From assembly GCA_913050005.1 (NCBI GenBank), contig CAJXBI010000003.1:7719-71718 (forward strand): a DNA stretch of 64,000 bases. The letters are read 5' to 3'. The notes beneath the pieces were generated by a model, which saw only the letters and a list, made by a program, of their open reading frames with translations, was not told where the DNA came from and did no database searches. Of the stretch, positions 1 through 64,000 are shown one piece after another. How positions within the stretch are numbered: position 1 is the stretch's first letter; the number at the start of each line of letters is the position of its first letter. Source of the DNA: an uncultured Bacteroidota bacterium. Its GTDB lineage: Bacteria; Bacteroidota; Bacteroidia; NS11-12g; UBA9320. The position numbers were made by a program, and so were the translations under genes.

Positions 1-35
1 ATTGTAGGTGTTTAGGCAAACTTAAAGTAAACTCA

Positions 36-65
36 TAAAAAAACCGCCCATATTTTGAGCGGTTT
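36..65 (-). terminator. Rho-independent terminator hairpin followed by a U-run for the gene ending at 87
   Basis: On the + strand, aaaccgcc at 41-48 pairs with ggcggttt at 57-65 (8-bp stem, 8-nt loop). The A-run at 36-43 lies 5' of the hairpin and becomes a U-run on the minus-strand transcript. It sits about 20 nt downstream of the stop of the 87..836 gene. Confidence 0.5.
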
Positions 66-86
66 GGGATCATATTTTTATTAATA

Positions 87-836
87 TTAATGCGAAATAG
101 TTACTTTGGAAGTACTCACCTTCATACCATTAGTTACTTTAAGGATATAAACCCCCTTATTCAAATCTGATACATCAAAAGTGTACTGGTTTGTAATACT
201 AAATTGATTTGTGTTAGGAACTGCTACAACTTTACCTGTTAAATCAAATAATTCTATTGCCAAAGCATTACACTCAGCAAATAATAATTTTACGTTTAAT
301 TGATCATTTGCAGGGTTCGGAAATACAGCAATATTATTAGAATTATAAACAATGTCTTCTACAGAAACATTCCATCTTTGTGGATTCCACCACGTAATAT
401 CTACGAAAGCAGCATTATTACTTGAATCAGAGTCCATGTATGGGGAAGTTCTGTCGATTATATATGAAAGGGCCCCTAATCTAATATCTCTGGATTCATA
501 TGGATAACTGTTTAAACTTAAATTTTCTGTAACATCATAAGTACCTCCAGATGGGATATCTTCAGTAATAACTTTAAGATATAAGCCGTTTGGGATTCTT
601 GCTATAACTCCATTAGTCTTTAAATCTATAAGAATTAATTGGTAGCCTATTGTATCTCCCGTAAATATTGTAGATGAACCTCGATTTTCACATTCTAAAT
701 TAACTTTAATTGGTGTACCTGTGGAAGTATTAGATTCAAGTTCAGTTGGTTCTTTAATAGACTTGATTGCCCAATCTATTTGAGCAATGGTAAGAGTTGA
801 AATTGTAATAAATAATAGGGTAAAAATTTTCTTCAT
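87..836 (-). CDS. Secreted hypothetical protein with T9SS (Por) type A C-terminal sorting domain
   Basis: N-terminal signal peptide (MKKIFTLLFITISTLTIAQ). The C-terminus KGVYILKVTNGMKVSTSKVTISH matches the Por secretion-tail pattern (GvY.l.v....k). Confidence 0.6.
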   Translation of the reverse strand: MKKIFTLLFITISTLTIAQIDWAIKSIKEPTELESNTSTGTPIKVNLECENRGSSTIFTGDTIGYQLILIDLKTNGVIARIPNGLYLKVITEDIPSGGTYDVTENLSLNSYPYESRDIRLGALSYIIDRTSPYMDSDSSNNAAFVDITWWNPQRWNVSVEDIVYNSNNIAVFPNPANDQLNVKLLFAECNALAIELFDLTGKVVAVPNTNQFSITNQYTFDVSDLNKGVYILKVTNGMKVSTSKVTISH

Positions 837-875
837 GGACTTAATTTTTTAACAAATTTAAAGGATATTTTGTTC

Positions 876-3758
876 TTAATCTAATAAAAATTGAAGGTCT
901 TCCATATTCAGATTGGCCAGCATATTACTATCGGGATGGATAATATCCTTAGATATTTTATTCTTCTGATTTTGTAATCTTGTTATTTTCTCTTCGATAG
1001 TTCCCCTGGATATAAACTTATAACTAAAAACAGGTTTAGTTTGTCCTATTCTGTGACTTCTATCTCTAGCCTGAGCTTCAGCTGCTGGATTCCACCACGG
1101 ATCAGCAATAAATACGTAATCTGCAGCGGTTAAATTAAGTCCAACACCACCAGCTTTTAAAGAGATTAAAAAGACAGAAGGTATTGTGGTTTCTTGAAAT
1201 TCTTGGACATATTGATGCCTCTTTAACTTGGTTGTTACTCCTGTAAGTTTGTAATAAGGAATGGATATTTTTTTGAGGTCTATTTCAAGTAATTTTAGGT
1301 AGGTAACAAATTGAGAAAATACTAGTATTTTGTGTCCATCAGATATTCCTGTGCTGATTTTTTCAAGTAATAGTTCATGCTTTCCACTATTATGAGCATA
1401 ATCAATATCTATCAGTAATGGGTGGTTAGAAATTTGTCTTAATTTAGAAAGTCCTTGTAAAACAGAAAGTTTGGAGGTCTTGAATTTTTTTTGCTCTTCA
1501 ATATTTAATAGATTGTTACGATATTCAGATTTCACTTTTTCATAATATTTATCTTGTTCGTCAGACATATCGCAGTAAATTATTTTTTCAAGAATATTGG
1601 GTAAATCTTTTGCAACTTCCTCTTTTGTTCTTCGCAGGATAAATGGTTTGATGATCTGTTTTAATTCTTCAGTTTTAGTATTATCGTCCTCTTTCTCAAT
1701 GGGTGTAGCATATTTTTCATTGAACTGATTTAATGAGCCTAGCAATCCTTTATTTAAAAAATTCATTTGACTCCATAAATCCCTAATTGTATTCTCGATG
1801 GGGGTTCCTGTTAGAGCGATTCTACAGTTTGCTTGTAGTTTATTGATGTATTGGGTAGTTTTTGCAGAGTAGTTTTTAATATTTTGACTTTCATCCAATA
1901 AGATGATTTCAAATTGAGCTTGTTTGAATAATTCAGTATCGTTTCTGATCAAACCGTAACTGGTGATGATTAAATCTATATTTTCAAATTGGTTAAATTC
2001 GGTATTTCGTTTATTACCTGAGTGAATTCTGACCCGAAGCTCTGGTGTAAATTTAGAGCATTCATTTTCCCAATTAAAGAGGAGTGATGTAGGGGCAACT
2101 ATTAAAAAAGGGGGATTTGTATTTTGTTTTGGGAGTGTATGAAATACTTTTTGAATGAATGCAAGTGCTTGTATAGTTTTTCCTAAGCCCATATCATCTG
2201 CTAAAATTCCACCAAAACGGTTATTCATCAGAAACATTAACCAACTTAAACCATCTTTTTGATATGGTCTAAGATTTCCTTTAAACCTGGAGTGTGGTTC
2301 CTCGTCTTTAAAATCAACCAGTTTGTTTAAGTGCTTTTTAATTTTTTGGGATTGGATATGATTTAAGATATTAAGCTCATATTTTTGGATTGCGTATCGA
2401 TTGTCCTTTTGTTTTGAATGGAACAGAGATTCTCCTAAAGCAAACCATTCTTCTGGAAACAGAAAAATTTCACCATTTGGAAGTTCCATCTGAGCCTGAC
2501 CTTTTTTCATTTCAGAAATGATTTTATTAAATGGAATTTTAAATTCACCGACAGTGACTACCATCTTTAAATCAAACCAATCAATTTTATCTTGAATATC
2601 GTATTCTATTGTTGGCTTATCAAGATTAAGTGAATAATCTAACTCACAGGATATGTCAAAGTTATTTTGAGTTAATAATTCATGATGTTTCTGCAACCAA
2701 GCTAAGCACTGCTGAATTGATTCGAAATTACCCTTAAAAAAAGATCCATCTTGATGGGTTAGTCCGTTCTCAACCAAAAAATTTGATTTATTTGATTCCC
2801 ATATTACAGAGCGTTTATATTTTGTAAATACCGGTTCATTATTTTCCCAATTTATCTTTACATGAAAAAATTTATTGGGGTGGTATTCGAAGGTATCATC
2901 GCCGTAGCAAATATTTAGATTAAACCCGAAAACCCTATTTTTTTGAGTAACTGAAATTTGGGGAATTGCAGGTTCTTTTTTAGTCAATATTGTAAATCCT
3001 TGAGCTAAAACGGGAGAGGTCTCAAGTAATTGGCGTACAAATTTTGTGTAGTAAGATTGTTGATTTTCTAGCTTAACATGAATGTACTTTTTATGCAGGA
3101 AGATGCCGATTTTATTGCCATCTACAAAGTCATAAAATTTATAAATTGTATTATGAACCAATATTCTTGCTGGTTTGGAAGAAAGCATAAGTCCATTTTG
3201 TTTCATAAATAAAATTCTTTCTTCACCATGCTTTAGCGTAACGAAGTAAGAAGTTCCGTTTTCGTTTTTTCTGAAATGAAATAAAACCTTTGTGAAATCT
3301 GGTTTGATTTCTATGTGATGTGCTGCCGGGTTGATTTCATCAGCTAAGTAGATCTGATTATTGGTAGAATCAATTTTTGTGAAAAAATTAGAGATAGTTT
3401 GGTCAATATGTGGTCTAATTTCTTCTTTAAAAAAAGCTTTATCAAAATACTTATAGAAGTATTCTTTTGGACGAATTTTTTGTTTGGGTGAAAATTTCCG
3501 GATGATATTCTCAACCATTAATGGATCTAGTATTTTAATTTGCTTGAGTTCATTGTTGGATAATTTATCATAGTATGAAGCATTTCCGGAGAATACTTTT
3601 TGATAAGTTAGAGAAAGGGTATTCTGAGATGTGTAGGCAACTACATACGGGTTAATTAACACACCAAGTTGTGAATGTTGGTGTATGCTAAATACTAATT
3701 TGTACGTCGAGTTGTTTTCTACTTTCAAGTGAGTAATACGGCTTATAAAATCAAGCAA
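876..3758 (-). CDS. SNF2-family DEAD/DEAH helicase with a long N-terminal SNF2-associated extension (about 470 aa)
   Basis: Walker A-like ILADDMGLGKT, DEAH-box LLDESQNIKN, and helicase-C motif LKAGGVGLNLTAADYVFIADPWWNPAAEAQARDRSHRIGQTKPV. The ATPase core occupies residues about 480-940 of 960. Confidence 0.85.
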   Translation of the reverse strand: MLDFISRITHLKVENNSTYKLVFSIHQHSQLGVLINPYVVAYTSQNTLSLTYQKVFSGNASYYDKLSNNELKQIKILDPLMVENIIRKFSPKQKIRPKEYFYKYFDKAFFKEEIRPHIDQTISNFFTKIDSTNNQIYLADEINPAAHHIEIKPDFTKVLFHFRKNENGTSYFVTLKHGEERILFMKQNGLMLSSKPARILVHNTIYKFYDFVDGNKIGIFLHKKYIHVKLENQQSYYTKFVRQLLETSPVLAQGFTILTKKEPAIPQISVTQKNRVFGFNLNICYGDDTFEYHPNKFFHVKINWENNEPVFTKYKRSVIWESNKSNFLVENGLTHQDGSFFKGNFESIQQCLAWLQKHHELLTQNNFDISCELDYSLNLDKPTIEYDIQDKIDWFDLKMVVTVGEFKIPFNKIISEMKKGQAQMELPNGEIFLFPEEWFALGESLFHSKQKDNRYAIQKYELNILNHIQSQKIKKHLNKLVDFKDEEPHSRFKGNLRPYQKDGLSWLMFLMNNRFGGILADDMGLGKTIQALAFIQKVFHTLPKQNTNPPFLIVAPTSLLFNWENECSKFTPELRVRIHSGNKRNTEFNQFENIDLIITSYGLIRNDTELFKQAQFEIILLDESQNIKNYSAKTTQYINKLQANCRIALTGTPIENTIRDLWSQMNFLNKGLLGSLNQFNEKYATPIEKEDDNTKTEELKQIIKPFILRRTKEEVAKDLPNILEKIIYCDMSDEQDKYYEKVKSEYRNNLLNIEEQKKFKTSKLSVLQGLSKLRQISNHPLLIDIDYAHNSGKHELLLEKISTGISDGHKILVFSQFVTYLKLLEIDLKKISIPYYKLTGVTTKLKRHQYVQEFQETTIPSVFLISLKAGGVGLNLTAADYVFIADPWWNPAAEAQARDRSHRIGQTKPVFSYKFISRGTIEEKITRLQNQKNKISKDIIHPDSNMLANLNMEDLQFLLD

Positions 3759-3792
3759 TATACAATTAGATTATCTTCCAATAAAATCTATT

Positions 3793-4350
3793 TTAACCTT
3801 CTAAAAATTTAATTTCTAATAGCTCAATAATTTGGTCAGGTTTTAGCTTTCTCCAATCAATCTCGTTTAATCTACCACCAAACGATAGTTGATGATTGAG
3901 GTGATATCGGTATAATTCGTCCAACACATGAGGAAGTGCGTTGATTAAATAAATTTCTCCTTGAATTTCTTCTTTCCACTCTTGATAATAGTCATTTGCA
4001 TCTGCATGAAAATTGAGTACATTTTCCATGATAATCACAAAATTGTGTATCCCGCACTCAATTAGTTGATCAATTAGCTCTGTTTTAAGTAGCATGATGT
4101 CATTGTTGATAGCGTCATTCCATTCACCAATTAGCTCAATGATGCAGAATTGATCTTCATAATCTGCATAAATTAGTTTGTACAATAAGGTATCACTTCC
4201 AAAATTATCCCATTGAGGATGAAGTAGGTAGTTGTATACCTTGTTTGTATAATGAAATTCTGAATATTGATTTTTATAGTTTAGAGTATTAGGGTCATGC
4301 TCAGATTTGTACAAATCTCGCCATAAAAAAAAAGGTTCAATATTATGCAT
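3793..4350 (-). CDS. Hypothetical acidic cytoplasmic protein (185 aa), likely co-transcribed with the SNF2 helicase
   Basis: ORF with no recognisable motifs. It overlaps the upstream GT2 gene by 8 nt and lies 34 nt upstream of the helicase. Confidence 0.4.
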   Translation of the reverse strand: MHNIEPFFLWRDLYKSEHDPNTLNYKNQYSEFHYTNKVYNYLLHPQWDNFGSDTLLYKLIYADYEDQFCIIELIGEWNDAINNDIMLLKTELIDQLIECGIHNFVIIMENVLNFHADANDYYQEWKEEIQGEIYLINALPHVLDELYRYHLNHQLSFGGRLNEIDWRKLKPDQIIELLEIKFLEG

Positions 4351-5272
4351 GAATATCTATATTGGTATCATCAACCAAGTATAAGGGTCTTCCTTTTACA
4401 TTGTCGTTTATACGGGCAATATATTCGCCTATCATCCCTATGCCAAGAAGCTGAATGCCTCCTAGAAATACAATACTAATCATTAGAGAAGGCCAGCCAG
4501 GCTCATATATTTTTAAAATAAATTTTGCATAAAGCGTATACAAGATGAGAATAAAACCAATAACTGCACATACAAATCCAGATAGTGTTGCTAACCTAAG
4601 TGGCCAATTAGAAAATGAAGTAATAGCGTCAAAAGCTAGACCAATCATTTTTCTGATGGTATAATTAGTTTCTCCAGCATTTCTTCCCTTTCGTTCATAC
4701 TCGACAGGTGTTTGTTTGAAACCTAGCCATGCAATTTGTCCTCTTAAATATCGTTGCTTTTCAGGCATTTGTTTCAGAGCATCAATAACTTTCCGATTGA
4801 TTATTCTGAAGTCGCCAGTATCAACTGGAATATCAATCGATGTGATTTTGTTTAATATCTTATAGAACAAGCTGGCAGTCCATTTTTTCATGACAGACTC
4901 CCTGACTCTTTTGATTCTTTTTGCATAAACAACATCATACCCTTTATACATTTTGTGAATTAAATCTGGGATGACTTCAGGAGGATCCTGCCCGTCTGAG
5001 TCCATTAAAATTACTTGATCTCCTGAGGCATAATCAATTCCCGCTGAAATAGCGATTTGGTGCCCAAAATTTCGACTTAAGCCAATAAATTTCAATTCAG
5101 CATATTTGGTGCAGAGTGATTGAATAAGTTGTAAAGATCTGTCGGTACTCCCGTCATTTACAAGTATTATCTCAAAACTTTGACCAATATTCTTCATTTG
5201 AATATATAGATCATCAATAAAAGATGATAGCCCCTTTTCTTCGTTATATATAGGTAAAACTACCGATATCAT
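4343..5272 (-). CDS. Family 2 glycosyltransferase, polyprenyl-phosphate sugar transferase (GtrB/ArnC/DPM1-like)
   Basis: VVLPIYNEE...ILVNDGSTD...DSDGQDPPE (DxD region) plus two C-terminal TM helices. It aligns along its whole length to E. coli GtrB (YfdH) by eye. Confidence 0.8.
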   Translation of the reverse strand: MISVVLPIYNEEKGLSSFIDDLYIQMKNIGQSFEIILVNDGSTDRSLQLIQSLCTKYAELKFIGLSRNFGHQIAISAGIDYASGDQVILMDSDGQDPPEVIPDLIHKMYKGYDVVYAKRIKRVRESVMKKWTASLFYKILNKITSIDIPVDTGDFRIINRKVIDALKQMPEKQRYLRGQIAWLGFKQTPVEYERKGRNAGETNYTIRKMIGLAFDAITSFSNWPLRLATLSGFVCAVIGFILILYTLYAKFILKIYEPGWPSLMISIVFLGGIQLLGIGMIGEYIARINDNVKGRPLYLVDDTNIDIHA

Positions 5273-5412
5273 TCATGCAAATTAACGTATAATTTAGAAA
5301 TTTGGGTGTAAACTAAATAAGCCAATAATTTTTATGATCGAATGATGGTTTATCGATTCTTTATTTTTGGTTATAAATTCGCAACAATCAAAATTAAAAA
5401 GAATCAAACCAG

Positions 5413-6732
5413 ATGCGAATTCATTTAATAGCCATAGGTGGGGCGGTAATGCATAACCTAGCGATTGCGTTGAAAAGAAAGGGGTATCATGTTACTGGTT
5501 CTGATGATGCTATATATGATCCAGCTAAATCTAATTTGAACGAAAATGATTTACTCCCACAAATTGGGTGGAATGAGGATTTAATCACAGCAGACATCGA
5601 TGTTATTATTCTTGGTATGCATGCTAGAAAGAATAACCCTGAACTTGTAAAAGCCCAAAAATTAGGTTTAAAAATTATGTCGTTTCCTGAATTTGTAGCA
5701 GCTGAAAGTAAAAACAAGAAGCGGGTTGTTATATCAGGAAGTCACGGCAAAACAACTACTACCGCAATAATTATGTACGTATTGTCTCGTTTAAATCTAG
5801 ATTTTGATTATTTGGTTGGGTCTTCAATTAATGGATTTGATTTATCTGTTAAAATTTCAGACGCACCATTAATAATTATTGAAGGAGATGAATACTTGAG
5901 CTCTTCCCTCGACCTAAAATCTAAATTTTTGTGGTATAATCCACACATTTCTATAATCACAGGAATTGCTTATGATCATATTAACGTCTTTCCTACATTT
6001 GAATCGTACTTAGATACGTTTGAAAAATACATGAATAGTCATGTTTCAAATGGGCAGTTTTTGTGGTATAAAAATGATGAACATCTTCAAAAATTAACAC
6101 AAGAGATCACTACCTCAAATAACGCATATGATACTCCAAAATACAGAAATACTTCCATTGGTTCGGAAATATTTCATGATGGCTTATGGTATCCATTAAT
6201 GATTGTTGGTAAACATAATTTAGAGAATTTATATGCAGCTCAGTTGGTATGTGTAGAATTAGGAGTTACTGGGCGTGAATTTTACAAAGCAGTTTCAGAT
6301 TTTACGGGTGCCGGTAGAAGAATGGAGAAGATTTATGATAAAAATGATCAAGTAATTTACAGAGATTTTGCTCACTCACCTAGTAAGCTAAAAGCAACAA
6401 TAAATGCTGTAAAAGAGTCATTCGAGGGTACTTTACTAGCTGTTTTTGAATTACATACATTTAGTAGTTTGACAAAAGTTTTTATACCATTATATGAGAA
6501 TGCTATGGATGCAGCGGACCGTGCAATTGTATTTTACAATGACGCAGTTTTCGAAAATAAAAAAATGGAATATTTAGATTCTTCATTTGTTCAAAATTGT
6601 TTTGGTGATGTAAGTATTATCAATTCAAAAGAAGAATTGGAAAAGCTAGTGAATTCTTCTTTTGAAAATGGCGAAAATATTTTGTTAATGAGTTCGGGTA
6701 CATTTCAAAAAGCCTCTTTTCTATTCGACTAA
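5413..6732 (+). CDS. mpl: UDP-N-acetylmuramate:L-alanyl-gamma-D-glutamyl-meso-diaminopimelate ligase (Mur ligase family, Mpl-like)
   Basis: N-terminus MRIHLIAIGGAVMHNLA...GYHVTGSD parallels E. coli Mpl MRIHILGICGTFMGGLA...GHEVTGSD. Mur ligase P-loop GSHGKTTTTAII. Length 439 aa. Confidence 0.8.
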   Translation: MRIHLIAIGGAVMHNLAIALKRKGYHVTGSDDAIYDPAKSNLNENDLLPQIGWNEDLITADIDVIILGMHARKNNPELVKAQKLGLKIMSFPEFVAAESKNKKRVVISGSHGKTTTTAIIMYVLSRLNLDFDYLVGSSINGFDLSVKISDAPLIIIEGDEYLSSSLDLKSKFLWYNPHISIITGIAYDHINVFPTFESYLDTFEKYMNSHVSNGQFLWYKNDEHLQKLTQEITTSNNAYDTPKYRNTSIGSEIFHDGLWYPLMIVGKHNLENLYAAQLVCVELGVTGREFYKAVSDFTGAGRRMEKIYDKNDQVIYRDFAHSPSKLKATINAVKESFEGTLLAVFELHTFSSLTKVFIPLYENAMDAADRAIVFYNDAVFENKKMEYLDSSFVQNCFGDVSIINSKEELEKLVNSSFENGENILLMSSGTFQKASFLFD

Positions 6733-7730
6733 AGCTTTTTAATTTCAAATGTAATACTGTGGTTGTTAAACGATGAACCAATAATATTTATCGCTCTAAT
6801 CACGTAATATTCGTCATCACTTCGTAAAATTAAATTTTGTTTTGAATTGCTCTTTACATGGCTTGTAATTGTATCTTTCAGATAAAATAATCCGATACTA
6901 TTTTTAGATTTTTCGAATTTTAAATTTCTAGAGTGGACGTAATTGATTTGTTCGAAATTCGTCACTGTATCTACGAATATTTCAACGTGTTCATGATTTA
7001 GTTCAAAACTAGGGAATAACCCCAAAGAGCCAATTGAAGTGGATGAATAGGGTATTTTACTGTGTTTAATGATTGAATCTACTTGGTAACTAGAGTGAAT
7101 GTGCCATTCATTGATATTTGGTTCGATAGTTTTTACCTGCTCATTATTCACTAACGAAAAGTATGAATAAAGTTGAAACTCGTATTTATTAATCGTTTCA
7201 ATTTGAAATGAAGTTTCGTCCAATGGTCCATATTTAAAATGATATGTATTAATATCTGCATCAAGAATTTGAAGCTTATAATAGTAATCTTGTGAATCTT
7301 GGGTCCAATTTAGGATGTACACATCTTTGTATGATTCTGGATTAGGGAAATCAAAATCTCCCCATCTACCAACAGCACTTTTAATATTATTTGATTTTAC
7401 ATCATCATATCCCCAAGTAGTATTTCCATCAATCGAGTTTAAATTAATTAAATCATAACGATTGATTTCAGTATTGAATATTCGAATTGGTTCTGTAGGA
7501 TTTGTGTAAATGCCCCATTCATCAGCTGTATTTTCAAATCTAAGTTGCCAGTTAATTTTTTCTTTGGTGAGTGTGCTCGTAGGAAAACCAAGTTTAATGT
7601 ATGTAGAGGGTTTTTCAGTTGAGTTTAAAGTAATATTAATCGTTTCAGAATCAATTTTTGGCAAATATCCATCTGGAGTGAAGCAACTATTTATTGAAAA
7701 AACAAGAAAAACGTAGACTGCTTTTTTCAT
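6729..7730 (-). CDS. Hypothetical lipoprotein at the distal end of the metal-uptake operon
   Basis: Lipoprotein-type signal (..FSINSCF). No recognisable domain. Its start overlaps the end of the upstream receptor gene by 4 nt. Confidence 0.45.
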   Translation of the reverse strand: MKKAVYVFLVFSINSCFTPDGYLPKIDSETINITLNSTEKPSTYIKLGFPTSTLTKEKINWQLRFENTADEWGIYTNPTEPIRIFNTEINRYDLINLNSIDGNTTWGYDDVKSNNIKSAVGRWGDFDFPNPESYKDVYILNWTQDSQDYYYKLQILDADINTYHFKYGPLDETSFQIETINKYEFQLYSYFSLVNNEQVKTIEPNINEWHIHSSYQVDSIIKHSKIPYSSTSIGSLGLFPSFELNHEHVEIFVDTVTNFEQINYVHSRNLKFEKSKNSIGLFYLKDTITSHVKSNSKQNLILRSDDEYYVIRAINIIGSSFNNHSITFEIKKL

Positions 7731-9664
7731 GGGTTTGTGTATACTACTTTGAAGGTAAACGACCTAGGATAGCCACTTATAACTCGCTCATTATGGACAG
7801 ATTCCCGATTAATTTCTGTTAGTCTGTATATGTCATTACTGATGAATGGTGTTTGAAGAATATTATTTATTCCAAAGGAAATTTTAAGTTTTTCTTTGAT
7901 GAAGCTTCGTTTAATTCTTAGAGATAAAAATCGCATTTTTTGCTGTTCAGCAATGTAAATGATATTATTTGAAATAAAAGAGTTTGTGTGTTTCCCGATA
8001 TATTTTGCATTTAATCCTACGGTGATCTTTGAATTTGGTATTCTAATATGAGTGTTTAGGTTTAATTCAGGATAAAAGAAGGTTAAATTCCCAGTATCTC
8101 TTGTGTTGTTTATAGCATGCATCATTGCACTAGGTTTAACGCTTACTATATCATTGGATAGATCAATACTTGCGTAGGTAGAAAAACTTGACGATTTACC
8201 CACTGAATTGAATGTATTTGATTCGGCTACTCTTGGTATGTCACTTTGTACAATAAATATTAAACCACTCAAAGCGTTAAGATTTTTTTGTTTGAGAATT
8301 ACATTAGCATGAATAGTGTTTTGTTTTATTGGATTTAATGAAACGTTATTTCTAACTCCCTCATTGAAATTTGTTGGGTAAAATAGCTGCCTAAATGGGG
8401 CATAAGATACAGAGGTATTTGATGTAAAATTGAGCTGAATAACCTCTCGAGGTGCAAGCTCAATTTGAAATTGAGGCAAAAGAAAATTACCGGTCAAATT
8501 GTTATGAAACAAACGTAATCCTCCGTGTAAAATTAATGTATTTTTAAGTCTGTAGGATAAAATTCCATAAGCTATATAATCATTGTATACAGTAGATATA
8601 GCGTCAATATATTGATATGTATTATCCCTAGTATTACTCAAATCAATCCCTAAAGAATAATCTAATGGTTTGTTGAATGATTTTAGAGAAAGCCTAATTA
8701 GACCTTGATTATACCCTGTGTTAGGATAGGTATTTGTATGGGTACTTAAATTTTGCTGACCAGTATTTAAATCTTTATCAATAAGTGTGTTATTATTTTT
8801 AAAATGATGTACCATCCCATCCAATGACAGGGTGTGATGTTTTGAGGCTTTCAGTTGAAGCGAGCCACAAATATTATGTTTGTTAAAGTCATTTTCTTGG
8901 TCCGTAACACGTGATGTCCCGGGTATGATTTTACCTTTATTTTGAGTATGTACAATTGCGTTATCACTCCGAATATTTAGTGTAACACTTGGAAGAATTT
9001 TGTATTGGTACTTTATATTTAAGTCGTATCGTTCAAATGCCCCGAGTGATGTTGATCGGAGTCTTTCATCGTCATATAAATCATTTGTAAAACTTCTACT
9101 TATACCAACTTGCCCACTATGCGTTAAATTACTTAGTCCCAGAATGAATGAACCATGAAAATCACTAGAAGAGGTGTTGGTTAGGTTTAATTTGGTCCAA
9201 ATAGGTTGCTCAGGAATTTTTAATGAATACAGATTAATTACGATAGCGTTATTTTTAACTTGACCAACAACTGGTGTTAGATGAATTTCTATTCGATCAA
9301 TGTCCCAGAGCGGTATTGATCTGAAATCGTAGTTAATATTTTGATCTAAAGCTGCAGGGAATCCATCTTTAAATACAGCGATGTTGTCAATACCAAGTGA
9401 TCCATAGCTGATTTGAGGACTTCCATTTTTAATATATTTATGAAACATAGGGAGTATGGATAATGCTTCTTCCAGGTTCTGAAGGTTTGATGTTTCTATA
9501 TCATCCCTGGATAGTATATAGGTACAGCTAGTGCTGTCTTGCGCCATTGTTTGGTTGGCTATACATGTAATTAAACATGCAGATACTATCATGATTGAAC
9601 AATGTTTTCTCAATTTAAAGGGATTTGTTAATAATTGACTAATACAATGATAAATATCCTTCAT
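7727..9664 (-). CDS. TonB-dependent-receptor-like outer membrane protein (plug plus beta-barrel), probable metal uptake receptor
   Basis: Plug-like segment LEEALSILPMF...ISYGSLGIDNIAVFKDGFPA...WDIDRIEIH. About 500 aa of alternating beta-strand-like sequence follows. Signal peptide present. Co-directional with the metal ABC importer and immediately downstream of it. Confidence 0.55.
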   Translation of the reverse strand: MKDIYHCISQLLTNPFKLRKHCSIMIVSACLITCIANQTMAQDSTSCTYILSRDDIETSNLQNLEEALSILPMFHKYIKNGSPQISYGSLGIDNIAVFKDGFPAALDQNINYDFRSIPLWDIDRIEIHLTPVVGQVKNNAIVINLYSLKIPEQPIWTKLNLTNTSSSDFHGSFILGLSNLTHSGQVGISRSFTNDLYDDERLRSTSLGAFERYDLNIKYQYKILPSVTLNIRSDNAIVHTQNKGKIIPGTSRVTDQENDFNKHNICGSLQLKASKHHTLSLDGMVHHFKNNNTLIDKDLNTGQQNLSTHTNTYPNTGYNQGLIRLSLKSFNKPLDYSLGIDLSNTRDNTYQYIDAISTVYNDYIAYGILSYRLKNTLILHGGLRLFHNNLTGNFLLPQFQIELAPREVIQLNFTSNTSVSYAPFRQLFYPTNFNEGVRNNVSLNPIKQNTIHANVILKQKNLNALSGLIFIVQSDIPRVAESNTFNSVGKSSSFSTYASIDLSNDIVSVKPSAMMHAINNTRDTGNLTFFYPELNLNTHIRIPNSKITVGLNAKYIGKHTNSFISNNIIYIAEQQKMRFLSLRIKRSFIKEKLKISFGINNILQTPFISNDIYRLTEINRESVHNERVISGYPRSFTFKVVYTNP

Positions 9665-9690
9665 AAAATAAAGGGAAGAATCACCAGATT

Positions 9691-10551
9691 TTAGTTAGAT
9701 ATTACATCTATTTTACTTTTCTGAAGTGTTGTAGCAGTAAAAACAATAGCGAAAACGCCACCAATTACTACAGAAATCGAACCTGCCACTGAAACATCTA
9801 ATGATTTTGCCAAGTAATATCCAATGATTGAACATAGTATCCCAAAAGCACATGATAGGACGAGCATTTTCCTAAAATTTCCAGTTAGTAAATAGGCGAT
9901 TGCAGGGGGTCCTGATAAAAATGCAATTACAAGGATAGCTCCTACAGACTCAAAAGATACAACTGTGGTAAGTGAGACTCCACTCATCAAAAAGTAATGC
10001 CAAAATCCAACACCAATTCCTATGGATAAAGAATAGTTTTCGTCGAATGTGGTAATAAATAATCCTTTGTAGCCCCAGATAACCGCCAACAAAACAACAA
10101 CAGATACGATAAGTAAAATAATGGTTTGTTTTGGTAAATAAAAATTACCAATAATGGGCTCTAACCACAAGGGTACATATTCTAACTCTCCATATAATAC
10201 ACATTGCTGATCTATATCTGCGTTAGCTCCAAACTTTGATATCAATATAATTCCGATGGCAAATAAAAGTGTGTATGAAATTCCAATTGATGCATCGCTT
10301 TGAAGTTTTGCTTTGTGGGTTAGCCACTCAATAATAATAGTGGCTAAAATTCCGCTAGAAGCGGCACCTGCTAGTATCGGCAAACTAGAGGTTGATCCTG
10401 AAAAAATATAGGCAAAAAATATTCCTGGGAGAACTGCATGTGAAATAGCATCTCCAATCATAACCATTTTTCGCATGACTAAGAAACTCCCCATAATCGC
10501 ACAGTTAATTGCGACAAGACAAGCGGTTAGTATTATATAAAAGTCATTCAT
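9691..10551 (-). CDS. Metal (Zn/Mn-type, ABC-3 family) ABC transporter permease
   Basis: Polytopic membrane protein with GDAISHAVLPGI, typical of ZnuB/MntB/TroCD-family permeases. Its start codon overlaps the stop of the upstream gene. Confidence 0.8.
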   Translation of the reverse strand: MNDFYIILTACLVAINCAIMGSFLVMRKMVMIGDAISHAVLPGIFFAYIFSGSTSSLPILAGAASSGILATIIIEWLTHKAKLQSDASIGISYTLLFAIGIILISKFGANADIDQQCVLYGELEYVPLWLEPIIGNFYLPKQTIILLIVSVVVLLAVIWGYKGLFITTFDENYSLSIGIGVGFWHYFLMSGVSLTTVVSFESVGAILVIAFLSGPPAIAYLLTGNFRKMLVLSCAFGILCSIIGYYLAKSLDVSVAGSISVVIGGVFAIVFTATTLQKSKIDVISN

Positions 10552-11831
10552 TAATAGGGTATTTCACTTTGGTGAGGATCTTTTTCAGGTCTATTTAAAA
10601 GTGTGATTAAATGCTTTTCAATTTCTGGAGTTATAATGTGCTCAATTCCCTCTGCGTCGTCATGAAGATGGTCTGGATCTAGATTGAAATATTTAGACAA
10701 ATAGATTTCCCAAAGGCGATGTTTACGAATCACTTCTCTTGCGGCTAATTTTCCTTTTTCTGTTAAGATTACGGATTCGTTAACTCGAATAAGTATTTGA
10801 TTTTTTTCTAATCTTTTTAATGTTGGTTTAAATTGAGTAGTTGATTGATTATTTATTAATTGGTCTCGGGAAATACTTTCATTACCTTCTTTTGACAACT
10901 TATAAATTGTCTTTAAGGTGTTTTCATTATTTATTTTAATATTATTAGATTTTCTTGTTCTCATTCGAGCAATTACACCTTTTTCTTTACCAAAAAATAT
11001 AGCAATAATTGTAAATATTGATAATACAACTACAATCCAAGGACCAGTTGGCATAGCTTTTCCACTCGAGCTTATTATTACACCAGAGAACCCACTAAAT
11101 AATGCAAAAATTCCAGCGTATACTAGCATTTTTTTAACAGAATTTGTTAAAAATCGGGCCCCACTTGCAGGAGTAATTAACAAAGCTGCCATTAGAACAA
11201 TACCAACTGATTGTATTCCAATTGCGACGGTAATGACTGTTAGCAAAGCCAAAAACGATTTAATAACTTTTACATTGAATCCTATACTTTTTGCATACTC
11301 CTCATCAAAACTAATAATGCTAAAAGCTCTTAAGAAAACAACAATACATATGGTGTTAATTAGTGCAATTATCGAAAATATAATGACATCATGCATCGTC
11401 ATACTAGCAGCTTTCCCAAATAAAAAACTGTCTAAACCACTTTGTGCAGCGTCCCCACTATGTTGTATTTTGGTAAGTAAAACAATACCAATTCCAAAAA
11501 AAACACTTAACGTCAAGGCAAGGATAGTGTCTGGTTTTAGTTTGGATTTACTTTGAATGAAATCAACAAGCCAAATTGATAAAATCCCTGAGGTTGTAGC
11601 ACCAATTAAAAAGTAGAGGGGGTTTTTTACTCCTGTTAGCATGAATGATATTGCAACTCCGGGCAAAACAGCATGAGAAACGACATCACCTATTAAAGCT
11701 CTTTTTCGGAGGTAAGAAAATGTACCTACTATACCTGCAGCAAAGCAAATTATTCCTGCACCAATACTTACAACCCAAAATGTGTAGTATTCACTTGAGA
11801 AATAGGTCGATATGTTTTGCCAAAAACTCAT
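10551..11831 (-). CDS. Metal ABC transporter permease fused to a C-terminal DtxR/MntR-like metalloregulator module
   Basis: Residues 1-280 form an ABC-3 permease (GDVVSHAVLPGV). Residues about 290-426 contain a winged-helix plus metal-binding/dimerisation region (ISRDQLINNQSTTQFKPTLKRLEKNQILIR...KHRLWEIYL...HDDAEGIEHIITPE), characteristic of DtxR-family repressors. Confidence 0.75.
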   Translation of the reverse strand: MSFWQNISTYFSSEYYTFWVVSIGAGIICFAAGIVGTFSYLRKRALIGDVVSHAVLPGVAISFMLTGVKNPLYFLIGATTSGILSIWLVDFIQSKSKLKPDTILALTLSVFFGIGIVLLTKIQHSGDAAQSGLDSFLFGKAASMTMHDVIIFSIIALINTICIVVFLRAFSIISFDEEYAKSIGFNVKVIKSFLALLTVITVAIGIQSVGIVLMAALLITPASGARFLTNSVKKMLVYAGIFALFSGFSGVIISSSGKAMPTGPWIVVVLSIFTIIAIFFGKEKGVIARMRTRKSNNIKINNENTLKTIYKLSKEGNESISRDQLINNQSTTQFKPTLKRLEKNQILIRVNESVILTEKGKLAAREVIRKHRLWEIYLSKYFNLDPDHLHDDAEGIEHIITPEIEKHLITLLNRPEKDPHQSEIPY

Positions 11832-12604
11832 CGGTGCCTAATTGGGAATTCTTTATTCTCTAATTCTTGGCTAATCTTGGCTATTGTTGTCAATTTACCA
11901 CCATAGGTATCAGTTAGTATTTGATCAGTAAATACATCGGATGTTTTGCCACAGGCCACTAATCGTGTATTCATTAAAACTAGATGGTCAAAATAAGATT
12001 GAGCAGTGTGTAAATCGTGATGAACAATGATGAGTGTTTTTCCATTGCTTTTCATATCCTTTAAAAGGTCAATAATTAATTCCTCAGTCGCAACATCAAC
12101 TCCAGCAAAAGGTTCATCCATTAAAAATAATTCACCTTGTTGGGCTAATGCTCGGGCTAAAAATACGCGTTGTTGTTGTCCACCTGATAATTGGCTAATT
12201 TGTCTTTTAGCAAAACCCAACATATTTACTTTCCCTAAACTTTCTTTAATAATATCATTATCCTCACTAGTAAGTCTTTTGAATATGCCACGTACACGAA
12301 ATCTACCCATTGATACAACATCCCAAACACTAGCAGGGAAGTCCCAGTCGATTTCTTGTCTTTGTGGAACATAACTCACTTTATGTCGAACTTTTTCTAG
12401 CTCTTGATCGTATAGTTTTGTGTATCCGGTAGTTGGTTTAACTACTCCCATAATAGCTTTAAGTAGCGTACTTTTCCCACTGCCGTTAGGACCCATAATT
12501 CCAATTACTTGACCTTCAGGGAGCTTAAAATCAACATTCCAAATAGCAGGTTTCCTTCCATAGAGAACAGTTAAATTATGTGCCTCGATTATTGGTATTT
12601 CCAT
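11828..12604 (-). CDS. Metal ABC transporter ATP-binding protein (ZnuC/MntA-like)
   Basis: Walker A GPNGSGKSTLLK, ABC signature LSGGQQQRVFLARAL, Walker B LFLMDEP. Confidence 0.85.
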   Translation of the reverse strand: MEIPIIEAHNLTVLYGRKPAIWNVDFKLPEGQVIGIMGPNGSGKSTLLKAIMGVVKPTTGYTKLYDQELEKVRHKVSYVPQRQEIDWDFPASVWDVVSMGRFRVRGIFKRLTSEDNDIIKESLGKVNMLGFAKRQISQLSGGQQQRVFLARALAQQGELFLMDEPFAGVDVATEELIIDLLKDMKSNGKTLIIVHHDLHTAQSYFDHLVLMNTRLVACGKTSDVFTDQILTDTYGGKLTTIAKISQELENKEFPIRHR

Positions 12605-13515
12605 TATTTTAATCCTTTAATTATGGTTTGAACATTTGAAATTAACATTCCTTTATATGTTCCGCCTAATGAATTTTCTTCTCCCAATGCATCGCTGTAC
12701 AACGTTCCTCCAATTCGGATATTGTAGCCTCTTGCTCGAGCACTGGCTACAACCGCTTCTAAATTCTTATTTGGAACACTTGTTTCTACAAAGACAGATT
12801 TTATCTGGTTTTTGATAATAAAATCAGTGAGCTCTTTTATATCTCTAGTGCCATATTCTGCGGTTGTTGAAATTCCTTGTAATCCTCTTACTTTAAAGTT
12901 AAAAGCATCACCAAAATATTCAAATGCATCATGACTTGTGATTAAGATTCGTTTGGTTGAATCTAGTGAGTCATCTAAAAGTTGATGGATTTTTATCTGT
13001 GTAGATTGAATATTTTTTGCATACTCTTGGTAATTTTCTGTAATACTATCAAGACCATTTTGTTTGTCTAGTTCTTTGGCGATACCACTAAGACCATCAA
13101 GCCATAAATTTGGGCTAAACCATACATGAGGATCAACTAAATTTGATGTATTGTCTACTCGTTTTAAATCTGATTTTTCAATGTAATCACCAATTGCAAA
13201 AACAGGCTTTGTTTTTGAAAAGTTTTTTAGCATTTGAGCCATTTTACCTTCTAAATGTAAGCCATTATAAACAATGATATCTGCTTCTGAAAGCTTTGAT
13301 ATATCGCCTTGTGATGCTTTGTATAAGTGAGGATCTACTCCAGCTCCCATAATTGAAACTACCTCAGCTTGACCATCAACAATTTGGGAGACACAATCTC
13401 CCAAAATCCCGGTTGTGGTGACAATAATTATAGATTTTTTCTCTTGATCCGCTGTTGAACAACTACTAAAAAAAACCAGTGAAATTAAAAATATTAGAAG
13501 TTTTTTTAAATACAT
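12604..13515 (-). CDS. Metal ABC transporter substrate-binding lipoprotein (TroA/ZnuA/MntC cluster-9 family)
   Basis: Lipoprotein signal (..FFSSCS). Size and overall pattern typical of cluster A-I metal SBPs (DPHVWF, ITSHDAFEYFG). First gene of the operon. Confidence 0.8.
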   Translation of the reverse strand: MYLKKLLIFLISLVFFSSCSTADQEKKSIIIVTTTGILGDCVSQIVDGQAEVVSIMGAGVDPHLYKASQGDISKLSEADIIVYNGLHLEGKMAQMLKNFSKTKPVFAIGDYIEKSDLKRVDNTSNLVDPHVWFSPNLWLDGLSGIAKELDKQNGLDSITENYQEYAKNIQSTQIKIHQLLDDSLDSTKRILITSHDAFEYFGDAFNFKVRGLQGISTTAEYGTRDIKELTDFIIKNQIKSVFVETSVPNKNLEAVVASARARGYNIRIGGTLYSDALGEENSLGGTYKGMLISNVQTIIKGLK

Positions 13516-13603
13516 TAATACAAAATTACCATATTAAACTTCAAGACTAGCTTATGTTTGATTAATAATTCTAATATGGTAACATAATCCATTCTATTTA
13601 AAT

Positions 13604-14149
13604 TTGTACAAGTTCATGGGTTACCGACAATTATTACTAATAGCTTTAGTACAAATATCATTTCTTGCAAATGCTCAGTTGTATGTTCTAAAGAATCAAA
13701 GACCTGATTCCAGTAAGTACAACTGTATGTTGCATGAGGAATTAACTGTTTTGTGTGATACTTTTTATAGGGCAATTTCTTATTTAGATTTTGAGATTTT
13801 AAAACCTTTTGTTCCAGACCTTAAGTTTTTAAGAGAAACCTTCGACACTTTAGCGATAAATTTTAGGAACGATCAGGTGCTTTACAGGCAACAATTATTA
13901 CTTAGAGGACTTCAGCGCGATCACCATAAAATCATTAAGACATTTAAAAAACTTGATATTAATTTTAAAAAACTCATCAGAACAGAATTGGATTATAATT
14001 ATGGTAAAGATGAAAAGGGCAATCAATATTGTTACGTAACCCAGTATTATCATCGTAGAAAACAAAAATATTCTATATCGTTTATTGCTATAATGTTAAA
14101 TAATTACTGGTTTTTTGGGGATGAACTTAAATTTGATCTGGCAAAATGA
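13604..14149 (+). CDS. Hypothetical secreted protein (181 aa)
   Basis: Signal peptide MYKFMGYRQLLLIALVQISFLANAQ. No recognisable domains. Confidence 0.4.
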   Translation: MYKFMGYRQLLLIALVQISFLANAQLYVLKNQRPDSSKYNCMLHEELTVLCDTFYRAISYLDFEILKPFVPDLKFLRETFDTLAINFRNDQVLYRQQLLLRGLQRDHHKIIKTFKKLDINFKKLIRTELDYNYGKDEKGNQYCYVTQYYHRRKQKYSISFIAIMLNNYWFFGDELKFDLAK

Positions 14150-14754
14150 GAAAATGTACCATAGTGTTTATATTATTTGTATTGTCAGGGTATTCCCAAT
14201 CTTGGGAGGTTAAATCACATCCGAATAATCGTAAAATGGCTATTTTTAAAAATGGTCAGCAAATAAGTAGTTATCGGTTTTCTGAGATAAGTGAACTTTC
14301 TGAGGGAGCGTGTTATGCTGCTGAGGGTGACTTATATGGGTATCTTAATTCTGATGGCAAGTTGTTAACGTCATACCAATTTGCTGTTGCTAGTAACTTC
14401 AAAAAGGGTTTTGCTTTGATAGGCGATAGCTTGTATCAGAATATTCTGAATCGACAGATGAAGTTGATACTCCCTCAAGCCTATGTTCGGGTACGTTTAC
14501 CCAAATTTGGACTTATTTTAGTTCAATCTAATGAGAACCTTTGGGGAGCTTATGATGTGAAAGGAAACTTAAAATTGCCTGTTATTTATTCGTTACCACC
14601 TTATATAATTAATGAAAACAAGATTATTGTAAAATTAGCGGATGAGTATGGATTGGTAGATTCTGGAAATAATATCATATTCAATCCGTCCTATCAATAT
14701 ATTAGTTCCAAAGGATATGGGTATAAAAGTGGGATTTATTTGCGTTTGTTTTAA
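14146..14754 (+). CDS. Secreted WG-repeat-containing protein
   Basis: Signal peptide. Repeated motifs resembling WG repeats (EGACYAAEGDLYGYLNSDGKLL, KKGFALIGDSLY, LWGAYDVKGNLKLPVIY). Start overlaps the previous stop by 4 nt. Confidence 0.5.
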   Translation: MRKCTIVFILFVLSGYSQSWEVKSHPNNRKMAIFKNGQQISSYRFSEISELSEGACYAAEGDLYGYLNSDGKLLTSYQFAVASNFKKGFALIGDSLYQNILNRQMKLILPQAYVRVRLPKFGLILVQSNENLWGAYDVKGNLKLPVIYSLPPYIINENKIIVKLADEYGLVDSGNNIIFNPSYQYISSKGYGYKSGIYLRLF

Positions 14755-14773
14755 AATATTTAGTTTTGGACTT

Positions 14774-15403
14774 GTGAAAAAATCGATCTCTATTTTAATA
14801 CTTACGACAATATTGTTTTCATGTAAATCAGATTATCGAGGTCGAATGGTTCGAGTAAAAAAGCAAAAAATAGAAGTCAACCCATTTGTAAAAAATGATG
14901 ATGTAAATCAAAATTCGAAAATGAATTTAAAACTAGCTGTTGAAGATTTTAAGGATTCGGATGAACGTATTCAAGTTACAAATACAACTGTTTTGCGTAA
15001 AACTTGCAATAGTATTGAGGGCAAGGAAGCCAGAAAAATAAAAAAAACCCAAAATCGATATCCTTTAATTCCAAAGGTTATTAGAAATCAACCTCAAGAT
15101 AGCATACAAAAAGACAGTATTCAAGAATTGAGTGAAGAAGAAGTTTTTATCCAAAAGCAATACAAAATAGCGAATAATCTCACAATGACTTCCCTATTTT
15201 TATCATTTTTTTTGCCTCCTATTGGCTTGGCTCTTTCATCATTAGCACTAAATATATATGAGCGATATGAAAATCCTGGAGTTAGGGATCGTTATATTCT
15301 TGCTAAGACTATTAAAGAGACTATTAAATGGCTCTTAATTGTTTTTGTTCTAATTTTTGCATTTATAGTATTGTTTTATCTTATGATATTCAATCTAGTT
15401 TAA
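14774..15403 (+). CDS. Hypothetical lipoprotein/membrane protein with two C-terminal TM helices
   Basis: Probable GTG start at 14774 (VKKSISILILTTILFSCKS, lipobox-like). The ORF also extends back to an ATG at 14717, which overlaps the previous gene. Lys/Glu-rich middle region and two C-terminal hydrophobic helices. Confidence 0.4.
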   Translation: MKKSISILILTTILFSCKSDYRGRMVRVKKQKIEVNPFVKNDDVNQNSKMNLKLAVEDFKDSDERIQVTNTTVLRKTCNSIEGKEARKIKKTQNRYPLIPKVIRNQPQDSIQKDSIQELSEEEVFIQKQYKIANNLTMTSLFLSFFLPPIGLALSSLALNIYERYENPGVRDRYILAKTIKETIKWLLIVFVLIFAFIVLFYLMIFNLV

Positions 15404-15432
15404 AACCCATATTTTGTTGTTTTATTTGCACT

Positions 15433-16689
15433 ATGCTGACTACCAGTAAACAAATAGCCGAAGATTTGGATAATAACGACCCATTAAGAAAGTATAGAAG
15501 CCATTTTTATATTCCTTCAGGTAAAACCCGCAATGAACAGCTATACTTCACTGGAAATTCTTTAGGGCTTCAACCCAAATCTGTCCAAAGCTATATTCAG
15601 CAAGAGTTAGATGATTGGAAAAATTTTGGTGTTGAGGGGCATTTTAATGGAAAGAATCCTTGGTTTAGCTATCATCATTTTTTTGAGAAAGAAGCTAATG
15701 TTGTAGGAGCAAAAAAAGATGAGGTAATTGTGATGAACAATCTGACAGTCAATCTTCATCTTTTATTGGTTAGTTTTTATAGACCGTCTCCAAAACGATA
15801 TAAGATTATTATGGAAGCAGGAGCGTTTCCAAGTGATATGTATGTCATTGAAAGTCAAGTGAAACATCATGGGCATGAATATGATGATGCTGTAATCGAG
15901 CTTGAGCCAAGGCAAGGAGAACATCATCTTCGAACAGAAGACGTTGTGCAAGCCATTGAAGAAGCGGGTGATGAATTGGCATTATTATTTTTTAGTGGTG
16001 TACAATATTATACAGGACAATATTTTGATATAAAAACACTAACTGCAGCAGCACATAAAGTAGGAGCTATTGCTGGTTTTGATTGTGCTCATGCAGCAGG
16101 TAATGTCAAACTACAATTACACGACTGGAAGGTAGATTTTGCGGCCTGGTGTACCTATAAGTATATGAATTCTGGTCCTGGTGGAGTGAGTGGTGTATTT
16201 ATCCATGAAAAACATGGGAATAATCCAGATATGCCTCGATTTGCAGGTTGGTGGGGACACAAAGAAAGTGAGCGTTTTCAAATGAAACGCGGATACATCC
16301 CTGAACCAGGTGCTGCTGGATGGCAGTTGAGTAATGCTCCCGTTATTACAATGGCTGCTCACAAGGCTTCCTTGGATATATTTGATGAAGTAGGGATGGA
16401 TGCTTTAGCTATTAAAGGGCAAAAATTAAATCGTTTTTTAGAGCAGGTGGTCATAGATGCACAGGCATCTAACTCCAAGCTAGCCTTCGAGATCATTACA
16501 CCTGAAGATCGTGGTTGTCAATTAAGTATGCTTACCAATGCAAATGGGAAATCATTATTTGATTATTTAACCGCTAACGATGTAATAGCCGATTGGCGAG
16601 AACCCAATGTAATAAGACTTGCTCCTGTCCCTTTCTACAATTCATACATGGATATATGGGAGTTTGGAGAGTTATTAAAAAAATTCTAA
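15433..16689 (+). CDS. kynU: Kynureninase (PLP-dependent)
   Basis: LYFTGNSLGLQPKSVQSYIQQELDDWKNFGVEGHF plus an aminotransferase class V-like core. The ATG at 15433 (MLTTSKQIAEDLD) is the likely start. The listed ORF extends upstream to 15328. Confidence 0.85.
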   Translation: MLTTSKQIAEDLDNNDPLRKYRSHFYIPSGKTRNEQLYFTGNSLGLQPKSVQSYIQQELDDWKNFGVEGHFNGKNPWFSYHHFFEKEANVVGAKKDEVIVMNNLTVNLHLLLVSFYRPSPKRYKIIMEAGAFPSDMYVIESQVKHHGHEYDDAVIELEPRQGEHHLRTEDVVQAIEEAGDELALLFFSGVQYYTGQYFDIKTLTAAAHKVGAIAGFDCAHAAGNVKLQLHDWKVDFAAWCTYKYMNSGPGGVSGVFIHEKHGNNPDMPRFAGWWGHKESERFQMKRGYIPEPGAAGWQLSNAPVITMAAHKASLDIFDEVGMDALAIKGQKLNRFLEQVVIDAQASNSKLAFEIITPEDRGCQLSMLTNANGKSLFDYLTANDVIADWREPNVIRLAPVPFYNSYMDIWEFGELLKKF

Positions 16690-17660
16690 GATTTTTTTAA
16701 TTGGTAAATCCCAAACACAAAATCTGAAGGTTGATTTTGCAGGTATTCATCTTCAAAATCAAATAATGAATTAAGAATATATTTTCTTTCAGAATCCATA
16801 TCTAGAAAATGATGTGAGATGTCTTTGAGAACATGCATGAGTATATTTCCCCCGTATGGCCATTCAGCAATCGTGTTAAAATGGGTATGAATACTAGGCA
16901 GTATACTTGCTGAATCAATGCACTCTGATGGATCGGCCAGTATCATACGAATAAGTCCGGAGCCATGATATCGTCTCTTTATCCATCCCGTTTTGAAGCG
17001 TTTTCGGAATTTAGTTGGGATAAGTTTTAATCCTCGATTGATAGCTTGTACTTGGTGTTTGGGGTGTTGAATCCGAGTAGGACCAACATACTCATTGATA
17101 ATTAAATGGCCATCTGATTTTAACAGAGGAATTATTTTGTGGGGTATCAGATTTGAGATATGGTTAAAGTGATGAAGAGATGAATGAAAAAATACAATGT
17201 CAAAATTTGACTCAAATGAATATTCAAGAGCGTTGGCACATATAAAGGAAATGTTTTTAAGATTTTTTTTCTGAGCAATTTTTTGAGCTTCTTTTAGTCG
17301 ATTGTCTGCAATATCTAAACATACGATTTTATCAAAATTAGAATAGGTTGCAAGATTAAGCTCGTGACTGCAAGACCCAGATCCAATGGATAGCAGTCGA
17401 AGGTTTTTTTTGTTTTTCAAGTAACCATTCATCATAAATGTCTCGTAGGTTACTTTTGGGTTACCAGTTATGAGTTTGTTCCAACGTTCTTTTATCTCTG
17501 GAATAATCCACCAGTTAGAGTGGCTGATTGAAGATTTATCAAATGCACTTTTGGTTCGGTTCAGCTTGTTCAAAGTGAGCTTAGATATTAAAAATCGCAA
17601 ACCACGTTGTTTGCCTTTGGCCAACACATCAATGATATCATCTGAGGTAACTAGTCTCAT
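16686..17660 (-). CDS. Class I SAM-dependent methyltransferase
   Basis: Motif I-like LLSIGSGSCSHELNLA and post-I acidic VCLDIADNRL. Substrate unknown. Confidence 0.65.
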   Translation of the reverse strand: MRLVTSDDIIDVLAKGKQRGLRFLISKLTLNKLNRTKSAFDKSSISHSNWWIIPEIKERWNKLITGNPKVTYETFMMNGYLKNKKNLRLLSIGSGSCSHELNLATYSNFDKIVCLDIADNRLKEAQKIAQKKNLKNISFICANALEYSFESNFDIVFFHSSLHHFNHISNLIPHKIIPLLKSDGHLIINEYVGPTRIQHPKHQVQAINRGLKLIPTKFRKRFKTGWIKRRYHGSGLIRMILADPSECIDSASILPSIHTHFNTIAEWPYGGNILMHVLKDISHHFLDMDSERKYILNSLFDFEDEYLQNQPSDFVFGIYQLKKS

Positions 17661-17709
17661 GAATGCACGAATTTAGGTACTTTTATTGTGAGATTGTAAA
17701 AGTAGAATT

Positions 17710-20700
17710 TTATTGGGCGAGTAATATTATTTCATTCAAGCTATCTTGAATACTTCCGAACCCTTTTATAGTCAAGACGAGGTGTTTGTTGGCCTGTTTA
17801 AAACTGAAGTGATCAGGCTTTAGCTGAACCATATCCATGATATTACTGAATGTTTTTTCTTGGTAGAATTCTTTACCCAAATCATTGTTAAAATATAAAA
17901 ACACATCAGATCCTTTTGTTTTTAGCTTCTCAGCGTAAATATTTTGAGCAGCTATTTTGAGTCGAATACTCATAAATAATTGAGAGACTTCTTTTGGGAG
18001 TTTGCCAAATCGATCAATGATCTTTTCCATGGATTGGTCTAAATCTTCAGAGATATTTAAGGCACTTAATTGGGTATATAGGTTTATTCTCTCAGCTACA
18101 TTATTGACGTAATTTTCTGGTATTCGAGCATCAAAGTCTGTTTCTATCGAAGCGGTAATTTCTAGTTTTTGGGGTTTGGGCTTACCATCGACTTTTTCGA
18201 GCACTTCCTTGAATTCACCTTCTCTTAATTCTTGGATGGCCTCATCCAATATTTTATGGTACATGTTGAAACCTATTTCAGCAATAAATCCACTTTGTTC
18301 AGCTCCTAGGAGATTGCCTGCACCACGAATATCCAAATCCCTCATGGCTACATTGAACCCACTACCTAAATCTGAAAATTCTTCAATGGCTTGTAATCTC
18401 CGTCTTCCTTCATCGGGTAGAGTATAAGTAGGAGGTGCCATTAAATAACAGTAAGCTTTAATGTTACTTCTTCCAACTCTTCCCCGCATTTGATGTAAGT
18501 CGCTAAGTCCAAACATGTGTGCATTATTGATGATGATGGTATTTGCATTGGGGATGTCTAATCCACTCTCGATGATAGTTGTAGCTATCAATACGTTGTA
18601 CTCTCCTTCAATAAATTGAACCATGACTTTTTCGAGTTCGTCACCCTTCATTTGACCATGACCAACAATAACATTCGCCTGAGGTACTAAATTTCGAATT
18701 CGTTGGGCAATTTCCTGAATATCCTTTACCCGATTATGAATAACAAAAGCTTGTCCTCCACGAGTTATTTCTGCAGAAATTGCATCCTTCAGAATCTCAT
18801 CATTCCATACCTGAACCTCAGTTTGCACTGGCCTTCGGTTAGGTGGAGGGGTTTGTATAATACTTAAATCTCTTGCACCCATCAACGAAAAGTGAAGTGT
18901 TCTAGGAATCGGTGTAGCCGTAAGTGTTAATGTGTCTACGTTGGCTCTAAACTCTTTAAGTCGTTCTTTGGCACTAACTCCAAACTTTTGTTCTTCATCG
19001 ATAATTAGTAATCCCAAATCTTTAAACTTGGTTTTTTTGCCTAATAATTTATGAGTGCCTATGATAATGTCCAATTTACCTTCCGCAAGGTTTTTTAGTG
19101 TTAGGTTTTGTTGTTTTGCAGTTCTGAACCGATTTACATAGTCTACATTGCATGGGAAATCTCGAAGTCGGTCTCTAAATGTTTGATAGTGTTGTCGAGC
19201 TAAAATGGTAGTAGGGACTAAAATAGCAACTTGTTTACTGTCAGTTACTGCTTTGAAAGCAGCTCGAATTGCAATCTCTGTTTTACCAAATCCCACATCA
19301 CCACAGATAAGACGATCCATGGGGTTGGGACTTTCCATATCCTTCTTAAAATCTTCAGTAGCCTTGGCTTGGTCTGGGGTGTCTTCATATAAAAAACTAG
19401 CCTCAAGTTCAGTTTGGAGGTAGGTGTCAGGATGAAATTGAAACCCTTTTTCGGACTTTCTCTTGGCGTATAACTTGATTAGATCTTTAGCAATATCCTT
19501 GACTTGAGCTTTGGTTTTACGTTTTAGGTTGGTCCAGGCATCTCCACCCAGTTTGTTTACTTTGGGTGGATTGCCACTATTCCCTTTGTACTTACTGATT
19601 TTATAAAGGGACGCAATGTTCACATAGAGTAAGTCATTGTTTTTATACTCTATCCGAATAGCATCTTGTATTTTGCCTGCCATTTCAATGCGTTGCAAGC
19701 CCTTAAACTGCCCTATGCCGTGGTCAATGTGAACCACAAAATCTCCGGGGTTCAAGTTTTGTAATTCTTTTAGCGAAATAGCACCGCTTGCAGAAACTGA
19801 TCTTCCTGATTTTGCAAGGTAATAGCGATTAAAAATCTGATGTTCTGTGTATGCTGCAACTTTGAGTGAATGATCAATAAATCCCTCACTTAAACTTTTG
19901 TAAACAGGTTGAAGCTGATACCCCGCATTCAAATCATCAAATATGCTTTCAAGTCGTTCAATCTGTTTTGGACTTTCAGAAAATATTAGAGGTTTATAGC
20001 CCTGTTCCTCAAGCGATTTAAAGGTGTCAATAAGAAGGTTAAAGTTTTTATTGATGGGTGCTTGAGGTGCTTGATCAAATTTGAGTTTGATTGAGGGCCT
20101 ATAATGGTATTGACTCCCAAATTCTATTACAGAATTAGCTCCGATTTGATGGATGATTTCAGAAAGTTTAAAAAAAATGTTAGTAGGGTTGAGTTCTTCA
20201 GTTTCTTGTGAATGGACTTTTTCTAATCCTTTTTCTATTTTAGCAAGGGCCTTGGGTAGGTCTGTGGAGAAAACAATGGTTTTTTTACCCAAGTAATTAA
20301 GGATATGGGTACCCTCTTGCGTCTGGACACTCTCTGAAACATTGGGCACTACAGTACCTCTTGCCAGCGTTTTTGTACTGAGTTGACTAACAGGATCAAA
20401 CTCTCGAATACTTTCAATGGTTCGACCAAATAATTCAAGTCGAATTGGTAAGTCATTAGCATATGAAAATAAGTCAATTATTCCTCCTCTGATGGAGAAC
20501 TGTCCGGGCTCATAAACAAAGTCCTCTCTGTAAAAATGGTACTCATTGAGTAATTCGATCAAAAAGTCTAAGTCAACCTCTTCTCCAACTCTAAATGTTA
20601 GTTTACTTTTTTTTAGCTGATCTTGATTGATAATTTTTTCAGTTATCGCCTCGGGGTAGGTTACGATAATTTTGGGGTGTTCAATGTCTAAAATTGCTTC

Positions 20701-21027
20701 GAGAACGTTAGCATTACTCTGTATTTTGTTATTATCTGAATGTGTAAGATTAAAACTTTTCCTAAACGAGTCTTTCCATAAAAACACCAAGTTATGATTA
20801 GCGAATACCTCCATATCTGAATACATATTCTCCGCTTGCTCAAGGTCGTCACAAATGATAAGTTGACTTCGTTGCAAATTTTTAAGAAGATAAGCTAGAG
20901 TAATAGACTTAGCAGATCCAATACAATTCTGGATACCAATGCGAGTTTTCCCAGCTATAACTTCATTCTCCAACTGATTTAGAACGGGGTGTTTATCAAA
21001 AAGATGTGCAAATTCTTGGCTATTCAC
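17710..21027 (-). CDS. mfd: Transcription-repair coupling factor Mfd
   Basis: 1105 aa. Characteristic [22 protein letters not shown], DEEQ box ([10 protein letters not shown]), UvrB-homology N-terminus and TRG motif region. Confidence 0.9.
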   Translation of the reverse strand: [1105 protein letters not shown]

Positions 21028-21185
21028 TTATAAGGAACGCAAATGTATTATTTTGGTTATGGTAAAGTTTGAAATAGGTGCATTAATATTAAATATTAAA
21101 CCATGTACCTATGAGGTTCTTCAATGGATGAATTTTTATGGATAAATCTTTCATAAATAAAGTGAGTCATAACAAAACACATTTA

Positions 21186-21193
21186 TATTTTTG
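21186..21193 (+). promoter_or_regulatory. Candidate Bacteroidota sigma-A -7 element (TAnnTTTG) upstream of sucA
   Basis: tatttttg lies about 18 nt upstream of the ATG at 21211. Motif-level match only. Confidence 0.3.
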
Positions 21194-21210
21194 TTAAACA
21201 TATTTAATTA

Positions 21211-23931
21211 ATGTTAAATCATTCATACCTCAGCAATGCAGATGTTGATTCTATTGAACATCTATACGAACAATACAAAACAGATAAATCTTCATTAGAC
21301 GAAAGTTGGCAGCGATTTTTTGAAGGGTTTGATTTGGCCTATGGTGATTTAGGTTTGAATGGAACGAGTGAAGTCGTATCTGAGGATATGATGAAAGAAA
21401 TTAATGTCTTGAATCTCATAAATAAAGGTTATCGTTCTAGAGGGCATCTTTTTACGAAAACAAATCCTGTAAGAGCCCGTCGAAAATATTCGCCAGATTT
21501 ATCCATTGAGAATTTTGGACTCAATAAATTAGACTTAGATAAAAAATTTAATGCGGGTGTAGCTTTGGGGATTGGTCCTGCAAAACTGAAGGATATTATT
21601 GCTCATTGTGAGCAGACCTATTGTGGAAGTATAGGGGTAGAGTATATGTACATGACAAACCCAAAGCAGTTAGAGTGGCTTCAAAGTAGAATGGAGCAGA
21701 GAAAGAATACACCAGACTTCACAATTGAGCAGAAAAAACTAACCCTTGAAAAGCTTAATCAGGCAGTTGCATTTGAGAATTTTTTGCATACAAAATATGT
21801 TGGACAAAAACGATTTTCATTAGAAGGATTAGAGTCATTAATACCAGCTTTAGATGCTGCAATTGAATTAGGTTCAGGGCAAGGAGTGGAGGAGTTTGTA
21901 ATCGGTATGGCTCACCGTGGAAGATTGAATGTCTTAGCTAATATTATGAAAAAAAGTTACGCTGAAATTTTCAATGAATTTGAGGGTAATGCCCATGAGG
22001 AATCTATATTTGAGGGTGATGTTAAGTATCACTTAGGATATACCAGTTCTGTAACAACCAGTTTAGGTAAGAAGGTTAAGCTGAACCTATGTCCTAACCC
22101 AAGTCATTTGGAAGCGGTTAATCCAGTTGTACAGGGAATGACTAAAGCTAAATTAGACGAGCGTTATGCTAAAGATTTGTCAAAAATCACTCCCATATTA
22201 ATTCATGGTGATGCAGCTATTGCTGGGCAGGGTATAGTTTATGAAGTTATTCAAATGGCTGGATTGGACGGTTACAATGTTGGTGGCACACTTCATCTAG
22301 TCACCAATAATCAAATTGGTTTTACGACTAACTATATCGACGCTAGAACATCAATTTACTGTACGGATGTTGCTAAGACTACCAAATGTCCCGTTTTCCA
22401 TGTTAATGGTGACGATGTTGAAGCAGTTATATATACAATCAAACTTGCATTAGAATACAGGCAAACCTTTAATAAGGATGTATTTATTGACATTTTAGGA
22501 TATCGTAAATATGGTCATAATGAGGGTGATGAACCAAAATTCACCCAGCCTTTGCTTTACAAAGCTATTGCTAAACATCCTAATCCAAGAGAAATCTATG
22601 CAAGAAAACTAAGTGAACAAGGAACAATAGAAGCAAATATTGCCAAAGAAATGGAGCGTGAATTTAAAAAGATGCTTCAAGAGGATCTAGAAGATGTTCG
22701 TTCCGATAAAAAACCAAAAAATAACAATTTACCTAAAAATACTTGGAGCGATATAAAATCCGGTACGAAAGCAGATTTTGAGCGTTCATTTAAAACTTCA
22801 GTTACCAAAGCAAGTTTAGAAAAGGTCGCAACTACAATTACTTCCATCCCAGATAATTATATACCAATTAAAAAAGTAACCAAACTTTATAACGATAGAA
22901 AACAAATGATATCGTCAGGAGAATATGATTGGGCCATGGGTGAATTAATGGCTTATGGTTCATTGCTTAATGAAGGTCATCCAGTACGAATAAGTGGGCA
23001 AGATGTCGAACGAGGGACATTCTCACATAGACATTCGGTAATTAATATGGAAGATGGTATTGAAAAATTTATTCCATTAAATCATATTTCTTCTGATCAA
23101 GCGCCATTTGATATACATAATTCCTTATTGTCCGAGTTCGCAGTATTAGGTTTTGAATATGGGTATTCAATTGCCAATCCACAAGGGCTTACAATTTGGG
23201 AAGCTCAGTTTGGAGATTTTGCCAATGGTTGTCAAGTAATGATTGATCAATTTATTGCAAGTGGGGAAACTAAATGGGGGAGATACAGTGGATTGGTGAT
23301 GCTTTTACCTCACGGATATGAGGGTCAAGGTCCAGAACATAGTAGTGCTCGTCTAGAGCGATATTTGCAATTATGTGCCTCTGGAAATATGCAGGTGATG
23401 AATATCACAAGCCCTGCAAATTTATTTCATGCCCTTAGACGACAAATTCATAGAGACTTTAGAAAACCATTGGCTATTATGAGTCCTAAAAGTTTATTGA
23501 GACATCCAAAATGTGTGAGCACAACAAATGATTTTACAAACGGAACATTTCAAGAGTTGATAGATGATAATTATGTAGATTTAAAGAAAGTAAAAAGAGT
23601 AAATCTATGCAGCGGTAAAATTTATTACGACCTTTTGCAAAAGCAGGAATCTGATAAAAGAAAAGATGTGGCAATCGTTAGAATAGAACAAATTTACCCA
23701 ATGCCAGAGTCTCAAATTCAGAAACTTTTCAAAAAATACTCCAAAGCTGAATTTTGTTGGGTGCAAGAAGAACCTAAAAATATGGGTGCATGGATGCATG
23801 TTTTACGATATGATTGGGCTAGAAATTTCAAAGAGATTACTCGCAAAAGCAGTGCTAGTCCAGCTACTGGATATGCAGTTGTTCATTCTCGCGAACAAAA
23901 AGCAATAGTAGACGAGGCATTTGATATTTAA
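21211..23931 (+). CDS. sucA: 2-oxoglutarate dehydrogenase E1 component
   Basis: 906 aa. ThDP-binding and transketolase-like regions (GDAAIAGQGIVYE, HGYEGQGPEHSSARLERYLQL) typical of SucA/Kgd. Confidence 0.9.
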   Translation: MLNHSYLSNADVDSIEHLYEQYKTDKSSLDESWQRFFEGFDLAYGDLGLNGTSEVVSEDMMKEINVLNLINKGYRSRGHLFTKTNPVRARRKYSPDLSIENFGLNKLDLDKKFNAGVALGIGPAKLKDIIAHCEQTYCGSIGVEYMYMTNPKQLEWLQSRMEQRKNTPDFTIEQKKLTLEKLNQAVAFENFLHTKYVGQKRFSLEGLESLIPALDAAIELGSGQGVEEFVIGMAHRGRLNVLANIMKKSYAEIFNEFEGNAHEESIFEGDVKYHLGYTSSVTTSLGKKVKLNLCPNPSHLEAVNPVVQGMTKAKLDERYAKDLSKITPILIHGDAAIAGQGIVYEVIQMAGLDGYNVGGTLHLVTNNQIGFTTNYIDARTSIYCTDVAKTTKCPVFHVNGDDVEAVIYTIKLALEYRQTFNKDVFIDILGYRKYGHNEGDEPKFTQPLLYKAIAKHPNPREIYARKLSEQGTIEANIAKEMEREFKKMLQEDLEDVRSDKKPKNNNLPKNTWSDIKSGTKADFERSFKTSVTKASLEKVATTITSIPDNYIPIKKVTKLYNDRKQMISSGEYDWAMGELMAYGSLLNEGHPVRISGQDVERGTFSHRHSVINMEDGIEKFIPLNHISSDQAPFDIHNSLLSEFAVLGFEYGYSIANPQGLTIWEAQFGDFANGCQVMIDQFIASGETKWGRYSGLVMLLPHGYEGQGPEHSSARLERYLQLCASGNMQVMNITSPANLFHALRRQIHRDFRKPLAIMSPKSLLRHPKCVSTTNDFTNGTFQELIDDNYVDLKKVKRVNLCSGKIYYDLLQKQESDKRKDVAIVRIEQIYPMPESQIQKLFKKYSKAEFCWVQEEPKNMGAWMHVLRYDWARNFKEITRKSSASPATGYAVVHSREQKAIVDEAFDI

Positions 23932-23962
23932 TTAGAGTGTCTTTGTAAATTTCTTTATTTTT

Positions 23963-25342
23963 TTATAGTCTCTTTACACTTGTATACAGCCAGATTCCTG
24001 CCCAGATTCCAGCTAATATTTCACCTAAAGGCATGGAAAACCAAACTCCATCTAAGCCCAAGAAGTAACTTAATATGTACATTAGAGGTATCATGAAAAG
24101 TCCCTGTCTTGCGAGTGTTAACACCAATGCCGGGATGGGCTTGCCAATAGCTTGAAAAAAGCCCCCGCCTATGAATCCTATGCCCATTACAGGCAATGAA
24201 AGGAAGATTAGCCGCAATACCCTTGGAGTATGATTTAGAAGTTCCTTATCTTCTGTAAATATTTCAATCAGTTTTTGAGGGAAAACTGTAATAATGGTTA
24301 ATAATATTATTGAAATGAATGTTGTCCATTTTATAGCCAACCAAACAGAATGCCTTACTCTTTGCCAATTCTTCGCACCATAGTTATAACTGACAATGGG
24401 CATTAAACCTTGCATAATTCCAATAATAGGGAATGCAATAAATAAGGTGAATCCCCTGATTAATCCGTAAATAGCAATTGCATGAGACCCTCCACTTTGG
24501 TCAAATATATTCTCATAGGCTATAACCCCCCATTTATTTAACTGACTATATAGCACAATAGCAAGGATGCTAAACATACTTTGTCTAACTAATGTTATTG
24601 AGCCTATAGAAGTAATTTCTTTTATTAAACCAAAGTCAAGTTTTAAGTCATCGGGGATTAATTTTAATTCGTTTCTACCTGACACAAAGAACCATAGGGT
24701 ATATAATCCACTGAGGATGTAGCCTGACGAGGTAGCAATAGCTGCACCTGTGATACCCATATTAAATTGATATATCAAAATATAGTCAAGAATTATATTG
24801 GATACTGCTGGGATAATCATGGTCAACATGGCCATTTTGGGCTTCCCCTCTGCACGGATTACATTATTAGTCATCATAGCCCAACCTAAAAAAGGAAGGC
24901 CGAGAAGAAGAATGTTAAAATATTTCTTTGCAAAAGGGATAATCTCGTCATTTGCGCCAAAAACTCGTAAAAGCTGTTCTTGAAAAATATATCCAACTAA
25001 TACGAAGAAAAGTACAAATCCCACCGTTAACTTAATCTGATTTCCAAACGTTTTTTGGGCTTTAGTGGTATTCCCCTCACCTAGAGCTCTAGCAAGAACA
25101 GATGCACCACCTACTCCAATTGCCATTCCAAAAGATGAAATAAGAAATGTTATTGGTAGCACAACAGTTATAGCAGCAATAGCAATTTCACCTTCGGCAT
25201 ATCTACTAACAAAAAATACATCAACCATTTGATAAAAGGACATCACTAAAAAACCAATTGACGCGGGTAGAGATTGTTGGAATAAGAGTTTACTCATTTT
25301 CTCATTACCCAACTTGTCAGATGTTTTATTGTTAACCTTCAA
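23963..25342 (-). CDS. MATE family efflux transporter
   Basis: 12-TM protein with a MatE-like N-terminus (LFQQSLPASIGFLVMSFYQMVDVFFVSR) and internal repeat. Confidence 0.8.
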   Translation of the reverse strand: MKVNNKTSDKLGNEKMSKLLFQQSLPASIGFLVMSFYQMVDVFFVSRYAEGEIAIAAITVVLPITFLISSFGMAIGVGGASVLARALGEGNTTKAQKTFGNQIKLTVGFVLFFVLVGYIFQEQLLRVFGANDEIIPFAKKYFNILLLGLPFLGWAMMTNNVIRAEGKPKMAMLTMIIPAVSNIILDYILIYQFNMGITGAAIATSSGYILSGLYTLWFFVSGRNELKLIPDDLKLDFGLIKEITSIGSITLVRQSMFSILAIVLYSQLNKWGVIAYENIFDQSGGSHAIAIYGLIRGFTLFIAFPIIGIMQGLMPIVSYNYGAKNWQRVRHSVWLAIKWTTFISIILLTIITVFPQKLIEIFTEDKELLNHTPRVLRLIFLSLPVMGIGFIGGGFFQAIGKPIPALVLTLARQGLFMIPLMYILSYFLGLDGVWFSMPLGEILAGIWAGIWLYTSVKRL

Positions 25343-25460
25343 AAAGATATCCTACGAAAGTATTATTTAAACCATTATCAAGTAGGATTAAAGCCTAAAG
25401 ATTAGTTATAAGCTAAGGTTAGATTACGCAAAATGAAAAAAAAACCGTTGATTTGCAGTA

Positions 25461-26117
25461 GTGAATTATTTAAGTCATTATTACTTTGATCGAGACGAGG
25501 ACAATAAGTACTTTAACATAGGTTTAATTCTTCCGGATTTAGCAAGATCACACATTGCTAAATTAAGAATCAATCCTTATAAAAATATTACGTTTACAAC
25601 GAAAGAAATTTCCTCGATGAATGATGGGTGTAATAAACATTTTGCCAGTGATCGAAAATTTCATAACTGGATGACATTTGTCGAGCTAACCAATAAAGCT
25701 ACTGATATGATTCGTGAGAGTGGCGATAAAGACATTAATCGAGACTATTTTATAACACATATTATGGTTGAGATTCTATTAGATAAAATTCTATTGGATA
25801 AAAACCCTTCATTGGCCGATGATTTTTATGCGATGATTGATAGCGTTGAAACGGATTGGATTCTTAAGTTTATGAGATATGCAGGATTGCAGGACGATGA
25901 ATTATGGAAAGGCCAACACCGAAGATTTATGAAGGCAGCATTTTTGAAATCATACACGAGTATTGAAAATGTAATTGAGGCAGTAGAAGGTGTTTGTGCT
26001 AATCTTGACATGATTGAACTCAATGACGATCAACGAAATCTATTAATTGAAATTTGTGAGACAATAGAACCTGAATTAGCTCGTTCTATTAATGCCCTAG
26101 AAATTCAATTACTATAA
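25461..26117 (+). CDS. Acyl carrier protein phosphodiesterase (AcpH)-like protein
   Basis: GTG start. N-terminus MNYLSHYYFD parallels AcpH MNFLAHLHLA. His-rich metal-site-like region HFASDRKFHNW. Size 218 aa, close to AcpH (about 190-200 aa). Confidence 0.5.
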   Translation: MNYLSHYYFDRDEDNKYFNIGLILPDLARSHIAKLRINPYKNITFTTKEISSMNDGCNKHFASDRKFHNWMTFVELTNKATDMIRESGDKDINRDYFITHIMVEILLDKILLDKNPSLADDFYAMIDSVETDWILKFMRYAGLQDDELWKGQHRRFMKAAFLKSYTSIENVIEAVEGVCANLDMIELNDDQRNLLIEICETIEPELARSINALEIQLL

Positions 26118-26129
26118 CAAATCTTTTAC

Positions 26130-27221
26130 ATGAAAATACCACAAATTGAGCTTACGTGTTTTGTGGTATACATATTGGTTTTTTTTAATCAAAATCTTTT
26201 AGCTCAAAGTACACCTAAATACAGCAATGATTTTTTGTCTATTGGTGTAGGTGCTAGATCTTTTGGTATGGCTAATTCTGTTGTGGCATCGGTAGATGAC
26301 GTCACAGCGAGCTATTGGAATCCCTCCGGGCTTACAAAACAAAAAGAGAAGTTACAAATTAGCTTTATGCATTCTAATTATTTTAGTGGTATAGCTAACT
26401 ATGATTACTTAGGTATTAGTACCCAAGTCAATGAAAAATCAGCATTAAGTTTTTCAATGGTAAGATTCGGGGTGGATAATATTCCTAACACACTAGATTT
26501 GATTAGAAATGGACAGATTAATTATAATCGAATTACGAGCTTTAGTTCTGTGGACTATGGATTCTTTGTTAGCTATGCACAGAAGGCTCTTAAAAATGGT
26601 TTGAGTTTTGGAGGAAGCGCCAAGATCGTTCATAGACAAGCAGGTGACTTTGCTTCATCATGGGGATTTGGGATTGATATGAGCTCTCGCTATGAATTAA
26701 AAAATAATTGGACTTTTGCCTTGATGGCAAGAGATATTACCACTACTTTTAATGCCTGGAGCTATAATTTCACTGATTCTGAAGAAGAAATTTTTCTCCA
26801 AACAAATAATGAAATACCACAAAATTCTTTAGAGTTGACTTTGCCTAAGTTTATTTTTGGGGTGGCTAAAAAGATGAATTTCAATGATAATTTTAGCCTA
26901 CTTACCGAAATGAATTTGGATGTGAATACAGATGGTCAGCGAAATACGCTTTTAAAATCAGATTTAATTAGTGGAGACCCACATTTAGGACTAGAGTGTG
27001 GTTATAGAGATGTGGTATTTTTGAGGGCTGGAGTAGGTAATATTCAACAAAAAATGGATTTAAACTTAAGTGAAAATTGGACTTTCATGCCTAATTTAGG
27101 TGTTGGTGTTAAATTTAAACAAGTTATTTTGGACTATGCTCTGAGTGACATTGGAAATCAAAGTTCAGCACAATACTCACATGTATTTAGTATTAGGGCT
27201 TCAATAAATCCTAAACCCTAA
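26130..27221 (+). CDS. PorQ/PorV-family (FadL-like) outer membrane beta-barrel protein, T9SS-associated
   Basis: Signal peptide. N-terminal signature SIGVGARSFGMANSVVASVDDVTASYWNPSGL as in PorV/PorQ proteins. Beta-barrel-like remainder. 363 aa. Confidence 0.5.
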   Translation: MKIPQIELTCFVVYILVFFNQNLLAQSTPKYSNDFLSIGVGARSFGMANSVVASVDDVTASYWNPSGLTKQKEKLQISFMHSNYFSGIANYDYLGISTQVNEKSALSFSMVRFGVDNIPNTLDLIRNGQINYNRITSFSSVDYGFFVSYAQKALKNGLSFGGSAKIVHRQAGDFASSWGFGIDMSSRYELKNNWTFALMARDITTTFNAWSYNFTDSEEEIFLQTNNEIPQNSLELTLPKFIFGVAKKMNFNDNFSLLTEMNLDVNTDGQRNTLLKSDLISGDPHLGLECGYRDVVFLRAGVGNIQQKMDLNLSENWTFMPNLGVGVKFKQVILDYALSDIGNQSSAQYSHVFSIRASINPKP

Positions 27222-27224
27222 TTA

Positions 27225-28256
27225 TTACTTAATAAGATCAGCATATTTAATTTTAAACTTTATTACTTTTGGTCTGATTATCATATTACAGTAGCCATTA
27301 GTTGATGAGTTATTATTAAAGTAATTTTGATGATAATCTTCTGCTTTACTGTAGTTATATATAGATTCTACTGTGGTGACTATGGGTTCGTCCCATAGAT
27401 TACTAGAATCAATCCTATTAAGTATATTATTAGCAATTTCTTTTTGTTGGGCACTGTGATAATAGATAACTGAACGGTATTGGTCTCCAACATCGTTTCC
27501 TTGTCTGTTTAGTGTGGTAGGATTATGGACATGAAAGAAAATATCAATAAGTGTTTCAGTTGATATAATTTTTGGATCATAAATTAGCTGAGCGACTTCA
27601 ACTGAACCAGTATTGCCCTGACAAACCATTTTATATGTAGGATTTTTTATTTTACCACCTGCATAACCACTTTCAACATGGGAAACACCCTTAAGTTTTT
27701 GAAAAAGAACTTCAACGCACCAGAAGCAACCTGCCCCAAATGTTATGGTATCTAATTCTGAAACTTCTTTTAAAGTAATTATTTTTGGAATGGATTTAGC
27801 CTTTGGAACGAATTTCATAGAAATACTATTGACACAGTGACGGGTATTTTTTGTTGTAAAATTCTCTCCAATAAATACGTGTCCAAGATGTCCTGAACAA
27901 TTACTGCAAACAATTTCAGTTCTTCGACCGTCAGAGTCAAGGATTCGATTTACAGCTCCGGTTATTTCATCATCAAAACTCGGCCAGCCACAATTGCTGT
28001 TGAATTTGGATGATGATTGATAAAGTTTTTGATTGCATTGTCTGCATATGTATGTTCCATCCTCATAGTGTTTATTATATTCACCTGTGTTAGGGTATTC
28101 AGTACCTTTTCGAATAATAACTCTTTTTTCAGCTTCAGTTAGTTTATTGTATTCTGTTGTGTTGGGTTTTTCTTGATTTATCATATTGTCAGATCCAATT
28201 TGGGCATTACAAGAAGTCACTAATAAAAGAAAAATTAAATAATAAGCATACTTCAT
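27225..28256 (-). CDS. msrAB: Secreted bifunctional methionine sulfoxide reductase MsrB-MsrA
   Basis: Signal/lipobox (LLVTSCNAQ). MsrB module (CxxC pairs, GHLGHVF...RHCVNS) followed by MsrA module (GAGCFWCVE). Confidence 0.85.
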   Translation of the reverse strand: MKYAYYLIFLLLVTSCNAQIGSDNMINQEKPNTTEYNKLTEAEKRVIIRKGTEYPNTGEYNKHYEDGTYICRQCNQKLYQSSSKFNSNCGWPSFDDEITGAVNRILDSDGRRTEIVCSNCSGHLGHVFIGENFTTKNTRHCVNSISMKFVPKAKSIPKIITLKEVSELDTITFGAGCFWCVEVLFQKLKGVSHVESGYAGGKIKNPTYKMVCQGNTGSVEVAQLIYDPKIISTETLIDIFFHVHNPTTLNRQGNDVGDQYRSVIYYHSAQQKEIANNILNRIDSSNLWDEPIVTTVESIYNYSKAEDYHQNYFNNNSSTNGYCNMIIRPKVIKFKIKYADLIK

Positions 28257-28385
28257 ATTTATATATACGAATGAAATGCCACTTTTGATTTATGATCGGT
28301 TAATTAAATTGAATCCAATTCAAGCATATTTTTCTATATCGTCGCTTAGAGTTTAACTTTGAAGAATCATTAAGGAATTTGTAAG

Positions 28386-29399
28386 ATGAAATTACATAAT
28401 ACAATTAATGGGGAAAAGCTTAAAAAGAAAATTAAAAGTAGTAAAGAATCACGGACTACAATTTCTTTTTATAAATACGCAAAAATTGCAAATCCTCACC
28501 TTTTTAGAGATCATCTTTTTTACCATTGGGATAATCTCAGAGTTTTAGGTAGAATATATGTTGCTGAAGAAGGAATCAATGCTCAATTGAGCATTCCAAA
28601 AGAACTTTTAACAGAATTTAAGTTGGCATTAGATTCAATTTCATTTTTAGAAGATGTAAGACTCAACTATGCTGTAGATGATGATGGTAAGTCTTTTTTC
28701 AAACTCACCATAAAGGTTAAAAATAAAATTGTAGCTGATGGTTTAAATGACGATTTATTCGATGTTTTGAAGCCAGGTAGTTATTTAAAGGTAGAAGAAT
28801 TCAATGAGCTAACTGATCAAGATGAAACAGTTCTTATTGACATGCGAAATCACTATGAAAGTGAGGTCGGTCATTTCAAGGGGGCGTGGTGTCCTGATGT
28901 GGATACTTTTAGAGATCAACTTCCGCTTGTTGTAAATGAGTTGTCAGACAAAAAGGATAAGCCTATTGTGATGTATTGTACTGGAGGAATTCGATGTGAA
29001 AAAGCAAGTGCTTACTTAAAGCACAATGGGTTTAAGGATGTGTATCACCTTGAAGGTGGAATTATTAAATATGCACGTGATGCTAAAGAGCTTGGTTTAA
29101 AGAATAAGTTTATTGGTAAAAACTTTGTTTTTGATGAACGTATTAATGAGCGGATTAGTGATGATATTATTGCAGAATGCCACCAGTGTGGAGAATCTTT
29201 TGATGATCACACTAACTGCGCTAATAAGGCTTGTAATTTATTGTTTATTCAGTGTCCAAAGTGTTCATCAAAGTTTTCAGGTGCTTGCTCTAATGAATGT
29301 ATGGAAATCAATGCATTACCCGAGGAGGAACAAAGGGAACTCCGAAAAGGTAAAGATACTGGGGTGAGAATATTCAGTAAAGGGCGTTTTAAAAAATAA
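28386..29399 (+). CDS. trhO: tRNA uridine(34) hydroxylase TrhO (rhodanese-domain protein, YceA family)
   Basis: Near-colinear with E. coli YceA: TTISFYKY, GINAQLSIP, FIDMRNHYE.EVGHF, YCTGGIRCEKASAYLKHNGF, GKNFVFDERI.ERISD. Confidence 0.85.
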   Translation: MKLHNTINGEKLKKKIKSSKESRTTISFYKYAKIANPHLFRDHLFYHWDNLRVLGRIYVAEEGINAQLSIPKELLTEFKLALDSISFLEDVRLNYAVDDDGKSFFKLTIKVKNKIVADGLNDDLFDVLKPGSYLKVEEFNELTDQDETVLIDMRNHYESEVGHFKGAWCPDVDTFRDQLPLVVNELSDKKDKPIVMYCTGGIRCEKASAYLKHNGFKDVYHLEGGIIKYARDAKELGLKNKFIGKNFVFDERINERISDDIIAECHQCGESFDDHTNCANKACNLLFIQCPKCSSKFSGACSNECMEINALPEEEQRELRKGKDTGVRIFSKGRFKK

Positions 29400-29406
29400 A
29401 CCTTTT

Positions 29407-30408
29407 TTATCGGTACATGACTTTTTCGATAGCTTCTATTACACCCTTAGCATTAGGTAACCAAGTTTCAACCAGGCTAGATGCATATGGAAGTGGTGTA
29501 TCGAGTGTAGTTACACGCTTGATTGGTGCGTCAAGATGATCGAACACCATTTGGCTCATCATGTAGCTTATCTCAGAAGATATAGATGCTAAAGGCCATG
29601 CTTCTTCGAGCACTACGCATCGATTGGTCTTTTTAATACTCTCTGCAATTGTTTGGTAGTCGATTGGTCTCACAGATTGCAAATCAATAAGTTCGACATC
29701 AATTCCTTTTTCTGTTAATATTCTTACAGATTCTTCAGCAACTCTCATCATCTTTCCAAAAGAAACAAGGGTCACATCACTGCCAGTTTTTTGAATGTTT
29801 GCTTGTCCAAGAGGAATATAATATTCTTCCTCAGGAACGTCATGCTTGAGTCCGTACATCTGCTCACTTTCCATGAAAATTACTGGATCTGGATCAATAA
29901 TAGCAGATTTTAGAAGGCCTTTTGCATTATATGCGTTAGACAATACGGCAACTTTTAGACCAGGACAATTAGCATACCAGTTCTCAAACGCCTGAGAATG
30001 TTGAGCTCCCAGTTGTCCAGCACTTCCGGTAGGTCCTCGAAATACCATAGGGCATGTAAATTGACCGCCACTCATACTATTCATTTTAGCGGCAGCATTG
30101 ATAACTTGATCAATGGCAACTAGACTAAAGTTAAATGTCATAAATTCTACAATAGGCTTTAGCCCATTGGTAGCTGCTCCAGTTGCTATTCCAGCAAATC
30201 CTAACTCAGCTATAGGAGTATCAATCACTCTTTTCTCCCCAAATTCGTCAAGCATTCCCTGACTTACTTTGTATGCCCCATTATACTCAGCAACTTCCTC
30301 ACCCATGAGAAGAATAGAATCATCTTTTCGCATCTCCTCATTCATTGCTTCACGAAGTGCTTCACGTATTTGCAGTTGTCTTGACATTTTAATTTTTATT
30401 GAGTGCAA
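29407..30408 (-). CDS. 2-oxo acid (pyruvate/acetoin) dehydrogenase E1 component beta subunit
   Basis: Transketolase-like pyrimidine-binding and C-terminal domains (RVIDTPIAELGFAGIATGAATNGLKPIVEFMTFNF). The likely true start is the internal Met (MSRQLQI) at about 30387. Confidence 0.85.
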   Translation of the reverse strand: MHSIKIKMSRQLQIREALREAMNEEMRKDDSILLMGEEVAEYNGAYKVSQGMLDEFGEKRVIDTPIAELGFAGIATGAATNGLKPIVEFMTFNFSLVAIDQVINAAAKMNSMSGGQFTCPMVFRGPTGSAGQLGAQHSQAFENWYANCPGLKVAVLSNAYNAKGLLKSAIIDPDPVIFMESEQMYGLKHDVPEEEYYIPLGQANIQKTGSDVTLVSFGKMMRVAEESVRILTEKGIDVELIDLQSVRPIDYQTIAESIKKTNRCVVLEEAWPLASISSEISYMMSQMVFDHLDAPIKRVTTLDTPLPYASSLVETWLPNAKGVIEAIEKVMYR

Positions 30409-30541
30409 AAATAAGATTATTAATAAAGTAAAGTAACACTATTAAACGTGTTTTTTTAGAGTAATATATTCAAGAAAAAGATAAGAATTATGTCTTATTA
30501 GGCTCAGAAGTATTGATTGATTTTCTTGATGATAGTTGATT

Positions 30542-30907
30542 TTACTTACTGCAACATCCCTTTTTAGTTGTGCCACATTTTTTGACGGGTTCTTTTGGTT
30601 GACAACATTTCATGAGTTGGGCTTGACTATCAATATTAGCGTTAACTTTATTAGTTGCGTATCCAATATTGCTAATCATAGAATGGATATCACTCAGGGA
30701 TACTTTTTTCTCGTTATATCTAACTGTAAGAATCTTAGTTTCTTTGTTCCAATCTGCATGAGAAATTCCGGGGATATCTAATGTTTTTTCAATTTTTTCT
30801 TTGCAGATTTCACAATTGGCTTTTACTTCAATACGAGAAGTTGTATTTTCTGCAAAAAGAACGGTCGATACAAGTATTAATGCAAATAGAAGAATAGGAT
30901 GTTTCAT
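30542..30907 (-). CDS. Secreted heavy-metal-associated (HMA) domain protein with Cys-rich C-terminal tail
   Basis: Signal peptide. HMA-like metal-binding motif (NCEICKEKIEKTL; CxxC). C-terminal tail CCQPKEPVKKCGTTKKGCCSK. Confidence 0.6.
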   Translation of the reverse strand: MKHPILLFALILVSTVLFAENTTSRIEVKANCEICKEKIEKTLDIPGISHADWNKETKILTVRYNEKKVSLSDIHSMISNIGYATNKVNANIDSQAQLMKCCQPKEPVKKCGTTKKGCCSK

Positions 30908-30925
30908 GGTGTAAATATATGTAAT

Positions 30926-32035
30926 TTAAAATGGGGATGAATATTTTTCGTTGGTTAATAGGCTTTCATCTGTTAATGTTTTTAGGAAGGAAATTAATGC
31001 CTTTTTGTGCTCGGGGCTTAAATAAACGGAATCTTTTAATGCGTGTAAGTTAGGAGAGTCAGAAAGATCTACAGCACTTGATGCGTTCATATCACTAAGA
31101 TAAAATTGTACTACTTCCTCAAGCGTTTTAAATCTTCCGTCATGCATGTACGGTGCTGTTTTCTCAATATTTCTAAGCGATGTTGTTTTGAATTTATAGT
31201 TGTCATTAGGATTTCCAGTAACATCTCCCAAGCCCTTATCTCCATTGTCTGATAGTCCGTTTGTTAAAAATTCTCGACGCATGAATAAACTATTCCCATG
31301 ACAATGGAAGCAATCTGCACCAAAATTTTGAGGATTATTAGGGTCTACCTCATCTTTGAGTGGTATAGATTCTGAATTAAATATTACTTGACCCACTTTT
31401 TCTTCATCAGTAAATGATTCTAATCCTAGCATCACACGATCAAACTTTGAGTTTGAGGATACAATAGATAGCATAAATTGTTCTAATGCTTTTCCAATTA
31501 TCTTCTCGTCAAATGTGGATTCTAAAAATGCTTTTTGAAGATGTTCTTTGTAAAGCGGTGAACGATTTAATTTCATGATTACATGGTCAATGGTCTCGTT
31601 CATCTCAGTTTCATCAATTATTGGCTGGATAGCCTGATGCCTTAGTATATCTGCACTCCCATCCCAAAAGAATCCATCAATATGCCACATTAAATTGAAA
31701 ATAGCCATTGAATTGCGTTTTCCAACGGTACCTTTAACCCCGACACTAAATTGATTATTATTGTCTGTAAATGCATTTGCTTGATTGTGGCATGAATTAC
31801 AGCTTTGTGAGCTATCTGAACTTAAGATGGGGTCATAAAAAAGCATTCGGCCCAATTGAACTCCTTCTTCAGTTAGAGGATTGTCGCTGGGTATTCTTGG
31901 TGGAGGTAAGAGTGATGTATTGTAACTGAATGAATATGGTGTTATTAGAAAAGGATTTTGTGGAATTTCGTTGATTACATCCTTACATGATAGGAGAGTG
32001 ATAAATAAAAATGATATGATGAACAATTTCTTCAT
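30926..32035 (-). CDS. Di-heme cytochrome c peroxidase family protein (MauG/MbnH-like)
   Basis: Two heme c sites, CNSCHN and CFHCHG. Lipoprotein-type signal (..LLSCK). 369 aa. Confidence 0.85.
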   Translation of the reverse strand: MKKLFIISFLFITLLSCKDVINEIPQNPFLITPYSFSYNTSLLPPPRIPSDNPLTEEGVQLGRMLFYDPILSSDSSQSCNSCHNQANAFTDNNNQFSVGVKGTVGKRNSMAIFNLMWHIDGFFWDGSADILRHQAIQPIIDETEMNETIDHVIMKLNRSPLYKEHLQKAFLESTFDEKIIGKALEQFMLSIVSSNSKFDRVMLGLESFTDEEKVGQVIFNSESIPLKDEVDPNNPQNFGADCFHCHGNSLFMRREFLTNGLSDNGDKGLGDVTGNPNDNYKFKTTSLRNIEKTAPYMHDGRFKTLEEVVQFYLSDMNASSAVDLSDSPNLHALKDSVYLSPEHKKALISFLKTLTDESLLTNEKYSSPF

Positions 32036-32041
32036 TTAGTT

Positions 32042-32788
32042 TTACAGGCTTTCTATAGAAGATACAGAAAATACATCTTTCATATTATTAATTAATTTTA
32101 GTGTGACAGGATCTTCCACATTATGTGTGCTAAGACCATCAATTTCTATGGTATATACTTCAGGGCTCTGAAACACTTCTTTAATGTTATAGTTTAAAAT
32201 AGCATGGATTGCATCATCTTCTTTTGAAAAATTGTAAGGCAATTCAAAATCAACTTTATTCTGTGTGCCGGCTAAATGGAAAATAAAACTTTCATTATTA
32301 TGTATGGTTTTCCCTTCGATAGCTGTGAAAATATAGCCACCCTGCCAGCTCCAATGCAGCGAGTTATTGATAGGTGATAGAGGATGGTCTAAGGTGTATT
32401 GATTTGGATTACCGTGATTTATAATGGAGTCCAAACCGATAGAAAATCCAATTCCTTTGTAGGTTCCCTTAGGGATATTTATTAGTTTGAAATCAGAGTT
32501 AGAATATTTCATGTCAATGTAAAGGTATTGCTTGTCTAGTGCTATTCTAAACTCATTTTCATCAATCAGATAAAAGTTAGATAATAAATAGGCGAATCGA
32601 CTGAATTTGACAGGTTCATCACTAGGTAATGTATATTCTTGATTAAGTTCAAAATCTGAAGTATCAAACAAGTGATTGATAATAATATCCATTGTTGAAA
32701 CCTCATTTTTTATAGGGGGATCAGGCTTGCAACCCATGACTGATATTAAAAACCAAATTCCAATGATTATGAAGATAATTTTTTTCAT
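32042..32788 (-). CDS. Lipoprotein, candidate MbnP-family copper-binding protein
   Basis: Lipobox (VMGCKPD). About 250 aa. Conserved His/Trp cluster (HWSWQGGYIF, FIFHLAG). Placed between a TonB-dependent receptor and a di-heme peroxidase, as in MbnT/MbnP/MbnH loci. The family assignment is inferred from context. Confidence 0.4.
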   Translation of the reverse strand: MKKIIFIIIGIWFLISVMGCKPDPPIKNEVSTMDIIINHLFDTSDFELNQEYTLPSDEPVKFSRFAYLLSNFYLIDENEFRIALDKQYLYIDMKYSNSDFKLINIPKGTYKGIGFSIGLDSIINHGNPNQYTLDHPLSPINNSLHWSWQGGYIFTAIEGKTIHNNESFIFHLAGTQNKVDFELPYNFSKEDDAIHAILNYNIKEVFQSPEVYTIEIDGLSTHNVEDPVTLKLINNMKDVFSVSSIESL

Positions 32789-32797
32789 ATTTCTACA

Positions 32798-33490
32798 TTA
32801 TAAAAGCATAAAAAGTGCCATAGATAACATTAATACATTTTCAATAATTGTAACGTAACTCATAGGAAGGTTAAATACTGTTCCTAAACAAGCACATTGA
32901 ATCTTTGATTTTTGTATAACAGATTTTGACACACCTATCAATCCTACGAACATAACGATAGCAGTTGTTAAATTTGTTATGTCACTGTCATAAAAGAAAA
33001 CATATGCGAGACCTAAACCTAATTCAATAAATGGATAGATATATCCATAAAATCCAAATCTAGAGGATATGATATCATAAGATTGATACGCTTTTGCAAA
33101 AGCAGGGATATCCAGTAACTTGAAGAATGAAAATACGAGAAAGAATCCAGCCATGAAATTCGCCATCCAAGTTTCCAATAAGAAAATACCCGAACTTAGC
33201 TCAATGCTTAAAGTGACAATAGATAAGTAAAAAAGAATAAGGATGAGGGGTTTATATTGACTAAAAAAAAAGCTTTTTTTTGTTGGTGTTAGACTATAAT
33301 CACCAATTTCAGTTAGTAGGCTTTGAATTTCACTTTTGGAGGGTATATCATTTCCTTCAAGTATGGTTGACCCACTATCTTTTTGAATAGTAATTTTATC
33401 TAGTAAAGTATTCGTGTAAAGTTTTTTTTCAATTTTGCTCACACAACTCATGCAAGAAATACCTGAAATTATAATTTCTTTTTTATTCAT
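32798..33490 (-). CDS. HMA-domain protein fused to a 4-TM membrane domain (possibly MauE/DoxX-like)
   Basis: N-terminal GISCMSCVSKIEKKL (HMA fold with CxxC). About 4 hydrophobic helices. Conserved CACLG near the C-terminus. Start overlaps the stop of the upstream TBDR by 4 nt. Confidence 0.55.
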   Translation of the reverse strand: MNKKEIIISGISCMSCVSKIEKKLYTNTLLDKITIQKDSGSTILEGNDIPSKSEIQSLLTEIGDYSLTPTKKSFFFSQYKPLILILFYLSIVTLSIELSSGIFLLETWMANFMAGFFLVFSFFKLLDIPAFAKAYQSYDIISSRFGFYGYIYPFIELGLGLAYVFFYDSDITNLTTAIVMFVGLIGVSKSVIQKSKIQCACLGTVFNLPMSYVTIIENVLMLSMALFMLL

Positions 33491-35754
33491 TTTGATTTAA
33501 TTCTCCATCGAAAACCGCCATAAATTATTCTTCCAAAAATAGGTCCCCAAACTAATCCAGCATCAAAATTTTCTGAAAATGGTTGAATAGCATCTTGAAT
33601 GGGGTTTTGCTGTTTAAAATTCAATATATTTTCTGCACCAATATATAACTCAAATTCTTTTTTAAAAGTTTTACTAATTTGAGCGTTTAATAAAAAAAAG
33701 TTAGGTGAATATTTGTCTTTAATTTGCTTTAAATTATTTGTGAAATAAATGGTGTCTTTACCTCCAGCAATTCGCTGAGGCCCATACCAAGTTAGTGTAG
33801 TATTAAATCTCCAATCAGTTCGAGTATTCTGGGTGATATTAATAAAAGCTCGGTCTTTAGAAATAAATGGTTTTTGTTTAGTTATGAGGGATAAAGTGTT
33901 CGATTCACTCTGATATTTGGTCTTTACATCAAACATTCGGTATGCCAAGCGAATATCAGTCCTACGAGCAGGCTTTAGGTCTAGTTGGGTCTGAAAACTA
34001 TTTGCAATTGTTCCATTTGTTACATTATAAAAATAGGCTTTCCCTGCATTTTCTCTGTCCACAACTACTTCATTTTTAAACGTAGTATTGAAGAAATCAA
34101 CACCAATTATTGCAGGCATGTACGCCATTTTAAATTGATGCTCAAAACTTATCCCTGAATTTAAGGCTAATTCTTGTTCCAAACCATAGGCAAATTGAGA
34201 ATCACGCATTATAAATTCCAAAGTTCTACCTGAAGCAAATAGCATTTGGTTTTGAGCGAGCGGATTACTTGTTCTTCTTCCAAGACCAGTTGATATTCTT
34301 ATCGATGTTTTATCTTTATTAAAACGATATTTCCCATGAAATCTTGGGGTAAAAGAAAGACCATAAATTGTATTGAAGTCTGATCTAATCCCACCTACTA
34401 AGCTGAATGTTTCTTTTGGTTTATATGTGTATTCAAAAAATAGTCCTGAGACTGCCTCTGTCCTTTCAAATTGAAAGCCCTCAAAGGTTTCTTTAGTTTC
34501 ATCAATTAATAATGAAATACCTGTTTGAAATTGATGAAAGCTATTCCCAATAATACTTTCATAGAGAAGGTTAACATACCCTTGATTTGTTTGTGCTAGA
34601 TATTCTTTTTGATTTTCGTTAGAGCCATAATTGCTGGACATTTCTGAGTGATTGAAATTATACTGAGAACCAAAACTACTGTACTCATTTTTTTTCGAGG
34701 GTTTCCCAAGCTTAGCAAAAAAATCGATAACTTCAGTATTAATGCCAATTTTATATGGATTTGAGTTTGAATTTGATTGTCCAGCTTTTTGAAGACTGTT
34801 GTGGTAGCTAGCATTTGCTGTCCCTTCAAAACCATTTTTGTTAAAGAATTGCCAACGATTCATAATCTTAAAATCTTCACTTATTGGCATATCCAAAAAC
34901 CCATCGTTGTTATTATCGAATTCTAATGATCTGTTTCCATATCGAATGAATAGTGAGGATGCAATGTTTTTTTTAATATCCTTTGTATACATAAAATCCG
35001 TTTCAAATCGTCCACCAGAACTAGCAAATTGGTCCAAAATGAATTTTTCAGATCCAAAGGGTTTTTTAAGCTCTATATTAATCTGACCAGCAATGCTCTC
35101 GTGGCCATTTACGACACTACCAGCACCCTTCGTTATTTGAATCCCATCTACCCATGCAGCGGGTATGTGAGATAAACCATAGTATGAATTAAGTGTTCTG
35201 ACGGATGGCATATACTCTCTACCAATTAGTGTGTAAAAACCATCAAGGCCAAGCATTTTAATCTGTTTTGTTCCTGTGACAGCATCACTGAAACTAACGT
35301 CGATAGCAGGGGCATTTTCAAAACTTTCGGATAGGTTGCAACAAGCTGCTTTCTGAAATTCTCGTTCCCCAAGTAGGATAGTTGTTCTTGGGCTTAATTT
35401 AGAAAGCCCATATGAAATGCGTTTTGCTATAACAACTGCCGTTTTTAAATCATTTTGTTCCTCTAATATAATTAGATAATTAGAGTCTATTTTATTGATG
35501 AGGATGGTGTCTGATTTATATGAAGAAAATGATGCAACTAGTCTATCATTATCTTTATTTTTAATTATAAATTGACCTTTGTTATTTGTGAAAACACCAG
35601 AAGAATTCCCACTCCAGTGAACAAAGGCTCCAACTAAAGGCACTTGTCCTCTTGATGAGTTGAAAATTACATTTCCTTTTATTTTTTGAACTTCTTGCTG
35701 AGCATATAAATTTATACCAATCAGCATAAAGAACATTATTATTATGTTTTTCAT
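33487..35754 (-). CDS. TonB-dependent receptor with N-terminal carboxypeptidase-regulatory-like domain
   Basis: Signal peptide. CarbopepD_reg-like region (IKGNVIFNSSRGQVPLVGAFVHW...NKGQFIIKN). Plug region, then a long beta-barrel. 755 aa. Confidence 0.8.
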   Translation of the reverse strand: MKNIIIMFFMLIGINLYAQQEVQKIKGNVIFNSSRGQVPLVGAFVHWSGNSSGVFTNNKGQFIIKNKDNDRLVASFSSYKSDTILINKIDSNYLIILEEQNDLKTAVVIAKRISYGLSKLSPRTTILLGEREFQKAACCNLSESFENAPAIDVSFSDAVTGTKQIKMLGLDGFYTLIGREYMPSVRTLNSYYGLSHIPAAWVDGIQITKGAGSVVNGHESIAGQINIELKKPFGSEKFILDQFASSGGRFETDFMYTKDIKKNIASSLFIRYGNRSLEFDNNNDGFLDMPISEDFKIMNRWQFFNKNGFEGTANASYHNSLQKAGQSNSNSNPYKIGINTEVIDFFAKLGKPSKKNEYSSFGSQYNFNHSEMSSNYGSNENQKEYLAQTNQGYVNLLYESIIGNSFHQFQTGISLLIDETKETFEGFQFERTEAVSGLFFEYTYKPKETFSLVGGIRSDFNTIYGLSFTPRFHGKYRFNKDKTSIRISTGLGRRTSNPLAQNQMLFASGRTLEFIMRDSQFAYGLEQELALNSGISFEHQFKMAYMPAIIGVDFFNTTFKNEVVVDRENAGKAYFYNVTNGTIANSFQTQLDLKPARRTDIRLAYRMFDVKTKYQSESNTLSLITKQKPFISKDRAFINITQNTRTDWRFNTTLTWYGPQRIAGGKDTIYFTNNLKQIKDKYSPNFFLLNAQISKTFKKEFELYIGAENILNFKQQNPIQDAIQPFSENFDAGLVWGPIFGRIIYGGFRWRIKSK

Positions 35755-35805
35755 GAATATTTTATTGGGTTATTGTTAGAATTAAAAGTTTTAAAAAACT
35801 ATCAA

Positions 35806-36171
35806 CTAACATAAAAAAACCTGAAAAATACTGGGGTGACTATTAATGTCAATATAATTTGAACAAACTATTCTATACCTATTGCACAGATTAGTTAAAA
35901 CATGTAGTTTGACTTTTAATATAATGGGTAAACTGATTGGGATGTTTAATGTTTTTTGGGGGGTGAAATCAATTTGATTTGGGGGCAAAACAATTAAAAC
36001 AAAATCATTACAATTATCTTGATCGATAGTTTCATGACAGGATGTGGGATTATAATCTTGTGAACAACACGTTTCAAAATCGGTAACACAACAAGCATCA
36101 ATGACCATACTGAATCCAATGCTAGGGAATAACAGTATTAGAGAAAATAATATAGCAGTAACTTGCTTCAA
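35806..36171 (-). CDS. Small secreted Cys-rich hypothetical protein
   Basis: Signal peptide followed by DACCVTDFETCCSQDYNPTSCHETIDQDNC. The C-terminal half is low-complexity, so coding status is uncertain. Confidence 0.3.
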   Translation of the reverse strand: MKQVTAILFSLILLFPSIGFSMVIDACCVTDFETCCSQDYNPTSCHETIDQDNCNDFVLIVLPPNQIDFTPQKTLNIPISLPIILKVKLHVLTNLCNRYRIVCSNYIDINSHPSIFQVFLC

Positions 36172-36225
36172 ATTGATACAAAATTAAGGCTTTAATGATA
36201 AATCTGAGGATCTAATCTAACGTGC

Positions 36226-37263
36226 TCAAAATTTATAGGAAAATCCAATACCGAGAAGTCGTTTAAATTGTGTGCGAGGGCCAGATCCAACAATTGTATT
36301 CCCATCATATAGTGGAATAGCCACGTCATTATCGTGAATTAAATTGGTATAGAAACTAAAACCAATATATTCAGTGAGTTTCATGTTTATCATAGTCTCC
36401 CAGTTGACATCAATATTTTTTCGGTTAGCCGAATTTACATCCGTGAAGTTGTTAAAAAGATTTAGAGTAGAGGTGAGGTTAATTTTTTTGGTAATATCTT
36501 TTTTAAATTGAATGTTAATTAAAGCACCAAACTCAACTCTGTATTGATCATTATAAAATTGAACTCCATTTTCATCCATTGTAGCGGGAATGTAGATGTT
36601 TTGTGCAGCTATAGAGTCATCATTTACAAAGGTGAATTTCCCGGTTGCAGGTGATAAATAAAGAGAAAAATAGTTAGTGAAACTGTAATTTACCCCGATA
36701 GAGGTAATGAGATAGCCAGGGGCTAAAAATTTAGAAATTTCAGTTCTGTCTTTATCTTCAATTGTTGGATCAGAAAAATCAAAACCTGGTGCAAATTGTG
36801 ATTTGAAGTTTAACAGACTTGAATAACTTAATTTGTCAGTTATGCCGTAATTCACTTTTGTTAAAAAGTCAATTTTGTCTTCATTTTTTCGAAGTGTTTC
36901 TTCATCATTTTTGATTAATCCGTATGCTAAATCCAAGTTATTTCTCCATTCGATTTTATCTTTTTTATAGTTTCTGTAAATATTCCCAATAGCAGTTACA
37001 GAATTAGCTGAAACACCTCCAGCAGCCCAATTAGTCAAACCTAATGAGTTAAAGTTAAGTGCACTAAATCCTCCTTTTTCCCAGTATTCAGGTGGTGTAA
37101 GTCTTGCAATTTCTTGTTTGATGGAATTCACTCTGTTTTGTGCATTGACTAGTGAGGATCTGGCCTTTTCTAATTCTTGTTTTTTTAATTCAAATGCATC
37201 ATTTTGACCAAATGCGTTAAAAATGAGTCCGAAAAGTAATGAACATGCAAATAGATTTTTCAT
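36226..37263 (-). CDS. Outer membrane beta-barrel protein (DUF3078-like) with N-terminal coiled-coil
   Basis: Signal peptide, coiled-coil segment (ELKKQELEKARSSLVNAQNRVNSIKQEIARL), WEKGGF...NW.AGGVSAN motif pair, C-terminal Phe. Confidence 0.45.
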   Translation of the reverse strand: MKNLFACSLLFGLIFNAFGQNDAFELKKQELEKARSSLVNAQNRVNSIKQEIARLTPPEYWEKGGFSALNFNSLGLTNWAAGGVSANSVTAIGNIYRNYKKDKIEWRNNLDLAYGLIKNDEETLRKNEDKIDFLTKVNYGITDKLSYSSLLNFKSQFAPGFDFSDPTIEDKDRTEISKFLAPGYLITSIGVNYSFTNYFSLYLSPATGKFTFVNDDSIAAQNIYIPATMDENGVQFYNDQYRVEFGALINIQFKKDITKKINLTSTLNLFNNFTDVNSANRKNIDVNWETMINMKLTEYIGFSFYTNLIHDNDVAIPLYDGNTIVGSGPRTQFKRLLGIGFSYKF

Positions 37264-37332
37264 GTTTTAAGTTAAATCAAATGGTTTATTTTAGTGTAAA
37301 GAGTTTAAATGAATACTGGTTGTATTGATAAT

Positions 37333-37827
37333 TTACTCAAATGATAAAAGTGTGTGATTTTTATCAATTTTATCTTGATTTTTAATTGCTATTTTTTTGA
37401 TTTTACCATCTTGAGGTGATTTAATTGCATTCTCCATTTTCATGGCTTCCAAAACGATTAATTCCTGCCCTTCTGTAACATCTTCACCTTCTTTCACCAT
37501 AATGTCCAATACAAGTCCTGGCATGGGTGCTTTAAGGTCTTTCAGCTTTTTCTTGTTGTTATCCATTCCCATTTTTTTGAGAAGGTCAGCAAGTTTATTT
37601 TGAAGTTGAGTTGAGATTACTCTACCATTAATTTTTAAAGTTAGTTTGCCTGAATGCGTGGTTTTATTTAGAACCTCAATATTGAAGGATTGTCTATTGT
37701 AAATTAGATGGTAATTATTGTCACCAGTTTCAAGAAGATCATATACAACTTCAACTTGATTTATAAGTGTGGCTTCATTTGTCTTTTCAATATTGTAAGA
37801 GCTATTGTCTATGATAATCTTAGCCAT
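37333..37827 (-). CDS. Biotin/lipoyl attachment domain protein (BCCP-like)
   Basis: C-terminal biotinyl domain with the EAMKMEN biotinylation motif. 164 aa. Confidence 0.65.
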   Translation of the reverse strand: MAKIIIDNSSYNIEKTNEATLINQVEVVYDLLETGDNNYHLIYNRQSFNIEVLNKTTHSGKLTLKINGRVISTQLQNKLADLLKKMGMDNNKKKLKDLKAPMPGLVLDIMVKEGEDVTEGQELIVLEAMKMENAIKSPQDGKIKKIAIKNQDKIDKNHTLLSFE

Positions 37828-37967
37828 CGAATTTTAAATTTGTACTACAAAGCTATGTAAATAAAAAATAGTACAAATTGGCATCGTTGATATACAAAAG
37901 ATAGATCCTTTGGTGAGTGCTTTTAAAATAGATATTACGTAGTTTTATCTTTTAGATATTACCAAAA

Positions 37968-37975
37968 AAAATACC
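37968..37975 (+). promoter_or_regulatory. Candidate Bacteroidota -7 promoter element (TAnnTTTG) for sucD
   Basis: tacctttg lies 19 nt upstream of the sucD ATG at 37994. Confidence 0.3.
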
Positions 37976-37993
37976 TTTGCTCAACTTAAAATT

Positions 37994-38863
37994 ATGTCCG
38001 TATTAGTAAATAAAGATTCTAAGATAATTGTTCAAGGGTTTACAGGAAGTGAAGGCAGTTTTCATGCTGGTCAGATGATTGAGTATGGCACTCAAGTTGT
38101 TGGAGGAGTAACTCCTGGGAAAGGAGGAACGTCTCATCTAGCTAAGCCCGTTTTTAATACTGTGGAAGAAGCTGTGAAACAAACAGGAGCAGATACTAGC
38201 ATCATATTTGTTCCACCACCATTTGCTGGAGACGCTATCATGGAAGCTGCAGAAGCTGGTATTGGCGTAATTGTATGTATTACTGAGGGTATCCCAGTAG
38301 CTGACATGGTAAAAGTTAAAGCTTATTTATCCAATACAAATAGTAGATTGATAGGACCTAATTGTCCTGGAATCATAACAGCAGACGAGGCTAAAGTGGG
38401 TATTATGCCTGGATTTATTTTTAAAAAGGGTAGCATAGGCATTGTATCTAAGTCTGGTACACTAACATATGAGGCAGTAGATCAAGTGGTCAAAGCAGGT
38501 ATGGGAGTTACAACTGCAATAGGGATTGGTGGAGATCCTATCATAGGAACTTCAATGAAAGATGCTATTGAACTATTAATGAGCGATTCCGAGACAGATG
38601 GAATTGTTATGATTGGTGAAATTGGGGGTAGTATGGAAGCTGAAGCAGCTCGTTACATAAAAGAATTTGGGACTAAACCAGTAGTAGGTTTCATAGCCGG
38701 TGAAACGGCTCCTGCGGGAAGAACAATGGGGCATGCTGGAGCTATTGTAGGAGGCGATGAAGACACAGCTTCTGCTAAAAAAGCTATTATGAGAGAGTGC
38801 GGAATTCACGTGGTGGATTCCCCAGCGGGAATCGGATCAAAGATGTCTGATATTCTTAGATAA
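37994..38863 (+). CDS. sucD: Succinate--CoA ligase (ADP-forming) subunit alpha
   Basis: CoA-binding and CoA-ligase domains (VQGFTGSEGSFH, GPNCPGII, catalytic-His region MGHAGAIV). Confidence 0.9.
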   Translation: MSVLVNKDSKIIVQGFTGSEGSFHAGQMIEYGTQVVGGVTPGKGGTSHLAKPVFNTVEEAVKQTGADTSIIFVPPPFAGDAIMEAAEAGIGVIVCITEGIPVADMVKVKAYLSNTNSRLIGPNCPGIITADEAKVGIMPGFIFKKGSIGIVSKSGTLTYEAVDQVVKAGMGVTTAIGIGGDPIIGTSMKDAIELLMSDSETDGIVMIGEIGGSMEAEAARYIKEFGTKPVVGFIAGETAPAGRTMGHAGAIVGGDEDTASAKKAIMRECGIHVVDSPAGIGSKMSDILR

Positions 38864-38866
38864 CCT

Positions 38867-39886
38867 TCAAGCGTTAACCCATTCACTTTTTAGCTCCGGG
38901 ATTGCACGGGGTTTTTCAAGACTCACTACGTCAATAATTGCCTTTAAGTGTTCAGGTGTGGTTCCGCAGCATCCTCCTACGATGTTTAGGTATCCACTTG
39001 ATGCAAATTCCCCCACAACTTTACTCATGTTTTCTGGAGTTTCGTCATATTCACCAAATTCATTGGGTAAACCAGCATTTGGATGAGCAGAGACTCTACA
39101 CCAAGCCTTTTCACTTAGCTCCTTTATGAATGGACGCATTTGGTCTGCACCCAATGCACAATTCAACCCAACACTAAGCGGATTGGAATGGCTTATGCTA
39201 TACCAAAATGCTTCTACTGTTTGTCCGCTTAACGTTCTTCCGCTGGCATCAGTAATTGTACCACTTATCATGATTGGCAAATCTAGCTGTTTTTCTTCCT
39301 TGAGTTCTAAAATAGCATAAATTGCTGCTTTGCAATTGAGCGTGTCAAATACAGTTTCAATCAAAAATATATCGATTCCACCCTCTGCCAAAGCTTTGGC
39401 TTGTTCTTTATAGGCAATTACCAATTCATCAAAATCGATAGCTCTGAATCCAGGGTTATTAACATCTGGAGAAAGAGAGGTTGTTTTATTGGTAGGACCA
39501 ATACTACCAGCTACATATCGCGGTTTATTTGGATTTTTTTTGGTGTATTTATCAGCACAAGCTCTTGCTAATTTTGCAGATGCCATATTTAATTCAACTA
39601 CTAAATCCTGCATATGATAATCTGCCATAGAAACCTTTGTGCTATTAAAGGTATTGGTTTCAATGATATCAGCACCAACCTCAAGGAATTGATTATGGAT
39701 ATCCGAAATTATATGGGGTTGTGTGATTGACAAAAGGTCATTATTACCTTTTAATGGATGCTCATAATCTTTAAATCGTCTCCCTCTATATTCTGATTCA
39801 GATAACTTGTGTTTTTGAATCATGGTTCCCATTGCTCCATCCAAAAATAGGATTCGCTCTTTTAAAATTTCCTCTATTCTGTGCAT
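38867..39886 (-). CDS. Homocysteine S-methyltransferase domain protein (stand-alone MetH N-terminal Hcy-binding module, or MmuM-like)
   Basis: Colinear with residues 1-330 of E. coli MetH: ILVLDGGMGTMIQ / [83 protein letters not shown]. Confidence 0.85.
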
Positions 39887-40035
39887 CGTTACAAAGGTAA
39901 TTGATTATGACTGGTTAATGTTTGTGCTTTTGAGTCATAAATTTATTCAAGATAGAAATTTGATTTAAATAAAATGGGGATAATTACACATACTACTATA
40001 GCTAGTTAATTGTTTAGTATTTAATTTGTAGATGT

Positions 40036-41229
40036 ATGCATGCAGACATTGCAATTGTAGGAGGAGGAATTGTAGGGCTATCGACAGCTTATCATTTGAT
40101 CCAAAAATATAATGGTAAAAAAATAGTTGTTTTAGAAAAAGAATCAGAATTAGCGTTTCATCAAACGGGTAATAATAGTGGTGTTATTCATTCTGGGTTA
40201 TACTATAAACCAGGTAGCTTAAAGGCAAAAAATTGTATCGAGGGCTATAAAATGCTCATCGATTTCTGCAATGAAAATAACATTCCCTATGATTTGTGTG
40301 GGAAGGTAGTAGTTGCCACTGATCAATCTGAACTTGGGAGATTGAGAGACTTGTATGATCGAGGGAGAGAGAATGGTTTGGAAGGTTTAGAATTGCTGGA
40401 TAAGAATCGATTAAAGGAAATCGAGCCTCATTTAGCTGGGATTCAAGGTATTCGTGTGCCACAAACAGGCATTGTTGATTATCGAGCAGTATGTATCAAG
40501 CTTGCTGAAAAGATCAAATCCTTGGGAGGTGAAATACACCTCAATACAATTGTTAGAAGTATTGATGAGAATGAAAACGAAGTACAAATAGTCACCAATA
40601 AAAGTTTTGTAGAATGTGACATGGTAATTAATTGTGCTGGGCTATATTCTGATGAAGTCGCTTCAATGCACTTAGGAAATGTTGATACAAAAATCATCCC
40701 ATTTCGTGGCGAGTATTTTGAACTGACAGCTGAGGCAGAGCATTTGGTTAAACACTTAATATACCCTGTTCCAGACCCAGCATTTCCATTTTTGGGTGTT
40801 CATTTTACTCGTATGATATCAGGAGGAATAGAGGCTGGCCCCAATGCTGTTTTTGCATTCAAAAAAGAGGGATATAAGCGAACAGACTTTGATTTTAAAG
40901 AATTTTTATCTAGTTTATTATGGCCTGGATTTCAAAAGGTCATGTTAAAATATTGGAAAACAGGACTTGGCGAGATGTATCGATCCTTTAGTAAGAAAGC
41001 CTTCACAAAGGCTCTTCAGAGACTAATCCCTGAGATAAAAGAGGAGCATTTAGTGGAATCTCCTGCAGGTGTTCGGGCACAAGCATGTGATAGAAAAGGA
41101 GGACTTTTAGATGATTTTAAACTCATAACTGAAAAGAGAGCCATACATGTTATAAATGCACCTAGTCCTGCAGCTACGTCATCCTTGAGTATTGGGAGGA
41201 CGATAGCAGATATGGTTGATTTAGATTAA
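40036..41229 (+). CDS. lhgO: L-2-hydroxyglutarate oxidase-like FAD-dependent oxidoreductase
   Basis: FAD-binding IAIVGGGIVGLSTAYHL. VLEKE...HQTGNNSGVIHSGLYYKPGSLKAKNC parallels LhgO. Confidence 0.8.
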   Translation: MHADIAIVGGGIVGLSTAYHLIQKYNGKKIVVLEKESELAFHQTGNNSGVIHSGLYYKPGSLKAKNCIEGYKMLIDFCNENNIPYDLCGKVVVATDQSELGRLRDLYDRGRENGLEGLELLDKNRLKEIEPHLAGIQGIRVPQTGIVDYRAVCIKLAEKIKSLGGEIHLNTIVRSIDENENEVQIVTNKSFVECDMVINCAGLYSDEVASMHLGNVDTKIIPFRGEYFELTAEAEHLVKHLIYPVPDPAFPFLGVHFTRMISGGIEAGPNAVFAFKKEGYKRTDFDFKEFLSSLLWPGFQKVMLKYWKTGLGEMYRSFSKKAFTKALQRLIPEIKEEHLVESPAGVRAQACDRKGGLLDDFKLITEKRAIHVINAPSPAATSSLSIGRTIADMVDLD

Positions 41230-41754
41230 TAATGACGCAAAGTGAAGTGTGATAACTAGAACTAAAATTAGCTTCATAAATGTACCACTTATAAATCCTA
41301 CGAAAGAACCCAGGGCAGATTTTAAAGCGACTTCATTGGTATTCCCTGATTTTTTTTCACCTAAATAAGCCCCAATAAATGGACCTAATATTAATAAAAA
41401 AACACCAAGACCAGAGGTGAAAATTGTAAGTAAAATTGCGAGGATTAAACCTGCAGTGCTACCTGAAGTTCCTGATGAAGTGCCTCCGAATTTTTTGGTA
41501 CCCCAAATAGGTAAATAAAAATCAATTATAGTAATTAAAATCGTTACAATGCCAAGACTTACTAATACAAAATAGTTGTTCTCAGATAATTGGACTCGGG
41601 GTTTATCAATAAGTAATAGAATGATTAACGAAAGATAAGCTATAGGTGGACCAGGTATTCCCGGAACAATACTGCCTACAAATCCAATAGTGATTAATAG
41701 AATACCTACTATTACAATCATGAGTTCCATGTCAATTATATCTGTTAAATCCAA
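41221..41754 (-). CDS. DUF456-family small membrane protein
   Basis: GFVGSIVPGIPGPPIAYLS motif. Four TM segments. Gly/Ser/Thr-rich loop. Confidence 0.5.
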   Translation of the reverse strand: MDLTDIIDMELMIVIVGILLITIGFVGSIVPGIPGPPIAYLSLIILLLIDKPRVQLSENNYFVLVSLGIVTILITIIDFYLPIWGTKKFGGTSSGTSGSTAGLILAILLTIFTSGLGVFLLILGPFIGAYLGEKKSGNTNEVALKSALGSFVGFISGTFMKLILVLVITLHFASLLI

Positions 41755-41779
41755 TCACTTGGAATTAAAGTGATCTAAA

Positions 41780-42124
41780 TTAGCTGAAATAGGGAAAGAA
41801 GAATGTCGACAAGAAGTATACTGTCAAGACCATGATGAAGACAACTTGAAAGATAGAACCTCCAAGTAGTTTTGTCATGATTGACGAATTATCACCTTCC
41901 GCTATTAATCTTTTTTCAGCCAGGTAAGACATTACTCCAACTACAACTAGTATGATGGGGATAGAATAGAAAATACTCGCCATATTTTCGCGAGCGTGAG
42001 AATTAAATAAGGCAAGAAATAATGCACCTAGTGATAGAATAGCTCCTGGTAATTTGGGTAGCTGGGTCCCCCCAAGTGCTGATCCAATAATTAGAATTGA
42101 TAAAACTATTAATATATTTTCCAT
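41780..42124 (-). CDS. Small membrane protein (DUF456-like N-terminus)
   Basis: LPKLPGAILSLGALFL motif similar to the neighbouring gene. Three hydrophobic helices. Confidence 0.4.
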   Translation of the reverse strand: MENILIVLSILIIGSALGGTQLPKLPGAILSLGALFLALFNSHARENMASIFYSIPIILVVVGVMSYLAEKRLIAEGDNSSIMTKLLGGSIFQVVFIMVLTVYFLSTFFFPYFS

Positions 42125-42363
42125 TGGTTGTTAGTTAATCTTTCACTGCAAAAGTCTACGATTAATGGAATAAGTCAAGTATGAAATGAAGTATTTTTAA
42201 AGCTGTGTAAAAAAACTTTTTTGCAAGAACAAATGAACTAATCGTAAAATACTGGTTATTAGTGATTTATTCACTAAATATAGGGGGTCTAAATTGATTT
42301 GTTATTAGGATTGGTATGATAAAATTTAACATATCAACTATCATTACATATCTTCGAAGTTGA

Positions 42364-43650
42364 ATGAGGAAAATTACACTGTTATTAATTTTTAGCATAA
42401 GTTTTTGTTGGGGTCAGACCATTACAGATACTATTCAATTAATGCATTATAATTTGTTGAATTATAGAAATATCACAAACTATTGTACTTCAAGCAATAA
42501 TAGCCCAACCAACAAGGATGATTATATGAATACTATTGTTGGATATTTAATGCCAGATATTATAACAGTGAATGAAATGGTTGGAGATGGAGGTACTGGT
42601 GCAAATCGATTGCTTACAAATGCATTAAACCAAGATGGTAGAAACTTTTATAAACAAGCCAATTATTCTGCTAATTCAAATTTGTCAAATATGCTTTATT
42701 ATAACAAGAACAAGTTTATGTTAGTCAAACAGGATAAAATTGATAGGGCATTAAATAAGACTCAATTGGTGAGGCAAATTGATGTGTATACACTTTATTA
42801 TCTAGATAATTCAGAATTGGAGTTGGGTGATACAAATTATCTTACTATTTATGTAGCTCACTTAAAAGCGGGGAATACTTCTTCAAATGTTTCGGAGAGA
42901 GCTCAAGCTACGGAGTCCATTATGGATTACCATTCTATAAATTATCAATCCAACCATAGTTATATTATTACTGGAGATTTTAATACCTATACGAGTAACG
43001 AGCAAGGGTTTATAAATTTAGTAGGTAACCCAAATACATCTATTCGTTTTAAAGATCCAATTAAAAAATCGGGTTCATGGAATAACAATAGTTCTTTTGC
43101 ATCTATTCACACACAAAGTACTCGTGTAAGTAGTAATTGTCATTCAGGGGGTGGATTAGACGATCGATTTGATTTTGTATTGTGTGGTCAAGAAATTATA
43201 TCTAATGAAAGGGGCTATGGCTATGTGATCGGGAGTTATGAGGCTTTGGGTAATGATGGACGACATTTCAATGACAATCTAAATTCGGGCTCAAATAGTT
43301 CAGCACCCGGGGATGTTTTAGACGCCCTATATAAAATGAGTGACCATTTGCCCGTTTCATTGCAACTCAAGGTTAATAGAACAACGGCTCATTCATCAAA
43401 TTTTGTAAAGGATAACTATCTAATTATGAATAACCCGGTTAGAAATTTATTGACATGGAAAATGCAACTTCCCATGGAGGGTCATTTATCGATTATAGAT
43501 ATCCATGGCAAGTGTCTGTTTCTGGAAAAGATAAACCCCAACAATAATTGGCATCAATTAGACTTAACTATTCTTACAAAAGGAATCTACACCGCAATTG
43601 TGACCTCAGCGAGTAGTCAAATCATTCGAAAGAAGCTAATCAAGCTTTAA
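42364..43650 (+). CDS. Secreted endonuclease/exonuclease/phosphatase (EEP) family protein with T9SS C-terminal sorting domain
   Basis: Signal peptide. EEP motifs (TVNEM, YVAHLKAG, ITGDFNTY, MSDHLPVS). The C-terminus GIYTAIVTSASSQIIRKKLIKL is a Por secretion tail. Confidence 0.7.
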   Translation: MRKITLLLIFSISFCWGQTITDTIQLMHYNLLNYRNITNYCTSSNNSPTNKDDYMNTIVGYLMPDIITVNEMVGDGGTGANRLLTNALNQDGRNFYKQANYSANSNLSNMLYYNKNKFMLVKQDKIDRALNKTQLVRQIDVYTLYYLDNSELELGDTNYLTIYVAHLKAGNTSSNVSERAQATESIMDYHSINYQSNHSYIITGDFNTYTSNEQGFINLVGNPNTSIRFKDPIKKSGSWNNNSSFASIHTQSTRVSSNCHSGGGLDDRFDFVLCGQEIISNERGYGYVIGSYEALGNDGRHFNDNLNSGSNSSAPGDVLDALYKMSDHLPVSLQLKVNRTTAHSSNFVKDNYLIMNNPVRNLLTWKMQLPMEGHLSIIDIHGKCLFLEKINPNNNWHQLDLTILTKGIYTAIVTSASSQIIRKKLIKL

Positions 43651-44004
43651 ATTTAATAAAGCTCTGGCCAAAACGCATCCTCAAGATGAGTGATTTCAGT
43701 TTTGTATTGGTTTTTATGATTGAAATGATATCATACCTGACTGTTAAATCTAAATTGTATTTTAATAAGTAGGCCTCAGTTGCTTGTGCTAATAGCTGTT
43801 GTTTTTTAAAGGAAACGCTTTGTTCTGGGTTACCATATTTAGAAGTATTTATTGTCTTTATTTCTACAATTACAAGTTGTTTTTCGATTTGAGCGATAAT
43901 ATCAATTTCAGCATGACCATTTCTATAATTTCGCTTTAGAATAGAATAACCTCTAAAATCAGATATTTTGTGGCAATACTCTCACCACCTATTCCTAAGA
44001 TTTG
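43640..44004 (-). pseudogene. Frameshifted yraN-like (UPF0102 family endonuclease) remnant
   Basis: Translating the minus strand gives GIGGESIATKYLILE in one frame and then, in the -1 frame, GYSILKRNYRNGHAEIDIIAQIEKQLVIVEIKT...RYDIISI. Joined, this recreates the YraN signature (GE..A..YL...GY.IL.RN.R...GEIDII...VEVK...D.I.I). No in-frame start codon precedes the N-terminal part. Confidence 0.55.
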
Positions 44005-44041
44005 TTAATGAGTTTTTATAAAATTAAGATTTAGTTTTTGA

Positions 44042-45229
44042 TCATTGGTTTAATTCCCTAAGGGCAAGGTAAGCCATTAAACCTGCACCAACTTTAAGAG
44101 CATCTTCATCAATATCAAAAGTTGGAGTATGTAACATGGTCTGATTAAACTTATTTTGGTTTCTAATTCCTAAACGGTAGAAGCTTGCAGGGATTTCTTG
44201 AGAGTAGTAAGCAAAATCTTCACCTGCTGGCCAAAGTTCTAATTCTTCTACATTATCCTCTCCAAGGTATTCTTTAGCCCAGTTCATCGTGTGCGTAGTT
44301 AAGTCCTCGTCATTTTTTAGAAATGGATATCCTTTTCTTACCTCAACTTCACACTTAGCCCCATGAATTTCAGCAGTATCGTTACACGTTTTTTCAATAA
44401 TCTTATGTGCTTTATTTCGCCATTCTTCATCGTATGTCCTAAAAGTACCCTCCATCGAAACCTCGTTAGGTATGATATTTGTTGCACCGTTGGCGATGAC
44501 TTTCCCTATACTTAAAACACTAGGGATACTTGGTTTGGCGTGTCTACTTACTACGGATTGGAGTTGTGTGATGATTTGAGCAGAAATGTAAACTGGATCA
44601 ATATTTTGGTGTGGATGAGCTCCATGACCACCTTTACCAATTACTTTGATATAAATTTCATCAGCACTTGCCATATAAAGGCCACTTCTAAAACCTACTT
44701 TTCCTGCATCAATAAGTGGCATAACGTGTTGACCCATTATCTTATCGATGTTGGGATTTTTCAATACACCATTCTTGATCATAACACTGGCCCCTCCAGG
44801 TAACCGTTCCTCTCCAGGTTGAAATATAAAGCGAATAGTACCCTCAAATTCGTCCTTCAAGAAATCAATAATTTGAACTGCTCCTAATAAGCAAGTAGTG
44901 TGTACGTCGTGTCCACATGCATGCATCACTCCTTCATTTTTAGAAGCATATTCTTTGTCAGTTTTTTCAAGAATAGGAAGTGCGTCAATATCTCCTCTTA
45001 GTGCAATGACTTTGGCCTGTGGATTTTTACCTTGAATATCAATATATCCTCCAGTTTCTGTGATTTGCTGGAGATCATATCCGATGGATTTTAATTTTTT
45101 AGCAATGAATTTAGTGGTCTCAAACTCTTTAAAACTTAATTCTGGATGACTGTGTAAGTGCCTTCTTGTAGCAACCAGCTCATCGAAGTTTAATTCTACT
45201 TGTTGTTTAATCCTATCAGATAGGTTCAT
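44042..45229 (-). CDS. M20D-family amidohydrolase (N-acyl-L-amino acid amidohydrolase / hippuricase-like)
   Basis: MHACGHD, metal-ligand residues and the overall pattern of peptidase M20D. 395 aa. Confidence 0.8.
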   Translation of the reverse strand: MNLSDRIKQQVELNFDELVATRRHLHSHPELSFKEFETTKFIAKKLKSIGYDLQQITETGGYIDIQGKNPQAKVIALRGDIDALPILEKTDKEYASKNEGVMHACGHDVHTTCLLGAVQIIDFLKDEFEGTIRFIFQPGEERLPGGASVMIKNGVLKNPNIDKIMGQHVMPLIDAGKVGFRSGLYMASADEIYIKVIGKGGHGAHPHQNIDPVYISAQIITQLQSVVSRHAKPSIPSVLSIGKVIANGATNIIPNEVSMEGTFRTYDEEWRNKAHKIIEKTCNDTAEIHGAKCEVEVRKGYPFLKNDEDLTTHTMNWAKEYLGEDNVEELELWPAGEDFAYYSQEIPASFYRLGIRNQNKFNQTMLHTPTFDIDEDALKVGAGLMAYLALRELNQ

Positions 45230-45281
45230 GCTTCAAAGGTAGATAATTTGTTTTTGAATGGTATGATAATATCTCTCCACA

Positions 45282-47291
45282 TTGTTATCAAGTTTGAAAT
45301 CAATTTGTTTCATTTGTAGTAACTTGATACCACCAGAAGTCATAAATAAAATTTTTGATATTGCATCAATTGAAGAGGTAGTTGGTGAATACGTCACCCT
45401 TAAAAGAGCAGGGGCGAATTTTAAGGGGCTATGTCCTTTTCATGACGATAAGAGTCCTAGTATGAGTGTTTCTCCTAGTAAGGGGATATTCAAATGTTTT
45501 AGTTGCGGTGAAGGAGGGAACATCTTCCAATTTATTATGCAACATGAAGGATTGTCATATCCGCTTGCGATTAAGTTTTTGGCAAATAAATATAATATTA
45601 AAATAGACGAGGGTCAAATTGACGTAGACGAACTTAAAGAAGAAGCACGTATAAAGGATGGAGTCTATGCATGTCTAGAATTTGCAAAAAATCACTTTCA
45701 TGAACGATTAAATTTGAGCCAGGATGGAAAAGTAATATATAAACCTTATTTGACAGAGCGTGGGATTAATCAACTAACAATTGATCATTTTCACATTGGA
45801 TTAAGTGGTTCTCAAAGAGATCATCTTTTACAAGAAGGAATAAAAAACGGGTATACATCCCAACAACTTTTTGACGCTGGTTTAGTCAAAAAGATTAATG
45901 ATGACCAAGGAATCATTGAGTCTAATCTTCGAGATACCTTCTTGGATCGAATAGTTTTTCCAATATTTAGTGTCTCTGGAAAAGTATTGGGGTTTGGTGG
46001 TAGGATTATAAAAAAGGATACGAAAGCTCCAAAATATTTAAATAGTCCCGAAACCGTAGTTTATGAAAAGCGTAAAGAATTATATGGTTTAAATCTCTGT
46101 AAGCAATCTATTCGAAAAAATGATGCAGTCTTTTTGGTTGAAGGATATATGGATGTAGTGAGTTTACATCAAAATGGGGTGGATAATGTTGTAGCGGCCA
46201 GTGGTACTGCTTTTACAGAAGAACAAGCAAGATTAATCAAACGATTCACCCACCAAGTAACCATGTTATTTGACGGTGATACAGCTGGTGTAAATGCAAG
46301 TTTGAAACATATTCAGACGCTATTATCAGCAGATATTAATGTTCAAGTTGTTCTTTTCCCTGTTGATGATGACCCTGATAGTTTTATCCAAAAAAGAGGA
46401 AGTTCAGTATTTCACGATTATGTTAAGGATTCTGCAAAGAACTTTGTAGATCTAATTCAAGAGGTAAAATTAGCCAAGGGTACTTCCGATCCAATTCAAA
46501 AGGCAGAGGCAGCTCGTTTGGTTGCAGAAAATATTGCAGCGTTGCCTGACCCACTTAAACGTGCAGCATTTATTTCGGAAACTTCAAGTAAATTAAATAT
46601 ACCTGAGCAAATAATTATTGCAGAAGTCAATAAGTTCAGGGTTAATAATCGTAAACAAAAAGATCGAGAAGGGCGAAGAGTTCAGCAGGAAAATAAATCA
46701 GTCATTTCACAAGGACCGCCATCAGGTTTTGAATATCAGCCAGATTATAAGCAAAGTAATACTCACGAATTTATAGACAGTAAAAACTACCAAGAGGAAG
46801 AGCTATTGAAAACACTTATTCTTCACGCAGATAAGGAATTTAGTGAGGATTTAACCGTAGCTGAATTTATTTTCAATGAATTTGAAGAGGAACAAATTTG
46901 GCCTATTTCCGAGGATTTTCGTCAAATTTTTAGAGATGCTCATACTCATCTAAAAGAACATAAAGTTCTAAATGAACTATACTTCATCAGAAATGCAGCA
47001 TCAAGTAAAATAGCAGCAGAGGTTCTTTCTGTTAGACATAATTTAAGTAAAGGCTGGGAGGACAATTATGAAAAATTTGTTAAATCTGATCAAGAAAATT
47101 ATAAAAGTCAAGTTATTGATAATTTAAATTATTTGAAGCTCAAACACATAGATTTATTGATGAAAGAAAACCAAGAGAAGTTAAAAATCGCTGAAACAGA
47201 AGAAGATGTCACGATATTGCAACAGGTTCACGATAATTTATTAAAAATTCGTCAGAAAATTACAGACCAAAGTGGTACGGTTATTTCATAG
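45282..47291 (+). CDS. dnaG: DNA primase DnaG
   Basis: CHC2 zinc finger (GLCPFHDDKSPSMSV...FKCFSCGEGGN), TOPRIM region (VFLVEGYMDVVSLHQNG...LFDGDTAG). The true start may be the TTG at 45324. Confidence 0.85.
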   Translation: MLSSLKSICFICSNLIPPEVINKIFDIASIEEVVGEYVTLKRAGANFKGLCPFHDDKSPSMSVSPSKGIFKCFSCGEGGNIFQFIMQHEGLSYPLAIKFLANKYNIKIDEGQIDVDELKEEARIKDGVYACLEFAKNHFHERLNLSQDGKVIYKPYLTERGINQLTIDHFHIGLSGSQRDHLLQEGIKNGYTSQQLFDAGLVKKINDDQGIIESNLRDTFLDRIVFPIFSVSGKVLGFGGRIIKKDTKAPKYLNSPETVVYEKRKELYGLNLCKQSIRKNDAVFLVEGYMDVVSLHQNGVDNVVAASGTAFTEEQARLIKRFTHQVTMLFDGDTAGVNASLKHIQTLLSADINVQVVLFPVDDDPDSFIQKRGSSVFHDYVKDSAKNFVDLIQEVKLAKGTSDPIQKAEAARLVAENIAALPDPLKRAAFISETSSKLNIPEQIIIAEVNKFRVNNRKQKDREGRRVQQENKSVISQGPPSGFEYQPDYKQSNTHEFIDSKNYQEEELLKTLILHADKEFSEDLTVAEFIFNEFEEEQIWPISEDFRQIFRDAHTHLKEHKVLNELYFIRNAASSKIAAEVLSVRHNLSKGWEDNYEKFVKSDQENYKSQVIDNLNYLKLKHIDLLMKENQEKLKIAETEEDVTILQQVHDNLLKIRQKITDQSGTVIS

Positions 47292-47300
47292 CAGGTTAAT

Positions 47301-48563
47301 ATGGTTAAAGATTGGGTATTTCATTTAATTAGAAATTTATTGAGATTACCACTGGGTGGTTTCGTTCGAAAAATTCATTTTGATGGACTAGAAAATTTCC
47401 CAAAAGATAAACCCGTTCTTCTAGCAGGGAATCATCCAAACTCGTTCTTAGATGGGGTTATCTATCAACACATGAGTGGTCGTAAAATTTATACCCTAAC
47501 TCGGGGAGATGTTTTTCTAAAACCACTACCCAATTATTTATTAAGAAGTATGAATTTGAGGCCAATCTTTAGAGCACGGGACGCTAATTCTGAAGTGGCA
47601 CGAAAAGGGAATAATCAGACTATGGATGAGTTATACGATCTTTTCAAAAATAACAAGACAATATTAATATTTTCAGAAGGGAGTTCATATCCAGAAAAGG
47701 GTGTTAGAAGATTAAAAAAAGGTACTGGTCATATAGCAATTGATATGATTAAAAGAAGTGATTACCAACTTGATCTTCATATTGTACCAACTGCTGTTAA
47801 TTACTCGAGTTTTGGCTCTTTGATGCAGACTATCCACGTTTCATTTGACAAATCTATTTCACTAAAGGATTACAAAGAAGCTATCAAAGAAGATGAAAAG
47901 AAGGTTGCTGAGCAATTTACAAATCGAATACAAGAATCATTAGAGAAAAATGTGGTCATAACCAAAGGAGATTTTACAGAAGAAAAAGAATTCTTACATG
48001 AAATCATCATTAATGAAAACTACCGCCCTTTTACATTCAAGTCATATAATACCTGGAGATTATCAATAGCTAAACTCAATTCAATCGATGAGACCACAGC
48101 TTCAAAAGTTCGCCAATATATGAAGTTGATTAATGATTTTGGTGTTAATGATGCTCATGTTGGAGAAAGGTCATTTGATGCAGTTTCCGTATTTATAGCT
48201 CTTTTCACATTTGGTGTAAGTTTGCCAACTTATCTGATCTGGAGAGTTCTTTGGTATTTTTCTATGTCATTGATTGATAAAAAGGTCAAAAATGTTGTTT
48301 TTCATGACTCATTAAAGGTTGGTCTTTCAATGTTTTTATCATTAATTCTTGCTGTATGCATTGCTTTTATTTCTTTTAGTTGGATTTCTCCTTTATGGGC
48401 AACTCTCCTAACCTTAGGATCAATATATGGGGGAATTTGCTGGTTTAGGCTTGTTGAATTTATACCTTATTTCTGGAAACAACTAACATGGTTTGGGATG
48501 AAAAAAGAGGACAAAAACGAGCTGTCTCAAAAACGAAATACAATTGTAGATATAATCTCTTAA
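47301..48563 (+). CDS. Lysophospholipid (1-acyl-glycerol-3-phosphate) acyltransferase family protein with C-terminal membrane domain
   Basis: HX4D acyltransferase motif (AGNHPNSFLDG), FSEGS motif (IFSEGSSY), C-terminal TM helices. Confidence 0.7.
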   Translation: MVKDWVFHLIRNLLRLPLGGFVRKIHFDGLENFPKDKPVLLAGNHPNSFLDGVIYQHMSGRKIYTLTRGDVFLKPLPNYLLRSMNLRPIFRARDANSEVARKGNNQTMDELYDLFKNNKTILIFSEGSSYPEKGVRRLKKGTGHIAIDMIKRSDYQLDLHIVPTAVNYSSFGSLMQTIHVSFDKSISLKDYKEAIKEDEKKVAEQFTNRIQESLEKNVVITKGDFTEEKEFLHEIIINENYRPFTFKSYNTWRLSIAKLNSIDETTASKVRQYMKLINDFGVNDAHVGERSFDAVSVFIALFTFGVSLPTYLIWRVLWYFSMSLIDKKVKNVVFHDSLKVGLSMFLSLILAVCIAFISFSWISPLWATLLTLGSIYGGICWFRLVEFIPYFWKQLTWFGMKKEDKNELSQKRNTIVDIIS

Positions 48564-48571
48564 TCCAATAT

Positions 48572-51004
48572 TTACGGATGAGTAATAATTACTTTTTTAG
48601 TGCTTATTTGACTCCCGTTAACTATTTCAAAAAAGTATGTTCCATTTTGAAGGTATGAAGTTGAAAAGTCATTTTGATAGAATGTGCCCATTTTTTTGCC
48701 TGTTAAATTATAAATATTAACGTGATCAAATTCACTTTCAATTTGAACTCGATTATCAGCAGGATTTGGATATATTCTTACTTTTGGTAGGTGATGTTTT
48801 TGAATAGATGCAACGGGATCGTTGGTTAAATCAGCTGTCCATATACCACGACCGTGGGTATAAATAAATAATTTACGGTCACTACTTCTCAAACGAATTT
48901 GGTCTATAGGAACATTGGGTATACGTGTTTCTTTTTGCCAGCTTTCTCCTGAGTTTAGCGACGTGTATAAGCCATAATCAGTCCCAATTAATATATGCTC
49001 ACTCATTTCAGGATCGACTTCAATCCAATTTACGGGTAAACTTTTGGGAAGGTTAGCACTGATATCGTCCCAGATTGGATTGGAGGAACTAGCGTTTCGA
49101 ATTCTCCAAATACGTGGTCGTATATTCACATTAACAAGCCCACAATAAATAGTGCTATCACTATTTGGATCAACTTCAATACATCCGATGGTACTTCCAA
49201 GAAAACTTGGATATTCAAGGGTCCACATGCTTTCTTCAGCATCAGGTTGTTCTAAACCAGCATTTTTTACACGGTACAATCTAGATGCTGTACCACCGAT
49301 GTATGCAATTGGATTAGTAGAATCACTTAAACCAACAGCATATGTATCGCCTAATAAGTCGGCAGTGAATTCTATCCAACTATCACCACCATCTAAAGAT
49401 CGGTAGGTAGCTCTTTTTGTAGGTACATATATTTGACCACCATCCAAATTATTGATTTCAAAAGGGTTGATAAACCAAACTCCATCGTTTCCTCCAACGG
49501 CATCTCTGATACCTCTACTTATATTGCGATTTCCTGTATTACTCTGTCTCCTGACATTGAGATATTGAGATGAAACATAACGTATTCCTTCATTTTGTTG
49601 GTTGACTGCACAAAATGCACCATCTCCACCATTTATATTGCTAAACGTTTGGCTGGCTTCGTTGCTAAATCGAGTGCCATTATCCTGAGTTCCTCCAATA
49701 ATTGATTCCCCAGTAGGGTAGTAGTGACCGGCATAAAACTGGGTGATATTCAATCCGTTATTTAAGTCTTCATACCTATTCATATTATTCTTATTAAAAC
49801 GACTTACTCCGGCGTCATTACCTATTAAAAACTCATTATCATCAATCCAACTCACTTCATGATAATCTGCATGAGGATCAGCCATAGCTAACCACGACGA
49901 ACCGCCATTTTTAGAATAGATAGGATCAACACACAAGCTAGTAATAAAATTAGAATCAGCAGGTGCCGTAGATATTTTGAAGCAATACCATGCTTGTGCA
50001 TAGCTAATATTTCCTGGAGGATCTGGAAGTCTAGTCCAGGTTTCTCCCCCGTTTGAAGTTTTGTAAATACCGTATAGACTAAATCTATCTGCACCTCCAA
50101 GTTGTGCATACATTACTTTTGGGAAGTCTCTGCAATAGTCAAAACTCACCCGAGTATAACCACTCAATGGCCATTCTCCACCATTAAGTCTTTTAGCAAC
50201 GAGCGTTCTCTCGTGTATTTCTATAACTCCAACCCCAGACATAGCTATTAGTATAGTACTATCATCCCTCACCTCTATTTCATTCACTTGTGAAGATGTA
50301 CTATAGATTCTGGTAAAGTTTTGACCAGCATCTTTACTCCTCCATAAGCCTCGAGTATGGGTAGCTACATATATTGTGCTATCCAATACTAGTGAGTGTT
50401 CAATATCCCAAATGCCTTGATCAAAATCAGAAGTCATGGTGTGCTCCAAATGTTCAAACGATTTTGCACCGTCTTCAGATTTAAAAATACCAAGACCGCC
50501 AAGATCAGCACTATTGCCATAACTTTCACCGGTTCCATAATAAAATAAAGATGGATTAAATGGACTTTGTGTCAGGCAGGTAGCTGATAAGGTAGGAGCG
50601 TGATCATCTACAATTCCCCATGATTCACCTCTGTTTTCAGAAACCCAAACTCCACCAGAAACTCCAGCACAGATATATCTATTGGGATTATTGTAATCAA
50701 TTAAAATAGATCGTGTTCGCCCACCTACATTAAATGGTCCAATTTCTTTGATATTTTCCAAATCATTTACTGCTTTTTTGTACAGCAATTTATTTGCTTG
50801 ATCGGCTTTATACCATTTCATAGTTAAGCCATGAGGGATCTGTCCATTTTCATCGCCTTTAAGCTTAATAAATTGCTTAAACCATCCTGGATGATTATCT
50901 AGAGGGGCAGCTGAGTGCTTTGGTTTTTGTGTGTTTAAAAATACAAACGTAACCAACAATAATAGTATAGATAATATACCGAAGTATTTAAATTTAATGT
51001 TCAT
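48572..51004 (-). CDS. Secreted BNR/Asp-box repeat beta-propeller protein (sialidase/sortilin/GH74-like fold) with T9SS C-terminal sorting domain
   Basis: At least seven SxDxGxTW-type Asp-boxes (SENRGESW, SEDGAKSF, SKDAGQNF, SNGGETWT, SKNGGSSW, SLDGGDSW, SLNSGESW). Signal peptide. C-terminal Por tail (GTYFFEIVNGSQISTKKVIITHP). Confidence 0.65.
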   Translation of the reverse strand: MNIKFKYFGILSILLLLVTFVFLNTQKPKHSAAPLDNHPGWFKQFIKLKGDENGQIPHGLTMKWYKADQANKLLYKKAVNDLENIKEIGPFNVGGRTRSILIDYNNPNRYICAGVSGGVWVSENRGESWGIVDDHAPTLSATCLTQSPFNPSLFYYGTGESYGNSADLGGLGIFKSEDGAKSFEHLEHTMTSDFDQGIWDIEHSLVLDSTIYVATHTRGLWRSKDAGQNFTRIYSTSSQVNEIEVRDDSTILIAMSGVGVIEIHERTLVAKRLNGGEWPLSGYTRVSFDYCRDFPKVMYAQLGGADRFSLYGIYKTSNGGETWTRLPDPPGNISYAQAWYCFKISTAPADSNFITSLCVDPIYSKNGGSSWLAMADPHADYHEVSWIDDNEFLIGNDAGVSRFNKNNMNRYEDLNNGLNITQFYAGHYYPTGESIIGGTQDNGTRFSNEASQTFSNINGGDGAFCAVNQQNEGIRYVSSQYLNVRRQSNTGNRNISRGIRDAVGGNDGVWFINPFEINNLDGGQIYVPTKRATYRSLDGGDSWIEFTADLLGDTYAVGLSDSTNPIAYIGGTASRLYRVKNAGLEQPDAEESMWTLEYPSFLGSTIGCIEVDPNSDSTIYCGLVNVNIRPRIWRIRNASSSNPIWDDISANLPKSLPVNWIEVDPEMSEHILIGTDYGLYTSLNSGESWQKETRIPNVPIDQIRLRSSDRKLFIYTHGRGIWTADLTNDPVASIQKHHLPKVRIYPNPADNRVQIESEFDHVNIYNLTGKKMGTFYQNDFSTSYLQNGTYFFEIVNGSQISTKKVIITHP

Positions 51005-51010
51005 ATTAGA

Positions 51011-52081
51011 TTATTTTTTTTTATTCAATCCCATGCTTTTGACCATCCATTTAGGCAAGGGTTTTAGGGCATCTCTTTTTCGAATATCGAGATACCAACC
51101 AATTTTTTTTAGTATGGGGATTTTGTGTGTTTCTACAAATTCGATCAGTGTTCCGTCAGGGTCTTCTATATAGGAAAAATGTCCTGCTGCTTCGCCCATG
51201 TCAAAGGAATTAGCACTATCAACCGTAAACGGGTGTCCGGCTTTTTCACATTCTTCTCTTAAAGCTTTCATGCCAATAATATCAAAGCAGAGGTGAATGA
51301 AACCTAAATCACCCCAGAATCGGTCTTTGTAGATATTTTCCCCATTTTCAGTGAGATTTTGTACGAGTTCAATCTGAGATGTTCCTAGTAACTGACTGAA
51401 ACTTCCTTTTCTATTTTTACTGTGTGACAATATAGCTCTTTTGAATTGGTGTTTATTGGGGTTTAACGCCGATAAATCATCGAAATTACCTTCTCCTTGC
51501 CAATCAATGGTATCATAACCTAGAATGGTTTTGTAGAAATGAATAGATTTTTCAATTTCGTTTACTCCAATTATTGCTCCAAAAACGCCACCAGTGTCAC
51601 TTGTGTTTTTTGAAAACCAGTTGTCAGATTCAATCACTTGGAATGTATTTCCATAGGGATCTTTTACCCAAAAATGGGAAGTCCCGTGTGGTGTCTTTTC
51701 AATTTCTTTTGATATCAAATAATTTTTATCAAAGTTCTTAAAAGAAGATTGAATGTCTCGTGTTTTTATCTTACAAATGTTGATGCCTAGATCGCCTAAA
51801 ATTGGCTTAAAGGATGCTGGTTGTGGTTTTCTGCTGGTGTATTGCCATATTTCAAACCCACCACCTCCTTGCATATTGAGTGCGAGAATTGCGTGTCTGT
51901 CATGTGGTTTTCCACCAGTATATGGCAACATGAGTTCTGCTGTTGCAGCCTCTTCAAAAACAGGTATATTCATGCTAAAATTATTCCTATACCAAGTCCA
52001 TGCTTCATGAACATCCGGGATTCCGATTCCCATTTGTTGAATACCGCTTATTTCTTTTTCCAAGGTATGCGAATTTACCAA
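51011..52081 (-). CDS. VOC (glyoxalase/bleomycin-resistance/dioxygenase) superfamily protein, tandem modules
   Basis: Two glyoxalase-like halves. N-terminal ISGIQQMGIGIPDVHEAWTWY. Periodicity of conserved His/Glu. Family call by pattern only. Confidence 0.5.
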   Translation of the reverse strand: MVNSHTLEKEISGIQQMGIGIPDVHEAWTWYRNNFSMNIPVFEEAATAELMLPYTGGKPHDRHAILALNMQGGGGFEIWQYTSRKPQPASFKPILGDLGINICKIKTRDIQSSFKNFDKNYLISKEIEKTPHGTSHFWVKDPYGNTFQVIESDNWFSKNTSDTGGVFGAIIGVNEIEKSIHFYKTILGYDTIDWQGEGNFDDLSALNPNKHQFKRAILSHSKNRKGSFSQLLGTSQIELVQNLTENGENIYKDRFWGDLGFIHLCFDIIGMKALREECEKAGHPFTVDSANSFDMGEAAGHFSYIEDPDGTLIEFVETHKIPILKKIGWYLDIRKRDALKPLPKWMVKSMGLNKKK

Positions 52082-52117
52082 ATCACAACTCGTTACACAA
52101 ATTCAATTTTAGTATAT

Positions 52118-52891
52118 TTATTTTGGATTAACTCGCTTTGCAATAAGACGAAAAAGAAAAGGGAAATATCGTTTTATGTAAATCAGAAGAATTTCATTTC
52201 CACCAATGTACAATTCAGCCTTTTTAGATGAGATTCCCTGGATAATTTTAGATGCACATTTCTCAACTGGTATGCCGTTAAGTTGTCCTTGATCCATTTG
52301 GTTATGAGATTTACCAGAACCAGTTAGTGCATTTTTGCTTATATCTGTTCTAATCCTACCAGGACAAACTAACATCGTATGTATTTGAGTATCTTTTAAT
52401 TCTAAGCTCAATGATTCATAAAAACCGTGTAAAGCATGTTTGGAAGCTGAGTAGTATGAGCGTAGTGGAAAGCCAAATTTACCCGCAGCACTACTAATAG
52501 CTACGATACTCCCTTTATTTGCTTTTTTCATCATTGGAAGTATTGCTTTAGTGAGGTGAACACTTCCAAAGAAATTGACTTCCATTAAGTTTCGACCTAC
52601 GTCGTTGGTTGTTTCTGATACAGTTGCTCTTTGACTAACGCCAGCATTATTAATGAGAATATCTACGTTACCAAAAGTTGATTTAATTGTAGCTACCGCT
52701 TTAGTAATTTGGTTTTCTTGAGTGACATCTATTGGGAGGATGTATGGGTTCAGAATATTTTTTGAAACAGATTCTAACTGCGTTTTATTTCTGCCCGATA
52801 AAATAATGGTGTGTTCAGTATGATTGTATGCCAAAGCCAAAGCTTCACCAATTCCGCTACCAGCTCCTGTTATCCAAATTGTTTTTTTCAT
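52118..52891 (-). CDS. SDR family NAD(P)-dependent oxidoreductase
   Basis: TGAGSGIGEALA (Rossmann motif), NNAG, catalytic YSASK. Confidence 0.8.
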   Translation of the reverse strand: MKKTIWITGAGSGIGEALALAYNHTEHTIILSGRNKTQLESVSKNILNPYILPIDVTQENQITKAVATIKSTFGNVDILINNAGVSQRATVSETTNDVGRNLMEVNFFGSVHLTKAILPMMKKANKGSIVAISSAAGKFGFPLRSYYSASKHALHGFYESLSLELKDTQIHTMLVCPGRIRTDISKNALTGSGKSHNQMDQGQLNGIPVEKCASKIIQGISSKKAELYIGGNEILLIYIKRYFPFLFRLIAKRVNPK

Positions 52892-53530
52892 CTATTGGGT
52901 GTGGATGAGCAAATATTCATCAAAAAATTGATAATGTAGGTCCATGGTTATTTTGTATTTATTTTTTAATATGATTCCTTTCAAGTTACCTTCCTTTTCA
53001 AAAGGTTCGAATTGTAACTTAAGATTTACTTTGAAGTCCAATGCTTTTAACCCGTAATATTTATACAAAGCCTCTTTTGCACACCAAACTATATATAAGC
53101 CCTGCAGGCCTGACTCAGCAAATTTTTGCTCATCTTCCCGAACAAACTTATGCTGTATTCGTTCAATACGATTGCTTATTTGTTCAATATCAATGCCACA
53201 CTCACGATCTTCAGTATACATAAAACCCGCGTACTCTCCGGCATGGGTAATTGAAATGGGATAGTCCTTGCTTATAAAATAGGGTTTACCATATTCGTCT
53301 TTTTCAATACTATCAAAATTTGGGCAGATGGTATGTGCTAGTACCCGTGCAGCTAGGTTGTGTCTATTCATAGAGTTAATATCCAAATTTGCTTTCCAAG
53401 TATCAGGTAGTAAATCAAATAGTTCTTCTTTGGTCTCCTCAATACGCCAAAGTGCAACCATTCCGTTATTTATATGTTTCTTTGAATGTAGTGGCAACTC
53501 AATCTGAAATAAAGATAACAAAAGTAGCAC
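52892..53530 (-). CDS. 4'-phosphopantetheinyl transferase (Sfp/EntD-type)
   Basis: Motifs DEYGKPYF, ISITHAGEYAG, GIDIE, WCAKEALYK. Confidence 0.7.
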   Translation of the reverse strand: MLLLLSLFQIELPLHSKKHINNGMVALWRIEETKEELFDLLPDTWKANLDINSMNRHNLAARVLAHTICPNFDSIEKDEYGKPYFISKDYPISITHAGEYAGFMYTEDRECGIDIEQISNRIERIQHKFVREDEQKFAESGLQGLYIVWCAKEALYKYYGLKALDFKVNLKLQFEPFEKEGNLKGIILKNKYKITMDLHYQFFDEYLLIHTQ

Positions 53531-54360
53531 ATTTAAAAGGTCACCTAGATTCTATTTATGATTTTATCATTGATTTTGAGGAAAGGTATATTTATTCTGC
53601 AGGTGCAGAGGGCTATGTTATTCGTTGGGATTTGGATTCGCCAGCAGATGGGAAATTGATAATGCAAACTGGAGAGCCAGTTTATAGCATTCACAAAACG
53701 GCAGATTTACTTTATGTTGGCGGGAGATCAGGAACTATTTATCAAGTAAATCTTGAACACAAAACTTTGGTTCACAGCCACAAAAGACATCAAGGAGGGG
53801 TATTTATAATTACTGATGAATTCAGCGGAGGAGAAGACGGATGCATTATTCACCATTCAAACTCGATAAGAGAGATAGTTTCCACCCATAGTTTACGATC
53901 CGTAGTCATGGGAGATTCATCCATTTTTGTTGGTTCTTCAGATTCAAACATTTATCAATTGGATAAAAGTAGTTTAAAAACTGAGCGTATTTTGAACGGT
54001 CATACAAATTCAGTTTTTGGTCTAGCATTGATTGATGAAAATATATTACTTAGCACGGGTAGAGACGCTTATATTTTAGCTCATGATTTAAAGTTAAATA
54101 AAGTAGTACACCGAGTCCCAGCTCACCTTTACCAAGTAAAAAACCTAAGCTGGAATGGTGAATTTCTTCTGAGTTGCAGCATGGATAAAACTATAAAAAT
54201 ATGGAATGATCAGATGACGCTGCTCAAAGTCATTGATTTTGATAGATACGCAGGACATACTAATTGCATTAATAAGACTCAATGGATAGACGAAAATATG
54301 TTTGTAAGTTGTAGCGATGACAGAAGCCTTGTATTTTGGAAAGTAGAAATTATCGATTAA
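53389..54360 (+). CDS. WD40-repeat beta-propeller protein
   Basis: Repeated WD-like blades (GHLDSIYDF, GHTNSVFGL, LLSCSMDKTIKIW, GHTNCIN...SCSDDRSLVFW). The true start is probably downstream (TTG 53482 or GTG 53491). The listed ORF overlaps the convergent-oriented PPTase start by 142 nt. Confidence 0.65.
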   Translation: MLSKYQVVNQIVLLWSPQYAKVQPFRYLYVSLNVVATQSEIKITKVAHLKGHLDSIYDFIIDFEERYIYSAGAEGYVIRWDLDSPADGKLIMQTGEPVYSIHKTADLLYVGGRSGTIYQVNLEHKTLVHSHKRHQGGVFIITDEFSGGEDGCIIHHSNSIREIVSTHSLRSVVMGDSSIFVGSSDSNIYQLDKSSLKTERILNGHTNSVFGLALIDENILLSTGRDAYILAHDLKLNKVVHRVPAHLYQVKNLSWNGEFLLSCSMDKTIKIWNDQMTLLKVIDFDRYAGHTNCINKTQWIDENMFVSCSDDRSLVFWKVEIID

Positions 54361-54381
54361 AATTGACCTAATCAAAATAAC

Positions 54382-54918
54382 ATGATACTAAGTGACGTAA
54401 GAATTTTAGAAGAAATTGAAAAAGGAACTATCTTGATAGAGCCATTTAATCGAGATGATTTAGGAACCAATAGCTATGATGTTCACTTAGGTAAGTATTT
54501 GGCCTGTTATTCTAGGAGGGTTTTAGACGCTAGAGAGCACAATAAGATTGAGCATTTTGAGATACCTCTTGATGGATTTGTTCTTCAGCCTGGGGTATTG
54601 TACCTCGGAGTTACAGAAGAATATACCGAAACGCACGCTCATATTCCATTTTTAGAGGGAAAGAGTAGTACCGGTAGATTGGGTATTGATATTCACGCCA
54701 CTGCAGGAAAAGGAGATGTAGGTTTTTGTAATACATGGACACTGGAGATTAGTGTAACTCAACCTGTTCGCGTTTATCGAAGTATGCCTATTGGACAATT
54801 AATCTATTTTGTGGTAGAAGGAGATATAGAAACCTACTACAATAAAAAGAAAAATGCCAAGTATAATAAACGTACCATAAAGCCTGTTGAAAGCATGATG
54901 TGGAAGAATAAGTTTTAA
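54382..54918 (+). CDS. dcd: dCTP deaminase
   Basis: MILSDVRILEEIEKGTILIEPF N-terminus. Size 178 aa. dUTPase-like fold motifs. Confidence 0.85.
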   Translation: MILSDVRILEEIEKGTILIEPFNRDDLGTNSYDVHLGKYLACYSRRVLDAREHNKIEHFEIPLDGFVLQPGVLYLGVTEEYTETHAHIPFLEGKSSTGRLGIDIHATAGKGDVGFCNTWTLEISVTQPVRVYRSMPIGQLIYFVVEGDIETYYNKKKNAKYNKRTIKPVESMMWKNKF

Positions 54919-54969
54919 TAACTATTTCTAGGTAATGGAAAAATTTATGAATTCTGCTATTATGATAAC

Positions 54970-55686
<717 letters not shown>

Positions 55687-55783
55687 TTACTGCCAAAATT
55701 AAGGGTAATATTAACAATTATAAAATAAAAAAAACCTTCCATTGAAAATGAAAGACTTTAATTACATTTTGAAATACTTTGAT

Positions 55784-56617
55784 TTAAGCTCCTAATTGGA
55801 ATCGCTCGAACGACTTAACTTCTAGATTCGGGCTAACAGACTTTAGGAAAGCAGACACAGTCATAGAACTATCTTTAACATAAGATTGGTTCATAAGCGT
55901 GTTGTCTTTGAAAAAACGTTTCAATTTACCTTGAGCAATTCGGTCTAACATTTCTTCAGGTTTGCCTTCTTGCTTTGCAATATCTCTACCAATCTCTAGT
56001 TCTTTATCCTTAACTTCTTGAGAGACAGCTTTTTCGTCAACAGCAATTGGATTCATTGCAGCAACTTGCATAGCAAGATCTCTACCTGCTTGTAATGACT
56101 CATCTGAATTAGAATTTAAAGCCACAAGAACACCAATACGATTTGCACCGTGGTTGTAAGCAGCAACTCCTTCAGATGAAAGCAGGGCGTAATTTGATAC
56201 TTCAACTTTTTCGCCAATAACAGCAGTTTTGTCAACGCATATTTCGCCTAATGTTTTCCCTTCAAAAGAAGCACCTAAAAGGGCATGTTTGTCAGTGAAC
56301 TGATTAATAAGTGCAAAGTCAGCAACTTGATTGGCAAATGCAATAAAATCATCGTTCTTAGCAACAAAATCAGTTTCACAATTTACCTCTACAACTATTC
56401 CATGGGTATTGTCATTAGAGGACTTAGCAATGGTTAGCCCTTCTGCAGCTTCTCTATCCGCTCTTTTAGCAGCTTTAGCAGCTCCTTTTTTTCTTAAGAT
56501 GTCAACGGCTCCATCAATATCGCCGTTCGATTCTTGCAAAGCTTTTTTGCAATCCATCATACCGGCACCGGTTATTTGTCTGAGTTTGTTTACTACAGAT
56601 GCTGTAATGGTTGTCAT
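55784..56617 (-). CDS. tsf: Translation elongation factor Ts
   Basis: ITASVVNKLRQITGAGMMDCKKAL UBA-like N-terminus and EF-Ts dimerisation domain. Confidence 0.9.
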   Translation of the reverse strand: MTTITASVVNKLRQITGAGMMDCKKALQESNGDIDGAVDILRKKGAAKAAKRADREAAEGLTIAKSSNDNTHGIVVEVNCETDFVAKNDDFIAFANQVADFALINQFTDKHALLGASFEGKTLGEICVDKTAVIGEKVEVSNYALLSSEGVAAYNHGANRIGVLVALNSNSDESLQAGRDLAMQVAAMNPIAVDEKAVSQEVKDKELEIGRDIAKQEGKPEEMLDRIAQGKLKRFFKDNTLMNQSYVKDSSMTVSAFLKSVSPNLEVKSFERFQLGA

Positions 56618-56656
56618 ATTATAAAAATAAAATGGGTTTAAATAAAAAAATGAATC

Positions 56657-57415
56657 CTATACTTTTTCTGTGGCTTCTTCAGTTATTTCTTTAGTAGCTA
56701 CCTCATCTTTTTTAGCTTGCTCTTTTGCTTGAGCTCTTTCTTGTAAGCCAGCAGCAATTGCATCAGTAACTTCGTTACAAAGAATGTGAAGTGATTTCGC
56801 AGAATCATCATTGCCAGGTATAGGAAAATCAACTTTCGTTGGATCAGAGTTGGTATCTACAATCGCAAAAATTGGGATATTAAGCTTCTGAGCTTCTTTA
56901 ATTGCGATGTGCTCACGTTTAATATCAATCACAAAAAGAGCAGAGGGAATACGATTTAAGTTTTCAATACCACCTAAAACTCGAGCTAGTTTCTCTTGTT
57001 CACGTGTTTTCATTAAACGCTCTTTTTTGTTCATATTGTCAAATGTCCCATCGGTTTTCATTTTTTCGATGGCTTGCATTTTCTTGATTGATTTACGAAC
57101 AGTTGCAAAGTTTGTCAGCATACCACCTAACCATCTTTGTGAAACAAAAGGCATATTTACTCTGCGAGCATTTTCCTCTAAGATGTCTTTGGCTTGTTTT
57201 TTTGTAGCAACAAACATCACCTTACGGCCAGTTCGAGCAATATTTTGAATAGCATGCTTAGCTTCATTTAGCTTTGCTGAAGTTTTGTTAAGATCTATAA
57301 TGTGGATTCCATTTTGCTCCATAAAAATAAATGGGGCCATTTTAGGATTCCACTTACTTGTGAGGTGTCCGAAATGTACACCTGCTTCTAATAATTTTTC
57401 TGTGCTAACTGACAT
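56657..57415 (-). CDS. rpsB: 30S ribosomal protein S2
   Basis: [10 protein letters not shown]...WNPKM signature of S2. Confidence 0.9.
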
Positions 57416-57419
57416 TCTA

Positions 57420-57806
57420 TTAACGCTTGCTAAATTGTGTTTTCTTTCTTGCTTTGGGCTGACCTGCTTTTTTACGCTCTACAGAACGTGAGTCGCGTGT
57501 CATTAAACCTTTTGCTCTAAGGGCTGGTTTGTTTTCTGGATTAATTTCTACTAGAGCTCTAGCAATCGCAAGTTTAATCGCGTCAGCTTGTCCAGTTGTT
57601 CCACCACCATCTACATTAACTTGTATATCATATTTTCCCGCAGCGTCACAAGTTGTGAGCGGAAGGTTCACATAATACACGGATTCTTGAGAAGCAAAGT
57701 ACTCTTCTAACGGTCTTTTGTTAACCATTATAGCACCTTTACCTTCACTCATATGTATACGAGCTACTGATGATTTTCTTCTCCCAATTGTGTTTATAAC
57801 GTCCAT
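57420..57806 (-). CDS. rpsI: 30S ribosomal protein S9
   Basis: [10 protein letters not shown]...[19 protein letters not shown]...C-terminal [18 protein letters not shown]. Confidence 0.9.
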
Positions 57807-57813
57807 ATAATTA

Positions 57814-58257
57814 TTAAATATCTACTTTGGTTGGCTTTTGTGCAACGTGTGGATGATCAGATCCAACAAAAACGTGCATATTGGTAAATAATTTTCTACC
57901 TAACCTGTTTTTTGGTAACATACCTCTAACACCTCTTTCAATAAGATTAATTGGTTTCTTGATTAATAAATCTTTAGCTAGGGTTACTCTTCTACCACCT
58001 GGATAACCACTAAAATTTTCGTATTCCTTAGTTTCCATTTTGTTACCTGTAAGAGTGATTTTTTCTGCATTGATAACGATGACATTGTCACCGCAATCAA
58101 CATGAGGAGTATAATTTGTCTTGTTTTTGCCTCTTAAAATTTTAGCAATTTCAGAACAAAAACGTCCAAGAGTTTTTCCTTCTGCATCAACTATAACCCA
58201 CTGTTTTTCAACAGTTTTGTTATTGGCTGATATGGTTTTGTATGATAATGTGTCCAC
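57814..58257 (-). CDS. rplM: 50S ribosomal protein L13
   Basis: WVIVDAEGKTLGRFCSEIAKILRGK, typical of L13. Immediately upstream of rpsI. Confidence 0.9.
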   Translation of the reverse strand: MDTLSYKTISANNKTVEKQWVIVDAEGKTLGRFCSEIAKILRGKNKTNYTPHVDCGDNVIVINAEKITLTGNKMETKEYENFSGYPGGRRVTLAKDLLIKKPINLIERGVRGMLPKNRLGRKLFTNMHVFVGSDHPHVAQKPTKVDI

Positions 58258-58403
58258 TATGATGATATTTTATTCTTAAAAAAGAAGGGTGCAAATGTAA
58301 CTTTTTGATTTATAAATTCAAATAATTAAAACCAATTTGTGACAAGTGAATAGTTTGTTTTAATAGGAATAAGTTTTTTGGGATTGATTTGGAACTTATT
58401 TTA

Positions 58404-58736
58404 TTATTCTGCTGTCAATTTACCGAGTCGAATTTGCAGGCCATTAATTTCTTCTGATATTGGAATTTGACACATTAATCTACTGCCCTCAATATCAAGT
58501 ACGAATGCCTCATCAAGCATAGCTTCTTCGTCTTCACTCATTTCCGGTAAAGTGTGGTTGCTTTTTACCACGCAATTGCATGTTGCACACATGCCCATAC
58601 CGCCACAAGTAGCCTTTATAGGTAAGTCATTCGCTCGAATAGCTTCCATAACATTGAGGTTCATATCCGTAGGAGCTTGTATTTTGTGTTCATATCCTGA
58701 TAGGTCAGTAACATGTAGGGTTATCAAATCTTCCAC
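58404..58736 (-). CDS. fdx: 2Fe-2S ferredoxin (adrenodoxin/Fdx type)
   Basis: Cluster ligands in CGGMGMCATCNC...C pattern. 110 aa. Confidence 0.8.
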   Translation of the reverse strand: MEDLITLHVTDLSGYEHKIQAPTDMNLNVMEAIRANDLPIKATCGGMGMCATCNCVVKSNHTLPEMSEDEEAMLDEAFVLDIEGSRLMCQIPISEEINGLQIRLGKLTAE

Positions 58737-59219
58737 ACTGCAAAAATAACTAAGTCATGATGTTATTGTATTTTATCATTTACCTATTTACTTATTGAGG
58801 GATTAAGCTGTATAAAAAATAGGTTTAATATTACTTGTGAGTGTTATAGGATTGATTTTTTTAAAGCTGATTAACTAGAAACGACAGTATAGGATAAGCT
58901 TAAAAATATTATTGTTCATATGTAAAATATCCAATTACTTCAAGAAGCTTATGTATATATACCAGAGTGAACATCTCGATTTTATTTTAATGATGTATCG
59001 CCCTATGGAATAAAATAAAATTAATTTATAGGTAATTCTAACAAAGTTAAGAGTGAAATATCTCCAAAAATTTTAAAACTTGAGTAAGTTTTGCTTAATT
59101 CTATAAAAATAGCTAAATGAGGATTAGTAAAAATATCAAATTGATGCAGGCATTGAATAAAGAAGAGAATTTAATAATGGAAACCTTTAAATTTTGGAGA
59201 GCTAGTCAATTATTTTTTG

Positions 59220-60092
59220 CTACCAGTTTTTAGTGTGTTCGACTGCCTTTCTAACACTTCCGTGTTTTAAGAGAAGGTCGTTAGCTGTGTATTCATCTAG
59301 TCCTGTTTGATTCATTATCATTCGAGTTCCTCTGGCAATTAATTTTTGGTTACTTAATTGCATATCAACCATTTGATTTCCTTGAACATGACCAAGTTTA
59401 ATCATTAGACTAGTGCTAATCATATTAAGAATCAGTTTTTGTGCAGTACCGCTTTTCATCCGAGTACTTCCAGTTACGAATTCTGGACCCACAACAACCT
59501 CAATCGGATAATCTACCATCGAACCGATTATACTGGGTTTATTACACGCAATTGCACCAGTAAGTATATTGTTTTCTTTGCATTTTTCTAGTGCTCCTTG
59601 AACATAAGGAGCAGCCCCACTTGCACTTATTCCTATTACAAAATCGAGTTTATTAACGTGATGATTATCTAGATCATACCAACCTTGTAATGGATCGTCT
59701 TCAGCATTTTCTACTGCATTTCTAATTGCTTGATCTCCGCCAGCAATTATTCCATTTACAACTCTAGGGTCAACTCCATATGTTGGAGGGCACTCACTTG
59801 CATCTAAGATTCCTAGTCTACCACTGGTACCACTGCCTATATAGAACAACCGACCCCCTTGACTCATTGTTTGATAAGCAGCATCAACTAAATTTTGGAT
59901 TGCATTAATTTCGTTATTTACAGAATGAGGAACAGATTGGTCCTCAACGTTAATATCTTTTAATAGATTAAGTGTTGATTTATTTTCTAAATTATCGTGG
60001 TTGGATGTTGATTCTGTAGTAAGCATATTCTTTCTAAAAAATTCCTTTGATTCCAAATTTAATTTTTTTCTTGATGATTTCACTAGTTTCAT
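59220..60092 (-). CDS. murQ: N-acetylmuramic acid 6-phosphate etherase
   Basis: SIS domain colinear with E. coli MurQ: GGRLFYIGSGTSGRLGILDASECPPTYGV, TGSTRMKSGTAQKLILNMISTSLMIK. The likely start is the internal Met at about 60026. Confidence 0.85.
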   Translation of the reverse strand: MKLVKSSRKKLNLESKEFFRKNMLTTESTSNHDNLENKSTLNLLKDINVEDQSVPHSVNNEINAIQNLVDAAYQTMSQGGRLFYIGSGTSGRLGILDASECPPTYGVDPRVVNGIIAGGDQAIRNAVENAEDDPLQGWYDLDNHHVNKLDFVIGISASGAAPYVQGALEKCKENNILTGAIACNKPSIIGSMVDYPIEVVVGPEFVTGSTRMKSGTAQKLILNMISTSLMIKLGHVQGNQMVDMQLSNQKLIARGTRMIMNQTGLDEYTANDLLLKHGSVRKAVEHTKNW

Positions 60093-60385
60093 TAAATCCC
60101 TAAATTATTAATATGTAATCACATACTGGGAGTTTAATAAAGTTTGAATCTTTAAAATTCCATTTCAAATCTCCTTCACGGCTTATTATAAGATTATTGA
60201 AAGTTTGATGCACTTGAAAACCAGAATGGGTGTGAATATAACCTTTGAGTAAATAGTCAAGTTTATCCATTTCGTATTTAATATAGTTTATGCTAATTTA
60301 TATATTAGTTAGCCTGAATAAAAAAGTTAATAGTTTGAGTAATTGCACAAAAACTATTTTTGTTAACTAAACTAAATATACACGT

Positions 60386-61084
60386 ATGAAAAACATTTTG
60401 TTTTTAGATATAAAGACAGTTCCTCAAAACGAAAATTATCAGTCTTTAGATGATAGATGGAAGAAATTATGGGACCGAAAGGCTAGTTCTTTTGCTAAGA
60501 ATGAAGAATCTCCTGGGGAGCTTTATACAAGGGCTGGAATTTACGCAGAGTTTGGTAAAATTATATGTATTTCAGCAGGTTTTGTTCATGATGAGGGGGA
60601 TAATCGTGAATTTCGTATTAAGAGTTTTTATGGTAAAAACGAATTTGAACTACTGAAAGATTTCTGTGCTATGCTTCAAAATAATTATAATCCTAAGTCA
60701 CACTTTTTATGTGCTCACAATGGTAAAGAATTTGATTTCCCATATTTGAGTAGAAGAATTCTTATTAATGGTATACAGATGCCAGATATGTTAGACCTAG
60801 CGGGTAAAAAACCTTGGGACGTAAAGCATTTGGATACCATGAATCTATGGAAGTTTGGAAACTTTAAGAATTACACATCATTAGACCTTCTTTCAGCTGT
60901 TTTTAATATCTCTTCATCCAAAGATGATATTGATGGGAGTCAAATATTTGATGTTTATTACAAAAAAAATGATTTGGAACGTATAAAAGCCTATTGTCAA
61001 AATGATGTGGCTGCGTTAGCGAGTATATATTTGCATATGGTCAATCAATCCCCACTAAAACTTGATGAAATTAAAGTAGTATGA
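60386..61084 (+). CDS. DnaQ-like 3'-5' exonuclease-fold protein (PolB-exonuclease-like, RNase H-like superfamily)
   Basis: Exo motifs: I-like LFLDIKTV (reads D-I-K rather than the usual D-x-E), II-like CAHNGKEFDFPYL, III-like YCQNDVAAL. Confidence 0.6.
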   Translation: MKNILFLDIKTVPQNENYQSLDDRWKKLWDRKASSFAKNEESPGELYTRAGIYAEFGKIICISAGFVHDEGDNREFRIKSFYGKNEFELLKDFCAMLQNNYNPKSHFLCAHNGKEFDFPYLSRRILINGIQMPDMLDLAGKKPWDVKHLDTMNLWKFGNFKNYTSLDLLSAVFNISSSKDDIDGSQIFDVYYKKNDLERIKAYCQNDVAALASIYLHMVNQSPLKLDEIKVV

Positions 61085-61938
61085 TAAAGGCTATTAAACC
61101 TGAGAATTGGGAAGAATATGAATTAATCGATTCTGGCAACGGGATGAAATTAGAGAAATTTGCTGGTCAAATACTTTCAAGACCTGAACCACAAGCTATT
61201 TGGAATTCTAGAATGTCTGCTAAAGAGTGGAAGGATATTATGACAGCCTCCTTTGACCAAGAAGGCAGTCACAAAGGAGTATGGAATCATGTTAGTAAAC
61301 TAAGACCTTGGTATATTCATTATCAGTTATTTGATCAATGGATAAAAATGAAACTTAATTTCACTCAGTTTAAACATGTAGGAATATTTCCTGAACAGGC
61401 AGCAAACTGGGATTATATTTATAAAAAATCAAGGGGATTTAATGGCAAGGGAAGTGTACTTAACCTATTTGCATATACAGGGGGAGCTTCTCTTGCAGCT
61501 AAAGCTGCAGAAATGGATGTTGTTCATGTAGATTCAATTAAACAAGTAGTCAGTTGGGCGAATGAAAATCAAGGTCATAATAAATTAAAAGGTATCAGAT
61601 GGGTTGTAGAGGATGCATTGAAGTTTGTGAGTCGTGAGGTAAAGCGGGGTAAAAAATATCAAGGAATCATTCTAGATCCTCCTGCATACGGAATTGGGGC
61701 AAAAGGTGAAAGATGGAAGCTAGAAGAAAAATTAGGAACCTTATTAGAACAGGTTTCTCAGATTTTATCTTCCAAAGGTTTTCTGGTACTCAATGTATAC
61801 TCACTTGGGCTATCCCCTTATCTTATTCAAAATCTAATGAATGATTATTTCAGCAATAGGGAATTTGAAATATCAGAATTGTGCTTAAGTTCTAGAACAA
61901 ATCAAATTTTACCTCTTGGTATTGTTGCAAGAATATGA
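61081..61938 (+). CDS. Class I SAM-dependent methyltransferase (RlmI/YccW-like rRNA methyltransferase fold)
   Basis: VLNLFAYTGGASLAAKAAEMDVVHVDS (motif I), ILDPPAYG (motif IV DPP). Start overlaps the stop of the upstream exonuclease gene. Confidence 0.6.
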   Translation: MIKAIKPENWEEYELIDSGNGMKLEKFAGQILSRPEPQAIWNSRMSAKEWKDIMTASFDQEGSHKGVWNHVSKLRPWYIHYQLFDQWIKMKLNFTQFKHVGIFPEQAANWDYIYKKSRGFNGKGSVLNLFAYTGGASLAAKAAEMDVVHVDSIKQVVSWANENQGHNKLKGIRWVVEDALKFVSREVKRGKKYQGIILDPPAYGIGAKGERWKLEEKLGTLLEQVSQILSSKGFLVLNVYSLGLSPYLIQNLMNDYFSNREFEISELCLSSRTNQILPLGIVARI

Positions 61939-61996
61939 CTCCAATAGCAGAAAAAATCTATTCGGATTACATGAAATTATTAATTTTGTATAACTA

Positions 61997-64000
61997 ATGT
62001 TGAGATTTTACTGTTCAATTTTTGCTGCTATTATTGTGTCAATTGCTATAGCCCAAGGGCCAACAATTTCGGCCTCTAATATAGTTATTGATCAGACTTC
62101 TTGCACTGAAACAAATATCTCTTGGACTAACGGCAATGGTGCTTCACGGATTGTAGTAGCTTCTGAAAACTCAGCCATTTCATCGTTTCCCGTTAAAAAT
62201 ACTTATTACTTGGCTTCCGATAGTTTTGGCAATGGGAGTACAATTAGTGGAAGTGAATTTATCGTCTATAATGGAATTGAATCATCTGTTAAAGTTAAAA
62301 AATTAGATCCAAACCAGACTTATTTCTTTTCAATTTTTGAGTACAATGGTTCGGGATTAGTGTTTGATTATCTTAATACAAATTATCCTGAGATTAGCAC
62401 CAAAACAGAGAGTTTATCTATTAATTTTTCGATGGATGACAATTATCAATGTGAGACAGATAATAACACTAATTTTACGTCATCAATCAATCAGTCAAAA
62501 CCCCAAACAGTAAATTATTCATGGGATTTTGGGGATTTTTCAACATCAACCCAAAAGAACCCATCGAAGTCATATTCAACTTATGGAATTTTCACTGTAA
62601 AATTGAAAGTAACAAGTCCTGGTTGCTTGGCAGAAATAATAAAATACGATACAATCGCACCTGAGCCAGTTGTAAAATTTGCAATTGATTCAGCTTATTC
62701 AAACAATAGTTTAATTCAATGTTTTTACCAACCCGATGGAAATTTGAATCATTTTTATTTTAAGAATAATTCTACTTTCAGGTATCTTAGCACCCCATAT
62801 TCGAATACTGTTTTCAAATGGATTTATGACGACGGTACGTTTGATAATCAAATCATAAATGGTGATGTCTCTTATCAAAATCCTGGAGTTTATAACGTCA
62901 AATTAATTATTTCAAACTCTTTCACTCCAAGAGATGAATTGTGTACAGATTCAACTGATTTAACAGTGGAAGTGCGTGAAAAACCGATTGATATATCAAA
63001 TCTTGTTTTAGATTCAGTGATGTGTATTAACAATAATATATTTGATTTCCAGCATAATACTTCTGATTCGAACGCTCGACATCATTGGGATTTTGGAGAC
63101 GGTAATACCTCGAACTTAGCTTTAAACTCTCATACATACACAACCACTGGAAATTATGAAATCATCCTAGAAGTGACGGATGATAATGGTTGTTACGATA
63201 TTTACAAAGACAGTACCGCTGTTGTAAATCAACCCGATAATTACTTTGACGGTCTTCAACTTTCTTATTGTGAAGGTGATGATGATGTGAATTTAATACC
63301 CAAAATATCGGGAGGTAGTTGGATAAGCAATATGGTTTCTGTGGGAGGTATTTTTAGTCCAAATGTTGTGGGGAATCATAAGGTATCTTATGCAGTTGAC
63401 AAAGACGGATGTAAGGATACGTTTATCCGATCGACCTCAGTTTTTGAATTGCCTGTTTTTGAGTTGGGAGTTGATACTATCATTTGTCAAGGTGAGCGTT
63501 TTACGAAAAAAATTAATAAGGGTAATTCCTCACTTTTGTGGAGTAACGGAGCAATTGATTCTTCAATTATAATCCAAACTCCAGGGATATTCTGGGCACA
63601 AAAGACCGAAAATGGATGTAGATATCGAGATTCAATTAATGTGAGTGTGATTTCACCTCCAAATTTTGAACTGGGCAATGATTCATTGCTTTGCGGTGAT
63701 GGTATAAAAAATATCAGCTTAACTTCACAGAATGCAACTTATAGATGGAAAGATGGCTATGTTGGAGGTAAGAGAGAAATTACTTCAAGTGGGTATTATT
63801 CAGTTACTGTTAGCAATCAATGTGGAAGTTATACGGATGATATCAATTTAACTTTTTTACCATACGCTTGTGAGATATTTATACCTAACGCATTCTCTCC
63901 TAACAATGATGGTTTGAATGATATTTTTAAGCCTTCTGGAAATGTGACTTTGAAGTCAATGCAAATTTATAATCGATGGGGCGAGTTAGTTTATGAAAGC
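61997..64000 (+). CDS. Large secreted PKD-domain protein with gliding-motility-associated (T9SS type B) C-terminal domain; 3' end truncated by the window
   Basis: Uninterrupted frame from the ATG at 61997 to the window end (668 codons). Signal peptide. Two PKD-like motifs (WDFGDFSTST...YSTYGIFTVKLKVTS; WDFGDGNTSN...HTYTTTGNYEIILEVTDDNGC). The terminal IPNAFSPNNDGLNDIFKP...YNRWGELVYES matches the CHU_C / type B T9SS CTD. Confidence 0.7.
   Translation, partial: MLRFYCSIFAAIIVSIAIAQGPTISASNIVIDQTSCTETNISWTNGNGASRIVVASENSAISSFPVKNTYYLASDSFGNGSTISGSEFIVYNGIESSVKVKKLDPNQTYFFSIFEYNGSGLVFDYLNTNYPEISTKTESLSINFSMDDNYQCETDNNTNFTSSINQSKPQTVNYSWDFGDFSTSTQKNPSKSYSTYGIFTVKLKVTSPGCLAEIIKYDTIAPEPVVKFAIDSAYSNNSLIQCFYQPDGNLNHFYFKNNSTFRYLSTPYSNTVFKWIYDDGTFDNQIINGDVSYQNPGVYNVKLIISNSFTPRDELCTDSTDLTVEVREKPIDISNLVLDSVMCINNNIFDFQHNTSDSNARHHWDFGDGNTSNLALNSHTYTTTGNYEIILEVTDDNGCYDIYKDSTAVVNQPDNYFDGLQLSYCEGDDDVNLIPKISGGSWISNMVSVGGIFSPNVVGNHKVSYAVDKDGCKDTFIRSTSVFELPVFELGVDTIICQGERFTKKINKGNSSLLWSNGAIDSSIIIQTPGIFWAQKTENGCRYRDSINVSVISPPNFELGNDSLLCGDGIKNISLTSQNATYRWKDGYVGGKREITSSGYYSVTVSNQCGSYTDDINLTFLPYACEIFIPNAFSPNNDGLNDIFKPSGNVTLKSMQIYNRWGELVYES

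Follow-up and report, generated by a model that had tools for sequence, protein, structure and literature searches.

The DNA between positions 30542 and 36171 is a six-gene chromosomal operon from an uncultured aquatic Bacteroidia lineage, and we consider that it acquires copper by a TonB-dependent, MbnPH-type route (probability about 60%). By sequence comparison, its core pair is distantly related to MbnP/MbnH, a known copper-binding pair. We infer function throughout, including copper specificity, kynurenine formation, and the direction of transport, each of them. The window is the whole 64-kb stretch of DNA that was analysed, and its features are listed below in the order of transcription.

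36179-36186, minus strand: candidate Bacteroidota-type -7 promoter box TAATTTTG, read from sequence with low confidence
35806-36171, minus strand: leader small protein, 121 aa, TTG start, divergent member of the DUF8199/HYC_CC_PP family
33487-35754, minus strand: TonB-dependent outer-membrane receptor, 755 aa, Pfam CarbopepD_reg_2 and Plug
32798-33490, minus strand: inner-membrane HMA-MauE fusion, 230 aa, Pfam MauE (E 8.9e-12) and HMA (22.3 bits)
32042-32788, minus strand: MbnP-like lipoprotein, 248 aa, lipobox VMGC, Cys20
30926-32035, minus strand: MbnH-like di-heme lipoprotein, 369 aa, lipobox LLSC, Cys17, Pfam CCP_MauG (E 8.5e-50)
30542-30907, minus strand: secreted HMA protein with a Cys-rich tail (HMA-tail protein), 121 aa, signal peptide, Pfam HMA (E 4e-9)

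The original prediction described five to six tightly spaced minus-strand genes, and all six ORFs are co-directional, nearly abutting, and located where it placed them. The gaps along transcription are 51 nt, a 4-nt overlap (ATGA) in which the HMA-MauE start codon overlaps the receptor stop codon, 9 nt, 6 nt, and 18 nt. This spacing is compatible with a single operon. Many homologues were found for each of the six genes and their order was repeated in independent assemblies; thus, the ORF set is not due to chance. The GC content of the locus, 0.30-0.36, matches its flanks, and relatives share the flanking synteny; the locus is, thus, not an island. The genes co-occur in related genomes, a point on which the original prediction depended: the complete cassette was found in loci L004-L015 and L100, all from related Bacteroidia MAGs. 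In relatives it occupies the same chromosomal site, with flanking synteny seen in L006 and L099. The cassette in L099 is otherwise identical and lacks the HMA-MauE gene, so this gene is not essential to the core.

Profile searches and a structural model showed a predicted MbnP fold and a WxW motif in the lipoprotein, in agreement with its proposed MbnP-like identity. It matched Pfam MbnP at 110.6 bits, hhalign against canonical MbnPs gave a probability of 98.4%, and the model matched the MbnP fold only. The assignment is qualified by an NCBIfam MbnP score of 45.7, below the curated cutoff of 140, and direct sequence similarity to 7L6G was marginal (E 0.89). The WxW motif, W146-S-W148 (32345-32353), is invariant in 60 homologues. 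H135, H171, and H222 are also invariant, and H125 and H145 nearly so. All six Cys that are invariant in canonical MbnPs, including the four-Cys motif, are absent from the protein. At the position of the canonical invariant Met, M266 of the M. parvus MbnP, the protein has Val224, and a search for an invariant Met across the MbnP-like subfamily found none. The only characterised MbnP binds copper via a kynurenine site whose Kyn174, part of the WxW motif, is required for copper binding. By analogy with Methylosinus MbnPH, either W146 or W148 of the WxW motif would be oxidised to kynurenine and the copper site completed by conserved His. This site probably has His/His/Kyn ligands in place of His/Met/Kyn, as the canonical Met has not been kept. 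MopE/CorA of Methylococcus and Methylomicrobium has a kynurenine and two-His copper site, is encoded beside a di-heme peroxidase, is surface-associated, and is copper-repressed. The MbnP-like protein may resemble it in a His/His/Kyn site and in surface exposure but differs in fold. Acidic residues after the lipid-anchor Cys resemble the Bacteroidota surface-export signal and, therefore, the protein might act at the cell surface instead of in the periplasm.

The di-heme enzyme was shown by sequence to be of the MauG/MbnH type, as had been suggested, with a predicted His/Tyr heme, rather than a canonical bCCP. Both claimed heme motifs are present, CNSCH at residues 79-83 (31787-31801) and CFHCH at residues 242-246 (31298-31312), and the inter-heme Trp lies within FFWDG. 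The best family model was TIGR04039 MbnH at 219 bits, which is under the NCBIfam cutoff of 363, compared to 139.5 bits for MauG. The best PDB match was 6e1c, an MbnH orthologue (152.6 bits), and phmmer gave 128-164 bits against canonical MbnHs, 106-122 against bCCPs, and 90-114 against MauGs. Tyr312 (31100-31102) falls in the ligand column that holds Tyr in all MbnH-like, MbnH, and MauG sequences and Met in canonical bCCPs. In the tree, the enzyme was placed outside the canonical bCCP clade, which has 100% support, and the deep nodes linking the Bacteroidota clade to canonical MbnH were weak (19-36%). With H2O2, the enzyme would reach a bis-Fe(IV) state and oxidise Trp in the WxW motif of the MbnP-like protein.

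In public annotations, this enzyme appears only as a "cytochrome c peroxidase" and the rest of the operon as "hypothetical," as would suit a housekeeping periplasmic peroxidase that happens to lie beside an unrelated lipoprotein and metal-chaperone genes. That adjacency without pathway meaning is largely refuted and retains hardly any probability, as many assemblies with 44-56% protein identity keep the gene order, start codons overlap or adjoin stop codons, the ligand column has Tyr in place of Met, and further Bacteroidota loci also pair an MbnP-like gene with a di-heme gene.

Compared to the MbnP/MbnH of M. trichosporium OB3b (7L6G, 6e1c; the "metallo-mystery pair," TIGR04052/TIGR04039), the window proteins are 13-17% identical and both are lipoproteins. 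The cassette also differs in its extra HMA-MauE, HMA-tail, and DUF8199 genes and in having no methanobactin genes; neither these nor biosynthesis genes were found near the locus. The HMA proteins were said to fall outside the described MbnPH pair, and this agrees with the literature searched, in which three extra Cys-rich parts are not described with the pair.

The order of receptor, lipoprotein, and di-heme enzyme was taken as an MbnT/MbnP/MbnH arrangement. The order stands and MbnPH pairs adjoining TBDTs are documented, but the receptor has no specific MbnT likeness: neither M. parvus MbnT nor the Ideonella TBDT next to MbnPH showed phmmer similarity to it, so that it shares only the superfamily with MbnT. 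Besides a plug and a barrel, it has a CarboxypepD_reg-like N-domain; it partially matches TBDT equivalogs, and its plug matches the colicin I receptor. The vicinal plug Cys pair C138-C139 (35338-35343) was kept in 10/10 cassette orthologues, as were H407, H473, H539, and several Met. Copper would cross the outer membrane via this receptor, possibly using the Cys pair.

The HMA-tail protein carries the claimed CxxC motif (C32, C35; 30803-30814) and a Cys-rich C-terminal tail, CCQPK...C...CC. C32, C35, C101, C102, C111, and C118 were kept in 10/10 orthologues and C119 in 9/10; the receptor plug and HMA-MauE, like this tail, have conserved Cys motifs. Together with the MbnP-like protein, the HMA-tail protein would hold copper in the periplasm. 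HMA CxxC sites and poly-Cys tails also bind Zn, Cd, Hg, and Ag, and the weak matches of this protein include MerP and MerTP as well as CopZ. The system could, therefore, import another thiophilic metal or, since canonical MbnT receptors import copper-loaded methanobactin, an organic, chalkophore-like metal chelate rather than ionic copper. Any such chelate would originate outside the cell, from other microbes, since no biosynthesis genes lie nearby. We consider this quite unlikely: the copper site of the sole characterised MbnP argues against it, direct metal binding would suit the invariant Cys pair of the plug, and the contexts of the family and of canonical pairs are consistently copper-related, with PCu(A)C and SCO proteins and multicopper oxidases.

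The original prediction gave the membrane protein four TM helices. This count was not supported, since Pfam and an AF2 model (pLDDT 80) indicate an HMA-MauE fusion with an HMA domain and five predicted helices (75-99, 105-126, 146-165, 170-192, and 210-229). The N-terminal HMA domain has the claimed CxxC (C13, C16; 33443-33454), the TM4-TM5 loop has a CxC (C199, C201; 32888-32896), TM2 has MxxxM (M109, M113), and TM5 has M221/M224/M228. There is no signal peptide, and K+R are confined to the linker and loops 2 and 4 (on average 2.0 in loop 2 and 2.05 in loop 4 vs 0.03 in loop 1 and 0.02 in loop 3). Therefore, the CxC and HMA CxxC motifs are predicted to be cytoplasmic. The protein resembles MauE of the methylamine-utilisation cluster in its Pfam PF07291 match, which is above cutoff, and in a CxC...P.S motif, the CxC being common to it and P. 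denitrificans MauE. It differs in the added N-terminal HMA domain, one more TM helix, and Met-rich helices, and the mauD, mauA, and mauB genes of the mau cluster are absent here.

In the copper acquisition reading, HMA-MauE would pass Cu(I) via its Met-lined helices (MxxxM) to the cytoplasmic CxC and HMA CxxC. This step may resemble MerP-MerT-NmerA or CopC-CopD as a thiol relay, in which a periplasmic HMA protein or chaperone is followed by a small inner-membrane Cys-pair protein and a cytoplasmic HMA domain. The HMA proteins of the operon match MerP and MerTP weakly. The analogy is functional only since the membrane domain here is of the MauE/DoxX type, in contrast to MerT and CopD. The protein could instead be a redox conduit, like CcdA/DsbD or as proposed for MauE with MauD, with its HMA domain as a copper sensor. 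Reducing equivalents from the CxC would then keep the HMA tail, the leader protein, and the plug CC reduced, or reduce Cu(II) to Cu(I). We find this doubtful, as no MauD or thioredoxin-like gene is present in the cassette, both Cys motifs are predicted to be cytoplasmic, and the invariant TM2 and TM5 Met were gained in the fused subfamily, are not seen in true MauE, and are what a Cu(I) path would call for.

The neighbours of more distant HMA-MauE relatives have the look of copper stress: a multicopper oxidase in 11/65, an AraC regulator with an HMA-like N-terminus in 29/64, and also DUF3347 and HMBD proteins. HMA chaperones are typical of efflux systems, and MbnH can reportedly also detoxify H2O2, according to a 2023 paper on the enzyme. 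The same parts could, thus, serve copper detoxification or periplasmic buffering, with Cu(I) sequestered or exported and the di-heme enzyme also removing peroxide. Classical cop operons, however, combine a multicopper oxidase with the importer CopCD and, therefore, an oxidase context is no argument against import. The first structural gene encodes a TonB-dependent receptor, an energy-coupled importer, and neither the cassette nor the rest of the 64-kb window encodes a P-type ATPase, an RND pump, or a multicopper oxidase. CruR-headed proteobacterial MbnPH/TBDT operons are, moreover, repressed by copper. Detoxification is, thus, unlikely compared to acquisition.

The claim that no regulator lies nearby held for classical regulators, but the leader ORF sits where the copper-sensing uORF CruR (DUF2946) heads proteobacterial MbnP-MbnH-TBDT operons. 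By sequence, the leader is a genuine member of a conserved small-protein family, DUF8199/HYC_CC_PP. Its N-terminal segment is hydrophobic, CC/C motifs are present, and the C-terminus (...FQVFLC) is conserved. It had no direct Pfam or NCBIfam match and no DUF2946 match; it aligns with the same-position ORFs of L004, L006, and L007, which have PF26622 DUF8199 and, at 22-43 bits, NF047658 HYC_CC_PP matches. The family's PP motif is absent from the window's ORF, and gene callers were divided between 121-aa and 100-aa versions. Among the fetched loci, jackhmmer recovered 29 family members. CruR operons (Bordetella bp2923-bfrG-bp2921; Ideonella DUF2946-MbnP-MbnH-TBDT) likewise have a small exported or membrane Cys-containing ORF first and a TonB-dependent receptor in the operon, and some include MbnPH-like genes. 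The window differs in its leader family (DUF8199/HYC_CC_PP, not DUF2946), in the lack of the RAPP motif, and in an intergenic gap of 51 nt vs about 160 nt. The weakest step of the proposed mechanism is that the leader might sense copper in cis, in the manner of CruR. A sigma-70 scan found sites no more numerous than in shuffled sequence. The Bacteroidetes promoter -7 consensus is TAnnTTTG, and the candidate box TAATTTTG ends 7 nt upstream of the leader TTG start.

Six genes were found on the minus strand, exactly at the coordinates that the original prediction had assigned to them, as seen in the list below.

Genes of the cassette in transcription order (positions in the window)
35806-36171, minus strand: leader ORF, 121 aa
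33487-35754, minus strand: TonB-dependent receptor, 755 aa, with a CarboxypepD_reg-like N-terminal domain and plug (Pfam/NCBIfam)
32798-33490, minus strand: HMA-MauE fusion, 230 aa, with an HMA domain and PF07291
32042-32788, minus strand: MbnP-like lipoprotein, 248 aa, with a Pfam MbnP match
30926-32035, minus strand: MbnH-like di-heme enzyme, 369 aa, CCP_MauG
30542-30907, minus strand: HMA-tail protein, 121 aa, with a signal peptide, then an HMA domain and a Cys-rich tail

From the leader onward, the first two genes are separated by 51 nt, the next two overlap by 4 nt, and the remaining gaps measure only 9, 6, and 18 nt; with junctions this small, a single operon is the natural reading. Overall, we read the cassette as a locus for MbnPH-type copper acquisition, with a probability of about 60%. 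This central claim of the original prediction was supported, for a core pair that is distant, with both members below the NCBIfam cutoffs, and a receptor that has no specific similarity to MbnT. The exact proteins are publicly annotated under generic names ("hypothetical," "cytochrome c peroxidase," and "heavy-metal-associated domain-containing protein").

The 248-aa lipoprotein scored 110.6 bits on the Pfam family MbnP (PF20243; cutoff 27), with E 1.2e-31 over profile positions 3-178 of 189. On the NCBIfam model TIGR04052 ("MbnP family copper-binding protein"), it scored 45.7 bits, below the cutoff of 140, and the match was confined to profile positions 93-163. Canonical MbnPs, which like the canonical MbnHs were taken from plasmid records of Methylocystis, Paracoccus, Trichormus, and Ideonella, scored 275-321 bits on this model. 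Matches to 7L6G, the only solved MbnP, were marginal at the level of sequence, both in a direct search (E 0.89, the WxW region alone) and in a profile search against PDB sequences (E 0.36), and a 67-aa fragment of 7L6G used as a homology query gave no matches. A profile-profile comparison of the Bacteroidia family with the canonical MbnPs gave a probability of 98.4% (E 8.5e-15, 205 columns). An AlphaFold model built on 60 homologues had a pLDDT of 88.7; in a Foldseek search, its sole matches below E 1e-3 were the six 7L6G chains, at E of about 1e-8. The Pfam score above cutoff, the profile-profile result, and the MbnP fold of the model bear out the predicted MbnP-like identity, and homology to MbnP is supported.

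In canonical MbnP, Trp174 is converted to kynurenine, which a review describes as needed for copper binding. The WxW motif of the window protein, W146-S-W148, is invariant in the 60 homologues and aligns with W171-N-W173 (WNW) of canonical MbnP, and either of its two Trp may be the counterpart of Kyn174. Canonical MbnPs have two invariant His residues, H154 and H204 (M. parvus numbering), whose counterparts in the alignment are the conserved H125 and H171 of the window protein. They also share a single invariant internal Met, M266 of the GCMS motif, which we infer to be the Met copper ligand in M. parvus MbnP; in the window protein, V224 occupies its position. No invariant Met was found in the Bacteroidia MbnP-like subfamily, and an invariant His, H222, lies two residues upstream of V224. 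Six Cys residues are invariant in canonical MbnPs, the four-Cys motif of 7L6G among them, and all are absent from the window protein, whose sole Cys is the lipobox Cys20. From the loss of the Met and Cys residues and the nearby H222, the copper site is predicted to be His/His/kynurenine and MopE/CorA-like, on an MbnP fold. Such a site would link the chemistry of MbnP with that of MopE/CorA.

In all 60 MbnP-like proteins, the residues after the lipobox Cys are acidic; on average, 2.5 of the first five are Asp or Glu. The surface-lipoprotein export signal of Bacteroidota is a similar acidic stretch after the lipidated Cys and, because of this resemblance, the MbnP-like protein may be located at the cell surface as a capture partner of the receptor.

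The gene of the di-heme enzyme starts 6 nt after the MbnP-like gene, and this pairing is repeated in all related loci. The enzyme has heme motifs CNSCH (79-83) and CFHCH (242-246) and matches CCP_MauG (PF03150, E 8.5e-50). Its best-scoring NCBIfam family was TIGR04039 ("MbnH family di-heme enzyme"), with 219.1 bits over the full length (positions 1-336), below the cutoff of 362.85; the score for MauG was 139.5 bits, and canonical MbnHs score 441-559 bits on TIGR04039. The best PDB match was 6e1c (152.6 bits), followed by canonical bCCPs at 100-117 bits and MauG at 86-93 bits. Likewise, phmmer with the window enzyme gave 128-164 bits for canonical MbnHs, 106-122 for bCCPs, and 90-114 for MauGs. 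The structure 6e1c is a close orthologue of the Methylocystis parvus MbnH from the mbn operon (672.6 bits, 100% bootstrap). Its assignment as Burkholderia BthA was ruled out, since the tree and the direct search make it an MbnH orthologue.

In the alignment, the distal-ligand column holds a Tyr in the window enzyme (Y312) and a Met in four canonical bCCPs. The Tyr is also found in all the Bacteroidota MbnP-adjacent enzymes, five canonical MbnHs, 6e1c, and two MauGs, and in P. denitrificans MauG it is presumably the heme ligand Tyr294. By alignment, then, Tyr would replace Met as the distal ligand of the six-coordinate heme in the window enzyme. The inter-heme Trp (FFW-DG) is conserved. In a neighbor-joining tree, the window enzyme grouped with Bacteroidota enzymes encoded next to MbnP (94-100% support) and fell outside the clade of canonical bCCPs, itself supported at 100%; the node that makes the Bacteroidota clade the sister of canonical MbnH had weak support (19%). 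The best scores on TIGR04039 and 6e1c, the Tyr at position 312, and the placement outside the bCCP clade agree with the expectation of a MauG/MbnH-like peroxidase rather than a canonical bCCP. A distant MbnH-like branch, rather than an equivalog, is the description that fits the enzyme best.

A separate observation concerns product names in plasmid records. In five comparison loci, the gene right after "MbnP family copper-binding protein" (L088:6618-7778, L089:6516-7685, L090:6610-7761, L091:5696-6880, and L092:5545-6816) bears the product name "methanobactin export MATE transporter MbnM." Each of the five genes encodes two CxxCH motifs, and the three that were scanned (L088, L089, and L090) scored 441-559 bits on TIGR04039. 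The name looks like a systematic product-name error.

In the proposed mechanism, the di-heme lipoprotein would oxidize a Trp of the WxW motif in the MbnP-like lipoprotein to kynurenine and thereby create a copper site. The receptor would import copper, the MbnP-like and HMA-tail proteins would hold it, and HMA-MauE would pass Cu(I) into the cytoplasm. Neither M. parvus MbnT nor the TBDT adjacent to MbnPH in Ideonella gave a phmmer hit to the window receptor at E <= 10, and only generic TBDT domains were found in it. The receptor has no N-terminal signalling extension and no FecIR genes. The main alternatives to the acquisition of copper are that the cassette carries out copper detoxification instead, or that its substrate is something other than copper. 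Cys/His motifs of the receptor, the HMA-tail protein, and the di-heme enzyme are kept in all orthologues. The receptor plug contains a vicinal pair, C138-C139 (window 35338-35343), invariant in 10/10 orthologues, which may be a metal-binding or redox site. A Cys-Cys pair in the plug is unusual for TonB-dependent receptors.

Conservation of the cassette was examined in contexts retrieved via the lipoprotein and via the HMA-MauE protein. The lipoprotein had 95 close homologues, all with PF20243, and those with a taxon name were from Bacteroidia or Bacteroidetes MAGs. Its profile, searched against 1.84 billion cluster representatives, matched 172 at E <= 1e-30 and 5,359 at E <= 1e-3. The gene order DUF8199, receptor, HMA-MauE, MbnP-like, MbnH-like, HMA was kept in the related loci L004-L015 and L100, and the identities of cassette proteins among relatives went down to about 45-55%. 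Co-occurrence of the HMA-membrane and HMA-tail genes with MbnPH had been expected in relatives, and this common order confirms it. Another locus (L099:4155-9249) has the cassette at an unchanged chromosomal site without HMA-MauE, with a gap of 99 nt from the receptor to the MbnP-like gene. Therefore, the core of the cassette consists of the leader, receptor, MbnP-like, MbnH-like, and HMA genes, and HMA-MauE is frequent but dispensable. L099 is a natural deletion or absence variant that is useful for judging how essential HMA-MauE is. A further locus, L101, has two tandem MbnP-like genes. A second cluster lies just upstream of the cassette in three loci (L004:399-4294, L012:2117-6012, and L100:1-3561); it comprises a DUF8199 gene, an MbnP-like gene whose product has a C-terminal T9SS sorting domain, and a tandem of two genes for di-heme CCP_MauG enzymes. 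This cluster would encode a secreted or surface MbnP variant with two oxidases.

The 230-aa protein had been described as an HMA-domain protein with four TM helices. The HMA domain and the membrane location stood, whereas the generic 4-TM description gave way to an HMA-MauE fusion with five TM helices. It matched MauE (PF07291) with 45.9 bits (cutoff 27, E 8.9e-12), and its AlphaFold model (pLDDT 80) shows an HMA domain and then five TM helices. Invariant in the family are the CxxC of the HMA domain, a CxC between TM4 and TM5, the MxxxM of TM2 (M109 and M113), and M210, M221, and M224. Lys and Arg are restricted to the linker and loops 2 and 4, at about 2.0 per loop compared to 0.03 and 0.02 in loops 1 and 3, and no signal peptide was found. 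Because of this charge distribution and the absence of a signal peptide, the HMA domain and the CxC loop are both predicted to be cytoplasmic.

By analogy with MerP-MerT-NmerA and CopC-CopD, we read HMA-MauE as a candidate Cu(I) permease with a thiol relay at its cytoplasmic end. CopC-CopD is also found beside a multicopper oxidase. A serious alternative is that HMA-MauE is a redox conduit, like the role proposed for MauE/MauD. The alignment shows a CxC...P.S common to the window protein and P. denitrificans MauE; however, the MauE of the Paracoccus mau cluster has neither the Met residues nor the HMA domain. Also, no MauD (thioredoxin-like) or MADH genes were found among the six cassette proteins and the immediate flanking genes.

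At least 7,738 proteins belong to the HMA-MauE family at E <= 1e-3, and the set of species-representative genomes contains at least 485 of its loci. They are distributed over Flavobacterium, Riemerella, Chitinophagaceae, Saprospiraceae, and Cytophagales, and also Methylophilaceae and Planctomycetota. Outside the cassette lineage, MbnPH is not adjacent. The usual neighbors are an AraC-type regulator with an HMA-like N-terminus upstream (29/64) and a multicopper oxidase downstream (11/65), together with DUF3347 or HMBD proteins and, often, a DUF8199 gene. The AraC-HMA regulator, the multicopper oxidase, and the DUF3347/HMBD proteins tie the HMA-MauE family to copper in general. A ~186-aa AraC/HTH_18 regulator, with the HMA-like motif "IKNxVCxxC" at its N-terminus, precedes HMA-MauE in Flavobacterium, Riemerella, Chitinophagaceae, and others (loci L017-L086), and a multicopper oxidase, DUF3347, or HMBD protein often follows. 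This neighborhood is likely a copper-responsive regulon and was not found described in the searchable literature. In Methylophilaceae/Methylotenera loci of betaproteobacterial methylotrophs (L019-L026 and L034-L043), the HMA-MauE proteins are 41-46% identical to the window protein. Their neighborhood is conserved, with a radical-SAM gene (DUF3362) upstream, a Leu/Phe-tRNA protein transferase gene downstream, and no mau or MbnPH genes. The same arrangement was found in an uncultured beta proteobacterium (L016).

The leader ORF gave no direct profile match in NCBIfam or in the Pfam set searched, which did not contain PF26622. Both MAFFT and jackhmmer do join it to the ORFs that head the related cassettes. 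These positional orthologues carry PF26622 (DUF8199) and score 22.4-43 bits on NF047658 (HYC_CC_PP), for which the cutoff is 28. Proteins of the DUF8199/HYC_CC_PP type are hydrophobic in an N-terminal segment and at the C-terminus and carry HYC-type, CC, and PP motifs; in the cassette-linked subfamily, a C-terminal QVFLC is nearly invariant. The window ORF ends in ...SHPSIFQVFLC, with the PP degenerate (HPS).

CruR (DUF2946) of Proteobacteria is a small protein that heads copper-repressed operons with TonB receptors and, sometimes, MbnPH-like genes, and it senses copper during its own translation. An Ideonella plasmid has the order DUF2946-MbnP-MbnH-TBDT, for instance. The window leader ORF is unrelated to CruR and resembles it in position only, although the positional parallel is striking. 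[quoted passage not shown] The PP motif is missing from the window copy, and the intergenic gap is short. A Chondrinema litorale plasmid (L093:7415-12222, NZ_CP111054.1) carries two neighboring gene pairs, each coding for an MbnP family protein and a cytochrome c peroxidase. In front of each pair lies a ~127-aa ORF with an N-terminal hydrophobic segment, Cys motifs, and no Pfam match. The C-termini of these small ORFs, FHPPKSFC and FRPPIAS, recall the RAPP arrest motif of CruR.

A more far-reaching reading, which we consider unlikely as a whole, is that the cassette is a complete Bacteroidota-specific pathway for copper import from the outside to the cytoplasm, joining an HMA-MauE permease, a surface MbnP-like protein, and a sensing leader. 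In that case, HMA-MauE would represent a novel permease family for Cu(I) in the inner membrane. The kynurenine/His site of the MbnP-like protein at the surface would capture copper for the receptor, as surface lipoproteins serve other TonB receptors of Bacteroidota. The DUF8199/HYC_CC_PP leader would be a peptide that senses copper and regulates in cis, as the counterpart of CruR in Bacteroidota.

To our knowledge, it has not been worked out how Bacteroidota obtain copper, and the role of MbnPH outside methanotrophs is unclear. Abundant marine and freshwater Bacteroidota need copper for oxidases while hardly any free copper is available. The MbnP/MbnH pair, its wide spread beyond methanotrophs, and its association with TonB receptors were already known, and RefSeq labels the Bacteroidota homologues "MbnP family protein." The searchable literature contained no mention of DUF8199, HYC_CC_PP, or PF20243. 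It also yielded no description of this cassette from Bacteroidia, of an MbnPH pair linked to HMA-MauE and a poly-Cys HMA protein, of the DUF8199 leader, or of the lipidated MbnP variant without Met and Cys. The cassette combines, in one compact operon, a distant MbnPH pair with a receptor, a chaperone of the periplasm, and a candidate for the inner-membrane step and, thus, offers a testable end-to-end pathway. DUF8199/HYC_CC_PP genes recur beside the cassette and beside HMA-MauE genes in the Bacteroidota loci surveyed. A copper role is likely for two large uncharacterized families, the HMA-MauE fusions and the DUF8199/HYC_CC_PP small proteins.

The original prediction had placed no regulator near the cassette and, likewise, no classical regulator was found in the region. 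A scan of the locus for sigma-70 promoters and terminators found no more than chance, and an Rfam scan of window 30000-37500 found no element. A box shortly before the leader ORF, TAATTTTG, conforms to the -7 consensus of Bacteroidota, and we give it low weight as a promoter. Elsewhere in the 64-kb window, there was no second MbnP/MbnH cluster, AraC-HMA regulator, or multicopper oxidase. The sequences come from marine and estuarine metagenomes, Tara samples included.

The GC content of the cassette (0.30-0.36) does not differ from that of its flanks, which hold housekeeping genes. On the upstream side, these encode DUF3078 and a biotin/lipoyl-domain protein; the downstream ones encode pyruvate dehydrogenase E1-beta, a rhodanese-type protein, and an MsrB-MsrA fusion. 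The flanking order is partly common to relatives. Therefore, the locus is chromosomal and vertically inherited, and a mobile island was rejected on the same GC and synteny. The MsrB-MsrA fusion (SelR and PMSR; window 27225-28256, minus strand) lies 2.3 kb downstream of the cassette. It has a lipoprotein-type signal, LLLVTSC, and would be an exported methionine sulfoxide reductase.

Follow-up and report, generated by a model that had tools for sequence, protein, structure and literature searches.

To our knowledge, the passage of copper across the bacterial inner membrane is understood for a few systems only (CcoA, CopD/YcnJ), and we know of no established inner-membrane partner for TonB-dependent uptake of the MbnT/MbnPH type. 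A locus in an uncultured Bacteroidota bacterium raises the question of which protein could carry out this step. In the stretch of 64,000 nucleotides analyzed here (the window), a gene encoding an HMA metal-binding domain fused to a membrane domain was found where a preliminary description had placed it, between the gene for a TonB-dependent outer-membrane receptor and an MbnP/MbnH gene pair. Among the proteins of this putative TonB-dependent copper uptake operon, its product, which we term HMA-MauE, is the leading candidate for the inner-membrane step.

The HMA-MauE gene (32798..33490) is a single open reading frame of 230 amino acids with an ATG start, located, like all features given below, on the minus strand. 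The open reading frame, Pfam matches, residue conservation and an AlphaFold2 model all confirmed the combination of HMA domain, membrane domain and conserved CACLG motif that had been described for it. The N-terminal string GISCMSCVSKIEKKL corresponds to residues 10-24 of the protein, and CACLG to residues 199-203 (nucleotides 32882-32896, checked on the reverse complement). The operon is tightly packed, in the order small Cys-rich protein, TonB-dependent receptor, HMA-MauE, MbnP, MbnH and secreted HMA protein. A scan for promoters and terminators gave a signal no better than that of shuffled sequence in this AT-rich region.

The first gene (35806..36171), recognized as an open reading frame, encodes a protein of 121 amino acids with a hydrophobic N-terminus followed by CC, CC and a further C; it had no match in Pfam or NCBIfam. 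A small Cys-rich first gene is kept at the same position in loci L001, L003 and L015. Positional analogues in L007 and L085 match NF047658 (HYC_CC_PP), and the one in L012 carries PF26622 (DUF8199). The similarity of the protein from the window to that of L007 was not significant (E 0.16), so that homology to HYC_CC_PP is not supported and the protein is taken as a positional analogue only. The receptor (33487..35754, 755 amino acids) has a CarboxypepD_reg-like N-terminal domain and a plug (Pfam CarbopepD_reg_2, E 1e-8; Plug, E 4e-5), while matches to the NCBIfam TonB-receptor families were weak. Its stop codon overlaps the start of the HMA-MauE gene by 4 nucleotides.

Downstream of HMA-MauE lie the adjacent genes of the MbnPH copper system, an MbnP with its WSW motif and an MbnH di-haem peroxidase. 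The MbnP-family protein (32042..32788, 248 amino acids) has the lipobox VMGC, contains HWSWQ, and matches PF20243 with an E value of 1.2e-31 and TIGR04052 partially. A kynurenine and a role in copper have been reported for MbnP (PMC11951088). The MbnH-like di-haem cytochrome c peroxidase (30926..32035, 369 amino acids) matches CCP_MauG (E 8.5e-50) and TIGR04039 (E 8e-65), the latter with 219 bits, under the equivalog cut-off of 362.85. The last gene (30542..30907, 121 amino acids) encodes a secreted HMA protein (Pfam HMA, E 4e-9; NCBIfam matches to MerP and CopZ) with a signal-like N-terminal peptide, a C-E-I-C motif and the Cys-rich C-terminal tail KCCQ...KCG...GCCSK, and in L001-L007, L012 and L014 its counterpart likewise closes the operon. 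No other inner-membrane protein encoded in the operon was found by a Pfam scan of the neighbours, which we count in favour of a relay role for HMA-MauE.

The N-terminal part of HMA-MauE (residues 1-68, 33287..33490) had been described as a ferredoxin-like HMA domain. By itself it matched HMA PF00403 at residues 6-60 with 22.3 bits (E 1.7e-4), just under the gathering score of 24.8. This call stands despite the sub-threshold score, since it is supported by the homologues, the modelled fold and the structural matches. HMA was matched at E ≤ 1e-3 by 110 of the 138 aligned homologues, with a best E value of 7.8e-20. An AlphaFold2 model built on the homologue alignment had a mean pLDDT of 87.4 and replaced a single-sequence model (pLDDT 45), which was discarded. 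In this model residues 2-68 take up a beta-alpha-beta-beta-alpha-beta fold, with strands at 2-9, 32-36, 41-46 and 66-68 and helices at 14-27 and 52-62. Foldseek matched the fold to CopZ, Atx1 and the metal-binding domains of ATPases including ATP7B, with target TM-scores to CopZ and Atx1 of 0.81-0.83 (rmsd 1.7-2.1 Å). The metal-binding motif of the type G-M-x-C-x-x-C at the junction of loop 1 and helix 1 reads G-I-S-C13-M-S-C16 here (C13-M-S-C16 at 33443..33454), and C13 and C16 were each conserved in at least 90% of the 138 sequences. The assignment as an HMA domain is supported at the level of the predicted structure.

The membrane domain (residues 75-229, 32804..33268) was hydrophobic as described, yet it was found to hold five helices by model and hydropathy (75-99, 105-126, 147-165, 170-192 and 212-229) and not about four. 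The first of these, TMa, is an extra helix preceding a four-helix MauE core. The suggested likeness to MauE/DoxX was borne out by a profile scan, in which Pfam MauE (PF07291) matched residues 107-229 over profile positions 6-126 of 128 (E 8.9e-12; 45.9 bits against a gathering score of 27); all 138 homologues match the same family, and Foldseek matched no solved structure to the membrane domain. MauE is a membrane protein of methylamine-utilization clusters, proposed to be a DsbB-like disulfide-forming enzyme (bioRxiv 10.64898/2026.03.05.709764). The Cys-x-Cys noted near the C-terminus proved to be invariant in all 138 sequences (C199 and C201). It aligns with the CGC of Paracoccus denitrificans MauE and corresponds to the CXC to which an active-site role has been ascribed in other MauE homologues (bioRxiv 10.64898/2026.03.05.709764); the loop that carries it joins core helices 3 and 4 (helices 4 and 5 of the whole protein; C199-A-C201-L-G, 32882..32896). 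This loop is the least confident part of the AlphaFold2 model (pLDDT 63-68). K124 in core helix 1 and E156 in core helix 2 are 100% conserved in the HMA-type, glutaredoxin (Grx)-type and mau-cluster groups. K124, E156 and the CxC were considered as copper ligands specific to HMA-MauE; this reading was dropped, as these residues are found throughout the MauE family.

The HMA-MauE fusion family is large and not specific to MbnPH: 247 homologue clusters were found at E ≤ 1e-30 in a representative library. A scan of genome contigs with the single protein gave seven close loci. In the clade of the query, the order of receptor, MbnP, MbnH and secreted HMA protein was kept in all eight loci with enough flanking sequence. 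The more distant homologues (38-47% identity) are located mostly in copper-resistance islands and not beside MbnP. Co-occurrence with MbnP, which the preliminary description had suggested as a check, holds for the own clade (8 of 8 loci), and among the more distant loci MbnP was nearby in just 2 of 40. At least one copper-linked neighbour was found in 33 of these 40 distant loci, among them multicopper oxidase (19 loci), CusA (8) and an HMA-like AraC regulator (24). Homologues on plasmids sit in islands with cueR, CopG (DUF411), copper oxidase, DUF305 and Csp-like genes, and on proteobacterial and cyanobacterial plasmids the same core is fused to a glutaredoxin domain, as in SmGrx3 of Sinorhizobium meliloti. 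No additional MauE paralogues were found by an HMM search across all loci examined, and a literature search on MauE together with copper or multicopper oxidase returned nothing relevant.

We compared the copper-type clade with 60 mau-cluster MauE sequences, so that the differences given here are relative to the mau-cluster proteins and not to MauE at large. The copper-type clade retains the Lys, Glu and CxC of mau-cluster MauE. Two Arg residues that are invariant in the mau-cluster are replaced by D139 and E217 (each position 100% conserved in both groups), and a Leu is replaced by M221 (100%), accompanied by M224 (98-100%) and M228 (80%). M109, M113 and M210 are conserved in the HMA-fused group. 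E217, M221, M224 and M228 form a clade-specific ladder on the last helix (residues 217-229, 32804..32842), where conservation and a helical wheel place them within 60 degrees on one face at membrane depths from 0.29 to 0.94; M113, E156 and M221 are at mid-membrane depth. HMA-MauE further differs from mau-cluster MauE by its extra N-terminal transmembrane helix and fused HMA domain, by CAC-L-G instead of CGC-F-x, and by a copper gene context without mauD or mauA neighbours. Common to both are the four-helix core, the CXC between core helices 3 and 4, and two invariant residues, a Lys closing core helix 1 and a Glu within core helix 2. Compared to P. denitrificans MauE, HMA-MauE lacks that type of C-terminal fifth helix, and the mauD, mauA and mauB neighbours of the P. 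denitrificans mau cluster are absent from the operon in the window.

The side of the membrane on which the cysteines are located decides what HMA-MauE could connect. Four transmembrane helices lie between the HMA CxxC and the CxC, and the two are therefore on the same side. That this side is the cytoplasm is most likely, judging from sequence features. The mean number of Lys and Arg residues was 9.4 on the Cys-bearing side and 0.7 on the opposite side, and each of the 138 sequences was biased in this direction. None of the 138 HMA-MauE members was found to have a signal peptide, in contrast to the HMA protein that this operon exports to the periplasm; unfused HMA partners adjoining the gene are likewise without signal peptides (L095, L096). 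Variants P0139 and P0261 have a GNAT domain between the HMA and membrane parts, some variants carry YHS or TusA domains, and others a glutaredoxin domain with CPYG and TTPQ..GG.DD motifs. Since mau-cluster MauE shows the same Lys/Arg bias as the query, the bias may be a quirk of the family instead of a topology signal, which weakened it as proof that the clade is inverted relative to canonical MauE. A cytoplasmic CxC also conflicts with the periplasmic CXC assigned to two other MauE homologues by TOPCONS prediction and replacement of DsbB (bioRxiv 10.64898/2026.03.05.709764). With the HMA domain and CxC in the cytoplasm, HMA-MauE would link periplasmic copper handling to the cytoplasm and not periplasmic proteins to one another. 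The general idea of a metal or thiol-redox relay in the preliminary description remains in place, whereas the proposed link from the receptor to the periplasmic pair would then need correction.

Our tentative reading, held with somewhat less than even confidence, is that HMA-MauE is an inner-membrane Cu(I) relay with a Mer-like path of thiols and Met residues leading to the tethered HMA domain. Copper would enter the periplasm via the TonB-dependent receptor and would be held there by the secreted HMA protein, by MbnP, or by both; the copper site of MbnP depends on a kynurenine that MbnH introduces. Cu(I) could then cross the inner membrane along a ladder of Met and Glu residues (first M109/M228, then M113/M224, E156/M221 and finally E217), to reach C199-x-C201 at the cytoplasmic face and be passed to the HMA CxxC by thiolate ligand exchange. 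From the tethered HMA domain Cu(I) could go to other HMA proteins. The logic would be that of the relay from MerP via MerT to the N-terminal HMA domain of MerA, and the geometry that of MauE or DsbB with a partner, i.e., a partner CxxC, a mobile CxC loop and a pocket inside the helix bundle, with Cu(I) instead of two electrons as cargo. We infer the cytoplasmic side, copper as the cargo, the import direction, and a loss or subordination of quinone-linked redox chemistry in this clade. Redox chemistry may persist, because the core keeps the K124, E156 and CXC that are tied to DsbB-like catalysis. A copper importer within copper-resistance islands would also need a special explanation, for example the logic of MerT or CopCD.

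The retained core residues allow the opposite emphasis, namely that HMA-MauE works as a thiol-disulfide oxidoreductase coupled to quinone on the cytoplasmic side of the membrane. The CxC would oxidize the CxxC of the tethered HMA domain or exchange disulfides with it; a fused glutaredoxin domain or a neighbouring CopZ-like protein would take the place of this HMA domain in other clades. The quinone pool would then set Cu(I) binding and release by the chaperone, and copper would not be carried through the membrane domain. We regard this main rival of the relay as rather unlikely, although it accounts for the alignment of the invariant K124, E156, C199 and C201 with the Lys, Glu and CXC of the mau-cluster proteins, and for a CxxC-bearing partner (HMA or Grx) always being fused or adjacent. 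In MauE the Lys, Glu and CXC have been implicated in catalysis and in the docking of quinone, fusions to thioredoxin-superfamily domains make up 8.2% of MauE proteins, and VKOR is likewise joined to a thioredoxin-like partner by an extra transmembrane helix, with the CxxC domain on the side of the active-site loop (bioRxiv 10.64898/2026.03.05.709764). Left unexplained, however, are the change of two invariant Arg beside the active site to Asp and Glu and the occurrence of the Met ladder in exactly the copper-linked clade. It is hard to see what an uptake operon or a resistance island would gain from oxidizing a copper chaperone in the cytoplasm, and the YHS-domain variants point to metal binding and not to dithiol exchange.

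If HMA-MauE instead had the canonical MauE orientation, with the extra helix acting as a reverse signal-anchor, the CxC loop and HMA domain would be periplasmic. It could then act on the Cys-rich proteins that the operon exports, either as an oxidase of the DsbB type or as a conduit for reductant of the DsbD/CcdA type; these substrates would be the secreted HMA protein, whose tail is rich in Cys, and the product of the small first gene. Copper from the receptor or MbnP would be picked up by the HMA domain tethered to the membrane. Two such exported proteins need control of their thiol state, and in L096 the Grx-MauE gene directly follows a DUF411/CopG gene; CopG is a periplasmic CxCC copper protein. 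The TOPCONS prediction and DsbB replacement by the two MauE homologues point the same way (bioRxiv 10.64898/2026.03.05.709764). This orientation would, however, put 9.4 Lys and Arg residues outside and 0.7 inside in every one of the 138 sequences. It would also demand export of an N-terminal domain of 70-95 residues without a signal peptide, which is unlikely (the Grx version has 16 Lys and Arg residues), when the periplasmic HMA protein of the operon uses one. A GNAT domain and a GSH-type glutaredoxin would be out of place in the periplasm, and we find a periplasmic HMA-MauE quite improbable. Less probable still is a role as copper sensor or signal relay and not as bulk transporter, in which the membrane domain admits or senses trace periplasmic copper and the HMA domain hands Cu(I) to the HMA-like domain of an upstream AraC-type regulator, thereby switching on copper genes. 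In 31 of the 71 loci having an upstream gene, the gene directly upstream indeed encodes, on the same strand, a regulator of 186 amino acids with an HMA-like N-terminus (MVCNRC) and an AraC helix-turn-helix, and Cu(I) is usually trafficked from one HMA domain to another. The AraC-type regulator is nevertheless absent from the operon in the window and from all eight loci of the own clade, and such a sensor would fall under the relay model and not compete with it.

The proposed Cu(I) relay has a close parallel in the mercury system. The relay from MerP via MerT to the HMA domain of MerA, as well as the MerT-HMA fusions (NF033556, NF045683), combine an HMA protein in the periplasm with a small membrane protein that has paired Cys and with an HMA acceptor in the cytoplasm; the operon encodes counterparts of all three, the tethered HMA domain being the predicted acceptor. 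Transport by thiol ligand exchange without ATP would also be shared. The membrane domains are not homologous, however: MerT has three helices with a CC pair in helix 1, while the NCBIfam MerTP and MerP matches cover the HMA parts only and the membrane part matches MauE. The metal of HMA-MauE would be copper. P1B-type copper ATPases (CopA, ATP7B) are similar in having an N-terminal HMA (or YHS) domain, cytoplasmic in the ATPases and probably so in HMA-MauE, followed by a membrane domain with Met and a Cys-x-Cys motif, which in these ATPases is CPC. HMA-MauE lacks the ATPase domains, its membrane fold is unrelated (rmsd > 15 Å in a full-length alignment with ATP7B), and the direction of transport is probably opposite.

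SmGrx3 of S. meliloti (PMC6315971) and related plasmid proteins share with HMA-MauE an N-terminal soluble Cys domain without signal peptide, the extra transmembrane helix and the MauE core (29-37% identical), including D139, E217, M221, M224 and CAC. They differ by a monothiol glutaredoxin domain (CPYG) in place of HMA, and M109, M113 and M210 are not conserved. SmGrx3-type genes are often found in islands with copper genes or under MerR control, and none was seen to be linked to MbnP/MbnH or a TonB-dependent receptor. The operon as a whole resembles the copper operons of Proteobacteria with DUF2946 (CruR), a TonB receptor and PepSY_TM or MbnPH (PMC9426467), as both have a small Cys-containing first gene, a TonB-dependent receptor, and genes for copper handling, with MbnPH-like pairs and an inner-membrane protein among them. 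The proteobacterial operons have DUF2946 and PepSY_TM where a positional analogue of HYC_CC_PP and HMA-MauE are found here.

It is conceivable, if doubtful, that the copper-type MauE clade, comprising HMA-fused, Grx-fused and stand-alone forms, is an unrecognized family of ATP-independent inner-membrane Cu(I) transporters. Such a family would have evolved from a thiol:quinone oxidoreductase by conversion of the redox pocket into a metal path of Met, Glu and Cys, and in this operon it would supply the missing inner-membrane step of TonB-dependent copper uptake assisted by MbnP/MbnH. If true, at least some MauE clades, including the MauE/MauD pair of the methylamine cluster, would act at the cytoplasmic face. 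The clade-specific changes from Arg to acidic residues and from Leu to Met suggest a route from a redox module to metal handling. HMA-MauE is also a natural test case for the proposed MauE disulfide pathway, with fused domains that serve as topology markers at odds with the published prediction. Plasmids of Proteobacteria and cyanobacteria also carry this core in copper islands, SmGrx3 of S. meliloti included. As a small, widespread and easily mutated candidate, HMA-MauE would make the question of how copper crosses the inner membrane directly testable.

HMA-MauE is encoded by a single open reading frame of 230 amino acids on the minus strand (window 32798-33490). Pfam recognized a MauE domain at residues 107-229 (E 8.9e-12; 45.9 bits vs. 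a gathering score of 27) and, as a borderline match, an HMA domain at residues 6-60 (22.3 bits vs. 24.8). The HMA assignment is secured by matches in 110 of 138 aligned homologues, by AlphaFold2 on the homologue alignment (mean pLDDT 87.4), which predicted a beta-alpha-beta-beta-alpha-beta unit at residues 2-68, and by Foldseek, in which this unit aligned with CopZ, Atx1, and metal-binding domains of ATPases (target TM-scores reaching 0.83). The N-terminus was thus predicted to adopt an HMA rather than a non-HMA fold, as the preliminary description had proposed. The membrane domain of about four helices described there was found to be of MauE type by Pfam, but the model and hydropathy give five helices (75-99, 105-126, 147-165, 170-192, and 212-229), of which helix 75-99 is an addition ahead of the four-helix MauE core. 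The conserved Cys-x-Cys noticed near the C-terminus was borne out: C199 and C201 are invariant in the 138 sequences and C13 and C16 are conserved to at least 90%. The CxC loop is the region of weakest confidence in the model (pLDDT 63-68).

All genes of the operon are on the minus strand with intergenic gaps of -4 to 51 nt. The first encodes a small Cys-rich protein of 121 aa (35806-36171) and the second a TonB-dependent receptor (33487-35754), the stop of which overlaps the HMA-MauE start. HMA-MauE is followed by an MbnP lipoprotein containing a WSW motif (32042-32788), a di-haem peroxidase resembling MbnH (30926-32035), and a secreted HMA protein whose tail is rich in Cys (30542-30907). MbnH puts kynurenine into MbnP, which is required for copper binding by MbnP (PMC11951088). 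HMA-MauE is the sole integral inner-membrane protein of the operon.

The 121-aa protein has a hydrophobic N-terminus and many Cys residues but no family match; its slot is occupied in related loci by HYC_CC_PP (NF047658) or DUF8199 proteins, and homology to HYC_CC_PP-type proteins was not detectable (E 0.16). Proteobacterial copper operons open with Cys-containing DUF2946/CruR, which provides post-transcriptional copper control (PMC9426467), and by analogy the 121-aa protein may be a leader or regulator. The secreted HMA protein carries a CEIC motif and a paired-Cys C-terminal tail (KCCQ...KCG...GCCSK), is kept in all loci of the query's clade, and has weak T9SS-related matches (PorZ N-terminal domain, PorU sortase N-terminus). 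Window 27225-28256 (minus strand), some 2.3 kb away from the 3' end of the operon, encodes a 343-aa protein that, judged from its CxxC...GCFWC motifs, resembles an MsrB-MsrA fusion; with the lipoprotein-type signal (LLLVTSC) at its N-terminus, it would be an exported methionine sulfoxide reductase.

A word-indexed search gave 7738 matches to HMA-MauE, generic MauE proteins among them, and an exhaustive search against 50%-identity representatives gave 1057 at E<=1e-10, or 247 when the threshold was E<=1e-30; most were 220-260 aa long and aligned over their full length. Their database names are generic ("heavy-metal-associated domain-containing protein," "cation transporter," "copper chaperone CopZ"). 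The receptor, HMA-MauE, MbnP, MbnH, and the secreted HMA protein were kept together in all eight loci of the query's clade (at least 48% identity, enough flank), some of which are near-duplicates of each other. MbnP was present in just two of the 40 loci that were more distant (38-47% identity), so that the co-occurrence with MbnP, which the preliminary description had suggested checking, holds in the query's clade and is rare in these distant loci. The neighbors in these loci were a CueO-like multicopper oxidase (19 loci), a 186-aa HMA-like/AraC HTH regulator (24 loci, immediately upstream in 20), CusA (8), HYC_CC_PP small Cys proteins (13), and additional HMA proteins. Since at least one of these was present in 33 of the 40 distant loci and MbnP in two, the fusion is a general copper-locus component of Bacteroidota, and the MbnPH association is a clade feature.

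The 186-aa regulator combines an HMA-like N-terminal domain (MVCNRC) with an AraC HTH (e.g., L090:4679-5239; also L019, L021, L037, and L057). In 31 of 71 loci its gene directly precedes HMA-MauE in the same orientation. Pfam recognizes the HTH but not the HMA-like part; these regulators probably form a copper-sensing AraC family in Bacteroidota. A class I SAM-dependent methyltransferase (UbiE/COQ5-like, cluster c15) recurs directly downstream of the MauE-fusion gene, with the Grx type in S. meliloti (L098:6486-7097) and the HMA type in Bacteroidota (L057:5048-5698; five loci besides S. meliloti in all); its copper connection is not obvious. Two MbnP/MbnH pairs or extra MbnH copies adjoin HMA-MauE in L007 (266-3298 and 6716-8568), L094, and L043. 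A 45% identical homologue from a betaproteobacterial methylotroph, a Methylophilaceae MAG (P0120, L009:7001-7690), has only MauE as precomputed Pfam domain; it stands alone, copper genes being absent within 7 kb.

The membrane core also matched 296 plasmid records (tblastn). The Bernardetia (Cytophagia) group has a stand-alone five-helix MauE, 55% identical, whose gene comes immediately downstream of one for a double-HMA protein that lacks a signal peptide; the island also encodes DUF305, a multicopper oxidase, and a four-helix-bundle copper protein. The remaining matches, from Alpha- and Gammaproteobacteria, cyanobacteria, and Legionella (29-37% identity), are annotated "glutaredoxin"; in these, a monothiol Grx domain (CPYG, TTPQ..GG.DD) at the N-terminus is followed by an extra helix and then the MauE core. 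In a Paracoccus liaowanqingii copper island the order is cueR, DUF411 (CopG-like), Grx-MauE, and a 71-aa signal-less HMA protein; in Gloeocapsa the Grx-MauE gene occurs with an HMA protein, a P-type ATPase, a cupredoxin, and an RND pump, and its partner gene in S. meliloti and Legionella encodes a MerR regulator. The S. meliloti protein is known as "atypical SmGrx3" (PMC6315971).

We compared 138 HMA-type sequences and four Grx-type sequences plus the Bernardetia protein (together the copper-linked groups) with 60 MauE sequences from methylamine-utilization (mau) clusters. F112, K124, F131, P153, E156, C199, C201, and N218 were common to all groups. Positions 139 and 217 were Asp and Glu, respectively, in 100% of copper-linked sequences, and Arg at both positions in 100% of mau-cluster MauE. 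Met was found at positions 221 (100% vs. Leu in 85% of the mau cluster), 224 (98-100% vs. Leu in 50%), and 228 (80% vs. Val in 63%). All these differences, including those at 139 and 217, are defined relative to the mau-cluster clade only. The HMA type has extra Met residues at M109 (92%), M113 (100%), and M210 (91%). On the last helix, E217, M221, M224, and M228 share one face, spanning no more than 60 degrees; measured from the CxC side, their relative depths are 0.29, 0.53, 0.71, and 0.94, respectively. Near mid-membrane are M113, E156, and M221. Cu(I) paths typically carry Met ladders (Ctr1, CusA). Since the charge adjacent to CxC changes from three basic residues in mau-cluster MauE to one basic and two acidic, the data fit a pocket shifted from anion- or quinone-friendly to cation-friendly. 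G203 is family-wide in MauE according to a published logo (10.64898/2026.03.05.709764).

The HMA CxxC and the CxC are four helices apart and therefore on the same side of the membrane, whatever the absolute orientation; likewise, an extra helix in VKOR-thioredoxin fusions puts the partner on the active-site side. This side is likely the cytoplasm, as judged from several sequence features. Mean K+R was 9.4 on the HMA/CxC side vs. 0.7 on the opposite side, in the same direction in 138/138 sequences. No member, including the four with N-terminal extensions, has a signal peptide, unlike the secreted HMA protein of the operon, and unfused HMA partner proteins also lack one. A GNAT domain (Acetyltransf_CG) lies between HMA and the membrane part in P0139 (367 aa) and P0261 (387 aa), YHS (two members) or TusA (one member) replaces HMA in other relatives, and further variants have a GSH-type glutaredoxin domain carrying 16 K/R. 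The K/R bias is no proof alone of a special clade, because P. denitrificans MauE and 116 relatives share it (9.4 on the CxC side vs. 0.9) and it is thus a family trait.

By the positive-inside rule classical MauE (116 homologues) would also have its CGC loop and K/R-rich C-tail on the cytoplasmic side. In mauE-mauD-mauA of P. denitrificans plasmid 1 (L097:18908-20681), the anchor helix of MauD is preceded by no K/R and followed by R28 and R35, a pattern that predicts its thioredoxin domain to be cytoplasmic, and the MauA leader has a twin-arginine motif (TSRRSVIGK). Based on these three features the six MauA disulfides might be formed at the cytoplasmic face before Tat export, which disagrees with the periplasmic MauE topology of a 2026 preprint (10.64898/2026.03.05.709764).

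In that preprint two MauE homologues substitute for DsbB in E. coli, dependent on the CXC between helices 3 and 4, which TOPCONS puts in the periplasm; a conserved Lys (helix 1) and Glu (helix 2) lie near docked ubiquinone, and thioredoxin-superfamily fusions make up 8.2% of MauE proteins (10.64898/2026.03.05.709764). This prediction and the complementation data, obtained on other MauE homologues, argue against a cytoplasmic side and for the canonical periplasmic orientation, in which HMA-MauE would serve Cys-rich exported proteins; against the sequence features of the 138 members we regard this as improbable. The catalytic features are all present in HMA-MauE (K124, E156, C199, and C201), and the core could still act as a quinone-linked thiol oxidoreductase on the HMA/Grx CxxC, which is somewhat unlikely but the more serious of these alternatives. 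A sensor role is the least probable.

The HMA-MauE fusion itself is not new, because the architecture is present under generic database names and the Grx version in the literature. We believe that the copper-specialized MauE clade across several phyla, its Arg-to-acid and Leu-to-Met signature, the same-side argument for the partner domain and CxC, and the fixed place of HMA-MauE in the receptor-MbnPH operon have not been described before. The protein is a real feature, from which we infer a function: as the preferred but tentative reading, a Mer-like Cu(I) relay across the inner membrane. MbnP and/or the secreted HMA protein would donate Cu(I) in the periplasm; the ion would then move through the Met/Glu ladder, reach the CxC on the cytoplasmic side, and be handed to the CxxC of the tethered HMA domain. 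Transport would need no ATP, being powered by ligand exchange toward the thiol sink of the cytoplasm. In copper islands the module would take the role of MerT or CopCD, providing uptake for sensing, storage, or re-export, with the frequent HMA-like AraC neighbor as a natural acceptor.
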